A stretch of 49,528 nucleotides of DNA, taken from the IMG/VR virus record IMGVR_UViG_3300025110_000022, positions 1 through 49,528 of that record; one strand, 5' to 3'. Numbering within the stretch: the first letter of the stretch is position 1; each line of letters begins with the position of its first letter. The notes beneath the pieces are model-generated. The model was not told the origin of the DNA, did no database searches, and was given only the letters and a program-made list of their open reading frames with translations. Source of the stretch: a virus (taxonomy: Duplodnaviria > Caudoviricetes). Of the stretch, positions 1 through 49,528 are shown piece after piece. The position numbers were made by a program, and so were the translations under genes.

Positions 1-177
1 ATCTACATTATTTCCTGTGATACTAAATGAAGATCCGATTCTGTTCATTTGTGTTGCAGCAGAATTGACTGTTAGCTGAACACTAGAAGTCATTCTTGAT
101 GTGATATCAGCCTTAGCTGACGGTGCTACCAACGCACCTGTCATCAATAACATAGCAAAAGGTAACAGTCTTTTCAT
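1..177 (-). CDS. Partial (3' end beyond window) signal-peptide protein, paralog of 30731..31288
   Basis: Manual translation from ATG at 177: MKRLLPFAMLLMTGALVAPSAKADITSRMTSSVQLTVNSAATQMNRIGSSFSITGNNVD, open to the window edge. It aligns with KADIVHRISASTQLTVDAAASNAQRIGSSYTVQGTNI of 30731..31288. Confidence 0.8.
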   Translation of the reverse strand, partial: MKRLLPFAMLLMTGALVAPSAKADITSRMTSSVQLTVNSAATQMNRIGSSFSITGNNVD

Positions 178-241
178 TCCTTGAGACACTAAACCTATCT
201 CTATATATACAGCAAAAATACTTAAAAAATTATTAATTTCA

Positions 242-275
242 TTGACAAAAACTTAACAAAAGTATATAATAAATA
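242..275 (+). promoter_or_regulatory. psbA promoter: consensus sigma70 promoter overlapping a T4-type late promoter
   Basis: TTGACA(242-247)-N17-TATAAT(265-270), with overlapping AATAAATA (268-275). Confidence 0.85.
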
Positions 276-339
276 ACTTGGGTGGCAAGGACTTGTTCCC
301 CCTATTCAGTGGTCCCTCACAGGAATACTCCACCCTATT

Positions 340-380
340 AATACCCCAAACCGAGACCAAGGGGATTATGTCTCTCATCT
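340..380 (+). ncRNA. Structured psbA 5'UTR element, probably the PhotoRC-II RNA motif
   Basis: CCCC(344-347)/GGGG(361-364) and GAGAC(353-357)/GTCTC(370-374) can form an H-type pseudoknot. PhotoRC-II motifs are known upstream of cyanophage psbA. Confidence 0.6.
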
Positions 381-407
381 TACAAGTAAAAAACGCTCTA
401 TTAACAA

Positions 408-1490
408 ATGACTACTCTTCAAAAGAGAGACAGTTCGTTGTTAGCAGGCTGGCCTCAGTTTACTGAGTGGGTTACATCAACAAACAACAGAATCTATGTT
501 GGTTGGTTTGGTGTTCTAATGATCCCTTGCTTGCTAGCTGCTACAACATGTTTCATAATTGCTTTCATCGCTGCTCCACCTGTGGACATTGATGGAATCA
601 GAGAACCAGTTGCTGGTTCATTCTTATATGGTAACAACATCATCTCTGGTGCTGTTGTTCCTTCTTCCAATGCTATTGGACTTCACTTCTATCCCATATG
701 GGAAGCTGCTAATTTAGACGAGTGGCTTTATAACGGTGGTCCTTATCAGTTGGTTATCTTCCACTTCCTCATAGGTATCTCAGCATACATGGGAAGACAG
801 TGGGAATTGTCCTATCGTTTGGGTATGCGCCCTTGGATCTGTGTTGCTTATTCTGCACCAGTCTCAGCTGCCTTTGCAGTCTTCTTGGTCTATCCTTTCG
901 GACAAGGATCATTCTCTGACGGTATGCCGTTGGGAATCTCAGGGACATTCAACTTTATGTTTGTCTTCCAAGCGGAACATAATATCCTCATGCATCCATT
1001 CCACATGCTCGGTGTGGCTGGTATGTTTGGAGGTGCTTTGTTCAGTGCTATGCATGGTTCCTTGGTCACCAGTTCGCTCATCCGTGAGACTACTGGATTA
1101 GATTCACAGAACTATGGTTATAAGTTCGGACAAGAAGAAGAAACTTATAACATTGTTGCTGCTCATGGATACTTTGGTAGACTTATCTTCCAGTATGCAT
1201 CATTCAACAATTCTCGTTCACTTCACTTCTTCCTTGCATCATGGCCAGTTGTTTGCATCTGGTTAACCTCTATGGGTATATGCACAATGGCATTCAACTT
1301 GAATGGATTCAACTTCAACCAGTCGGTTGTTGATGCATCTGGTAAGGTTGTTCCTACATGGGGAGATGTTCTTAACAGAGCAAACTTAGGTATGGAAGTA
1401 ATGCATGAAAGAAATGCACATAACTTCCCATTAGACCTTGCTGCTGCAGAGACTAGTGAAGTTGCTCTTGTTGCTCCTACAATAGGTTAA
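408..1490 (+). CDS. psbA: Photosystem II D1 protein
   Basis: Unmistakable D1 sequence ([37 protein letters not shown]); 360 aa, no intron. Confidence 0.99.
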
Positions 1491-1621
1491 TGAAAATCAA
1501 GCCTCTCAAACATGTTAGATTGCATCAGATGAAATTCTTCTGGTGGGATCCTAAAGATGATCCGAGAGAACCTGAATATTGGCAAGACTCTCCTTCGGGA
1601 GGGTCTTTTTTTATGTTCTGA
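1490..1621 (+). CDS. Small 43-aa ORF coupled to psbA ([31 protein letters not shown]...)
   Basis: TAATG stop/start overlap with psbA; the 3' end runs through the terminator hairpin. Confidence 0.45.
   Translation: MKIKPLKHVRLHQMKFFWWDPKDDPREPEYWQDSPSGGSFFMF
1584..1612 (+). terminator. Rho-independent terminator after psbA
   Basis: AAGACTCTCC-TTCG-GGAGGGTCTT hairpin with a cUUCGg tetraloop, followed by a T-tract. Confidence 0.9.
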
Positions 1622-1642
1622 TAAATATTTCAAAAAAAGAAT

Positions 1643-3097
1643 ATGGCTGGAAAAACTGCATTAACCCAAGCAAGACTTCAAGATTCTATTAACGAACTTG
1701 TAGTAAAGGAAAAGTTGGATGGGGAAAATAGTGAAGGTAATAGAATGATGTCATCTGCTGGATATAGTTTAGGTGTAAATGTTGAGTATACTTATGATGT
1801 AGATCAAAAAAAGATTGATAAGATGGTTAGGGCAATAGATAAAAAATATGGAATTCTTGAGAGTGATGATGTTAAAAGACATTATGTAGTTGGAAGGGGA
1901 TCGGGAACTAAAAAAAGACTTAGATTTCATCAACAAAAGAAAGGATCAGGACGTGTTAAAACGGCAATGCAAGAAAAAGGAACCACAATAATATTAGAGA
2001 ATGTATTAAATGGTAATGCGGATTTTAAGAAAGAAACCGATATTATGAAGCATACAAAAACTGCCAGAGAATTGAAGGAAGCTTTTAAGGGAGTTGAGCA
2101 TCTTTTGGATAACTGGATTTGGACTTTCTTTCAACAGCAAGAACAATTTATACATGAATATTCCAAATCGAGTTGGTCTACTTTTGATTATGGTAATGAT
2201 AGTTTTGTTGAATTCTTTGAAAAGGAAATTCTGCCATTTGTAAGTAGAAGTGGTGGTGGAAAAGCAGACGCAGGAAAATATACAGCTTGGAATCCAGCAG
2301 ATATTTGGGCAGTTAGAAATAAGAGTGCAGTTCAGAAAAAGATAAAAGATGCAATGGGTGATGGTAAGAAACCAAAACCTCAAAGTTTACTTGAGATCAA
2401 CACTATATTGGTTAAGTTGATGGAGAAGGAAGACCTTGTTGGTATATCTCTTAAGATGATAAAATATAAAAATAATGCTCATGTTCGTTTATTTAATGTC
2501 GAGAAGTCAGCTGCACTAAAAAAACTTAAATCCTTTATTCCTCTTGAAGAATACACTATGAAGGATATTCATTTTGAACCTGATAATATTATCAATCTTA
2601 AAGCTGTTACAACCTACGTTAATTATAAAAGTAAAGATTTTAGTATTAACATCACTAGGTCAAATAATAATATGAGTTTTAATACTCAAATTAAAGGTGC
2701 TGCTGCTCAAGGAGGACAAACACCTATTGCTATGGTGATGGATATGTTAAAGAATCCACCTAATTGGAAAAGATTTGCAACAGATTATCCTCAAGACCGT
2801 AAAAAATTTAATACAAAAGCACTTACTTATAAACCAATGTGGGAATTTGTATCAAAACATTGTAAAACTAAAACAAAGATGACATGGGAAAAGTGGGTGA
2901 CTGAAATGAACGTTCTTTATGTTGAAGATGAAAGAGATGCTAAAGTAACATTGATGCAGTTAGCATTTTGGTATGATGCTATTACAAAGTTTGGTAAAGA
3001 TAACAAAGACTCTTCAGAGTTTTGGACAGACATGTTGTACTTTGGTATGAAGGTAACAATGAAAGGACAGTTTGCTCCACATGCTAAGATCTCATGA
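1643..3097 (+). CDS. Hypothetical protein, putative PD-(D/E)xK-type (restriction-like) nuclease
   Basis: 484-aa Lys-rich ORF. WNPADIWAV...LVGISLK resembles the PD...(S)xK nuclease motif. Late-promoter-like ATAAATA at 1621-1627. Confidence 0.5.
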   Translation: MAGKTALTQARLQDSINELVVKEKLDGENSEGNRMMSSAGYSLGVNVEYTYDVDQKKIDKMVRAIDKKYGILESDDVKRHYVVGRGSGTKKRLRFHQQKKGSGRVKTAMQEKGTTIILENVLNGNADFKKETDIMKHTKTARELKEAFKGVEHLLDNWIWTFFQQQEQFIHEYSKSSWSTFDYGNDSFVEFFEKEILPFVSRSGGGKADAGKYTAWNPADIWAVRNKSAVQKKIKDAMGDGKKPKPQSLLEINTILVKLMEKEDLVGISLKMIKYKNNAHVRLFNVEKSAALKKLKSFIPLEEYTMKDIHFEPDNIINLKAVTTYVNYKSKDFSINITRSNNNMSFNTQIKGAAAQGGQTPIAMVMDMLKNPPNWKRFATDYPQDRKKFNTKALTYKPMWEFVSKHCKTKTKMTWEKWVTEMNVLYVEDERDAKVTLMQLAFWYDAITKFGKDNKDSSEFWTDMLYFGMKVTMKGQFAPHAKIS

Positions 3098-3324
3098 TGG
3101 ATTTGGATGAGCAGGTATCATTGGGGCATCTCCTGTTGCAGGATAGAAGGTGTAAGAAGTGTGGAGAGATAAAGAATCTTATTGATGGTTTCTATAGGAC
3201 TAGAAAGGATAGAGGGACTCTTCCATCGTCATATTCGTATGAGTGTAAAGTGTGTACAGTAAGAAGAATTGTTTCAACTCGGAAAAAAATTGACCCAGTG
3301 GGGTGGACATATCCCGATTGGTAG
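3094..3324 (+). CDS. Small Cys4 zinc-finger protein resembling the N-terminal domain of EndoVII-type homing endonucleases
   Basis: CKKC-x(n)-FY...YECKVC; no HNH catalytic domain. Confidence 0.65.
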   Translation: MMDLDEQVSLGHLLLQDRRCKKCGEIKNLIDGFYRTRKDRGTLPSSYSYECKVCTVRRIVSTRKKIDPVGWTYPDW

Positions 3325-3437
3325 TGTTATACTCTGAGGGAAGTTTAAAAATTGCTATGATGTACTTCATTGGGGTGCTTATGGTACTTACCATATGTGC
3401 GTTTGTTTATTACCTGGGACTCTATAATCCTCATTAA
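3324..3437 (+). CDS. Putative small single-TM membrane peptide
   Basis: GTG overlapping the upstream TAG (alternative ATG at 3357); hydrophobic stretch MMYFIGVLMVLTICAFVYYLGL. Confidence 0.4.
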   Translation: MLYSEGSLKIAMMYFIGVLMVLTICAFVYYLGLYNPH

Positions 3438-3468
3438 TTATACATAACATTTGTAACATTATTATTAA

Positions 3469-3663
3469 ATGAAAGATCAGAACACAATTGGCAATGAAGA
3501 ATCTCAAGAGCAGAAATGGAATCGTGGATTAGATTTGTATATCGAATCCGTACATAAACCAGACAATGCTCTACGTGCATGTGCTCACAATCAAAAATGT
3601 TTCAATGAACTGATGTCCGTGAGAGACACAGTACTAGTTTACTTACAAACCCTACGCAAATAG
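3469..3663 (+). CDS. Hypothetical cyanophage protein
   Basis: 64-aa ORF in the gene-dense + strand run. Confidence 0.7.
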   Translation: MKDQNTIGNEESQEQKWNRGLDLYIESVHKPDNALRACAHNQKCFNELMSVRDTVLVYLQTLRK

Positions 3664-3665
3664 AA

Positions 3666-3920
3666 ATGTCACAGCTACAAAACTTCGCAGTCTATTCTAA
3701 AGACGGTTGCCCTTATTGCGATAAGGTGGTACAGTTATTAGAGTTCACTGAATTAAGACACGTGGTGTACAAACTGGGTACTAATTTTACTAAGGAGGCA
3801 TTCTATGAAGAGTATGGAGAAGGTGCTACCTTTCCTCAAGTAACATTTAATGGAACAAAGGTTGGTGGGTGTACTGATACAATTAAATTTTTACGTGAGC
3901 AAAAACATCTAGAAAACTAA
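3666..3920 (+). CDS. nrdC: Glutaredoxin (NrdC-like)
   Basis: CPYC active site, TFPQV and GGCTD motifs. Confidence 0.93.
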   Translation: MSQLQNFAVYSKDGCPYCDKVVQLLEFTELRHVVYKLGTNFTKEAFYEEYGEGATFPQVTFNGTKVGGCTDTIKFLREQKHLEN

Positions 3921-4258
3921 TGGACATTTACATTGCTGTCGATAAAGCAATAGATGAAGTCTTTGAAAATGATCGTTATGTTTTAAACCTCTATCAATTC
4001 GCTAAGGGATTAAAACTAAAGCGTCGTGATATGACTGAATTTATTCACAGTTCTACTACTAAAGAATTGAGTGATTTAATTACTGAACTTGATTCATATA
4101 TTAAAGGAGGACGTGACAGAGAACATCAACAATTACGTGAGGCCTATGGTCATATACCAAAACCAAAGGCCCGTAAAATTAGAAAGTATTTGGTTACTAT
4201 GTTAGAGGATGCAGTTCGTTATGAACAAGAAAAAAGACCAGGAAGAAAAAAAGCCTAA
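3920..4258 (+). CDS. Hypothetical cyanophage protein
   Basis: TAATG coupling; LREAYGHIPKPKARKIR motif. Confidence 0.75.
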   Translation: MDIYIAVDKAIDEVFENDRYVLNLYQFAKGLKLKRRDMTEFIHSSTTKELSDLITELDSYIKGGRDREHQQLREAYGHIPKPKARKIRKYLVTMLEDAVRYEQEKRPGRKKA

Positions 4259-4286
4259 ATTAGAAATAAATAAAGGCGTGGAGTTA

Positions 4287-4424
4287 ATGCTCCGCAATAA
4301 ACAGATTAAGGGGAGAGAACCAAGATCAATTCAATTTATTTTTGGACAGATGGTTTCTCTCTTCAAGAGAGAACTTCACATCTACATTGAATTTTCCTTA
4401 GACATTAAAAGGAAACCACCATAA
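4287..4424 (+). CDS. Small hypothetical protein
   Basis: ATG 4287 preceded by GGAG; the ORF track extends it upstream to 4209. Confidence 0.5.
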   Translation: MLRNKQIKGREPRSIQFIFGQMVSLFKRELHIYIEFSLDIKRKPP

Positions 4425-4435
4425 CTCAAAGGAGG

Positions 4436-4729
4436 ATGATGAACGAGACTCTTATAGTCACCTTGACTTTTGCTACTATAAGTAGTATACTTTCTTTATT
4501 AGTTGGATTTGGAATCGGATGGTTAGCACAATCACATGCTATCAAGTCTAATCCTTATCACCGTGACAATCTACATCCTGAGATGTATGACCAACATGGG
4601 AATGTTATTCCCGATGAAATTTTCGCACTAAGATTTGAAAATGCCGACAACATCAAACGCCCTGGGACAGGGGGAGACTTCGGAGAAGGTTACTCTAGCG
4701 AGTGGATCGAAGAAGAAGAGGACGACTAA
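4436..4729 (+). CDS. Hypothetical membrane protein
   Basis: AGGAGG SD, N-terminal TM helix, HPEMYD motif, acidic tail. Confidence 0.75.
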   Translation: MMNETLIVTLTFATISSILSLLVGFGIGWLAQSHAIKSNPYHRDNLHPEMYDQHGNVIPDEIFALRFENADNIKRPGTGGDFGEGYSSEWIEEEEDD

Positions 4730-5231
4730 GGCTAAGAAACCTCTTCCTAAAGTAAAACTTCCACCTAATCCTTTCCAGTCAGAGATTCTTGACTTGGTTA
4801 ATGGTACAAGAGGTAGACAGAAGAAAATTGATCTTCTTAGAGAACATCGTAATGATGCACTAGTTTCTCTTATGATTTGGAACTTTGATGATACTGTTCA
4901 GTCTGCTTTACCAGGAGGAGAGGTTCCATTCAAACCTAACGATGCTCCTGCAGGTACTGAGCATACGTCTCTAAGGCAGGAACAACGTCATTTCTATAAC
5001 TTTATACAAGGAGGCAATCCAGCGCTCTCTAAGACTCGTAGAGAGTCTATCTTCATACAGATTCTTGAGACACTTCATCCAGAAGAAGCACACATACTAA
5101 TCCTTGTAAAGGATCATAGATTGGTGGCAAAGTATCCTACATTATCACAAGACCTTATTGCTGAGGCTTATACTGACATTGAATGGGGTGGTAGAGGTGG
5201 TACTAAGTATGAGGTAGGTGTTGTAAATTGA
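4641..5231 (+). CDS. Conserved T4-like phage hypothetical protein
   Basis: WNFD...LPGGEVP and RRESIFIQILETLHPEEA motifs, typical of a conserved T4-like core hypothetical. ATG 4641 is preferred over TTG 4635. Confidence 0.75.
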   Translation: MPTTSNALGQGETSEKVTLASGSKKKRTTKAKKPLPKVKLPPNPFQSEILDLVNGTRGRQKKIDLLREHRNDALVSLMIWNFDDTVQSALPGGEVPFKPNDAPAGTEHTSLRQEQRHFYNFIQGGNPALSKTRRESIFIQILETLHPEEAHILILVKDHRLVAKYPTLSQDLIAEAYTDIEWGGRGGTKYEVGVVN

Positions 5232-5533
5232 ATACCAATTACACTCCTTCTATATCAATTATTCATCAGAATTGTAAACCTGATGAAGATAATAATTCTA
5301 AGTTGCCATACACTGCATACCTTACTTGGTATAAAGTTGATGATGCCATTCAATATGATATTGCAATGGCAGATAAGACTTCTGAATTATTTGATTATTA
5401 CTATGACAATTACCAAAAGAATTTCATAGGTATGGAACAGTCTAAAGGAATGGTTGCTCCAAACCGTTGGAATGTTCAAGTAACACCACCTAAAAAAAGA
5501 AAAAAGAGACGGAGGGAACCAAGAGATGAATGA
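5228..5533 (+). CDS. Hypothetical protein
   Basis: Coupled ORF; LFDYYYD motif. Confidence 0.7.
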   Translation: MNTNYTPSISIIHQNCKPDEDNNSKLPYTAYLTWYKVDDAIQYDIAMADKTSELFDYYYDNYQKNFIGMEQSKGMVAPNRWNVQVTPPKKRKKRRREPRDE

Positions 5534-5789
5534 AGAAGAATTAAGAGCACAGATTGAGTCTGTCATCCGTGATGAAATTCAAGAAGGGATTAATGATTAC
5601 ATAGATGACACAGAGAAGTCTGCTGCTGAAGGTTTTGGTATCACTAAACATGGTAATGAAAAACTTAAGGTTAAGGTGTCCAAGGATGAAGTTGATAAAC
5701 TCATTAAAGAATATAAGAAACTCAAGAAGAAAGAGAAGTCTAATTTAAATCAAGTAAAGTTACTTGATAAATATGGAAAACCATTATGA
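5526..5789 (+). CDS. Hypothetical protein
   Basis: Coupled 87-aa ORF with GGAGG SD. Confidence 0.7.
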   Translation: MNEEELRAQIESVIRDEIQEGINDYIDDTEKSAAEGFGITKHGNEKLKVKVSKDEVDKLIKEYKKLKKKEKSNLNQVKLLDKYGKPL

Positions 5790-5792
5790 TTT

Positions 5793-6083
5793 ATGACTGA
5801 AAAGATTGATACCCAAGGGATGAGTCTTCCGTCTAACAATAAGAATTGGAAAATTCAACCACACAAACCTCTGTTGATTGAACCTCGCAGGTTACATACT
5901 CCAGAGATGGTTAAAGAGTTGAAGATATTAATGAATGAGGTATTGGATGAACGTGAGTATAAAAAACAATTGGCAGGAGCATATGATAATGTGAAACCAT
6001 TACCTCCATCATATTTTGATACTAAAAATTTTAAGCATCGTGTTGATGAAGAAGAACCACCCTACCAAGATTGGAGTCAATGA
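5793..6083 (+). CDS. Hypothetical protein
   Basis: 96-aa ORF in the operon. Confidence 0.7.
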   Translation: MTEKIDTQGMSLPSNNKNWKIQPHKPLLIEPRRLHTPEMVKELKILMNEVLDEREYKKQLAGAYDNVKPLPPSYFDTKNFKHRVDEEEPPYQDWSQ

Positions 6084-6262
6084 AATTATCACAAGAAGTT
6101 ATTGATCAAATCCAAGAGGCCATGAACCACACCAAAATGAATGGTGATGAGAATTGGAAAGATGGAGATGAACTTGAAGTATGTTTAGCAGGAACTTTTG
6201 CTGCTGACAAGTTTATTACGATTATTAATCGACGTACAAACCCCCGCCCTCAAGCAAAATGA
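6080..6262 (+). CDS. Hypothetical protein
   Basis: ATGA overlap with the upstream stop; GGAG SD. Confidence 0.7.
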   Translation: MKLSQEVIDQIQEAMNHTKMNGDENWKDGDELEVCLAGTFAADKFITIINRRTNPRPQAK

Positions 6263-6801
6263 GACTTGGTGTTATGTGTTCTGGCAACGGAACAAACTTC
6301 GAGAACATCCTTCGCACCTGTAATAAGGATGAAGTTGTGTTAATGATACATAACAAAAAGAAATGTGGTGCAATTAAAAGAGCAGAAAAGTTTGGCATAA
6401 ACCATTGCTATGTTAATGCCAAAGAAGAAGATCATATGATAAAACTATTTGAGACATGGAGAGTTGATCTCATAGTCCTTGCTGGATATATGAGAGTGAT
6501 TAAAAATCCTGCTGCTTTCCCTGCTCCTATCATCAATGTACATCCATCATTACTACCTAAGTATAAAGGATTGAGTGCAGTTGAACAGGCAATGGAAGCA
6601 GGTGAGAATGTCACTGGGTGCTCAGTTCATTATGTCAATGAAGAATTGGATGGAGGTGAAGTAATAATGCAAGGAGAAGTTCCTATACTACCAGAAGATA
6701 CAGTGGAATCATTGACCAAGGCTATTCAAAGAAAAGAATATGCCATACTACCAGCAGCAATTGAACATGTTAAGCACAAAGTACAGACTTCAACTCACTG
6801 A
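6259..6801 (+). CDS. purN: Phosphoribosylglycinamide formyltransferase
   Basis: SGNGTNF, LAGYMR, NVHPSLLP and GCSVHYVNEELDGG motifs. Confidence 0.95.
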   Translation: MRLGVMCSGNGTNFENILRTCNKDEVVLMIHNKKKCGAIKRAEKFGINHCYVNAKEEDHMIKLFETWRVDLIVLAGYMRVIKNPAAFPAPIINVHPSLLPKYKGLSAVEQAMEAGENVTGCSVHYVNEELDGGEVIMQGEVPILPEDTVESLTKAIQRKEYAILPAAIEHVKHKVQTSTH

Positions 6802-6928
6802 TATCCTATGCAGGATTATCACAACTGATGGTGTTCCTGTTACACTAGAAGAACGTGTATGGATGAATAAGTTGATTGAACACAACGCATCAGCACGGTC
6901 TATCCATGATGAAATGTTAAAAGAATAG
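6767..6928 (+). CDS. Small hypothetical protein
   Basis: MLSTKYRLQLTDILCRI... overlapping the end of purN. Confidence 0.6.
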   Translation: MLSTKYRLQLTDILCRIITTDGVPVTLEERVWMNKLIEHNASARSIHDEMLKE

Positions 6929-6933
6929 AAAAC

Positions 6934-6949
6934 TGTATCGTATGTTACA
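6934..6949 (+). promoter_or_regulatory. NtcA-binding box
   Basis: TGTA-TCGTATGT-TACA matches the NtcA consensus TGTA-N8-TACA; intergenic, just upstream of a -35 box. Confidence 0.7.
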
Positions 6950-6956
6950 AACCTAC

Positions 6957-6985
6957 TTGACTATATAGTATTACTGTGTTAGTAT
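6957..6985 (+). promoter_or_regulatory. sigma70-type early promoter
   Basis: TTGACT(6957-6962)-N17-TAGTAT(6980-6985) with an extended -10 TG. Confidence 0.7.
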
Positions 6986-6993
6986 TAACACAA

Positions 6994-7217
6994 CGTTCGA
7001 CCCTTAGGGGTTGCAAGTAAGTCGCGGAACGGAGCGTTCATCCCATGATACCTCTTCTAGCATCTACTGTTTTACTCACCTGTGATTATTCAAAGGAACT
7101 TATATCTAATATAAGACCTTCGTTACTTTCAGATGAGGTGATGACTGAAGTTATTCAGTCTATCAAAGACAGTAGTGAGAAGAACTGTGATTGGGACGCA
7201 AACGACTGAAGGAACGG
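6994..7217 (+). ncRNA. Tandem glutamine riboswitch-like RNA (glnA / Downstream-peptide class)
   Basis: Two units CGTTC-P2-GCAA...GGAACG (6994-7031; 7035-7216) with AGTA and GAAG E-loop-type strands, upstream of a YRG-motif peptide gene. Confidence 0.75.
7045..7209 (+). CDS. 54-aa ORF embedded in the second aptamer (MIPLLASTVLLTCDYSKEL...KNCDWDAND)
   Basis: ATG directly follows the P2 5' strand TCCC; GGAG SD at 7031-7034; open to TGA 7207-7209; two Cys and a hydrophobic N-terminus. Confidence 0.7.
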   Translation: MIPLLASTVLLTCDYSKELISNIRPSLLSDEVMTEVIQSIKDSSEKNCDWDAND

Positions 7218-7250
7218 ATTAAAAACCCTACTACTTCAGGAGTAAAACTA

Positions 7251-7391
7251 ATGGCGAAAGTCACCTATCGGGGTGTCGAGTACGACACTTCAGAGTACAA
7301 CAAAAAAGTACTTAATGAAGCTCAACAGCATCGTAACCATGATTTAATGTATCGTGGACTTAAAGTTTCTAAGAAACTTGCTGCTGTATAA
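7251..7391 (+). CDS. DUF4278-type small protein (two YRG motifs)
   Basis: MAKVTYRGVEY...LMYRGLKV; AGGAG SD at 7238-7242. Confidence 0.85.
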   Translation: MAKVTYRGVEYDTSEYNKKVLNEAQQHRNHDLMYRGLKVSKKLAAV

Positions 7392-7412
7392 CATCTGACT
7401 TACAGATACGCT

Positions 7413-7440
7413 AAAGGGGGCTTGCAGGCCCCCTTTTTTT
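7413..7440 (+). terminator. Rho-independent terminator overlapping a putative downstream promoter
   Basis: AAAGGGGGC-TTGCAG-GCCCCC-T7; TTGCAG(7422-7427)-N17-TAATAT(7445-7450). Confidence 0.85.
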
Positions 7441-7470
7441 GTGCTAATATATGTTAGTGATAAATACCAT

Positions 7471-7635
7471 ATGGACAAAGAGAAACTAAAACTAATTGTC
7501 AGGAATCTTAAACTCTTAGTTGATTCATTAGAGTCTGAGGTTCATGCTGATGATCTAGGAGTAAATCCAATTCCTGAATCAGTAGAATATTCTACACCAA
7601 TTCATGATTATGATGAAATTTTTGAGGATGATTGA
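7471..7635 (+). CDS. Hypothetical cyanophage protein
   Basis: MDKEKLKLIVRNLKLLVDSLESEV; ATAAATA late-type motif upstream at 7460. Confidence 0.7.
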   Translation: MDKEKLKLIVRNLKLLVDSLESEVHADDLGVNPIPESVEYSTPIHDYDEIFEDD

Positions 7636-7850
7636 TGGATAGTAAGACCAGACAATATGCATTGTCTTTATTACTGAAGACTTTTGGGAACACCCATGAG
7701 AATAGAGCTATCTATGAATGTGCTGATGAGTGGTGCAGTAAACAAATGACGACGAGTGGAATAGTTTCATATTTTAAAGCGTACTACGGTAAGTATGAAA
7801 GACAAGAAGGCAGCAAAATTAATCATCAAGAGGGCAAAGGAACATCCTGA
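7635..7850 (+). CDS. Hypothetical protein
   Basis: Coupled ORF; IYECADEW motif. Confidence 0.6.
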   Translation: MDSKTRQYALSLLLKTFGNTHENRAIYECADEWCSKQMTTSGIVSYFKAYYGKYERQEGSKINHQEGKGTS

Positions 7851-8070
7851 ACTGTATAGTAAAGAAGAAGTAAGATTCGCTAAAACCTTTAGAAAACAAC
7901 TCAAACTTGAAAAGAAACAACATGAACGTGAAGTTAGTGAGCGTAACTCCAGAAGCAGAAAAGATGATGGGGTACGTAGCCAGAGTGAGCAACCCAAAGA
8001 ACCAAGACAATCCAAACGTCAGTGGTTTGTTGGGTTATTGCATAAAGCACGGGCATTGGTCCGTCTTTGA
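7795..8070 (+). CDS. Basic hypothetical protein; its C-terminus overlaps thyX
   Basis: MKDKKAAKLIIKRAKEHPELY fills the gap before thyX. Confidence 0.5.
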   Translation: MKDKKAAKLIIKRAKEHPELYSKEEVRFAKTFRKQLKLEKKQHEREVSERNSRSRKDDGVRSQSEQPKEPRQSKRQWFVGLLHKARALVRL

Positions 8071-8557
8071 ACAAGCATTTATGACTCTAGAGATTGAAAC
8101 TACTAGAGGATTAGCAGCTCAGATACTAAGACATAGATCATTTACATACCAAGAGTTTTCTCAAAGGTATGCTGATAGTAGTTTACTTGGTGAAGAGATT
8201 CCTTTACCAGAACTACGCAGACAAGATAAAAAGAATCGTCAGAATAGTATTGATGACATTGGTTCTTTGTTACAGAAATGGTATAATTGGAGAATGGATA
8301 GACATTTTAAGTGTGGTATGAATTTATATAAAAAGATGCTTGCTGATGGTATAGCAAAAGAGTCTGCTAGGTTTGTATTACCTCTTGCTACTCCTACTAA
8401 AATCTATATGACTGGTAGTGTAAGGTCATGGATACATTATATTAACTTACGTTCTGGACATGGAACACAGAAAGAGCATATGGATATTGCAAATGGATGT
8501 AAGGAAATATTCTCTCAACAATTCCCAGTAGTGGCAGAAGCCCTTGCTTGGGTCTAA
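7922..8557 (+). CDS. thyX: FAD-dependent thymidylate synthase
   Basis: HWSVFEQ, QILRHRSFTYQEFSQRY signature, ARFVLP. Confidence 0.97.
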   Translation: MNVKLVSVTPEAEKMMGYVARVSNPKNQDNPNVSGLLGYCIKHGHWSVFEQAFMTLEIETTRGLAAQILRHRSFTYQEFSQRYADSSLLGEEIPLPELRRQDKKNRQNSIDDIGSLLQKWYNWRMDRHFKCGMNLYKKMLADGIAKESARFVLPLATPTKIYMTGSVRSWIHYINLRSGHGTQKEHMDIANGCKEIFSQQFPVVAEALAWV

Positions 8558-8580
8558 ATAACATCACATTATTAATTTCT

Positions 8581-8862
8581 ATGGCAACTTACCCTGTAGT
8601 TAACACAAAAACTGGTGAACAAAAGGAAGTCGTGATGAGCGTTCATGACTGGACTCAGTGGTGTACTGATAATCCTAATTGGTTAAGAGATTATTCTGAC
8701 CCATCTACCCTTCCTGGATTTGGTGAGGTGGGTGAATGGAAAGATAAACTCATTAATAAGAATCCTGGATGGGGTGAAGTCCTCAAGAAGGCCGAAAAAT
8801 CTGGAGGCATTAATGCGAGACTAGCCAAAAAAGGTATTGGTACAACACAGGGGGACGATTAG
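8581..8862 (+). CDS. Conserved hypothetical protein preceding phoH (FmdB-like regulatory family, degenerate)
   Basis: MATYPVVNTKTGEQKEVVMS...PGWGEVLKK; conserved position upstream of phoH. Confidence 0.7.
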   Translation: MATYPVVNTKTGEQKEVVMSVHDWTQWCTDNPNWLRDYSDPSTLPGFGEVGEWKDKLINKNPGWGEVLKKAEKSGGINARLAKKGIGTTQGDD

Positions 8863-8863
8863 T

Positions 8864-9619
8864 ATGCCAAGGAAGAAGAAGGGTGATGATCCCATTGGAG
8901 TTGGACTGACTGCTAAGCAAATGAGAAGGAAAAAACCAATCAATGCTGATTTACTTGTTGACATTGACCCTCTTACACCCAATCAAGAGAAGTTCTTTAA
9001 AGAATATGATGCTGGAAAGCATCTTTTTGCTTATGGATGTGCTGGTACAGGTAAGACATTTATTGCCCTATACAAAGCACTTAAAGAAGTCCTTGATTTA
9101 GATACACCATACGAAAAGATTTACATCGTTCGTTCTCTTGTTTCTACACGTGAAATTGGTTTCCTACCTGGAGATCATGAGGATAAGTCTTATCTTTTTC
9201 AGGTTCCATACAAGAAGATGGTGAAGTATATGTTTCAGATGCCATCTGATACAGACTTTGAAATGCTTTATGGTAATCTTAAAACTCAAGAGACTATGAC
9301 GTTCTGGAGTACCTCATTTATCAGAGGAACTACATTAGATAATTCAATTGTTATAGTTGATGAATGCCAGAACTTGAATTTTCACGAGTTAGATAGTATA
9401 ATAACTAGGGTAGGAGATAATACTAAAATTATTTTCTCAGGTGACGGAGTTCAAACAGATCTTCGTAACAACCATGAACGTGCTGGCCTAGGTGACTTTA
9501 TGAAAGTTATTTCTATGATGGAATCCTTTGCTACAATTGAATTCGGTATCGATGATATTGTTCGTTCGGGATTAGTTAAAGAATACATCTTAGCAAAGAA
9601 CTCTTTAGGTATGTTATGA
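8864..9619 (+). CDS. phoH: PhoH-family ATPase
   Basis: GCAGTGKT, IGFLPG, FIRGTT, IVDECQN and GDGVQTD motifs. Confidence 0.96.
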   Translation: MPRKKKGDDPIGVGLTAKQMRRKKPINADLLVDIDPLTPNQEKFFKEYDAGKHLFAYGCAGTGKTFIALYKALKEVLDLDTPYEKIYIVRSLVSTREIGFLPGDHEDKSYLFQVPYKKMVKYMFQMPSDTDFEMLYGNLKTQETMTFWSTSFIRGTTLDNSIVIVDECQNLNFHELDSIITRVGDNTKIIFSGDGVQTDLRNNHERAGLGDFMKVISMMESFATIEFGIDDIVRSGLVKEYILAKNSLGML

Positions 9620-10299
9620 CCTTTGATCATTGTAATTTTCTCGGTGACATTGAATTAGAAAAAAAGGAAACACCTGGTTGTAGACTCTATCAAGTCCCCA
9701 ATGGTGAGTGGGTTCCTTCAATAACTTCTGTTACTAGTTTCTATAATCGACACATCTTTGCCAAATGGCGTAAGAGAGTTGGAGAGGAAGAAGCGAATCG
9801 AATTACTAAGAAAGCAACTACTCGTGGTACTGATTACCATGAGGCAGCACAGGCTTACTTAGAGAATAAAGACTTGGAATGGAATAACTTCCTTCCTGCT
9901 ACACAATTTATGTTCCATCATGCTAAACCTTACCTTGATAAGATTCAAAATGTTCATGCAATCGAACGTACTCTCTACTCAGAGTATCTTGGCATTGCTG
10001 GTCGTGTTGATTGCATTGCTGAATATGAGGGTGAACTAGCAGTCATAGACTTTAAGACTTCTGAAAAGATTAAACCAGAGAAGTGGTTGGAAAACTATTT
10101 CGTACAAGAAACTGCATACGCATGTATGTATTATGAGTTGACTGGTATACCTGTTAAGAAACTTATTACTATGATGGTAACCCCAGGAGGAGATGTAAAA
10201 GTATTTGACAAAAGGAACAAAGACGAGTATATTAAGCTATTAGTAAAGTACATTAAGAAATTTGTCTCCAATAATCTCCAGTCTCATGGTAATGGATAA
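9616..10299 (+). CDS. PD-(D/E)xK exonuclease
   Basis: PSITSV, RGTDYH, AGRVDCI...IDFKTS, YFVQETAY. Confidence 0.9.
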   Translation: MTFDHCNFLGDIELEKKETPGCRLYQVPNGEWVPSITSVTSFYNRHIFAKWRKRVGEEEANRITKKATTRGTDYHEAAQAYLENKDLEWNNFLPATQFMFHHAKPYLDKIQNVHAIERTLYSEYLGIAGRVDCIAEYEGELAVIDFKTSEKIKPEKWLENYFVQETAYACMYYELTGIPVKKLITMMVTPGGDVKVFDKRNKDEYIKLLVKYIKKFVSNNLQSHGNG

Positions 10300-10549
10300 A
10301 GAACTAAACGCAGTACTAGAAAAGAAATTCCTTTGCCCTTCAAAGTTTGCACAGGACATTGAAAAGTTAGTACATGAAAATGATTCACTCAATTACATTG
10401 AAGCAATCATTGTATACTGTGACCAGAACACGATAGAACTAGAGTCAGTACCTAAACTTTTATCGAAACCTCTCAAAGAGAAACTTAAATACGATGCACA
10501 AGAGTTGAACTTTTTAAAACGCACATCCCGTGCGAAATTGCCGATTTAG
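10292..10549 (+). CDS. gp33: Late promoter transcription coactivator gp33
   Basis: FAQDIE...YIEAI...LKEKLKYDAQELNFL; synteny with gp59 and gp32. Confidence 0.88.
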   Translation: MDKELNAVLEKKFLCPSKFAQDIEKLVHENDSLNYIEAIIVYCDQNTIELESVPKLLSKPLKEKLKYDAQELNFLKRTSRAKLPI

Positions 10550-10610
10550 TTTCATAAAAGCTCCAAAAAAAATCCTGCCAATTTTTCCCCCTATTACTTT
10601 TTTTAAAATG
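10542..10610 (+). repeat. Dispersed ~65-nt leader element, copy 1
   Basis: CGATTT..CATAAAAGCTCCA8TCCTGCCAAT5CCCCCTATTACT7AAAATG, similar to 30462-30533. Confidence 0.75.
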
Positions 10611-10763
10611 GAAGATGATCATTATCACATAAACGATCTATGGGAAGACATGGATAGACTCAACGCTTTATATGAAGAGTTGATGTGGTCTCATGATGTT
10701 CAGTTAGAATTTAAAGCAGACTACGACAACAACCGAATTATTATTCAACCACTAGATGGATGA
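10608..10763 (+). CDS. Small acidic hypothetical protein
   Basis: MEDDHYHINDLWEDMDRLNALYEELMW... Confidence 0.7.
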   Translation: MEDDHYHINDLWEDMDRLNALYEELMWSHDVQLEFKADYDNNRIIIQPLDG

Positions 10764-11356
10764 TGCCCTTTGAATGTTATAAAACTTATCTGGCAATGAA
10801 GAATCACTTCACCAAGGATAAGTATGATTATCACAAGTATTGTGGTAGGTCCCGTGCATCTTTACAATCATTCTATAAGCGTAAAGACAGGTACTTTTTT
10901 GAGAAGATGTCTAGAGCACATCCAGACAAGGAGATTGAGGATTATTTTGTAGCTAACTTTGCATCCTGTAAAGATCCAGAGACATTGTGGATAGGAGAGA
11001 TAATAAAGGAAGGAGATGGTAATTTTAAACAGTGGCAGAAGAAAGTTCAGTCACTGTCTTATGTTTTTAAGGAAGATGCTGGTATATTATTTGATAGGAA
11101 GGTGGATGAGGTGTTTGATTGTAACAATGGACACCCTCATATATTAAAAAGTTACTTGGGTGGTTACACTACTCTTGAAACTCTGGTGATATGTGATAGA
11201 ATACTTGGGTACGTTAAAAACTTTGATAAAAAGTTGAAGGATCCGGTGTGGGAAACCGTCAGTAGACGGATTAAAAAATATACACCCTTCCTAAATATTA
11301 ATGTACCACATTATAAAAAAGTCCTTAAGGAGGTTGTTATTCATGGCTCTCAATAA
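10760..11356 (+). CDS. gp59: Helicase loader gp59
   Basis: YKTYLAMKNHF...YDYHKY...FYKRKDRYFFEK; synteny. Confidence 0.9.
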   Translation: MMPFECYKTYLAMKNHFTKDKYDYHKYCGRSRASLQSFYKRKDRYFFEKMSRAHPDKEIEDYFVANFASCKDPETLWIGEIIKEGDGNFKQWQKKVQSLSYVFKEDAGILFDRKVDEVFDCNNGHPHILKSYLGGYTTLETLVICDRILGYVKNFDKKLKDPVWETVSRRIKKYTPFLNINVPHYKKVLKEVVIHGSQ

Positions 11357-11501
11357 TGATGAAGTTCTTGAAAGTTTAAAGAGTCAGTTGATTACTGTCA
11401 GTGAAACTCGTCTTAAACTTCTAGGTGCTATCGATGTTCTAGAACAAATTAGAGATGGTGTAAGTGAAACAGAAACTCCTGAGGAGGATGAAAGAAATTG
11501 A
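11343..11501 (+). CDS. Small coiled-coil hypothetical protein
   Basis: GGAGG SD; LKLLGAIDVLEQI. Confidence 0.65.
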   Translation: MALNNDEVLESLKSQLITVSETRLKLLGAIDVLEQIRDGVSETETPEEDERN

Positions 11502-11839
11502 CGTTTTTTGATTCAGACCTTGTTCGTAAGGAAATGACAGACATTCAAGATCTTCAAGAGGAGGTCTATGGAAGCGTCTTTAATTTTCCTCAAATGGATA
11601 ATGAATCTAAAGCAGAACATATTGAACTGCTTCAGGAACTTCTTGAAAAACAGAGGATTCTATACACTCGTATGAGTTTATCAGATGATCCTGCTGCCAA
11701 GAAGATGAAAGAGAATATCGAACAGTCTGCTGTTATGATGGGGATGCCCAAAGATGTTAACATGGCAGCCGTCTTTGCCAATATGGACAAGATGATTGAT
11801 GTGATGAAACAGCAGGTTGACAATACCTCTTCTGAGTAG
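11498..11839 (+). CDS. DUF1825-like protein
   Basis: FFDSDLVR...LLEKQRILYTRMSLSDDP motif. Confidence 0.8.
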   Translation: MTFFDSDLVRKEMTDIQDLQEEVYGSVFNFPQMDNESKAEHIELLQELLEKQRILYTRMSLSDDPAAKKMKENIEQSAVMMGMPKDVNMAAVFANMDKMIDVMKQQVDNTSSE

Positions 11840-11845
11840 TATAAT
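11817..11845 (+). promoter_or_regulatory. Consensus sigma70 promoter for gp32
   Basis: TTGACA-N17-TATAAT, perfect consensus. Confidence 0.88.
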
Positions 11846-11855
11846 AAAAAGGTAC

Positions 11856-11888
11856 ACAAAAGCCAAATCCAAAAACAAAAGCCAAATC
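11856..11888 (+). repeat. Direct repeat in the gp32 leader (putative autogenous translational operator)
   Basis: ACAAAAGCCAAATC at 11856-11869 and 11875-11888, directly before the ATG. Confidence 0.65.
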
Positions 11889-11889
11889 T

Positions 11890-12783
11890 ATGTCTTTTTC
11901 AAGTCTAAAGAAACAGTCTTCTCTCGGTTCGCTCACCTCCAAATTAGTTAAGGAGATCGAGAAGACAAGTACTACCAGAGGTGGTGCTGATGAGCGACTT
12001 TGGAAACCAGAACTGGATAAATCCGGTAATGGTTATGCTGTCATTCGATTCCTTCCTGCACCTGATGGTGAGGATCTACCTTGGGCAAAGGTTTATTCTC
12101 ATGCATTCCAAGGTCCTGGTGGATGGTACATTGAGAACTCTCTTACTACTTCTGGTGGTAAAGATCCTGTATCAGAATACAATCGTGACTTATGGAACAG
12201 CGGTAATGATGCTGATAAGGATGTTGTTCGTAGACAGAAGCGTAAGCTTTCCTACTATGCAAATATCTACGTTGTAAAAGACCCAGTTAATCCTCATAAT
12301 GAAGGAGGAGTCTTCCTATTCAAGTTTGGGAAGAAGATTTTTGATAAGTTAACCGCAGCTATGCAGCCTGAGTTTGAAGATGAGACACCCATTAATCCTT
12401 TCGATTTCTGGCAAGGTGCAAACTTCAAGCTTAAGATACGCAAGGTTGATGGTTACTGGAATTATGACAAGTCAGAGTTTGATGCTCCTGCACCTCTGCT
12501 TGCTGACGATGACGCACTTGAAGCACTCTGGAAAAAAGAGTACTCTGTTGCTGAGTTTACCTCACCATCTAACTTCAAATCATACGAAGATTTAGAACGT
12601 CGTCTTAAGTCTGTTCTTGGACAGAAGCAAGCACAACGCCCTCGTTTTGATGAGGAAGTTGAAACAGAGGATAATGCACGTGCTCCTGTTGTAGCAGCAG
12701 TTGCTGCTCCTGTTACTACACAGTCAACAGATGCTGATGAAGATGATGCTTTAAGTTATTTTCAGAAACTTGCTAACGAATAG
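11890..12783 (+). CDS. gp32: Single-stranded DNA-binding protein gp32
   Basis: GNGYAVIRFLP, WYIENSLTT, GANFKLK, NYDKSEF, acidic tail. Confidence 0.97.
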   Translation: MSFSSLKKQSSLGSLTSKLVKEIEKTSTTRGGADERLWKPELDKSGNGYAVIRFLPAPDGEDLPWAKVYSHAFQGPGGWYIENSLTTSGGKDPVSEYNRDLWNSGNDADKDVVRRQKRKLSYYANIYVVKDPVNPHNEGGVFLFKFGKKIFDKLTAAMQPEFEDETPINPFDFWQGANFKLKIRKVDGYWNYDKSEFDAPAPLLADDDALEALWKKEYSVAEFTSPSNFKSYEDLERRLKSVLGQKQAQRPRFDEEVETEDNARAPVVAAVAAPVTTQSTDADEDDALSYFQKLANE

Positions 12784-13443
12784 TTAACCTAAGTTGGGAT
12801 TACTTCCCTTCTTTAATTTCGGGTTAATGTATTCACTTGATGGTTCGTAGTCTAGTAGAGTTTCTACTTCGTCTACAACATACGATAAAAATCTAGACTC
12901 TAGGATGTTGATATTTCTTTTATCATCCTGGAGTCTTTCTTCATATGTACGATAACTAATACCTACTATAGGACTTACTTCAATTAATTGATTAGTCCCA
13001 CTATCTAAGAAGGTTGTTTTAAATGTAGAGTCAACAATCTTTCCTTTAGGTACAAATATTTTTCCTTTAGAGTCTTTGATTTGTATAGTTTCATAGTGTT
13101 TAATTAAATCTACTCCACCAGTGTCACCATATTTTTCTGAGAGATAGTTATTAAAATCTCCCTGTGTCATTGGCCATTCATCTCTTACGTTGATTATATT
13201 ATTAGAAATAAGTACTACCCAATCTAAGTCTTCATCACCGTATAATTTATAAGCAACTTGATCAGGCCTTTCATCTCCTACTATTTTATACTTAGTAAAA
13301 GCCATGAAGTCAGTAAAGATATCTTCTCTTACTATTGCACGACGAAATAAGTTTTTGACTTCTAAGAAGTCACGATTAGATTTTCTCTCATTAATACGTG
13401 AGATGTAATCAAAGTTTGGGAGTTGTTTAAAGTAATTAGACAT
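12784..13443 (-). CDS. gp53: Baseplate wedge protein gp53
   Basis: YF..P, ERPDQVAYKLYGD..LDWVVLISNNI...EWP. Confidence 0.92.
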   Translation of the reverse strand: MSNYFKQLPNFDYISRINERKSNRDFLEVKNLFRRAIVREDIFTDFMAFTKYKIVGDERPDQVAYKLYGDEDLDWVVLISNNIINVRDEWPMTQGDFNNYLSEKYGDTGGVDLIKHYETIQIKDSKGKIFVPKGKIVDSTFKTTFLDSGTNQLIEVSPIVGISYRTYEERLQDDKRNINILESRFLSYVVDEVETLLDYEPSSEYINPKLKKGSNPNLG

Positions 13444-14720
13444 TAGTAACCTATCATAGAGTCGTCGTTTCCATCTAAGTCCGTATAATCTTGATCAAAG
13501 ATTGGATCTAGTTCTTCCATTGACATTCCTATTTCATATGCAGTCATTGATTTGTTTGGTAATGTCATATATGTTCCGTCTGGTACATAGTTAACAGTAA
13601 AACCTGTTATCGCAGTCCGTTTCATTTTGAATAAGAATGGATGCTCTTCACTGTATCCAGCATGGAAGCATACATCAAATACATTAGGAGTATCTAAGTA
13701 TAGACCACTACCAACTGATTGTTTTGCTGACATTCCTTGCTTAAAGAATCTAATAATTTTTTTAATTATTAGTGTTTCTTTTGAACTTCTAGCAGTTAAT
13801 CTAAAACTATAATTGAATGCACGTCTTGCTGGTCCAGTGAACAGCAGTTCCATATTAGGATTAATGACTTGTCCTTGTCCTCTAGCAAGTAGTTGTGCAG
13901 TATTAGCACCAAGTCCTCCTATCTGACTCATTAAAGTAGTCTTTGCATATTGACCAATTTCTCCTCCATCTTTTTTAGCAAGGTCTACAAAACTATTAAT
14001 TGAATTACCTATTTGATTACCAAATCCCTCAAAACCACCTGGTGGATTCATTACTTTTGTTGCTTCTATAGCACCAGCCATCTGGAGATTGTTCATAGAA
14101 CTTTCACCCCAGTTAACAGTGTTGCTATCTCCAAGTCCTGGTGGTATAGGTAGAATAACAGAACCTAGAGGATTCATTGCTCTGGTGGATGCCCTATTTT
14201 TCCTACCTCTTAAAAATTTACCAGGGACATACTGCTTCATAGTAATTCTCATGAAGTCTACGTCATCAGGAAGTTTTGCTAATGGGTAACGTAAATTTGC
14301 ATAAGAACCTCTTCCTGCTGTAGTTACTGCATCTTCTCCTTTACCTAATTTTCCTAGATTTAGAAGCTCTTCACCTTTATCTTTACCTCCTTCAGTATCT
14401 CCACCACCATCATCAATTTTTGTATTTGCTCCGTTTACTTTAGATCCCCATTCCTCTATAGTCTTATCACTAACATCATTCTTGTTTATAATATTTCCCA
14501 TTTGAGATCTGAGTTGGGAACCAGCAGATGCTGTCATCCCACTACCAGGTTGTTCCCCACTCCATATACTTCCATCAGAACCTGCAAATAAACCATCAAC
14601 ATTTTGAGTGTATGTGGTTCCATCAACAGTTACTGTTGGTGCAACAGAAGGATTATCTGGATCAAAGGACAAGACTGCCCTTCCATCATTTGTTGAAACA
14701 CTAGCGTTTGTTAATCCCAC
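13443..14720 (-). CDS. gp48: Baseplate tail-tube cap gp48
   Basis: LRYP, NPNMELLFTGP..RAFNYSF, NYVPDG, FEEL-like motif. Confidence 0.85.
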   Translation of the reverse strand: MGLTNASVSTNDGRAVLSFDPDNPSVAPTVTVDGTTYTQNVDGLFAGSDGSIWSGEQPGSGMTASAGSQLRSQMGNIINKNDVSDKTIEEWGSKVNGANTKIDDGGGDTEGGKDKGEELLNLGKLGKGEDAVTTAGRGSYANLRYPLAKLPDDVDFMRITMKQYVPGKFLRGRKNRASTRAMNPLGSVILPIPPGLGDSNTVNWGESSMNNLQMAGAIEATKVMNPPGGFEGFGNQIGNSINSFVDLAKKDGGEIGQYAKTTLMSQIGGLGANTAQLLARGQGQVINPNMELLFTGPARRAFNYSFRLTARSSKETLIIKKIIRFFKQGMSAKQSVGSGLYLDTPNVFDVCFHAGYSEEHPFLFKMKRTAITGFTVNYVPDGTYMTLPNKSMTAYEIGMSMEELDPIFDQDYTDLDGNDDSMIGY

Positions 14721-14730
14721 AGTTATCTTT

Positions 14731-15102
14731 TTAGTTATTTAGAACAAAATTTTGATAGGGAATTGTCTTGAGCTCATCAATCTCCATTGGGTTCACATAA
14801 TATAACTGTCCTACTACCTCCATGAAGGTATAGTTCCTCATTCTATTCCAATGGAAGTTGTATCCCTTGAATCCATTTGGCATATATTCTGTTACAGCAA
14901 CGAGAGGATTAGTATCGTATGTAATGTTAGGAGTCTTTGCCTTGTAGATGAAGGTATAGTAGTTTCCTAAGTCAGGTACTGGTGTTACACCATCAGATAG
15001 ACGATCAATGATATCTACCATTAAATCATCAGCATCTTCTGTACCTATAAGGTTCTTCACCATACCAGTGAGTCTATTTCCGTAGGGTTTATCTAACTCC
15101 AA
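14731..15102 (-). CDS. Short gp2 (DNA end protector)-like protein
   Basis: YYTFIYKAKT...YDTNPLV...GFKGYNFHW; adjacent to gp4. Confidence 0.6.
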   Translation of the reverse strand: MELDKPYGNRLTGMVKNLIGTEDADDLMVDIIDRLSDGVTPVPDLGNYYTFIYKAKTPNITYDTNPLVAVTEYMPNGFKGYNFHWNRMRNYTFMEVVGQLYYVNPMEIDELKTIPYQNFVLNN

Positions 15103-15526
15103 GTTCTTTTTCCGTAACGATTTTAAAGGTTAGTTGTCTGTTTTCACAAAATGATTTAGCAGCCTTCCATTTTGCTTGGTTCTTTGCATACTCTGCTATT
15201 TCACGGATGAAAGTTCTCTTTTGTTTCTTTCCCTTTACAGGAGGAACACAATGTTTCATCGGTTTAACTTCAATCACATATCTCATTAATTTACCATCAT
15301 TTTCTTTGATCTTCATGTAGAAGTCTGGGAAGTAACGATGGACTCTATTATCTAGAGGTGAACGATAGGGTATAAAGAATTCTTCACTACCCCATTCAAG
15401 TATATTTACATTACGATCACACCATTTCATAAATTTTAGTTCCCAAAGGGATCTATAAATGATGTTTCTTACGTCACCCTTGTACTTATTTTGTTGAGTA
15501 GGGATAAATCTACCTTTATATGACAT
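15089..15526 (-). CDS. gp4: Head completion nuclease gp4 (TnsA-like)
   Basis: KYKGD...YRSLWE, WGSEE, HRYFPDF, IEVKP, NQAKW. Confidence 0.93.
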   Translation of the reverse strand: MSYKGRFIPTQQNKYKGDVRNIIYRSLWELKFMKWCDRNVNILEWGSEEFFIPYRSPLDNRVHRYFPDFYMKIKENDGKLMRYVIEVKPMKHCVPPVKGKKQKRTFIREIAEYAKNQAKWKAAKSFCENRQLTFKIVTEKELGVR

Positions 15527-15559
15527 ACATAGTATAGGGAAACACCATATGGTATTTAG

Positions 15560-16591
15560 ATGGCTGGCAACATACCAGGTACAAGATATAGTACAAGAGA
15601 TTTTTTAAGCAAGTTTGGAAATCTTGCTCAGTCAAGTCTGTATAGAGTCCATTGGGCATGGCCTTCAGAGGTACAGTCATATTTGTCAGCACAGAAGATA
15701 CCTAATATTTTAATGAATGAGGGTAGTGTTCTTTGTAAAGCAACTTCACTCCCTGGTTCTTCATTGTCAACACATGATGCTTCTACTGACTTCTATGGCG
15801 TAACTGAGAAGAGTGCATATCGTCGTTCTTTTGATGGGACTATTGATTTGACATTTTATATTGATAGTGATTATGGAATGCTTTATATGTTTGAAGGATG
15901 GTTGGAATATATTATGCAATTGAATGGTGGTAGTGATTCACCATCTGCTTCTTATCATGCTTCTTATCCTGAGGATTATAGAAGACCTCTTTATCTTTAT
16001 AAGTTTAACAAGGATCATCAGGGCGTACCTTCATCAAGAAGAGGAGTACATGGAGCAGCTGCTAATGCGTATGGTAAATCAGGGGAGATAACATATACAT
16101 TCGTCGATGCTTTTCCTCAAAATATATCATCAACAACTGTTTCATATGATCCTTCTCAGAACCTTGAGTTTACTGTAACCTTTGCTTATACTAGGTATAT
16201 AACTGATAGAACTCTGAGTAGGAATAGTGGTGGTGGTGCTCCTCCTGACATAGGAAGAAATCAATCTACTAAGAGTGCTCCAAAAGATAATCCTTCTGAT
16301 CCAAAAACGAGATGGGTTGGTAAAAATTCTACATTTGTTGATAGAAATGGTAAAGTTATTATGCCAAGAGTAGATGATCTTGGAAATGTTGTAGGAGCAG
16401 GGTTGGGTGAGATGATTAACCAACCAACAGGTGAGGGTGGAAAACGTAATGAAGCACTTAAAGGGAAGAACGTTAATACTAATGATGGTGGTGGAAATTC
16501 TACTATAGATGGTTCTATTGGTGACTTTGGTGGAACAGGTACAACTAGTGGAGATATTGCTTTAGCAAGAGCAAGAGAAAAGTCTGTATAA
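15560..16591 (+). CDS. Tail-tube-like baseplate/tube junction protein (gp54-like)
   Basis: LCKATSLPG, IDLTFYID, DAFP...FTVTFAY tube-fold motifs; synteny. Confidence 0.7.
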   Translation: MAGNIPGTRYSTRDFLSKFGNLAQSSLYRVHWAWPSEVQSYLSAQKIPNILMNEGSVLCKATSLPGSSLSTHDASTDFYGVTEKSAYRRSFDGTIDLTFYIDSDYGMLYMFEGWLEYIMQLNGGSDSPSASYHASYPEDYRRPLYLYKFNKDHQGVPSSRRGVHGAAANAYGKSGEITYTFVDAFPQNISSTTVSYDPSQNLEFTVTFAYTRYITDRTLSRNSGGGAPPDIGRNQSTKSAPKDNPSDPKTRWVGKNSTFVDRNGKVIMPRVDDLGNVVGAGLGEMINQPTGEGGKRNEALKGKNVNTNDGGGNSTIDGSIGDFGGTGTTSGDIALARAREKSV

Positions 16592-16628
16592 ACTTGCTAA
16601 ATAAACACACATAATATTATATTTTGTT

Positions 16629-17348
16629 ATGCCTTTACCAAAAATTGCTACGCCAACCTATGAGTTGGAATTGCCTTCAAGTGGAGAAACAATTACATAT
16701 AGACCTTTCTTAGTTAAAGAAGAGAAACTTTTAGTACTTGCTATGGAAAGTGATGATACTAAGAGTATCACTAGAGCAATAAAAGAAGTTCTTAAGTCTT
16801 GTATTAAAACAAAAATCAAAGTAGATACCCTTCCTACATTTGATATTGAATACTTGTTCCTTAATATCAGAGGTAAGTCTGTTGGTGAGGAAGTTGAAGT
16901 TACTGTTACATGTCCTGATGATGGGAAGACAGAAGTAGATGTAACTATACCTATAGATAATATTCAAATTCAGAAGTCTGACGAACATACAAATACTATT
17001 AAACTTGATGATACTTTGTCCATGACAATGAAGTATCCTTCTTTGGATGAATTTATTGAAACTAATTTTGATGTTTCTTCTAAGGGTACTCAACTTGAAC
17101 AGTCATTTAGTTTGATTGGTTCTTGTATTGAAACTATCTACAGTGAAGAAGAGGCATGGCCTGCTTCTGATTCTACTAAGAAAGAAATCAATGAGTTTCT
17201 AGAGCAGTTAAGTTCAAGTCAGTTTCAAGACATTGAAAAGTTCTTTGAGACTATGCCTAAACTTTCTTACGATGTGGTTGTTACTAACCCCAAGACTAAG
17301 AAGAAGAATACTGTTGTATTGGAGGGACTAGCAAGTTTTTTCGGGTAG
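16629..17348 (+). CDS. gp26: Baseplate hub assembly protein (gp26-like)
   Basis: MPLPKI.TPTYEL.LPS, YRPFLVKEEK, FDIEYLFLNIRGKSVGE, LEGLASFF. Confidence 0.88.
   Translation: MPLPKIATPTYELELPSSGETITYRPFLVKEEKLLVLAMESDDTKSITRAIKEVLKSCIKTKIKVDTLPTFDIEYLFLNIRGKSVGEEVEVTVTCPDDGKTEVDVTIPIDNIQIQKSDEHTNTIKLDDTLSMTMKYPSLDEFIETNFDVSSKGTQLEQSFSLIGSCIETIYSEEEAWPASDSTKKEINEFLEQLSSSQFQDIEKFFETMPKLSYDVVVTNPKTKKKNTVVLEGLASFFG
17336..17342 (+). other. Candidate -1 ribosomal frameshift slippery heptamer T-TTT-TTC
   Basis: In-frame X-XXY-YYZ one codon (GGG) before the gp26-like TAG stop; the -1 frame is open into the gp51-like ORF. Confidence 0.55.
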
Positions 17349-17359
17349 CACTCTCCCAT

Positions 17360-17530
17360 ATGAATTTGGAGAGTTACTTTAGAATCAATTTTGCTTTGAT
17401 GCAGTACCATAAATACAGCTTGACGGAGATAGAAAATATGATGCCTTGGGAACGAGACATCTATGTAGAACTCCTTAAACAACACCTCGAAGAGGAACGA
17501 GAGAAGCAAAAGCAAAATGAATCTCGATGA
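17360..17530 (+). CDS. gp51: Baseplate hub assembly catalyst (gp51-like), 56 aa, absent from the ORF track
   Basis: MNLESYFRINFALMQYHKYSLTEIENMMPWERDIYVELLKQHLEEE. Confidence 0.85.
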   Translation: MNLESYFRINFALMQYHKYSLTEIENMMPWERDIYVELLKQHLEEEREKQKQNESR

Positions 17531-19394
17531 CTTAATTAGGAATACTAGAGAGGGTTTACCTGTTTCTCCTCAGGATGCTGCACGTCATCAGAAAAGAGTT
17601 AAAGCTAATAAGTTTTTTGATCTTACACAGGAAGTAAAGGTAGATGGAACTCTTGGTGGTAAGAAGTTATCAAATAAAGAAAGGATAAGAGGATTTAAAG
17701 CAGCAAGGGGTGGAGCAGACTCAGTAGATTGGAATAATTTTCTTGACCAAGTTGAGAATAGAAAAGAAGAAGCATCAGTAGGTAAAGGTACTAATATGCT
17801 TCCTGGAAGTGGGAAGGGAGGAGTGTTGGCGACTATTGCTACTGATGTTAAGAGTATACTTGGTATCATTAGTACACGTACTGATGTAGAAAAGGATGCT
17901 GCTGATGAATTGAAGCAAGAGGAAGAAAAAGATACTAGAAAGAGTAAGGAAGAAGGTAAGGAGAAGGATGCAAAGAAAGGAATGAAAGTTCCAGGTTTTA
18001 TTCAAAAAGCTGCAGCACCTATTACTAATATCTGGGGACAAATTGTAAAGACATTTGGAATTCTTCTTGCTGGTTGGGGTATTGGTAAGATATTTGATTG
18101 GTTAAGTGACCCTAAAAATAAGAAGGCAGTAGAAGAACTAAAAGAGTTTATAACAGTTGCTGCTCCTGCTGTTATTAAAGGTATCTTAGCACTGGTTGCT
18201 CTTGATATAGGAATTAAAGTAGTTAAATTTGGTGCGATGTTGGCAAAGGGAAGTCTAACATTGTTGACGGGGTTGGGGAATATGACTAGATCACTTATAA
18301 GTTGGGCAATTGCTAATCCCGTTGTAGCTGGTTCAATAGGATTAGGTGCTCTTCTTGTTGGTGGTGCAATAGTAGCACATAATCGGATAAAGAAAAATAG
18401 AGAATCATTTGATGAACAAGATGATGATAGTACTTTAACTGTAGACGAGTTTAGTGAGCAAGAGGATAAGAGTAAAGTTGATATCAAACCAGGTCAAGCA
18501 TATAGTGAAGTAGGAACTATGCCTGGTATGATGAATTTTAATACAGGTGGAGGAGTTCCTGGAACTGGTAACAGGGATAACGTTCCCGCCATGCTAACTC
18601 CTGGTGAGTTTGTGATGAGTAAGGGTGCAGTGCAGAAGTATGGTACTAGTACTCTTGCTGGAATGAATGCTATGGGTGGGGGTACTAACTTACCTAAGAA
18701 AAAGAGTGGTGTATTTTATGCTTCTGGTGGTGGTTTGGTAGATGATGTAGCAAAACCAATGATTAAACAACATGAAGGTTTGAGACTGCAAAAGTATAAT
18801 GATAGTATGGGATTCCCAACTATTGGTTATGGACATTTAATTGATAAGAATGATGTTATTGGTGGAACTATTACACAATCACAGGCTGATTCATTATTTG
18901 ATATGGATTATCAGCATCATAAAGATGCAGCAATGAAGATACCTGGATATGCTAATGCTAATATTAAACAGAAAGCAGCATTGATTGATTTGACATTTAA
19001 TATGGGTCCAGGATGGGTAGATGGATTTCCTAAGTTTAAGAAAGCATTTTCTTCTGGTAATTATGATGCTGCAGCAAATGAACTTATTAATAGTAATTGG
19101 TATGGGCAAGTTAAGACTAGAGGTCCTGCTATTGTTGATTTGATACGTAGTAAAGGAGCAGTAAGTGGAAAGGGAATAGGTAGTATTGATAAGACTGCTA
19201 CTCAATTAATTAATAGTGTACCAGGTGGTGGTAGTGGATCTGGTGGTGTAAGTATTGTTCCCGTACCTTCTGGTGGGTCTTCAGGTGGGTCTTCAGGTGG
19301 GTCTTCAAATAGTGGTGAATCTTTATTTTCTCCTCTTGATCCTGATAATCTTTCTACTTTGATAATGAAATCCATGTATAGTATCTTAGATTAA
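17517..19394 (+). CDS. Tape-measure-like virion protein with a C-terminal phage lysozyme (GH24) domain
   Basis: Amphipathic/TM helical region, GGGVPG..DNVPAMLTPGEFV motif, HEGLRL..Y.D..G.PTIGYGH catalytic E/D/T pattern. Confidence 0.8.
   Translation: MNLDDLIRNTREGLPVSPQDAARHQKRVKANKFFDLTQEVKVDGTLGGKKLSNKERIRGFKAARGGADSVDWNNFLDQVENRKEEASVGKGTNMLPGSGKGGVLATIATDVKSILGIISTRTDVEKDAADELKQEEEKDTRKSKEEGKEKDAKKGMKVPGFIQKAAAPITNIWGQIVKTFGILLAGWGIGKIFDWLSDPKNKKAVEELKEFITVAAPAVIKGILALVALDIGIKVVKFGAMLAKGSLTLLTGLGNMTRSLISWAIANPVVAGSIGLGALLVGGAIVAHNRIKKNRESFDEQDDDSTLTVDEFSEQEDKSKVDIKPGQAYSEVGTMPGMMNFNTGGGVPGTGNRDNVPAMLTPGEFVMSKGAVQKYGTSTLAGMNAMGGGTNLPKKKSGVFYASGGGLVDDVAKPMIKQHEGLRLQKYNDSMGFPTIGYGHLIDKNDVIGGTITQSQADSLFDMDYQHHKDAAMKIPGYANANIKQKAALIDLTFNMGPGWVDGFPKFKKAFSSGNYDAAANELINSNWYGQVKTRGPAIVDLIRSKGAVSGKGIGSIDKTATQLINSVPGGGSGSGGVSIVPVPSGGSSGGSSGGSSNSGESLFSPLDPDNLSTLIMKSMYSILD
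19272..19307 (+). repeat. 12-nt tandem repeat x3 (GGSS linker)
   Basis: (GGTGGGTCTTCA)3. Confidence 0.9.
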
Positions 19395-21406
19395 TGGTAG
19401 GATTACTTGCTGGTGCTGCTAAAGGGTTACTTAAGAAACCCAAGAAGGTTGATCCAAAGAAATTTGCTGGCAAGATGGAGGAGGCTAAGGCATCCTCTAA
19501 AGCAAAAGGAGGTGCCTTAGCAATAAGACCTGTAGAATCTATTGTCAAAGTTGTAGATATAAAACCTAAAGATGCTAAAGTAAAAGCAAAGGGTGGACCT
19601 CTTGCTGAGATACAAGAAGGTGTTCATGCAATTGTTCTAGCACTTAAGGGTGAACAAGACGCAAAGAAGAACAGAGCAGTAGCACAAAGAAAGAAGAACC
19701 AGAAAAAGAAAAGGTTAAATTTAGAAGCCTTATCTGAACTTGGTAAGACTGTTGGTAATGTTGCTGGTGGACTTGCATCTGCCACTGGAATAAAATCTTT
19801 ATGGGGTGCTATTTGGAAGACACTTGGGTTATTATTTGCTGGATGGGCGATGAACTTTCTCCCACAGATATTAGAGTTTGTTAAGAAGTTTGTTGATATT
19901 GCTACGAAGGTTATAAAAGTTGCTGCACCTATTTTTAAAGCAATATGGAGTACCTTTACATGGATAACAGATAAAGGTTTTAAACTTCTTGCAATGGTGT
20001 CAGGTATTAAACCTGAAGAGGCATTAGATAATAGTATTATTAAGAACTTCACTGAGATACAGAAGAGGATACCTCTTATTGAAGCAGCATTTGCATGGTT
20101 TGCTATACTTAAATTAAAGAAATCGTTTGGTGGTGGTGGTGGCCCAAGAAGAGGAATAGTAAATACACTAAAAAGAACTAAAAAATTAATTCAAAGAAGA
20201 TTTTTTGATCCAAAACGGGCTCAAAAATTAGACAGAGTGAAAAATATTAAAAAACTTAAACTAGAAAAAGCAGATAAAGTTGATGATGTAGTAAAAAATG
20301 TAGGAAAATCTAAGTGGTTTGGTAAACTAAAAGGTGCTGGTAAAACTCTTTGGACTAAAGCTGGACAAGCTAAAGATTTCTTAGGAAAGCAAGGTAAAAG
20401 TTTTCTGAATTGGGCAGATGACTTTGGTAAAAAGTTCATGGCAAGTGCTGATGAGATTATTAAGGGTGCTATGGCTCAAGGCCAAAAATGGGCAACACAA
20501 ATAGGTGATATTGGAGAGATGGCTAAAAATCCTATGAAGTTGGTGGAGAAAGTAAAGTCCGTATTAGGTGGTCAGTTAGATGATGTTGTAAAACAAAATA
20601 AAACTGTTGCTAAACTTGTTAATCTTGCAAAGAATCCTAAAGAGATAACCAAAGGTATTAAGGGATTACTTAATAATGCAAAGAAGAGTAAGGGATTATT
20701 ACAATTAAGGCAAGGTCTTAAGGGTGCTCAGAAGATGAAGATTGGTGGTATTGATAAAGTCATTGCTGCTATTATGGGTCTTCTTGATTATACAGTATTC
20801 AAGGAGTCTCCAATTAATGCAATTCTTAGAGCACTTGGTGGATTGTTAGGATATACTGCAGGTTTTGCTATTGGTGCTCCGTTTGGTGGTGCTCCTGGAT
20901 TTATTACTGGTATGGCAGGTGGGTTTGTTGGAGAAAAGGCTGCGATGTTGATTGCAAAGGGACTTGCTAAAACTGAATTAGGACAGATACAAGATCCTAT
21001 TATGAATGATGGTAGAATGCTTGTAAGAGATCCTGATGATGCTGGAATGAATGAGGAACTTGATGCAGCACAGTTGGAACATGGACTGGGTGATGATGAG
21101 AAATTTAATGCATTGGAAGAAGAATCATTGAAAGAAGAAAGTGAATCTACTTCGGATGCATTGAAACCTAATGGAAATGCTGCTAAAGAGAAATCTAAAG
21201 ATGCTTCACTCATCAGTAAGTCAGCATCATATGATGAGAATGGTGGTAAGTCTACTATTATTCCTGTTCCTATTGGTGAAATGCAAGGTGGTTCATCTAG
21301 TGGTGGTAAGACTTCAGTTAGTAGTAGTGATAGTAGTGTAAATAAGTATGAGACTGTAAATGAACTCAAGAAATCTCAGGTTCTTTCTAAACACTATTCT
21401 GATTGA
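19394..21406 (+). CDS. Second tape-measure-like / ejected virion protein
   Basis: Lys/Gly/Ala-rich helical protein with hydrophobic and glycine-zipper segments; architecture parallels the preceding gene. Confidence 0.6.
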   Translation: MVGLLAGAAKGLLKKPKKVDPKKFAGKMEEAKASSKAKGGALAIRPVESIVKVVDIKPKDAKVKAKGGPLAEIQEGVHAIVLALKGEQDAKKNRAVAQRKKNQKKKRLNLEALSELGKTVGNVAGGLASATGIKSLWGAIWKTLGLLFAGWAMNFLPQILEFVKKFVDIATKVIKVAAPIFKAIWSTFTWITDKGFKLLAMVSGIKPEEALDNSIIKNFTEIQKRIPLIEAAFAWFAILKLKKSFGGGGGPRRGIVNTLKRTKKLIQRRFFDPKRAQKLDRVKNIKKLKLEKADKVDDVVKNVGKSKWFGKLKGAGKTLWTKAGQAKDFLGKQGKSFLNWADDFGKKFMASADEIIKGAMAQGQKWATQIGDIGEMAKNPMKLVEKVKSVLGGQLDDVVKQNKTVAKLVNLAKNPKEITKGIKGLLNNAKKSKGLLQLRQGLKGAQKMKIGGIDKVIAAIMGLLDYTVFKESPINAILRALGGLLGYTAGFAIGAPFGGAPGFITGMAGGFVGEKAAMLIAKGLAKTELGQIQDPIMNDGRMLVRDPDDAGMNEELDAAQLEHGLGDDEKFNALEEESLKEESESTSDALKPNGNAAKEKSKDASLISKSASYDENGGKSTIIPVPIGEMQGGSSSGGKTSVSSSDSSVNKYETVNELKKSQVLSKHYSD

Positions 21407-22743
21407 TGGCAACCAAAAAAGAAAAAAGCACGTTCAAAGAACTGTCTATATCAAACCCCAGAACAGATGCAGCTGCAGATCTGAAATCAGGTCTTATCGA
21501 ATTAAGATACTATGAAAGTATTCTTTCTAATCATGTTACCTCAACGATGGTGTTAGGAGATACTGGTAATACTATAGGGCAAGGAAAGAATAGAAAGGAT
21601 CTTTTAAATGGACTACCAGTTAGAGGTGGTGAACCAGTAAGAATAAGAGTATTAGATAAAAATGATAATGAGTTAAAGTTTGTTGGAAAAGACGGTGCTT
21701 TTTATGTCAATAGAATAAAGAATGTTCTTACAGATACTAGAAAGACATTGATGCAGTTTGATCTTTGTACTAAAGAGTTTATTGGTAATGAACAAGTAAG
21801 AGTTCAGAAAAGATATAGTGGGAAGATATCTGAGTCAGTTAAAAAGATTTTAAAGGATGTTCTTAAGACTAATAAACCTCAGGATATAGAAGAGGTTGCT
21901 AATTCTTATAATTTCATTGGTAATTTAAAGAAACCATTTTACACTTTAACTTGGTTGGCTTCTAAATCCATACCATCTGATGGTGCTTATGGAAAAACTG
22001 CTGGATTCTTTTTCTTTGAAACAAAGGATGGGTATCAATTTAAGTCCATTGATTCTTTAATAGGTCCTACTAAGGGTGGTGGTAATGCAGACTTAAAGTA
22101 TAAAAAGTTTTTTGAGTTTACTAATCTTCCTGATACAAGGGAAGGGTTTGGTAAGATACTACAGTACAATGTGAATAGAAACATTGACTTACAAGAGAAA
22201 CTTGTTATCGGTGCATATAATGCGAGGTTTACTTTCTTTAATCCATATACATTTCATGTTAATCATAAAGATATATCAATGGATAAAGATCAAGCAAAGG
22301 GTAAGGTAGTAACAGCAGGAACTCAATTAGATTTTGTTGCACCAGAGTTTACTCAATCAATTACAAGAGGATTTAGTGCTGTCCTTGATGTGGGAACCCT
22401 ACCAGTAGGTAAAGATGCTGAAGAGCAGGTTGACAATTGGAAGGAAAAAAAGGATGAGATTAATGATAGAGTAACTGATAGAATGATACAAGCAGTCACT
22501 AGATATAATCAGATATTTTCCATTAGTGTTGATATCATGATAGATGGTGACTTTTCACTTAAGGCCGGTGATACAATATACTGTGAGTTTCCTGATCTCT
22601 CTGCTCAAACTAAGAGACCTAGTAAAGAAACTAGTGGACTGTACTTAATTGCCAGTCTATGTCACAAAATCACCCCTTCTCAAACCTATACATCATTGAA
22701 TTTAATTCGTGATTCTTTTGGTGCAAAGAAAGGGGTTAAATAA
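21406..22743 (+). CDS. Baseplate hub protein (gp27/late control D-like)
   Basis: YYESI, LPVRGGE, FFFFETKDGYQFKSID, GDFSLKAGD, SGLYLI..LCH...T.L.L.RDS. Confidence 0.7.
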   Translation: MATKKEKSTFKELSISNPRTDAAADLKSGLIELRYYESILSNHVTSTMVLGDTGNTIGQGKNRKDLLNGLPVRGGEPVRIRVLDKNDNELKFVGKDGAFYVNRIKNVLTDTRKTLMQFDLCTKEFIGNEQVRVQKRYSGKISESVKKILKDVLKTNKPQDIEEVANSYNFIGNLKKPFYTLTWLASKSIPSDGAYGKTAGFFFFETKDGYQFKSIDSLIGPTKGGGNADLKYKKFFEFTNLPDTREGFGKILQYNVNRNIDLQEKLVIGAYNARFTFFNPYTFHVNHKDISMDKDQAKGKVVTAGTQLDFVAPEFTQSITRGFSAVLDVGTLPVGKDAEEQVDNWKEKKDEINDRVTDRMIQAVTRYNQIFSISVDIMIDGDFSLKAGDTIYCEFPDLSAQTKRPSKETSGLYLIASLCHKITPSQTYTSLNLIRDSFGAKKGVK

Positions 22744-22761
22744 CACAGGAGGAATTGAACT

Positions 22762-23031
22762 ATGACTACTAAGACACCTGACCACGACCTAAACCACGAG
22801 GTCTACATTGATCCTAAAGATCATAAGGAGCATATCAATCATGGTATGATTGAATACTCTGAAGCAGATTTAGAGATGCATAATGATGCATTTCATGATC
22901 ATACTGAAGATGAAGTAGATAAGAATGATGCTAAGATTAATGATTGGCACACACGCCATGAAGATAAGCACTTAGAAGTGTATTGTGACAACCATCCAGA
23001 TTCATTAGAATGTAGAGTTTACGACGATTAA
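22762..23031 (+). CDS. cp12: CP12-family Calvin cycle inhibitor with a His-rich N-terminus
   Basis: C-terminal LEVYCDNHPDSLECRVYDD is the CP12 C-terminal motif; AGGAGG SD. Confidence 0.85.
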   Translation: MTTKTPDHDLNHEVYIDPKDHKEHINHGMIEYSEADLEMHNDAFHDHTEDEVDKNDAKINDWHTRHEDKHLEVYCDNHPDSLECRVYDD

Positions 23032-26000
23032 TGATTGACGAATCGCTGGCAAAGAAATATAGTATAGGACAAGACGGATTCACATGGTGGCTTGGACAAG
23101 TCTGTGAATCCGAAACTTGGTTAGCCAATTATCCTGATCTACCTAGAAAAGAAAAGAATGAATTACCTGGATTTAAGAGAAGGGTAAAGGTTTCTATTTT
23201 AGGGTGGCATAGTACTGATAAGAATGAGTTAAAGAATGAAGAATTACCTTGGGCATATTGTCTACTACCAGTAACTGCTGGTGGTGGGTTTGGTGGCTTG
23301 GGAGAGTCGGTGAATCTTAGTGGTGGTGAGTGGGTCTTTGGATTCTTTTTAGATGGAAGTGATGGTCAGCAACCAATAATTTTAGGTATATTAGATAAGT
23401 CAACACAAGAAGATTATAGAAATGAGATTCCAGGAGAAAGGTATGAACCTTTTAGTGGATATACTAATAAGAGAGTAGTACCTCTTGAGAATATTAAAAC
23501 AGATGATGCAGTTGAAAAAGAGGCTGTAGGTGAAGCGGATGTTTCAGAAGGTGATACTGGAGTTAAGAGAACAAAGACTAATCCAAAAGAATGTACATGG
23601 ATTGAACAAGGTTCGGGTGGAGAGACATATGTTAAATCAAATGTAACAAATGTTGATAATCTTAAGGCCACTGGAGATATGCTAAGAGCTGATAACTCTG
23701 AGTGTAGCAATCCTATGGCATTTGCTGATCGTGCAATGAAACGATTATCAAACCTTAAGACATTGCATAAGAAGTATGATGGATATATGATTGATAAGGG
23801 AATGAATATGATAAGTGATGATTTAATGAAACTGGAAGAAGAGTATTGTGCCGATGCTGTAGCAACTTCTCAGGGATTAATACAGTCTAAGGTAGAAGCA
23901 AAGACTTTAGAAGCAGCATCTAAAACGATGTCAAAGGTTGCAATGTTTGCACCATTAAGTGAGATGGTAAAGGCAAATGTTGCTAATGAAGAAGCATCAA
24001 ATCAGATTATTACAGAATTTAATAAGATAAAGTCTAAGTTGCCTTCAGAGTCTATGGGCTTTGTTAAAGAGATGGCTTCTAAAATTATAAGTCAACCACC
24101 ATGTGTAGTTGAATCTTATATGGGTAGTCTGACTGGTAAGTCTTTGGGTAGTATAGATGCAAATATGAATAAGATGATGGGGTCAGTTAATAATGTTATT
24201 TCTTCTATTGATAAGTTGGGTAGTCTTTCCAAGATGGGATTGGGTTCCGCAGGATCTCTTGGAAGTATGCTTAGTGAAGGGTTGAATGCTTTTGGTGGTA
24301 TCTCTATTGATATGGATGGTATATCTAAGTTTACTACTTCTTATAAGAAATTGTTACCTGGTGAAACATCTCTTCCATGTCCAAAAGGTGTGGACTTTAA
24401 TATGTTAGATGGAGGTGCTCCTATTCCACCTTCACAAACTAAGTTAGGAAATATGCTGGAGAATGTTGCTTCTAGTGTGGCAGCAGCAGGACAATTAGAT
24501 GCAGGGATTGGTAATTTTATGAAGAATAATAGTCTTTTCAGCACTGCTCTTACTCTTGATAATGTGAGTCTGGGGGATGTAGGTGGAATGGGAGGACTTA
24601 CAGACGTATTAGATAAAGCAAAGAACTTAGATGGTTTTAAGAATTTACCAGGAACAACAGGTGAGTCTATAATTGAAGCAACTAAAAGTTTATTAGGTGG
24701 TGGAGGGAGTGTTGATTCTGCTATAATTGCTGCTAATACTTTATTCCCTGGTGGTGGAGATGTAGTTAAAGCAGCATTTAGTGATCAACTTCAAGGACAA
24801 AGATCTCCTGGTAATTCTTGCGAGACAGGACCTACTTTAAATGGTCCACCTTTAGTTAAAATATTTGGTGGGTCTGGTAATGGATGTACTGCTAATGCTG
24901 TTATAGGACCTAATGGAAATATACTTGCTATTGATGTAACAAGAGGAGGTAAGGGGTTTAATGAAGTTCCTTTTGTTGCTGTTGTTGATAGTAGTGGGAA
25001 AGGTTCAGGATCAATTGTTAAAGCTAGTGTTGGTTATGGAGGGTCTATTACTGACATAAGTGTAGTAAGTCCTGGATTTGGATACACAAGCACCCCTGAT
25101 GGTGGAGTAGGAGGCAATGGTAGAACATTTGCAGAAGGTGATGGTACAGTATTAAAAGATAGAGAGGGAAATTATTATTCATTCGTTCCAGGTACTGGTA
25201 TTAAAATACCACCAGGAGGTACTGTTTATCTTCCTACTGGATCTAAGGTTGAACTACCTACTAGTGCTCTTACAACTGATGGAAATCCTGTATTTGATTC
25301 TAACCAAAAGGAACCAGGTAAGATTAAGTCGGTTCAAGTTAATTTAAGAAAAGCATTTAAGGGGTTTGGAAAGGTAACAGATGGTTCAGTTGAGGGTGCT
25401 GGTCCTATTCTTAGTATTCGTGATGCTGTAACTGATAGAAAGATTAGTAATCTTATTGAGGTACAGACAGGTAGACCGTTCAATATTGATTATGTAAAAC
25501 CTGATATATTAAAAGAATATAGTAAGAAAAATATACTTGCTAAAGAAGGAAGGACAGAAGAATTTGAAGAACTAACAAGTTTTGGTGTAAAAGGAGTTGA
25601 TCCAAAGTCAACTGATGAAGAATGGGTGAAACAACAGTATCATTTTTTATTCTGTAGAGAACCTGATGCTGGTGGATATAGGCATTGGTTGGGTGATCTT
25701 AAGAAGGGAGCAACTAGAGCACAAGTTCTAAGAAATATGAAGATTGCTACAACAGAATATGAAGATCGTCAAGCAAAGATTAAGTCAGGTGAAGTTGATC
25801 CTGAAAAATGTAAGTTTAGGTGGAGAAAGGTAAAGAGAGATATTCCACCAGTTATAAACAATTATAGTATTTTAGATCCTTGGATAGCAAATCTTGCAGC
25901 AGGTACTATTCTTACCTTCAGAGGAGTTTATAATCATCATGAACCACTGACTGCAGCACAACTAGAAGATCCTTATGATTTAACTAGAGGTAACTATAGA

Positions 26001-28052
26001 TATTTTGTTTTTGATTATGAGGTAGAAGTTTATGAGACTGCATTGGGATATTCTTATGCAAAAGGAGATGATACTATCAAGACTAAGTGGTATAAGTTAA
26101 GGAAGATAAAATATGTAACGGGTACTAAAGATTTTGTTAATGGTGAGGTTGTTACTAAGTGGATGAGAGATTATGAGGGTAGATTATATGAAATGCATAT
26201 AACAGTCTGTACTTATGATGATGACAAGATAGAGGTTAATGGTCATGGACTTGCAACTAACTCAGAAGTTCAGGAAGTAGTTAAGACAGCCTTACCATGT
26301 AAACCACCTATTACATCTGATAAGTTAGCAGACTATTACCCAGTCAGATGGTATCGTGAGAAGACTGTTGTTCCAACAACTACTCGCATTACAAAATCTA
26401 ATAAAACTTTACCTGTTAATTTTGCTGGATTAAATCCTGCAAATAATCCTATTAATGTTGCAGCAGGTGGAAAGAGTTTGTTGTTAAAGGATGGTCATGG
26501 TCAAGATACTAATGCAACTTTTAGTGTTACTGGTGGAAATGCGAAATTTACTGGTACTGGTACGTCTGTAGAAGGAAGTGGTCAATCTACTTTTACTTTG
26601 ACATGGAATGATAATCCAGGAACTGCGGGACAAGCAGTTGGTAGTATCAATTTTGGGGGTAAGACTTGGACGCAAACAGGTAGGAGTGGGTCTTTAACTC
26701 AGACTGTTAACCTTGGTAAGCAGCTAGAAACTAAAATAGAAGTAGAGGATGTAAGTAAAACTGATGATATCTATACTAAAGAATATGTTCAAGGGGAAGG
26801 ACATATTCCTGGGACAGAAAAGAACTTACTTGTCAAGGAAATTGTTAAAGTATACAATTCATTTGGTTCTAAGAAGTATGGTTATGCTTACAAGCAGGGT
26901 TATTTTCAAGGAAGAATGCATTCTGATAGGAGTGGTTTAAATTATTGGGTTAATGAATATATTAAAAGGTTGAGGGATATGAGAAGAGGTATAACTTGTG
27001 AGACAGAAGAGTATGAAGTTAAGCAATCTACTGCAGGTAAACCAGTTGCAGTTAACTTTAAGGTTAAAACTGCATCTTACTATGCTGATAGTGTAAAGAT
27101 AGAAGGTTTGGATATTAATATAGGGAAAGAACTTGGAGCAAATAAAGATATTAAGGAGAGTGTTACAAGACAAGTTGAGTATGGAAAGGTTTATGTCGTG
27201 ACATTTAAGAGTATTCAAGGTGTTGAACGGTTAAGAAATAAAGGTGATAATATTATTGAGATGGAAGATCTTCCACCAGGTCAGAAACAATCAATTTATT
27301 ATGATGATATAGTTATTGAATCTAGTATAGGTAAGTTCTATAATATACAGGGAAATACTTGTAGTTTTAGAGTGGATGCTGTTTCTCTTCCTTCTATCAA
27401 AAAGAAAAGGATTAAAAAGACAACAGCTCTTAGTGAGGTTGAATATCTAGGATATAAAAATAATTTAAATCAAAAACCTGAACCTAATGCATTCAAATGT
27501 GTAAAGGATACTATACTTCGTGCTGCTAAAATTAATTTTGAGAAGTATGGTAAAGTAATTAAGGAAGAAAAGTATTGTGACTGGGCTACACAGTATGTTG
27601 AGGAGGTTAGGACAACCTTTAAACCTACTGGTACTTTGGGATATATACTTCCTTGTGGTGGAGAGATAACTGCACCTCCTGGTGGTGATGAACCAACACC
27701 TATTGAGACTGAACCTAAGATAATTGTACCTAAGACAGTTGAAATTGTTTCAACTGGTATAGGATATACTGATGGAGATGTGGTTAAAATTAATGGTAAA
27801 ATTGTTCCCTTTGATATTGATCCTGATGGTAGAATTATTACTTGTGGTCCACCACCAAAAGACCCAGTATTTGATTATCCTATTGTAGAGATAGATAGTC
27901 CTACAGGTTGTGGTGCTGACATTGAATTGACACTAGAAGCAGTTCCTGTTACATCAGATCTCTTAACACCAGATGGTGAAGCAGTTCTTCCTGCTAATAT
28001 TGTTGAAGTTGTTGATTGTGTCGGTAAAAACATTTTTATTAAGGAGAGTTAG
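23031..28052 (+). CDS. Baseplate hub/spike gp5-like protein with large insertions
   Basis: N-terminal gp5 OB-fold motifs (FTWWLGQV, RVKVSILGWH, LPWA, GEWVFGFFLDG..QQPII.G); V..GG.G(F/Y) repeats. Confidence 0.8.
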   Translation: MIDESLAKKYSIGQDGFTWWLGQVCESETWLANYPDLPRKEKNELPGFKRRVKVSILGWHSTDKNELKNEELPWAYCLLPVTAGGGFGGLGESVNLSGGEWVFGFFLDGSDGQQPIILGILDKSTQEDYRNEIPGERYEPFSGYTNKRVVPLENIKTDDAVEKEAVGEADVSEGDTGVKRTKTNPKECTWIEQGSGGETYVKSNVTNVDNLKATGDMLRADNSECSNPMAFADRAMKRLSNLKTLHKKYDGYMIDKGMNMISDDLMKLEEEYCADAVATSQGLIQSKVEAKTLEAASKTMSKVAMFAPLSEMVKANVANEEASNQIITEFNKIKSKLPSESMGFVKEMASKIISQPPCVVESYMGSLTGKSLGSIDANMNKMMGSVNNVISSIDKLGSLSKMGLGSAGSLGSMLSEGLNAFGGISIDMDGISKFTTSYKKLLPGETSLPCPKGVDFNMLDGGAPIPPSQTKLGNMLENVASSVAAAGQLDAGIGNFMKNNSLFSTALTLDNVSLGDVGGMGGLTDVLDKAKNLDGFKNLPGTTGESIIEATKSLLGGGGSVDSAIIAANTLFPGGGDVVKAAFSDQLQGQRSPGNSCETGPTLNGPPLVKIFGGSGNGCTANAVIGPNGNILAIDVTRGGKGFNEVPFVAVVDSSGKGSGSIVKASVGYGGSITDISVVSPGFGYTSTPDGGVGGNGRTFAEGDGTVLKDREGNYYSFVPGTGIKIPPGGTVYLPTGSKVELPTSALTTDGNPVFDSNQKEPGKIKSVQVNLRKAFKGFGKVTDGSVEGAGPILSIRDAVTDRKISNLIEVQTGRPFNIDYVKPDILKEYSKKNILAKEGRTEEFEELTSFGVKGVDPKSTDEEWVKQQYHFLFCREPDAGGYRHWLGDLKKGATRAQVLRNMKIATTEYEDRQAKIKSGEVDPEKCKFRWRKVKRDIPPVINNYSILDPWIANLAAGTILTFRGVYNHHEPLTAAQLEDPYDLTRGNYRYFVFDYEVEVYETALGYSYAKGDDTIKTKWYKLRKIKYVTGTKDFVNGEVVTKWMRDYEGRLYEMHITVCTYDDDKIEVNGHGLATNSEVQEVVKTALPCKPPITSDKLADYYPVRWYREKTVVPTTTRITKSNKTLPVNFAGLNPANNPINVAAGGKSLLLKDGHGQDTNATFSVTGGNAKFTGTGTSVEGSGQSTFTLTWNDNPGTAGQAVGSINFGGKTWTQTGRSGSLTQTVNLGKQLETKIEVEDVSKTDDIYTKEYVQGEGHIPGTEKNLLVKEIVKVYNSFGSKKYGYAYKQGYFQGRMHSDRSGLNYWVNEYIKRLRDMRRGITCETEEYEVKQSTAGKPVAVNFKVKTASYYADSVKIEGLDINIGKELGANKDIKESVTRQVEYGKVYVVTFKSIQGVERLRNKGDNIIEMEDLPPGQKQSIYYDDIVIESSIGKFYNIQGNTCSFRVDAVSLPSIKKKRIKKTTALSEVEYLGYKNNLNQKPEPNAFKCVKDTILRAAKINFEKYGKVIKEEKYCDWATQYVEEVRTTFKPTGTLGYILPCGGEITAPPGGDEPTPIETEPKIIVPKTVEIVSTGIGYTDGDVVKINGKIVPFDIDPDGRIITCGPPPKDPVFDYPIVEIDSPTGCGADIELTLEAVPVTSDLLTPDGEAVLPANIVEVVDCVGKNIFIKES

Positions 28053-28054
28053 TA

Positions 28055-28792
28055 ATGTCAGGTAGAAAACCAGCAGGATTATTTGGATTAAATATTTTCT
28101 TTGCGTGGAGTAAAACAGGAGCTGATGGAACTATTTCTATAGGTGGTGTCTCGCAAGATAAGGTGAGACATGCTGTACGTTTACAAAATAAGTATGATCC
28201 AGATCATTATGTTTCATTAGATTCTAGTGGTCCCAGGATATCTACTACTACAATAGAGTCTCCTAAAGGAATTACCATCAAGACAGGACAGAAGCAAGAA
28301 CTTACTGGTGCTTCTACTCTTTCTATTATGGTAGAGAAAGGTAATTTGGATATTGAGGTAATGAATGGAGACTTTAATGTAACTGCAGATAATTTTACTT
28401 TTAAAGCACCTAAGTTAAAATTAGATTCTAATGGTAAGGTTGTTACAGGTAATGTAAGTTTTGATAGTATAAATTCTTTTGATGTTAAATCACCTACTAT
28501 TAGAATTGATGCAAACAAGTTACTTGACCTTTCTAGTAATAATGTGCTAAGATTGTTTGGTGATCGCACCACTGAAATAATAAGTGGTATTTGTTCCATG
28601 CAATCTTACAGTACTAGAACGGGTGCTCCTCCTGATTTATTTGACAATAGGGAGGAGAATAAAAAAGCACCAGGTGATAATAGTCAAGAATATACTGGAG
28701 AATCTCAATATCAATCTGTAGAACAATATAATGCTTTGTCTAAAGAAGAACAAGCAGCTCAAATGAACCCACAGTACACCCCTCCTAAGTAA
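28055..28792 (+). CDS. Structural protein, probable gp5 C-terminal beta-helix-like
   Basis: Repetitive beta-strand pattern; directly follows the gp5-like gene. Confidence 0.55.
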   Translation: MSGRKPAGLFGLNIFFAWSKTGADGTISIGGVSQDKVRHAVRLQNKYDPDHYVSLDSSGPRISTTTIESPKGITIKTGQKQELTGASTLSIMVEKGNLDIEVMNGDFNVTADNFTFKAPKLKLDSNGKVVTGNVSFDSINSFDVKSPTIRIDANKLLDLSSNNVLRLFGDRTTEIISGICSMQSYSTRTGAPPDLFDNREENKKAPGDNSQEYTGESQYQSVEQYNALSKEEQAAQMNPQYTPPK

Positions 28793-29557
28793 ATGACTCA
28801 CATTATTGACAGTGCATTAATCACTAAAGACTTAGTAGTTGGAGGTGGAACAGCACAAGACCCATCAGAACAGATTGCTATTGGTCCAGGGAATGATTTA
28901 TTACATGGTAGTGCTGATATTTCAGGTGTAGTTCATATTGGTGCTGAAGCATTTGAAAAGGGAGAATCTACCCTGATGGTTGCTACCAGTCATCAGCAGC
29001 AAGGTTCTAGAGCTTTGAATGTTAAAGGTAACGCAACTATTACTGGTGCAGACCCTTACCCTCTTATAGTTGGAGGTAATGCTCTATTCCTTCATCCAAA
29101 TATTGGTGATTTGTCTACTAGGTTTAATGCTGCTGATAGTAGACCAAAACCATTCGATATGAAGCATCCCACTGAGGGTGAAGGGTATCGTTTAAGGTAT
29201 GCATGTATTGAGGGACCTGAAGTCGGTGTATATTTTAGGGGAAGGTGTAGAAATAAGAAAGAGATTATGTTACCTTCTTATTGGAAGGACTTAGTGCATG
29301 AACATAGTATTTCAGTACAACTTCAACCTATTGGAGCACATCAGGATATTATTGTAAAGAGGTGGGATAAAGAAAAAGTATATCTTCAAGCGAATGGTGG
29401 ATTACCTATTGATTGTTTCTATCATGTGTATGCAGAGAGGAAGGATGTTAATCCTTTGATTACAGAATATAAAGGTAATAGTTGGGAAGATTATCCTGAT
29501 ACATTAGAATATGATGATCCTCAATACAGTGGGGTTGTCAATACGAAGACTAAGTGA
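28793..29557 (+). CDS. Structural protein with a C-terminal chaperone-like domain
   Basis: KPFDMKHP...LRYACIEGPE..VYFRG...LP.YW motif, common at phage fibre C-termini. Confidence 0.65.
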   Translation: MTHIIDSALITKDLVVGGGTAQDPSEQIAIGPGNDLLHGSADISGVVHIGAEAFEKGESTLMVATSHQQQGSRALNVKGNATITGADPYPLIVGGNALFLHPNIGDLSTRFNAADSRPKPFDMKHPTEGEGYRLRYACIEGPEVGVYFRGRCRNKKEIMLPSYWKDLVHEHSISVQLQPIGAHQDIIVKRWDKEKVYLQANGGLPIDCFYHVYAERKDVNPLITEYKGNSWEDYPDTLEYDDPQYSGVVNTKTK

Positions 29558-29581
29558 TATAATAATTATATCTGTTGGATT

Positions 29582-29803
29582 ATGATGAAACTTACTGGAC
29601 GTTTAAAAACTGGAAACCGTATTGTAATACCTGATGAAGTAAATCCAGAATCAATTGTGGTTCATCTAACACCATATGGTTCTTGGCAAGAATTATATGT
29701 TAGTTCTGTTGATTATGGAAAATATATCAATGTGCTGTCTGGTTCAGGAAACAACGTAGATTGCTTCTACATTGTGGAAGCTGAAGAACTGTCACAGTCC
29801 TGA
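29582..29803 (+). CDS. Small protein paralogous to the C-terminal domain of 28793..29557
   Basis: GRL...I..P...SI.V.L.P.G..Q......DCFY.V.AE pattern is shared. Confidence 0.7.
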   Translation: MMKLTGRLKTGNRIVIPDEVNPESIVVHLTPYGSWQELYVSSVDYGKYINVLSGSGNNVDCFYIVEAEELSQS

Positions 29804-29832
29804 TTGACAAAATTGGGGTACTGCTGTAATAT
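29804..29832 (+). promoter_or_regulatory. sigma70-type early promoter
   Basis: TTGACA-N17-TAATAT. Confidence 0.8.
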
Positions 29833-29855
29833 ATAAGGATAATAAGAGATATCCT

Positions 29856-30053
29856 ATGGATGATGATGCTTGGTTGACTAGATGTGTGGTTAATACCACT
29901 GCTCGTTCATTTCGTCTCTATAGTAGTGACGGACATGAAAGAGAGATTTCTTGTGATACACCAGAAGAGTTCATGAATGTATTACAACTCTGTAGAGAAA
30001 TGTTAGACGAGGACACTCTCGCTTACACCAACCCTTTAGTTTCTAAATCATGA
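29856..30053 (+). CDS. Hypothetical cyanophage protein
   Basis: 65-aa ORF downstream of the promoter. Confidence 0.75.
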   Translation: MDDDAWLTRCVVNTTARSFRLYSSDGHEREISCDTPEEFMNVLQLCREMLDEDTLAYTNPLVSKS

Positions 30054-30451
30054 AAATTGCAATTGCTGCTATTATTGCCCTTGGTTCTGTTAGTCCTGCA
30101 TTAGCAGACTATCAACCAGGATATTCTTCAAGTCGTACTTGTTTTAAGACAGAGTATAGAGAAGAATATGTTCCTGGAACTCAAGATGATCCAGGATATG
30201 TTAAGTCTTGGAATGAAACATTAGAAGTTCCTTGTAATGCTGGAGAAAGAGCAGAAGGAAGGACATATCGCAGACATGTTACTGTCTATGAGAATGTAGA
30301 CACTAATGATTGTTCTGAAGGTACAGTAGCAGGTGGATTACTTGGTGGTGGACTAGCAGCATTTGGAACTCGTGGAAAAGATCGTTGGTGGACTATTCCT
30401 ACTGGTATTGTAGGTGGTGCTATGCTAGGGTGTGCTGTTGATGGAGGTTGA
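30050..30451 (+). CDS. Exported glycine-zipper (2TM) protein
   Basis: Signal peptide (SPALA|D) and C-terminal GTVAGGLLGGGLAA...GIVGGAMLG. Confidence 0.8.
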   Translation: MKIAIAAIIALGSVSPALADYQPGYSSSRTCFKTEYREEYVPGTQDDPGYVKSWNETLEVPCNAGERAEGRTYRRHVTVYENVDTNDCSEGTVAGGLLGGGLAAFGTRGKDRWWTIPTGIVGGAMLGCAVDGG

Positions 30452-30461
30452 TATATTATTT

Positions 30462-30533
30462 CGATTTTTGATTCCATTAAAGCCCGGAAAAAAATTCAGG
30501 GCATTTTTTGCCCTATTACTTTTTTAGAAAATG
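30462..30533 (+). repeat. Dispersed ~65-nt leader element, copy 2
   Basis: CGATTT..CATTAAAGCCCGGA7TTCAGGGCAT6GCCCTATTACT6AGAAAATG. Confidence 0.75.
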
Positions 30534-30674
30534 AAAGAAGATAAGTATTCTGATTTTTATCTGGAAATATGTGAATATTACGGATATGAGATAAAAGACG
30601 GTAATTTTATAAAATCAAAAAAACCAACAGAAAATTCATATTTTGAGAAATTAAGAAAAGTTGATTTATCTTAA
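30531..30674 (+). CDS. Small 47-aa hypothetical protein (MKEDKYSDFYLEICEYYGYE...)
   Basis: ATG sits at the same position in the repeat element as the ATG of 10608. Confidence 0.55.
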   Translation: MKEDKYSDFYLEICEYYGYEIKDGNFIKSKKPTENSYFEKLRKVDLS

Positions 30675-30730
30675 TAATCTCTTAATTAGCAAAAGTACCT
30701 ATATATAAAAGGATATAGTGTAATTTTCAG

Positions 30731-31288
30731 ATGAAGAAAATCTTATTGATTGCTTCATTATTATTTTTAGGTGCAAGTGGTGTAAAAGCTGATATTGTGC
30801 ATCGAATTTCTGCGAGTACTCAGCTGACGGTGGATGCCGCAGCTAGTAATGCACAGAGAATTGGAAGTAGTTATACCGTCCAAGGTACTAATATCACTGC
30901 TGGTACTATGGGTGGGTTAACAGCTCAAACTGGTGCTACAGCAGCTGCTGGACATACTGATGGTGTATATACTGTCACCACAGCTGGTGATGCATTCAGC
31001 CTTACTGAAAGCTTCACATTAGGCGATGCTACTAATACCATCGGTGCTGGTAGTGATGTCACAGCATATGTCTATACTGCTGCTGATAGTAGTGGAACTC
31101 CTTCTGCACAACAGACATGGGGTAACGTTACTGATTTACCAGCATTTGGTAATACTACGACGACAGCAGGCGGCTATACTGGTTCATTAGCTGGTACGAT
31201 TGCGACAGATGGAGCAATTACTTTAACAGCTGGTGGAAGTGGTACTACAGCTACTGGCCAAATCGTATCAGAGGTGACAATCAGGTAA
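30731..31288 (+). CDS. Exported Thr/Gly/Ala-rich beta protein
   Basis: Signal peptide MKKILLIASLLFLGASGVKA|D. Confidence 0.85.
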   Translation: MKKILLIASLLFLGASGVKADIVHRISASTQLTVDAAASNAQRIGSSYTVQGTNITAGTMGGLTAQTGATAAAGHTDGVYTVTTAGDAFSLTESFTLGDATNTIGAGSDVTAYVYTAADSSGTPSAQQTWGNVTDLPAFGNTTTTAGGYTGSLAGTIATDGAITLTAGGSGTTATGQIVSEVTIR

Positions 31289-31293
31289 TTAGT

Positions 31294-31767
31294 ATGAAGA
31301 GATTCTTTCTACTATTTTTGTTATTAATACCAGCAAAAACACTTGCAGTGCCAGTGGTCCCCAATTTTCAGCAGGGCTCGATGACGAGCCATACTGAGAC
31401 TGAATCCACAATAACTGAAACTATAAACTCAATTGATTACAGGACAGGATGGGAATACACAGTGACCGGGATGGGCATCGAGAACGATGGTGCGGCTTTA
31501 AATCCCACAGTCAATTCTACTCAAGTGACGATAACACCAGCAACGGCAACAACTGCCACAGAGGGGTCGGGAGTAACAGGAGCATTAACAAGTTCCTTCG
31601 ACTCATTAGATCTCTCAACAGCAGGAGCATTTACAATCTCCGAACCAGGAGGAAGTTTCCAATTTACTCAAAGTTATTCTGGGCCTGGGATGACCAACCA
31701 GACCATAATACAGAGAGTAACCGCCGTAACATCCGTCACCGATACAACAAGTACGTTTACGCAATAG
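31294..31767 (+). CDS. Exported Thr-rich beta protein
   Basis: Signal peptide MKRFFLLFLLLIPAKTLA|VPVVPNF. Confidence 0.85.
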   Translation: MKRFFLLFLLLIPAKTLAVPVVPNFQQGSMTSHTETESTITETINSIDYRTGWEYTVTGMGIENDGAALNPTVNSTQVTITPATATTATEGSGVTGALTSSFDSLDLSTAGAFTISEPGGSFQFTQSYSGPGMTNQTIIQRVTAVTSVTDTTSTFTQ

Positions 31768-32792
31768 GGGCTTCACTACTAACTGTAGTCAATCCCACCA
31801 TAGCATTAGCGGAAAGTGTTGGTGGAGTATCAGCAACTGCTAGCCCAATCGCTAATAGTTCTGGCTCGGTAACCAATCAAGCTATTCAGGTTTTACAAGG
31901 TCCTTACGTAACCAATACTTACGGGAATCAAATCTCGTGTCAGGGACCTACCTTTAACGCAACGCCATATATTCAATATAGCAATACTTGGAGTGATCCA
32001 TTTGAAAGGGTTTATTATGAACCTCAGTACAATAATATTGATGTTGAAGGTAAAACAGTAGAACAACAGGTTACTGTAAAGAATTATCCTTGGGAATCTT
32101 GGTATGATACTAGAGTAAGAACTGACCCCAATGATCCTAAGTATGATGAAGATGGGGATGGACTACCTGATAGGTGGTGGGAAGATGGTGCAGATATGGT
32201 TATTACACAGGATGTTGTAATTGGTGATGGAATTCCTGATAATCCAGGAGAAGTAATCTGGCAAAAACCAGTTCGTACTGAAATGAAGGCAAATAATAAT
32301 TTTAATTTAGGATTATCTGCTACATTTTCATTACCACTTGATAAGAAATTACAGAGGTTATGTAAAGAGGCAGCTACTACTCAGATAGAGCAACAACGTC
32401 AATTGACTGCAAATAAGCGGTTAGACTTTGAGATAGCCCGTTTGAAAAATTGTGGTGAATTAATGAAATCTGGGATTATGTTCCATCCCAAGTCACCTTA
32501 TGCTTCTATTTGTGCTGATGTGGTATTAGTAAATCCACCAGGAACTATTAAACCTCACGAGCATGATTTACCTCAACTTACTTTCCCTTCAGGAGACGAG
32601 CAGCCTTCACAGCAGCATTCGCCTCCTTCTGTTTCAGAATCCGTTCCTGTAGAGATAGAACCTTCTCCTTCTTCCCAAGAATCTTCTGAACTTTTGCCAT
32701 CACCTTCTTTATCGCAGGTTTTATCACCTTCAGGAGCAAATCTGCTAGGGGTTTGGCAAGTAGGGCGGATGAAGTCGCTACCACAGCAATAG
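31449..32792 (+). CDS. Exported / outer-membrane-like protein (start uncertain)
   Basis: Internal signal-like segment KYVYAIGASLLTVVNPTIALA|ES; amphipathic strand NFNLGLSATFSLPLD followed by a coiled helix; 4 Cys in the predicted mature part. Confidence 0.75.
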   Translation: MGIHSDRDGHRERWCGFKSHSQFYSSDDNTSNGNNCHRGVGSNRSINKFLRLIRSLNSRSIYNLRTRRKFPIYSKLFWAWDDQPDHNTESNRRNIRHRYNKYVYAIGASLLTVVNPTIALAESVGGVSATASPIANSSGSVTNQAIQVLQGPYVTNTYGNQISCQGPTFNATPYIQYSNTWSDPFERVYYEPQYNNIDVEGKTVEQQVTVKNYPWESWYDTRVRTDPNDPKYDEDGDGLPDRWWEDGADMVITQDVVIGDGIPDNPGEVIWQKPVRTEMKANNNFNLGLSATFSLPLDKKLQRLCKEAATTQIEQQRQLTANKRLDFEIARLKNCGELMKSGIMFHPKSPYASICADVVLVNPPGTIKPHEHDLPQLTFPSGDEQPSQQHSPPSVSESVPVEIEPSPSSQESSELLPSPSLSQVLSPSGANLLGVWQVGRMKSLPQQ

Positions 32793-33504
32793 AGGCTGTA
32801 GTTGTTACAACATTAGCAGAAGGTAAATATTTTTCTACAAAACCAATATCTTCCCATAGGGTTACGCAGATATATTCATCTGGATTTTTAGGATCCCGTT
32901 GTAATTCATATTCTTTAACTTTTTCTGTACCTGCCTGATTTAAGTCTCCAATACGCCTTGCATTGGGTGGAGGGCATGGTTGGTCCTCTGCAGTGTTTCC
33001 AGGGGTTACAGGGGGTTCTACCTCTGGTGTGATAGGTGGTTGAGGAGGATCGCCAGTATCAACTCCTCCTTGGTCATATTCTTGTTCTCCATAAACAGTC
33101 TGCCAATTTAATCTATTTGCTTCATAATTAACTGGATTGAAATATGGCATTCCTCCATCACATAGTACGACGTTTCCTTTTGGGTCGTCATTCATTAAAT
33201 TTTTATTTTCTGATACAACATTAACACCATTTTTCCTTCTGGCATTTTCTTTCTGCATTGCCACACAACCAGGCATATCCACGATTGGTTTACCAATTTG
33301 TACGGTGACTGGTACATCCATTTCACCCGTATATGGTGGATTAATCATCCATACACGTTTATCAGAAATTTCCATAATATTAGCAGAGTTGGTACTAACT
33401 ACGTAAACAGATCTAATATTTATACCATTAACACCAACATTAGGTACGTTGATACTATTGGTGTTTATATTACCAATACCTGCGTCATTAATTTCAGGAA
33501 TCAT
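32578..33504 (-). CDS. Hypothetical protein with a Pro-rich linker and C-terminal membrane anchor
   Basis: Cys pairs; hydrophobic ASIAVVATSSALLA followed by a basic tail. Confidence 0.8.
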   Translation of the reverse strand: MIPEINDAGIGNINTNSINVPNVGVNGINIRSVYVVSTNSANIMEISDKRVWMINPPYTGEMDVPVTVQIGKPIVDMPGCVAMQKENARRKNGVNVVSENKNLMNDDPKGNVVLCDGGMPYFNPVNYEANRLNWQTVYGEQEYDQGGVDTGDPPQPPITPEVEPPVTPGNTAEDQPCPPPNARRIGDLNQAGTEKVKEYELQRDPKNPDEYICVTLWEDIGFVEKYLPSANVVTTTASIAVVATSSALLAKPLADLLLKVIKPAIKKVMAKVQKILGKKEKVLSLQERILKQKEANAAVKAARLLKGK

Positions 33505-33761
33505 TATTTTTGAGGTAATTGGTTACGATAATCACCCTTAGGTTTTATTCCATTTACCGAACCAGTGGTTTTTGGCCATGCTTGGTAAAGGGCTTCTCTA
33601 ACTTCTTCCCTAACTATTTCTCGAAGTTCAGTTGCTTCTGCTTTTGCTCTTTTTTCTGGTCCTCCAGTGTAGTGATCAATTGCTTGATTACCCCCCATAA
33701 TTGACCCAGTTCCGAGAACTGCAACCGCTGTTCCAGCTGTTGCCATCTTTTGTATGTCCAT
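33504..33761 (-). CDS. Small membrane-anchored protein
   Basis: N-terminal hydrophobic segment; TAATG-coupled to the downstream gene. Confidence 0.75.
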   Translation of the reverse strand: MDIQKMATAGTAVAVLGTGSIMGGNQAIDHYTGGPEKRAKAEATELREIVREEVREALYQAWPKTTGSVNGIKPKGDYRNQLPQK

Positions 33762-33764
33762 AGC

Positions 33765-33772
33765 TATAAATA
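33765..33772 (+). promoter_or_regulatory. T4-type late promoter
   Basis: Perfect TATAAATA upstream of the 1957-aa structural gene. Similar (A/C)ATAAATA motifs precede 42021, 42680 and 47456. Confidence 0.75.
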
Positions 33773-33826
33773 GGCACCCCTTATATTTACTAAATAAAAT
33801 ATAGCAAATACCTGGTTATAAAGAAG

Positions 33827-36800
33827 ATGCCTCTTAGTCGTCTGCAAAATTTCCTTAAGAGTGTCAGGGGAAATATATTATATGTAAACCCTACGGATCT
33901 TGATGCGACTGATAGTATCGAGAATCAGGGTAACTCACTGACACGCCCATTCAAGACTATTCAACGTGCTTTAGTAGAAGCTTCAAGATTTTCATATCAG
34001 ACAGGATTGTCAAACGATAGGTTTGCACAAACCACAATCCTCTTATATCCAGGAGATCATGTAATAGATAATAGACCAGGATACATCGCTAATGATGGTG
34101 GTGGTGGAACAGCAGAATATACTAGTAGAGATGGTACAACAGGACTAGCAATATCTCCATTTGACCTCACATCAAACTTTGATTTAGAATCATCAAGTAA
34201 CGTATTATACCAGTTAAACAGTATTCATGGTGGTGTTATTGTTCCACGTGGTACTTCTATTGTTGGACTTGACTTAAGAAAGACGAAACTACGTCCTAAG
34301 TATGTTCCAGACCCAGAAAATACTAATATTGAGACATCTGCTATATTCAGAGTAACTGGAGGATGTTATTTCTGGCAGTTTAGTATATTTGATGCTCCTC
34401 CAAATGGACAGGCATATAAAGATTATACTAAAAATACTTTCTTACCTAACTTTTCTCATCATAAGTTAACTTGTTTTGAGTATGCTGATGGTGTTAATAA
34501 TATTGATGTCAATGATAGTTTCTTAAACGTATCGAAGGACTTTACTGACCTTAACAACTATTACTATAAGATATCTGATGTTTATGATGATGCATCTGGT
34601 AGGCCAATTGCTCCAGATTATCCTTCTGGAAACGTTGATATTGAACCTGTTATTGATGAAACAAGGATTGTCGGACCTAAGGGTGGTTCTGTAGGTATCA
34701 GTTCTATCCGTTCTGGTGACGGTGTAACTGGTAATACTACTATTACTGTAGAGACTTCTACTGCCCTATCAGGACTTACTGTTGATATGCCATTACGTAT
34801 TGAGGGTGTTACTGCATCTGGATACGATGGACAAAGAACTGTTAAGTCTGTAGGAAGTGGTTCTACCACATTTACTTATGAAGTTGATACTATTCCATCA
34901 ACTTTATTTGAGACACCAGCAAATGCAAAAGCAGAATTACAGGTTGATACTGTAAGTTCTGCATCTCCATATATCTTTAACTGTTCACTTCTGTCTGTGT
35001 ACGGAATGAATGGTTTATATGCTAATGGTGCTAAGGCAGCTGGATTTAAGTCTATGGTTGCTGCCCAGTTCACTGGTATATCACTTCAGAAGGATCCAAA
35101 AGCATTTGTTAAGTACAATACTACTTCTGGTGTATATGATGACAGCACAACAATAGATAATATTACTGCTAATTCACTTGCAAGGTACAAACCTGATTAT
35201 AGTAACTACCATATTCGTTGTTCTAATGATGGTGTATTACAGATTGTATCCTGTTTTGCTGTTGGATTTAATGGACATTTCTTAGCAGAAAGTGGTGGTG
35301 ACCAATCTATTACCAACTCTAACTCTAACTTTGGTGCTACTGGACTTATTGCTGATGGATTTAAGGAAAATTCATTCTCTAGGGATGATGTAGGTTATAT
35401 TACACATATTATTCCTCCTAAGGAGATTACAACATCTGATGCTGCTCTAGAATTTGTATCATTAGATGTTAATAAGACTCTTAGTGTAGGTAATACATCA
35501 AGATTGTACCTTTATGACAAGACTAACTCTGCTGTTAAACCAGAAACTGTACTACAAGGTTTCCGTTTAGGTGCCAAAGTTGATGATGAATTAAAGGTTC
35601 TTATTCCTCTTTCTGGGGTATCAGAAGAGTATAGTGCTAGAATTATTATGCATAACACTGCATATTCTTCTAACGAATCAAGTTCTGTAAAGAGATTTAC
35701 TCTTGATAGGTCTGCTGTTGGTATTAATAGTATTACTAACAGTACTTTAACTTTAACTGAGGCCCATAACTTCCTTTCAGGAGAAAGTGTTAGGGTTATT
35801 TCTGAAAATGGACATTTACCTGATGGTATTGATGAGAAATTAACTTATAATGTTATTGATACTGATATTGATAGTAGTTTAAGTACTAAGCAGATTAAGT
35901 TAGCACAGAACGAAACAGACGCACTTGCTGATAACTTTGCTACTCTTAACAATAAGGGTGGTATTATCACTATTGAGTCTAGAGTTTCTGATAAACTTGC
36001 TGGTGATGTAGGACACCCTGTTCAGTTTGATAGTGGAGAGAAACAGTGGTATGTAAACGTTGGTACTGCTGCCACTCAGAATAATATCTATTCTACTGTT
36101 ATTGGATTTTCTACTGCTATAGGAACTAATACTCCTAGAAGTTATATTTCTAGAAAGTCTGATGATAGATCACAACAGGATACTCTATACCGTGCTCGTT
36201 ATGTAGTACCTGCTGGTGTATCTTCTGCACGTCCTCCAATTGATGGATACGTTGTTCAGGAAAGTTGTGGTGATATTGAAACCACAGCAAACATTCAGTT
36301 AGTCACTCTTACTAATGCTGTTCAGCAACGCAATGAGAGATTTATTGCTGATGCAAATTATAATAGTAGTACTGGTATTGCTACCATTACAACTGAGATA
36401 CCACATAACTTAGAGTCTGGTGCTCAGGTTCAGATACTTAATGTTGTAAGTACTAACAACACAACTGGTGTTGGAACATCTGGATATAACTTTAAGAGAG
36501 AAGTTACTGGAATTATCTCTGATAGGTCATTCTCTGTTGCTCTAACTGATGATCCAGGAACGTTTGATAATGATACAAGTACAAGAACTATAAGTCTTCC
36601 ATACTTCAAGAAGAAGGATTACGCAACTAATTTCTATACTTATAGATCTACTGAAATTAAGAAGCATGTTAAGGATCAACAGGATGGTGTTTATCACTTA
36701 ACGATATTAAACTCTTCTAACAGCCCTAATATAAGTCCATTCAGTAGTGAGAAGTTCTCACAGAATATTACTGACTTATATCCACAGGTTGATAGAGATA

Positions 36801-39700
36801 ATATTGATTCAGATCCTGATTTTGCAAGAAGTTTTGCTACACCTGATAATATTGGTGAAGTATTAACTAATAACCTTAAGAAATCAGTCACTAAAGAGAA
36901 CCTTATTCGTTTTGGACGTGATTCTAGTGTTGGACTTGCTATTACTGATATAGTCAGTGATATTGTAGTTGGGACATCTCATACTCTTTATACTGATAGA
37001 GACCACGGACTCTTTGGTGTTAAGTCGGTTGGACTTGGTTCTACTGGATTTGGTTATGGTAGTGGTGCTGCTGGAACTCTGTATAACGCAACTCTAACTG
37101 CTATTGGTGGTTCAATAGTTGGTAAATCTGCTACTGCTGAAGTTGATGTTGATGCTATTGGTGGTATTACATCTGTTCGTATCATTAACCCTGGTTCTGT
37201 ATTTGCTATTGGTAATACAATGGCAGTTACTGGTATTGCTACCACGACAGGATTTGTACAAGGTACAGTAGAAGTTCTTTCACTCTTTGATAATACTAAT
37301 GATTCTATTGAAGTCTTAGGTGTTACATCTAATACTTACAGTTCACGTAATACAAACTATCAAGTTACTGGATATACCATAGGTGAAAGTAAGGAGATAC
37401 AGGTATCAACTGGTTCTTCCTTAACTGGTATTGGTGCTGCAAGTACTACAGGTATTGGTGTTACAGCATGTGAACGTGCAATGATGTTCAATGCTGGACC
37501 TGGTATTGGTATCACTTATTTTGTATATGATTATCTAAGTGGTATTGCAACAGTTGGTTCTGGTAATACTGCTCATGGTGCGGCTGTTGGTAACGTTCTT
37601 AACTTCACTGGTACTGCTAATACTGCATATAGTGGAAACTTTAGGGTAACTGAGGTTGTAGGAATAACAACATTTAAGGTTAGTATTGGTGTTGGTACAG
37701 AGTCTCCAACAGAGACAGGATTTGGAACATTTATTGCTCTTAAGAAAGGTTATGCAGCAAATGATGGTGCTATCTCACTAGAAGATGAGAATTTAAGTTC
37801 CAGAATGGTTCCAATCCTTTCTGGTATTACAACTACATTGAATGCTGCAGTATCTACTAAGACTGGAACATCTGTTGAGATTACTAATTCCTTTAATAGT
37901 GGAGTTAAGCAAGGAAATTATATTCAAATTGATGAAGAGATAATGCGTGTTGCTACAGTTCCTGTTGGAGGTACTAATGCAGTCACAGTATTGAGAGGAC
38001 AACTTGGAACCAGACGTAATACTCACGTTGATGGTTCTGTTGTTAAGGTTGTATCTCCAATTGCTACAGAATTTAGAAGAAACTCTATTCTTCGTGCTTC
38101 TGGACATACATTTGAATATGTTGGATTCGGGCCTGGTAACTACTCAACTGCATTACCCGATAAGATTGATAGAGTTTTAACCTCTAAGCAAGAACTTCTT
38201 GCTCAGTCACTTAAGAAAGGTGGTGGTGTCAATGTCTATACAGGCATGAATGACAAGGGTAACTTCTATGTTGGTAATAAGAAAGTCAATTCTACTACTG
38301 GACAAGAAGAAGTTGTTGATGCACCTATTGCTACTGTAACTGGTGAGGACTTAGATATTGCTTCTGGTACTGCAGTTGGATTGGATATTATCACTCCACT
38401 AGAAGTCACTGTAAGTCGTGCATTAAAAGTTGAGGGTGGTACAGACAGTAACATCATCTCTGAGTTTGATGGTCCTGTTCTATTCAATAAGAAAGTAACT
38501 TCACTTGGTGCTGGTGGTATTGAAGCTAACTCCTTCTTTATTCAAGGTAATGCAACTGTTGCTAGAGAAGTTTCAGTTATCAATACTACTCCAACTGTAA
38601 ATGGAAACCCAGGAGATATTAAGTTCTTCAGCGATCCTTCCTCTGGTGGAAGTGTTGGTTGGGTATTCACTGTTGAGAATGGATGGAGGAAGTTTGGTGA
38701 TGTTAGTACATCTGCTACTGCAGACATTAGCATCTTCGATCAGGTTGGTATTGGAACTACCACACCAAATGCGAATGAACTACAAATAGGTTCTGGTTCA
38801 ACAGTTATTGTTTCTGCTGCTGGTTCCTTAGGTGTGGGTGTTACATCTCCAGTTTATAAGTTGGATGTCTATGGTGGTATTCAAGCGACTGGAATTATAA
38901 CTGCTGGAACATACCTATATGGTGATGGATCTAACATTACTAACTTACCTGCTGACTCTGAGTGGACTAGAACTGATGCTGGTATTAATACAGTATCAAC
39001 GAATGTAGGTTTAGGAACTACTAATCCTGGATACAGTCTTGAAATTAAGGGTGGTAAGTCTGGTAACAGTGGTGACTTGTATGTAGAAGGTGATTCACAG
39101 TTCGTTGGAGTTTCTACCTTTGCAAATATTAAAGCAACAACATTAAGTGCTACTTCATTTGATATTAAATCATCTAGTGGACAACTTGAAGTTGGAATTG
39201 GAACTGTTCTTGGTGAGTTCTACGTTGGTGCAGGTGGTACTGCCATATACCATGAGAATGGTAAGGTTGGTATTGCATCTTCTTCACCTGACAATCAGGC
39301 CACTGTTGATATTGGTGCAAGAACAAAACTGAATGACTACTATGAGAAAGTTACTACAGCAACTTCTTCAAGTGGTGTTCTTACATTAGATTTAAGTAAG
39401 AGTAGGTCATTTGATGTTACTACTTCGGAAGCGATTACAGAGTTTGTTCTTTCTAACAGACTAGATAGTGACGACCACACTACATTTACTCTGAAGATAC
39501 AGCAAGGTTCTACACCTTATGCGGTTGGTATTAATACCTTCAAGCAGACATCAGGTGGTACTGCGATTCCTATATCTTGGAGTGGTGGAGTTGTTCCTTC
39601 AGTCGTTAGTGTTGGACTTAAGACTGATATCTACAGTTTCCAAACATTTGATGGTGGTACTTCACTTTATGGCGTAGTCGTCGGACAAAACTTCTCATGA
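33827..39700 (+). CDS. Large virion structural / tail fibre protein
   Basis: MPLSRL.NFLK...RPFKTIQRAL N-terminus typical of cyanophage structural proteins; VGIGTT.P fibre repeats; C-terminal W.GG..P...TDIYSF domain. Confidence 0.85.
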   Translation: MPLSRLQNFLKSVRGNILYVNPTDLDATDSIENQGNSLTRPFKTIQRALVEASRFSYQTGLSNDRFAQTTILLYPGDHVIDNRPGYIANDGGGGTAEYTSRDGTTGLAISPFDLTSNFDLESSSNVLYQLNSIHGGVIVPRGTSIVGLDLRKTKLRPKYVPDPENTNIETSAIFRVTGGCYFWQFSIFDAPPNGQAYKDYTKNTFLPNFSHHKLTCFEYADGVNNIDVNDSFLNVSKDFTDLNNYYYKISDVYDDASGRPIAPDYPSGNVDIEPVIDETRIVGPKGGSVGISSIRSGDGVTGNTTITVETSTALSGLTVDMPLRIEGVTASGYDGQRTVKSVGSGSTTFTYEVDTIPSTLFETPANAKAELQVDTVSSASPYIFNCSLLSVYGMNGLYANGAKAAGFKSMVAAQFTGISLQKDPKAFVKYNTTSGVYDDSTTIDNITANSLARYKPDYSNYHIRCSNDGVLQIVSCFAVGFNGHFLAESGGDQSITNSNSNFGATGLIADGFKENSFSRDDVGYITHIIPPKEITTSDAALEFVSLDVNKTLSVGNTSRLYLYDKTNSAVKPETVLQGFRLGAKVDDELKVLIPLSGVSEEYSARIIMHNTAYSSNESSSVKRFTLDRSAVGINSITNSTLTLTEAHNFLSGESVRVISENGHLPDGIDEKLTYNVIDTDIDSSLSTKQIKLAQNETDALADNFATLNNKGGIITIESRVSDKLAGDVGHPVQFDSGEKQWYVNVGTAATQNNIYSTVIGFSTAIGTNTPRSYISRKSDDRSQQDTLYRARYVVPAGVSSARPPIDGYVVQESCGDIETTANIQLVTLTNAVQQRNERFIADANYNSSTGIATITTEIPHNLESGAQVQILNVVSTNNTTGVGTSGYNFKREVTGIISDRSFSVALTDDPGTFDNDTSTRTISLPYFKKKDYATNFYTYRSTEIKKHVKDQQDGVYHLTILNSSNSPNISPFSSEKFSQNITDLYPQVDRDNIDSDPDFARSFATPDNIGEVLTNNLKKSVTKENLIRFGRDSSVGLAITDIVSDIVVGTSHTLYTDRDHGLFGVKSVGLGSTGFGYGSGAAGTLYNATLTAIGGSIVGKSATAEVDVDAIGGITSVRIINPGSVFAIGNTMAVTGIATTTGFVQGTVEVLSLFDNTNDSIEVLGVTSNTYSSRNTNYQVTGYTIGESKEIQVSTGSSLTGIGAASTTGIGVTACERAMMFNAGPGIGITYFVYDYLSGIATVGSGNTAHGAAVGNVLNFTGTANTAYSGNFRVTEVVGITTFKVSIGVGTESPTETGFGTFIALKKGYAANDGAISLEDENLSSRMVPILSGITTTLNAAVSTKTGTSVEITNSFNSGVKQGNYIQIDEEIMRVATVPVGGTNAVTVLRGQLGTRRNTHVDGSVVKVVSPIATEFRRNSILRASGHTFEYVGFGPGNYSTALPDKIDRVLTSKQELLAQSLKKGGGVNVYTGMNDKGNFYVGNKKVNSTTGQEEVVDAPIATVTGEDLDIASGTAVGLDIITPLEVTVSRALKVEGGTDSNIISEFDGPVLFNKKVTSLGAGGIEANSFFIQGNATVAREVSVINTTPTVNGNPGDIKFFSDPSSGGSVGWVFTVENGWRKFGDVSTSATADISIFDQVGIGTTTPNANELQIGSGSTVIVSAAGSLGVGVTSPVYKLDVYGGIQATGIITAGTYLYGDGSNITNLPADSEWTRTDAGINTVSTNVGLGTTNPGYSLEIKGGKSGNSGDLYVEGDSQFVGVSTFANIKATTLSATSFDIKSSSGQLEVGIGTVLGEFYVGAGGTAIYHENGKVGIASSSPDNQATVDIGARTKLNDYYEKVTTATSSSGVLTLDLSKSRSFDVTTSEAITEFVLSNRLDSDDHTTFTLKIQQGSTPYAVGINTFKQTSGGTAIPISWSGGVVPSVVSVGLKTDIYSFQTFDGGTSLYGVVVGQNFS

Positions 39701-41976
39701 GTCAGAACTTTAATAGGGGATTAGAGAATGAGTATCTCATCCCCTATATCTCATTCACAACCAATCCCCAAAGTGGTAGTATTGTTGGTGGAGGAACTAC
39801 TACTCTGACTGCAGTTGCTGCAGCTTCTACGGGTATTGGGTATTTTAATTATAGATGGTATCAGGATGATGTATTGAGTGGTGGTATAACAACAGCATTG
39901 TCTGGGGTTACAACTACTAGAAGTTATACTTTAGATTATGCTGGTGATGGACTTTCTAGGGCTGTAAATTATAAAGTTAGTGCTGAATGGGTTCCTGATA
40001 ATTCTAATCTAATTGTATCTCATGGTACACCAGGTGTTGGTGCTACTGGTGTGGGTATAGGACAATCTATAAGTGGTTATTCACCTTCTGGAGAGACATT
40101 TTCTAGTGTAGGTATAGTTAGTGTTGCACCATCAATTACTGTTGGTATTGTTACTGTTGGGGTACAACCTTTAGGATTTAATACTTCTGCTTATAGTTTA
40201 GAAAGAACTCTTAGTGTTAATTCAACTATATCAAATGGAGATAATGGTAACTTAGCATTCCAGTGGAAGAATGCTGGTACTAATGTTTCAGGAGCAACTT
40301 CTAGTTCATATACATTTACTCCAGGATATGTGGGACTTAGTACATATACTTGCTTAGTTTCATATCCTACCGATGAATTAGTTTCTTCTGTAACTAGTGA
40401 TAGTATAACGGATGAGGCTACTGATTTAACACAAACGCTTAGATTAGAATATATACCTGCTGGTGCAGAGAAAGTAAGTAGTAGTGTAGATTATAAGGTT
40501 TATTCAGAAGAAGTTAACCTTGCTGATTATCCTTCTGGATTTAAGATTGATTTAAATCATGTACAAGAAGTAATTAATACTGCTGGTTCACGTAATACTT
40601 CAACATATGCATGGGATTATTATTATTATGTAAGTATGTTCTCAAAAGATGATGACATTACTGTTGATTTGGAATTAGGTGGAGCACAAGGAGCATCTGA
40701 TGGAATTTATGAAGGTGGTATTGGTGGATGGATGGTTATTCAAGGAACTATGGGAAAAGAAAAAGAATTTGTTGGAATTGCTGCTACAGGTTTACAATCA
40801 ACCAGAAGACCTGCTACTGCGGTTTATGAGACTGGAAGTGTGGTTGGTATAGTTGGAAATGGTGGTGAAGCAGGATCAAATGGAGAAGGTGGAGATGGAG
40901 GATCTGATGGTGCTGGTAGTCTTGGTGGTGGTACTGGTAGTGTAGGAGGGTATTTTTCACCCAATTCTTTAAACGCAGAGGGAGCTCCTCCTACAGTGGG
41001 AGCAAATGCTGCAAGGGGAGTAGCTTCTAGATGTCCAAAAGGAAGTAGTTGGTATCAGAACAGGTATGGTGCTTGTGAAACATTTACTAGTAAACTTAGA
41101 GATCCTGATGGAGTAGAGTATCCTGTTGCAACTGATAGTAACAATACAGAGATTACTCGTGGATTTAAGATGACTAATTTATATCTTGATAATGGAGGAG
41201 TTGCAGAAGATATACCAGCAGGAACTGGTGGATCAGGTGCTGAAGGTGGTTCTACATCATATCCAGAAACTGGTGGACCTGGTGGATCTGGATATTATGG
41301 TGGTAATTGGGAAAAGAAAGCTGGTGGTGTAGGACAGAATAACGGTAATAGTAGGTCTTGGACTTATACTGATGATTCCCTAGTAGGAAGTTTGCAACAG
41401 ACTGCAGTCACTGATGGACAGAATGGTTATATTCGTATCTATGGTAGAGGTGGAACTTCTGGAAATAGTACTCTTTTTAGTGATGATAAAGCGTATGTAG
41501 TAAGAAATGTCACACGAGATGGTACAACTACTAACGGTTTATTTCTTGATTTAAGAGAGTGGTCATCTCAGGTGGAAGTCCTAATAAGAGGGACTATTAG
41601 AAATAGTTCTTCTAATAATTATCTTAGTATATACTTAGAAACAGAGGGTGATCCTAAGTATCAATATGATATATGTGGTGATTCTGATCAATCTCATGGT
41701 GGTACAGGTACAACTGTGTTCACCATTAATGAAAATTCAGGGATTGTAGAAACTTGGGTAGCAGGTGGAGCACTTTATTTGTTCCGTTCTGGTGATCAAG
41801 AGTCAGGTACCTCTTCAATCTTTCAAGGTGGAGAAAGTCAGTGTGGTTCTGGTGTAGCATCAGGTGGAGAGTTTGATATTACTGTTCATGAACAGTTATC
41901 TACCATAGGAACGGTAAACAATAGTGGAACTAATGCTGATTTAAGAGTTAGTTTTGCAATTAAGGGTGAACGATAA
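39697..41976 (+). CDS. Ig-like plus glycine-rich putative adhesin
   Basis: FTTNPQS..YRWY and FQWK...YTC Ig-like domains; poly-Gly motifs. Confidence 0.7.
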   Translation: MSQNFNRGLENEYLIPYISFTTNPQSGSIVGGGTTTLTAVAAASTGIGYFNYRWYQDDVLSGGITTALSGVTTTRSYTLDYAGDGLSRAVNYKVSAEWVPDNSNLIVSHGTPGVGATGVGIGQSISGYSPSGETFSSVGIVSVAPSITVGIVTVGVQPLGFNTSAYSLERTLSVNSTISNGDNGNLAFQWKNAGTNVSGATSSSYTFTPGYVGLSTYTCLVSYPTDELVSSVTSDSITDEATDLTQTLRLEYIPAGAEKVSSSVDYKVYSEEVNLADYPSGFKIDLNHVQEVINTAGSRNTSTYAWDYYYYVSMFSKDDDITVDLELGGAQGASDGIYEGGIGGWMVIQGTMGKEKEFVGIAATGLQSTRRPATAVYETGSVVGIVGNGGEAGSNGEGGDGGSDGAGSLGGGTGSVGGYFSPNSLNAEGAPPTVGANAARGVASRCPKGSSWYQNRYGACETFTSKLRDPDGVEYPVATDSNNTEITRGFKMTNLYLDNGGVAEDIPAGTGGSGAEGGSTSYPETGGPGGSGYYGGNWEKKAGGVGQNNGNSRSWTYTDDSLVGSLQQTAVTDGQNGYIRIYGRGGTSGNSTLFSDDKAYVVRNVTRDGTTTNGLFLDLREWSSQVEVLIRGTIRNSSSNNYLSIYLETEGDPKYQYDICGDSDQSHGGTGTTVFTINENSGIVETWVAGGALYLFRSGDQESGTSSIFQGGESQCGSGVASGGEFDITVHEQLSTIGTVNNSGTNADLRVSFAIKGER

Positions 41977-42020
41977 ACTTGCATAAATAATAATGCAAAC
42001 AGGGGGGATAGTGAACTCCA

Positions 42021-42653
42021 ATGGCGGTTAATAGGAATTTTGTAGTAAAGAATGGCCTTACGGTCAATACCAGCCTCCTGTTTGTTGATAGCTCAACTAA
42101 TCGAATAGGTATCGGTTCTACCGTACCATCTACTATTTTAGATGTTATTGGTGGTATTGCTGCCACTGATTTAAAACTATCTGGTATCAGTACAATATCA
42201 GGTGCTATCTATGGTGATGGTGGTGTTGCTGCTATCCAAGTTGGAACTGGTATATCAATTGCAGGAATCACAACTCTCGCTGGCGGCGGTGGTATTACCA
42301 CAACCGGTGGCGATTTTTACGTTGGTGGTGATTTGTATGTTGGTGATGATGTTGAATTTGATTCGATATCAGGTAGAGAACTTTATGTCTCTGGAATTGG
42401 TACTATTAATCAGTTCCAAGCACTGACTGCCAATGTTACTGGTATATCTACATTTACAGGACAGTTAAATGCTGGTGCAATTTCCGCTTCATCTGCTACA
42501 ATACAGGAATTCAATGTTGGTACTGGTGGAACAGTTCTTTATGCTGCCCAAGATGGTACAATTCGTCTAGGTACTGCAAGTACATTAGCAACAGTGACAT
42601 TAAATGGAGGTTCAATTCCTTCAGTTGGACTCGTAATCGCTCTAGGCGGTTAA
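42021..42653 (+). CDS. Short tail fibre-like structural protein
   Basis: NFVVKNGL, RIGIGSTVP, ends GLVIALG. Confidence 0.75.
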   Translation: MAVNRNFVVKNGLTVNTSLLFVDSSTNRIGIGSTVPSTILDVIGGIAATDLKLSGISTISGAIYGDGGVAAIQVGTGISIAGITTLAGGGGITTTGGDFYVGGDLYVGDDVEFDSISGRELYVSGIGTINQFQALTANVTGISTFTGQLNAGAISASSATIQEFNVGTGGTVLYAAQDGTIRLGTASTLATVTLNGGSIPSVGLVIALGG

Positions 42654-42679
42654 TAAATAATCTCAACACGTAAAAAACA

Positions 42680-43219
42680 ATGGCAGAAGCTTTTTCAAAC
42701 TCAATTACAAGAACAGTCGGAGTTGTTACTTCCTATTCTGGTAGTACAATAGGTGCTGCTGGTACTACTATTACAGTAACGGCAAATACTGGTATTGGAG
42801 TTTCTGACATGGTGGTTAACCAGAATTTTCCTGGTGGTGCAAAAGTTAAGCAGATAGTAGGAACAACGATTTATACTGATCTTGCTTCAACGAATGAATC
42901 GTCAGCATCAAGTCAGGTTGTTAAGTTCCTTGGTGTTCAAACTTGTTATACTTCTCCTGCTGCAACCAAGAGCATCCTTATTGGTGGTACATTAACCAAT
43001 AATGAGAATGGTGCTATTAAAGTCTTTGTGGAAACTAGGGACACATCTGCTGGCGTAGATGCTAACCTTGTATATAATGCCCCTATACCAGAGGGATCAT
43101 CAATGATTATAAGTGATGCTGGTAAAACTGTACTCGAAGCAACAGATGAGCTTAGAGTTTATTGTGACACCAAAAATGGTGTAGATGTTAACTTCAGTAT
43201 CCTATCAGGTGTTAGCTAA
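42680..43219 (+). CDS. Virion structural protein (fibre adaptor-like)
   Basis: YTSPA...N...IP.GSS...K.VLE..D.L beta-sandwich pattern. Confidence 0.7.
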   Translation: MAEAFSNSITRTVGVVTSYSGSTIGAAGTTITVTANTGIGVSDMVVNQNFPGGAKVKQIVGTTIYTDLASTNESSASSQVVKFLGVQTCYTSPAATKSILIGGTLTNNENGAIKVFVETRDTSAGVDANLVYNAPIPEGSSMIISDAGKTVLEATDELRVYCDTKNGVDVNFSILSGVS

Positions 43220-44730
43220 TGGCTGGGTATATTGGTAACAGTCCATCAGATAGTTCTGTTCGGATTGCTAGACAAATTTATACTACAAGTGGAGTCACAA
43301 CTGACTTTACGTTTACGTCTGGTTATGATCCAGGATATATCGACATATATGTAAACGGTGAAAGGCAGACTGAGGGTACTAATTTCACTGCTAGTGATGG
43401 TCAAACATTTACCATTATGAATGGTGGTGTATCCACAGGTTCTACTGTAGAGTGTGCTGCATATAAAACGTTTAACGTTGCGACTGTTACTCTTGGTGAA
43501 GTAACTGACGTTGATGATTTAACTATTACTGGCCAGATTACTGCTGGTAGTGGTGATATTGGTATTGCTACTATTCATTCTAGTGGTATTGATGCTGGTG
43601 TTGGTGTTATAACTGCTGCAAGTTTTGTTGGAGCAATAAGTAAAGTAACAGTTGCTGATGAATCAAGTGATACCTCTTGTAATGTCTTATTTACAACTGC
43701 TGCTACAGGTGATCTTGCTCCTAAGAGTGGAACAAATCTTACCTTCAATTCTTCATCAGGTGCTTTAACTGCTACTTCATTTGTCGGTGATGTAACTGGT
43801 GATGTCTCAGGGTCATCTGGATCTTGTACTGGTAATGCTGCAACAGCAACAGTTGCTAATGGACTAAACCTTTCTCCGAATATAACTGTTGGTAATGTAA
43901 CATCTGTTAATGTAACTAATTCTAAGCAGACTACATCTGAGCATTTAAATATAACTGGTGTATCAACTTTTACTGGTGCTGTAACTACTGCAAATACAGT
44001 TACTGTTCAAAAATCTGGAGCTGCTGATATAAAAGTAGGTTCAACCGATGCTGGTGGTGCAAGAATATTTCTAGATGGAGATTCTAATGGTGATTTTATT
44101 GGTAGTGATTATTCAAGTATTGTACATAACACTGATGGAAATTTAGTAATCAAAGCAAATGCACCTGGAACTTCTAATTGTTACATACAAGTAGGTGGTG
44201 ATGGTGATTATGCTGCAAGGTTTACTGAAGGTGGGTCAGCAGAACTTAGATATGATAATACTAAACGTCTAGAAACCACAGCTCATGGAGCAATAACGTC
44301 TGGTATTCATACTGTTACTGTTGGTACAGACTTAGATGGATATAAGGTAGAAGAAGGAAGTGTTGATACTAATGCTTTAAATGGAGAGTTTGATTTTGAA
44401 TTAGAGAATGGACATGTCCAAACTCATACAGGAACTACTGCTGGAAATTACTTCCCTGATTTTAGGGTAAGTAGTTCTCAATCATTACACTCAGTAATGG
44501 ATGTAGGTGATGTTATTTCGGTTACATTAATGGTGGCATCTTCCAGTCATTATTGTACAACTGGTATTAAGATTGATAATAGTACAAGTGCTATAGATAT
44601 AGATTGGATAGGTGGTGTTGCACCTTCTGCTGCTAATGGTAGTGGATATGATATATACGCATTCACTATTCAAAAGACTGCTTCTACACCTGCATACCAT
44701 ATAATAGGTAATGCTCTTGGTGCTGCTTAA
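43219..44730 (+). CDS. Tail fibre protein
   Basis: GYIGN.P N-terminus, ELRYDNTKRLETT..G fibre motif, C-terminal W.GG.AP...DIY.FTI.KT domain. Confidence 0.8.
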   Translation: MAGYIGNSPSDSSVRIARQIYTTSGVTTDFTFTSGYDPGYIDIYVNGERQTEGTNFTASDGQTFTIMNGGVSTGSTVECAAYKTFNVATVTLGEVTDVDDLTITGQITAGSGDIGIATIHSSGIDAGVGVITAASFVGAISKVTVADESSDTSCNVLFTTAATGDLAPKSGTNLTFNSSSGALTATSFVGDVTGDVSGSSGSCTGNAATATVANGLNLSPNITVGNVTSVNVTNSKQTTSEHLNITGVSTFTGAVTTANTVTVQKSGAADIKVGSTDAGGARIFLDGDSNGDFIGSDYSSIVHNTDGNLVIKANAPGTSNCYIQVGGDGDYAARFTEGGSAELRYDNTKRLETTAHGAITSGIHTVTVGTDLDGYKVEEGSVDTNALNGEFDFELENGHVQTHTGTTAGNYFPDFRVSSSQSLHSVMDVGDVISVTLMVASSSHYCTTGIKIDNSTSAIDIDWIGGVAPSAANGSGYDIYAFTIQKTASTPAYHIIGNALGAA

Positions 44731-44745
44731 AAGGAGGATTAAATC

Positions 44746-47427
44746 ATGACAAATTCACATATAAAGCAGAGTCCTTTTGTTGGTTATGCTGGTTTTGGGG
44801 GAGGCGTTGGAGCACTTTCTGCTAAGAGTTCAGCATCTAAAACATACGTTGACGATGTGTTCAGCACGTATCTTTATGAAGGAACTGGAGGAAATATAGA
44901 TGTTGATAATGGTATAGATGTTTCAACTGAAGGAGGTTTGGTCTGGATAAAAAGAAGAGATGGTTACAGTAATTTCCTTTTTGATACTGCAAGAGGAGGA
45001 ACAGAAGCATTAATAACTAATGGAGGTAACGCAGAATTTACGGAAGCAAATGGTGTTCATACGTTTAATACAGATGGGTTTAGTATTGGTGCAGGAAGTG
45101 ATGGTGCTTTTAATGGTAGTGGTATTGACTATACATCATGGACATTCCGCAAGTCAAAAGGATTCTTTGATATTGTTACCTGGACTGGGGATGGTAGTAA
45201 CCCTAGAAATATAAGTCATAATCTGGAATCAATCCCTGGATGTATTTGTTATAAAAGAACTGATGCTGCTGCTGATTGGTATGTTTATCATAGTAGTATG
45301 CCTACTAATCCTGCGAATTATCTGCTGCAGTTAGATGCCACTATTATAGCATATGGATCTCATGGTGATTTTGGATCCACTCTTCCAACTGCTGAGGTAT
45401 TTACAGTTGCTGGTAATTTAAATGTTTCAGGTCAGACATATATAGCTTATATTTTTGCAGGTGGTGATAATGGTGAGAGTTCTGTTGAATTTGATGGTAC
45501 AGGTGATTATTTAAATCTTGCCGCTAATACTGGATTTGATTTTGGAACAGGTGCATATACCGTTGAGTGTTGGGTTAAAACAACTGCAACTAATGGTTGG
45601 TTATTTTTTAATGCTACTAATGATACTGGATTGAGACTATGTATAGGTAATAATGGTGGTACTGGATCTAATAATGGAAAGATTGAAATTAATGAACAAG
45701 TTAGTAATAGTGATACTTACACTCAGGGTTCAACAGCAGTAAATGATGGTGATTGGCATCATATAGCAATTTCTAGAGATAGTGGTAGTAATACATTAAT
45801 CTATGTAGATGGAACTTTGGATGCTACGGGTACATCTGGTAAGAATTTATCTGGCAGTAACCCAGTTTTCATTGGATCTCGTTCTGCTAGTGCTCATATG
45901 AGTGACTTAGAAGGTAAAATATCTAACATGAGAGTTGTAAAAGGACAAGGACTTTATACAAGTAATTTTACACCTTCTACAACACCTCTTACACCTCAAT
46001 CTCAATCGGTAACCCAAAGTAATGTAACACTTATATGTTGTAATGGACCAGCTGCAGGATCATCAACCGCATCTCCTGTAGAGATTACAGAACATGGTAA
46101 TGTAAGCAGAAGTACAGATAATCCTTTTGGTACTAATGGTGCAGAAGAATATATCTTTGGAGGGGATTCGGATAAAAATATAATCCAATGTGGTAGTTAT
46201 CTTGGTAATGCCTCGTCTACAGGGCCAGTGCTTAATTTGGGATGGGAGCCGCAGTGGATAATGATTAAAAAAGCAACGGGATCTACCACTTCTGCTGATT
46301 GGTATATACTTGATTCTATGCGCGGCATTGTTAGTGGTGATGATGATGCAATATTGGAAGCTAATACTGCTGATGGTGAATCTAGTAATGGTTGGAATTT
46401 AGGGAAACTAACTTCATCAGGATTTCAACTTGAGCAAGGTGGTGCGTCTGTTAATGGTGATCATAATCAATACGTATATATTGCAATCCGAAGGCCAGAT
46501 GGATATGTAGGAAAACCGGCAACTTCAGGAACTGAAGTATTTGCTCAAGCGTATGGTGCAGATAGTGGTGACTTTAGATTTACAAGTAATTTCCCTGTTG
46601 ACTTTGCATGGGCTAAACTTTTTGCTGGCAGTGGAAATTGGTGGACATCTGCACGTTTAATTCAAAAGAGAGAACTAAAAACAAATAATACTGACGCAGG
46701 GGCTTCAGGCACTAATAAAGTTTTTGATAGCATGACAAAATGGCACTCTAGTGGAGCTGATAGTACATATATCTCTCATATGTTTAAACGCCACAAGGGT
46801 TTTGATGTGGTGACTTATAATGGAAACGGTACAAATCAGGATGTGAGACATAACCTTTCACAAGCCCCTGAGATGATGTGGATAAAGGCTCGTACTGGAA
46901 CATACGCAAGTTCTCAGGAATGGGCGGTGTATCATAAAGGTTTGAATGGTGGAACTAACCCACAAGATCGTATGATATATCTAAACACGGATGGAGCTGA
47001 AGGTTCACAGGCTTTCTGGAATGGTATAGCACCAACTAGTGCTGTATTTACTGTAGGAATGGGTGGTGATGTTGGTAATATTAATATGAGTAGCTATACA
47101 TACATAGCCATGCTCTTCAGCTCCGTTACAGGTATAAGTAAGGTTGGTTATTATACAGGTAATGGTACAAGTCAATCTATATCACTTGGATTCCAGCCCA
47201 GATTTTTAATATTGAAGAATGCTTCTTCGACTGAAAAGTGGTATGTGTTAGATACTGTTAGAGGATGGGCTTCGGGAACTGATACATATTTGTCATTGAA
47301 CACTGATTATGCTCAAGCCAGTGCTAGTACTTTTGGAGAACCAACATCAACAGGATTTGATATAAGTGGAAGTGATGCTTGGCAAAATGCTAATGGAGAC
47401 ACGTTCATATATTATGCACATGCCTAA
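44746..47427 (+). CDS. Modular putative receptor-binding protein with a LamG/ConA-like domain
   Basis: Repeated FD(I/V)V.(W/Y).G.G...HNL..P...W modules; SVEFDGTGDYL...YTVECW...WHHIAI...IYVDG LamG-like domain; AGGAGG SD. Confidence 0.8.
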   Translation: MTNSHIKQSPFVGYAGFGGGVGALSAKSSASKTYVDDVFSTYLYEGTGGNIDVDNGIDVSTEGGLVWIKRRDGYSNFLFDTARGGTEALITNGGNAEFTEANGVHTFNTDGFSIGAGSDGAFNGSGIDYTSWTFRKSKGFFDIVTWTGDGSNPRNISHNLESIPGCICYKRTDAAADWYVYHSSMPTNPANYLLQLDATIIAYGSHGDFGSTLPTAEVFTVAGNLNVSGQTYIAYIFAGGDNGESSVEFDGTGDYLNLAANTGFDFGTGAYTVECWVKTTATNGWLFFNATNDTGLRLCIGNNGGTGSNNGKIEINEQVSNSDTYTQGSTAVNDGDWHHIAISRDSGSNTLIYVDGTLDATGTSGKNLSGSNPVFIGSRSASAHMSDLEGKISNMRVVKGQGLYTSNFTPSTTPLTPQSQSVTQSNVTLICCNGPAAGSSTASPVEITEHGNVSRSTDNPFGTNGAEEYIFGGDSDKNIIQCGSYLGNASSTGPVLNLGWEPQWIMIKKATGSTTSADWYILDSMRGIVSGDDDAILEANTADGESSNGWNLGKLTSSGFQLEQGGASVNGDHNQYVYIAIRRPDGYVGKPATSGTEVFAQAYGADSGDFRFTSNFPVDFAWAKLFAGSGNWWTSARLIQKRELKTNNTDAGASGTNKVFDSMTKWHSSGADSTYISHMFKRHKGFDVVTYNGNGTNQDVRHNLSQAPEMMWIKARTGTYASSQEWAVYHKGLNGGTNPQDRMIYLNTDGAEGSQAFWNGIAPTSAVFTVGMGGDVGNINMSSYTYIAMLFSSVTGISKVGYYTGNGTSQSISLGFQPRFLILKNASSTEKWYVLDTVRGWASGTDTYLSLNTDYAQASASTFGEPTSTGFDISGSDAWQNANGDTFIYYAHA

Positions 47428-47455
47428 CCTAATAAATAACTAAAAAAGTAATACC

Positions 47456-48682
47456 ATGTCAAGAGCAAGAGAATTAGCGGGTTTTGCTACCGCAACAAAC
47501 CCAATTCAAGATCTTAACGTTGGTGTTGTAACCGCTATTTCTTTTAGTGGTGATGGATCTTCCTTGACAGGTATCGATGCTACATCGATTAAAGATGGTG
47601 GTGGAACAGTAAGAGCACAGGCAAATACTTCTGGTGTAGTCGTTACAGGTATATTAACTGCAACTAGTCTTGAGGGTGATGGTTCTGCTTTAACAGGATT
47701 ACCTGCAGGACTTGGAACTGCTGTTGCAGCAACTGGTGATGGTGCTAATATTTACTATACAAATCAAGTTTTAGATTTAGGTTCTAGTCTTTCTGTTGAT
47801 GTTCCTGCGACTGCTGTTGTTGCATATACACAATATCCAGAGATTGCTGTTGCATCTGGTGTTGATTTAACAATTTCTGATGGTGACGATTTTGTTTCAG
47901 ATATTTTAGGTATTGGTACAACTGGTGCTCCATCTCCTCTTGCAGGTGGTGGTGGTAGAATTCGTGCTGATAACTTTACTGATAGGGGTGGTTCTAATGC
48001 ACCTACATTCCCTAATGGTGTAAATGTAACTGGTGTTATTACTGCTACAACATTTCAAGGAAATGTTAATGGAACGACTGGAACCTTCAGTGGTGACGTT
48101 TCTATCGGTGGTACTCTAACATATGAGGATGTAGAAAGAGTTGATGCTACTGGACTTAGTACTTTTAGAGAAGGTTTGAATGTAGGTTCACCTACTGGTG
48201 TTGGTGGAACATTTAACCCTCAGGGTGATATATCTGCTGGTATTGGTAGTTTTAGTGGTGCTATATCAGGAACCACTGGAACATTTAGTGCTGCTGTATC
48301 AGGAACCACTGGAACATTTAGTGCTGCTGTATCAGGAACCACTGGAACATTTAGTGGAGCAATAACAGATTCAAAAGGTAATGTTCGTTCTATAATTCAA
48401 AACACTCAAGGTTCTACTTATACCCTTGTTGCTGGTGATGCTGGTAAACATATTCTTGCTAGTGGCACAGTCACCATTCCAAATTCAATCTTTTCTGCTG
48501 GAGATGCAGTTACTATTGTCAATAATACTGCTGGAGATTTAACACTTACAGCTTCAGTTGGAACTTTATATAACACAGCTGATGCAAGCACTGGAGACCG
48601 TACTTTAGCTACTAGAGGAATGGCTACTATTTTATTCTCAAGTGCTACGGCTGCCTACATCTCAGGTGCAGGATTGAGTTAA
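47456..48682 (+). CDS. Tail fibre protein
   Basis: MSRARELA start, G(V/I).TAT.F.GDGS.LTG repeats, C-terminal YTLV..D.GK...RG.ATI...ISG.GLS domain. Confidence 0.8.
   Translation: MSRARELAGFATATNPIQDLNVGVVTAISFSGDGSSLTGIDATSIKDGGGTVRAQANTSGVVVTGILTATSLEGDGSALTGLPAGLGTAVAATGDGANIYYTNQVLDLGSSLSVDVPATAVVAYTQYPEIAVASGVDLTISDGDDFVSDILGIGTTGAPSPLAGGGGRIRADNFTDRGGSNAPTFPNGVNVTGVITATTFQGNVNGTTGTFSGDVSIGGTLTYEDVERVDATGLSTFREGLNVGSPTGVGGTFNPQGDISAGIGSFSGAISGTTGTFSAAVSGTTGTFSAAVSGTTGTFSGAITDSKGNVRSIIQNTQGSTYTLVAGDAGKHILASGTVTIPNSIFSAGDAVTIVNNTAGDLTLTASVGTLYNTADASTGDRTLATRGMATILFSSATAAYISGAGLS
48264..48356 (+). repeat. 33-nt tandem repeat x2.8 (SGTTGTFSAAV)
   Basis: TATCAGGAACCACTGGAACATTTAGTGCTGCTG, identical copies. 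Confidence 0.92.
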
Positions 48683-48719
48683 AAATGCATCTATTAAATA
48701 ATAAGAACGGAGATTAATT

Positions 48720-49528
48720 ATGACACCAATTCAGCAGATGTTCCTTGGTGCTGGAGCAGCTTCTACAAAAACCTACGTTGACGATGTGTTCAGCACATAT
48801 GTTTATAAAGGAACTGCTGGTTCTAATAGTGTTAACAACGGAATTAATCTATCAGAGGAGGGAGGTTTAGTTTGGTTTAAAGAAAGAAGTGGTGGAGCTA
48901 ATCATCAAATATTTGATACTTTAAGAGGAGCAACGAAACAACTCAGATCTGACGGTACCAATGCAGAAGAAACCAGATCTTATGGACTTGCTTTTAACAC
49001 TAATGGCTATTCACTAAACTCTGGCGATGGCAACATTAATGGTTCTAGTAACACATATGCCTCATGGACATTCCGCAAGTCAAAAGGTTTCTTTGATATT
49101 GTTACCTATACTGGAAATGGTGGAGGTGCTCGCAGTATAAATCATAATTTAGGGTCTATTCCTGGTTTTGTAGCACTTAAATCAAATAGTAATATTACTA
49201 ATTGGGTTTGTTATCATAAAGATTTCAGTAGTAATCAATATGTTTCATTAAATAGTAGTGCTGTTGCTGCTACTGATGCGAACCAATCTATAAATAGTGT
49301 TACTTCAACTCAATTTACCGTAGGTTCAGATCAGAATACTAATGGATTAACCTTTGTAGTCTACCTATGGGCCGGAGGTGAGTCCACAGCCGCTACTGCA
49401 AAAAGTGTTGATTTTGATGGAACGGGTGATTATCTAAACACAACAAGTTCTAGTAGTGATTTCACTATGGGAACGGGAGACTATACTGTTGAATGTTGGG
49501 TTAATTGGAATAATAAAGCATCAGGTAT
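48720..49528 (+). CDS. Partial modular receptor-binding protein, paralog of 44746..47427
   Basis: MTPIQQMFLGAGAASTKTYVDDVFSTY...SWTFRKSKGFFDIVTY...SVDFDGTGDYL; GGAG SD; runs off the window. Confidence 0.85.
   Translation, partial: MTPIQQMFLGAGAASTKTYVDDVFSTYVYKGTAGSNSVNNGINLSEEGGLVWFKERSGGANHQIFDTLRGATKQLRSDGTNAEETRSYGLAFNTNGYSLNSGDGNINGSSNTYASWTFRKSKGFFDIVTYTGNGGGARSINHNLGSIPGFVALKSNSNITNWVCYHKDFSSNQYVSLNSSAVAATDANQSINSVTSTQFTVGSDQNTNGLTFVVYLWAGGESTAATAKSVDFDGTGDYLNTTSSSSDFTMGTGDYTVECWVNWNNKASG

Follow-up and report, generated by a model that had tools for sequence, protein, structure and literature searches.

The usual picture of a riboswitch places its aptamer upstream of whatever it controls. 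Host glutamine riboswitches located before DUF4278 genes are ON switches (PMC6212724, PMC6698751), and for the ON switches in the host gifB and Prochlorococcus leaders a helix sequestering the ribosome binding site was proposed, as described in the accessible part of PMC6212724. The glutamine pocket is formed, according to the accessible part of PMC6698751, by C1:G59, G22, G2:C58 and the long-range pair 23-60. Glutamine riboswitches have also been reported in cyanophages and in a methylophage (PMC9964418, PMC9602691, PMC9004378). In the accessible parts of the literature no description was found of a gene within a glutamine aptamer or of interlocked aptamer cores; PMC12379486 and PMC7266159 add nothing on this point.

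The stretch of DNA analyzed here (the window) is a 49,528-nt (49.5-kb) fragment of a T4-like marine cyanophage, in which psbA, PhoH, tail tube, baseplate, purN and thyX genes were found. The element under study is a small unit flanked by genes on the purN side and on the thyX side. It consists, in this order, of an NtcA-type box, a sigma70-type promoter, a structured leader, a DUF4278-like gene and a terminator (Table 1).

Table 1. Features of the element (window coordinates, except for the S-TIM5 gene)
Feature	Position	Strand	Basis or remark
NtcA-type box TGTA-N8-TACA	6934..6949	.	just 5' of the -35 hexamer
sigma70-type promoter TTGACT-17-TAGTAT	6957..6985	+	predicted start near 6991
Double-core glutamine-I type aptamer	6994..7217	+	covariation, RNAalifold, predicted fold
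Outer P1	6994-6998/7212-7216	+	predicted, RNAalifold
Outer P2	6999-7003/7008-7012	+	predicted
Outer long-range pair	C7014-G7217	+	predicted
Outer E-loop	7016-7019/7208-7210	+	predicted
Outer P3	7020-7024/7203-7207	+	covariation
Inner circularly permuted core	7025..7202	+	covariation
Inner P1	7027-7031/7035-7039	+	closed by loop GAG
Putative Shine-Dalgarno GGAG	7031..7034	+	10 nt before ATG
Inner long-range pair	G7032-C7199	+	double change in 1 of 204 listed leaders
Inner P2	7041-7045/7192-7196	+	encloses nested gene
Nested gene, 54 aa, phrog_504 / T4-GC_430	7045..7209	+	profile match, conserved frame, purifying selection
Predicted anti-aptamer strand 7234-7239 with AGGAG site 7238-7242	7234..7242	+	pairs with 7206-7211
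DUF4278-like (IF17-like, YRG-repeat) gene, 46 aa, phrog_5049	7251..7391	+	PF14105, E 2.3e-5
Intrinsic terminator-like hairpin with T run	7413..7441	+	predicted from sequence
S-TIM5 outer-loop gene	L367:635-835		phrog_6471-type two-Cys cargo

Relatives were collected using DNA patterns and single proteins as queries. Two pattern scans of viral contigs yielded at least 120 loci each; adding three initial loci and two phage records to the matches listed gave 204 distinct leaders (hereafter listed leaders), of which the inner loop is filled in 167 and empty in 37. Because DNA patterns fix some of the core bases (the outer long-range C in the relatives is set by the search pattern itself), the counts were repeated on loci found by protein only (69 loci, 4 of them cut by contig ends; 55 distinct). 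The central motif is carried by approximately 4300 stored viral stretches, as estimated from 2 of 64 parts. Among cellular genomes (11 of 64 parts scanned) the full layout was present in 2 of 121 pattern loci, on contigs of 7 kb and 5 kb which are probably phage. The element occurs in the cultured phages S-TIM5 (both loops filled), S-BM1, S-SSM6a and S-RIM2.

Of 175 listed leaders, 125 have a GTA-N8-TAC motif in the 75 nt upstream, mostly 38-48 nt ahead of the aptamer, compared with 19 of 660 background windows. The NtcA consensus and the position typical of activation (-41 to -44) were taken from the accessible part of PMC5714215. In the window the center of the box lies about 50 nt upstream of the predicted transcription start, off the typical activation position, so that the box may serve either activation or repression. 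Further TGTA-N8-TACA matches at window positions 35389, 40014 and 46101 fall inside ORF spans of the tail region, and are probably due to chance. The sigma70-type promoter alone was not above shuffled sequence (3 found, 2.4 expected); its placement was the same in the relatives inspected. In one RNA run 0.23 of the words were present, and one 153-nt contig was identical to positions 7159-7308. The contig was not used as evidence for expression, because contigs cannot show transcription.

The original prediction, made from the sequence of the window, was that a protein-coding gene is nested in a riboswitch aptamer. Its coordinates were all exact (GGAG 7031-7034, TCCC 7041-7044, ATG 7045, GGGA 7193-7196, 148 nt enclosed), and the frame has the described properties, 54 open codons ending in WDAND, a TGA at 7207-7209 and two Cys codons. 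The ORF is a genuine gene: its product matches phrog_504 (E 7e-8, profile search), and the S-BM1 copy is annotated as T4-GC_430. An insert was present in the same loop in 167 of the 204 listed leaders. All but one of these 167 have an ATG 9-16 nt after the start of the CGTTC strand (9-11 nt in 165 of 166), and 160 of the 166 ORFs end at the same TGA/TAA; of the exceptions, three stop earlier in frame, two are frameshifted and one is interrupted by an internal stop. Two Cys were retained in 165 of 166 listed homologs. The pooled dN/dS, computed without the start codon and the RNA-overlapped tail, was 0.30 (62 disjoint pairs; bootstrap 0.27-0.34), with pN<pS in 58 of 62 pairs; interior codons vary freely. 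The arrangement is not a product of chance, and the outcome that would have spoken against the original prediction, common frameshifts or a missing ATG, did not occur. Two leaders are unusual: in one with a filled inner loop (L206) the gene has its own AGGAGG within the loop and starts later than the other 166, and in L087 an internal deletion, which may be a natural variant or an assembly error, has taken out the inner P1 strand together with two thirds of the nested gene from its start, so that one aptamer-like unit is left.

Relatives of the nested protein were found in 311 of 50,697 phage records, all of them named cyanophages, and 224 clusters matched it in the 50% library, while the word-index protein search gave a single, near-identical match. 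The copies in S-BM1, S-TIM5 and S-SSM6a are annotated as hypothetical. No Pfam family matched the protein. AlphaFold models it as a hairpin of two helices (pLDDT 81.7) that is bridged from residue 11 to residue 46, as would fit a Cys13-Cys48 disulfide; the N-terminus is hydrophobic, and Cys13 and Cys48 flank the predicted helical hairpin, which is likely closed by a disulfide between them. The fold search returned no match at E<=0.001 in BFVD or PDB (the best BFVD entry was a P-SSM2 predicted protein, E 0.02), and the ESM Atlas search hypothetical clusters only. Two candidate identities were discarded. A lipoprotein reading of the N-terminus was dropped by eye, as a basic n-region is absent and the Leu is out of register for a lipobox, and a likeness to CP12 received no profile support.

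No second member of the family was found in the window. Three divergent proteins retrieved 87 loci, of which 65 were nested, 4 were cut by contig ends and 18 were free-standing, without an aptamer. The free-standing phrog_504 genes (L369-L386) mostly stand behind their own AGGAG and a TAAATA motif, presumably late-promoter-like, and often just 5' of a gene resembling window 3469-3663 (phrog_495). They are a possible source of the captured gene: a free-standing member of the family would probably have been captured into the loop, where the aptamer's own URA became its stop.

The original prediction had placed the gene in the second of two separate tandem aptamers. Covariation shows a different topology, in which a circularly permuted inner core is inserted in P3 of one outer aptamer; the glutamine-I type scaffold, with stems covarying across the nested gene, was upheld. 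None of 200 shuffles folded as well as region 7035-7215 (z -3.97). Inner P2 pairs 1-4 were canonical in all 167 listed filled leaders, with U-A, C-G and A-U swaps present. In six of the 204 listed leaders the first GGAACG and the second CGTTC strand, forming inner P1, change together, whereas the last strand is unchanged, as is the first where visible (five of the six). P3 is formed by two covarying segments, one following the first E-loop strand and the other preceding the last GAA: pairing was found at 157 of 192 positions over 28 types, compared with 0.72 in partner shuffles, and none of 2000 shuffles, which did not remove relatedness, reached the observed value. The inner long-range pair is C-G in 203 of 204 listed leaders and G-C in one (L183), the swap being in the nested register. 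When 28 gene-free leaders were folded with RNAalifold, the nested outer P1, inner P1 and both P2 stems were returned and P3 was not called.

The loci found by protein gave the same picture, with the full 5' side kept in 54 of 55 and the full 3' side in 53 of 55. A paired change from U-A to C-G turns Asp into Gly in 7 of 55 of these loci, with no mismatch in the 46 scored, and GCA is used for the Ala in 53 of 53, thus in the tail of the gene RNA pairing outranks the amino acid. Taken together, the architecture, with the gene enclosed in a glutamine-I type double aptamer of interlocked cores, is well supported, and it is real, widespread and selected. The folding of the insert itself was rejected as special evidence: it was above chance (median z -2.7, n=43), but control segments downstream, which may include the terminator, folded almost as well (median -2.3, n=31).

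Further features of the leaders are noted here. Four leaders (L030, L047, L420, L422) have a long ORF upstream of the inner CGTTC strand, at the position of the GAG loop, which matches only phrog_24910 and by eye looks endonuclease-like; in two others (L040, L114) a remnant of roughly 65 nt occupies the GAG loop. In L420 and L422 the 3' strand has decayed. An optional hairpin occurs after the last GGAACG, before the DUF4278 ribosome site (L003, L045, L065, L075 and others).

The GGAG sequence had been described as the linker between two aptamers. Its coordinates stand, but it is made up of the last base of inner P1 and the 3-nt loop. G7031 and G7032, its first half, are predicted core bases, equivalent in the inner core to G59 and to the G of the long-range pair. 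The loop starts with GAG in 133 of 167 filled and in none of 37 empty listed leaders. On a FastTree tree of 169 DUF4278 genes, 10 independent pairs were available for comparing GGAG with cargo, of which 6.9 on average were concordant and none was ever opposite (median p 0.016, range to 0.06). The 34 of 167 listed filled leaders lacking GGAG belong mostly to one subgroup, and outer-loop genes have none. The start codon belongs to the stem as well, since the pair A7045-U7192 extends inner P2, and the stop codon is composed of the final base of P3 and two bases of the E-loop.

The outer P2 loop can also be occupied. It contains a second two-Cys gene (phrog_6471 and others) in 47 of the 204 listed leaders, starting 10-16 nt into the aptamer. 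These genes, whose starts are approximately 13-19 nt after the predicted transcription start and lack a Shine-Dalgarno site, are nearly leaderless. By eye, the cargo types are similar in either loop. In the 204 listed leaders only the inner loop was filled in 104, both in 38, neither in 28 and only the outer in 9, and the outer loop was not found in 25.

The downstream gene was identified as DUF4278-like, as predicted: its PF14105 score (25.1 bits) is 0.2 below the cut-off of 25.3, and a YRG motif was present in all 172 downstream proteins visible at 35 aa or more among the listed leaders. The predicted anti-aptamer strand overlaps the start of its AGGAG site and pairs with the segment that holds the stop codon of the nested gene. 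All six pairs were found in 153 of 196 scored leaders (of 205 listed records), and the strands covary, the E-loop A facing T in 38 of 39 and the E-loop G facing C or T in 153 of 157 listed leaders. A control helix slid by one base gave 0.76, compared with 0.92 for the actual register, and the unconstrained fold of the window forms the helix. The anti-aptamer helix would thereby offer a concrete mechanism for the DUF4278 side of a switch.

We propose that the element is a two-output translational switch that responds to glutamine by silencing the nested gene and turning on DUF4278; we consider this about as probable as not. At high glutamine both cores would close, drawing G7031 and G7032 of GGAG and A7045 of the start codon into the fold, and 7206-7211 would be kept in P3 and the E-loop, so that the DUF4278 ribosome site is freed. 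At low glutamine 7206-7211 would pair with 7234-7239 and block DUF4278, and ribosomes would load on the nested gene, most easily before the 3' partners 150 nt away are transcribed; their transit would keep the aptamer from forming. The idea that aptamer folding and translation of the nested gene exclude each other was retained from the original prediction, although the anti-aptamer helix would also permit translational coupling, which would blur a strict either/or. When nitrogen is ample, by analogy with host IF17, a small glutamine synthetase regulator would be made, and when it is scarce, the two-Cys protein. In its broader form the proposal is a riboswitch that folds around its gene, with a two-site interlocked aptamer whose loops are exchangeable gene slots, aptamer bases providing the ribosome site, start and stop of the cargo, and host glutamine reciprocally controlling the two-Cys protein and the IF17-like peptide during infection; the chances of this whole picture being right seem to us evenly balanced.

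Equilibrium folding was rejected as proof of the switch. The DUF4278 site was unpaired to 0.35 in the free, 0.33 in the nested and 0.34 in the ORF-open state, and with the site about equally paired in all three states the computation does not show switching. Moreover, in the model inner P1 and P2 already form in the absence of ligand (0.76 and 0.86), thus the start may be masked whatever the glutamine level.

The riboswitch might control DUF4278 alone, with the ribosomes of the nested gene stripping the aptamer and melting the anti-aptamer helix at the stop, in which case DUF4278 would be on if either glutamine binds or the nested gene is translated. This is unlikely in our view, but must be taken seriously: the stop codon lies within the helix 7206-7211/7234-7239, thus terminating ribosomes could also switch DUF4278 on, and the great majority of the listed nested ORFs (160 of 166) end exactly there. 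However, 28 of 37 listed gene-free leaders likewise have the URA, thus the position of the stop need not reflect coupling, and the overlap of GGAG with predicted core bases suggests that the nested start is under ligand control.

Alternatively, the element could be an ordinary DUF4278 ON switch with P2 loops that accept cargo of any kind; the nested gene would borrow the promoter and be translated only co-transcriptionally, independently of glutamine. The occurrence of all four loop states among the listed leaders, with at least 24 changes of state on the 169-row tree of a short gene, the free-standing members of the family and the inner helices predicted to form without ligand are all consistent with it. 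It is nevertheless quite improbable, because the ATG keeps its place 9-11 nt into the core in 165 of 166 listed cases and is never found deep in the loop, and because GGAG is gained and lost along with the cargo.

A tandem of two independent glnA aptamers, both without P3 and the second carrying the gene, would be compatible with the near invariance of all four P1 strands, with the separate listing of such halves in the accessible part of Weinberg et al. 2010, with the threshold Rfam score of the second half alone in L161 and with a 5' half that may form transiently during transcription, but this arrangement is very hard to reconcile with the six double changes (C-C and G-G mismatches in tandem, pairs when nested; outer strand visible in five), the L183 swap, the covarying P3 and a tandem fold that is 5 kcal/mol worse. 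It is just as improbable that the fold is right and the ligand is other than glutamine, or that one core binds and the other is structural: a loop of 3-6 nt joins the long-range G to C1, for which no solved precedent was found, and the outer core of the window has G.U at 6999/7012 where most have A.C, but the contact bases of both cores are kept in the protein-found loci (5' side in 54 and 3' side in 53 of 55) and the NtcA box and the DUF4278 context point to nitrogen.

In this element a riboswitch aptamer encloses a selected gene, and the published tandem picture of these RNAs gives way to a fold of two interlocked cores. How cyanophages sense host nitrogen, a question of long standing, also becomes accessible to experiment, with the natural gene-free versions as controls. 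At the gathering threshold Rfam gave no match in the window; over the first 45 nt of the element RF01739 scored 18.5 bits (cut-off 35) and RF01704 18.6 bits (cut-off 33). A gene-free relative (L010) scored 43.6 bits with RF01739, which aligned it as a single aptamer and treated the inner unit as a 38-nt insertion in P3, and none of four gene-filled relatives reached the gathering score. Because the insert breaks the RF01739 model, we filed the element as a glutamine-I variant and not as a plain member, and as standard Rfam scans miss the gene-filled form, glutamine-type riboswitches in cyanophages are undercounted.

The closest known relative is the glutamine-I aptamer (glnA RNA, RF01739; Synechocystis gifB/IF17 leader, PMC6212724), with which the element shares P1, P2, the E-loop, P3, the long-range pair and the contact bases; the three-way junction of P1, P2 and P3 with the loop E motif is present in the outer core, and C1:G59, G22 and G2:C58 in both cores of the window. 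As described in the accessible part of PMC6212724, the gifB/IF17 leader also resembles it in the downstream DUF4278 gene, the NtcA-type promoter and the proposed anti-RBS helix released by ligand. In contrast to glutamine-I, the phage element has a permuted second core in P3, a 148-nt gene in the inner P2 loop and a C-G long-range pair, and is phage-borne. The gene-free phage form stands in the glnA alignment of the 'tandem' RNAs of Weinberg et al. 2010 (PMC2864571; part 128 of supplement 5), where it was entered as separate P3-less halves, whereas covariation here makes it interlocked; short motif searches of the accessible part of that alignment, a weak test since gaps break motifs, revealed no gene-filled rows. 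Glutamine-II (Downstream-peptide, RF01704), according to the accessible part of PMC6698751, has the same pocket with a C-G long-range pair, is an ON switch for DUF4278 peptides and shows that the pocket tolerates altered strand connectivity. Unlike in glutamine-II, the pseudoknot-closing 3' helix is broken or absent in the phage element, and the ORF is inside, not downstream. Annotations of phrog_504 / T4-GC_430 and phrog_6471 describe the gene alone, with no function or RNA link recorded. Homing endonucleases in group I introns, the tag frame of tmRNA and leader-peptide attenuators all combine a folded RNA with a reading frame that lies in it or runs across it, and ribosome transit changes the fold. 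The element differs from these in that a metabolite aptamer hosts a conserved folded protein, whose start and stop are taken from bases of the aptamer.
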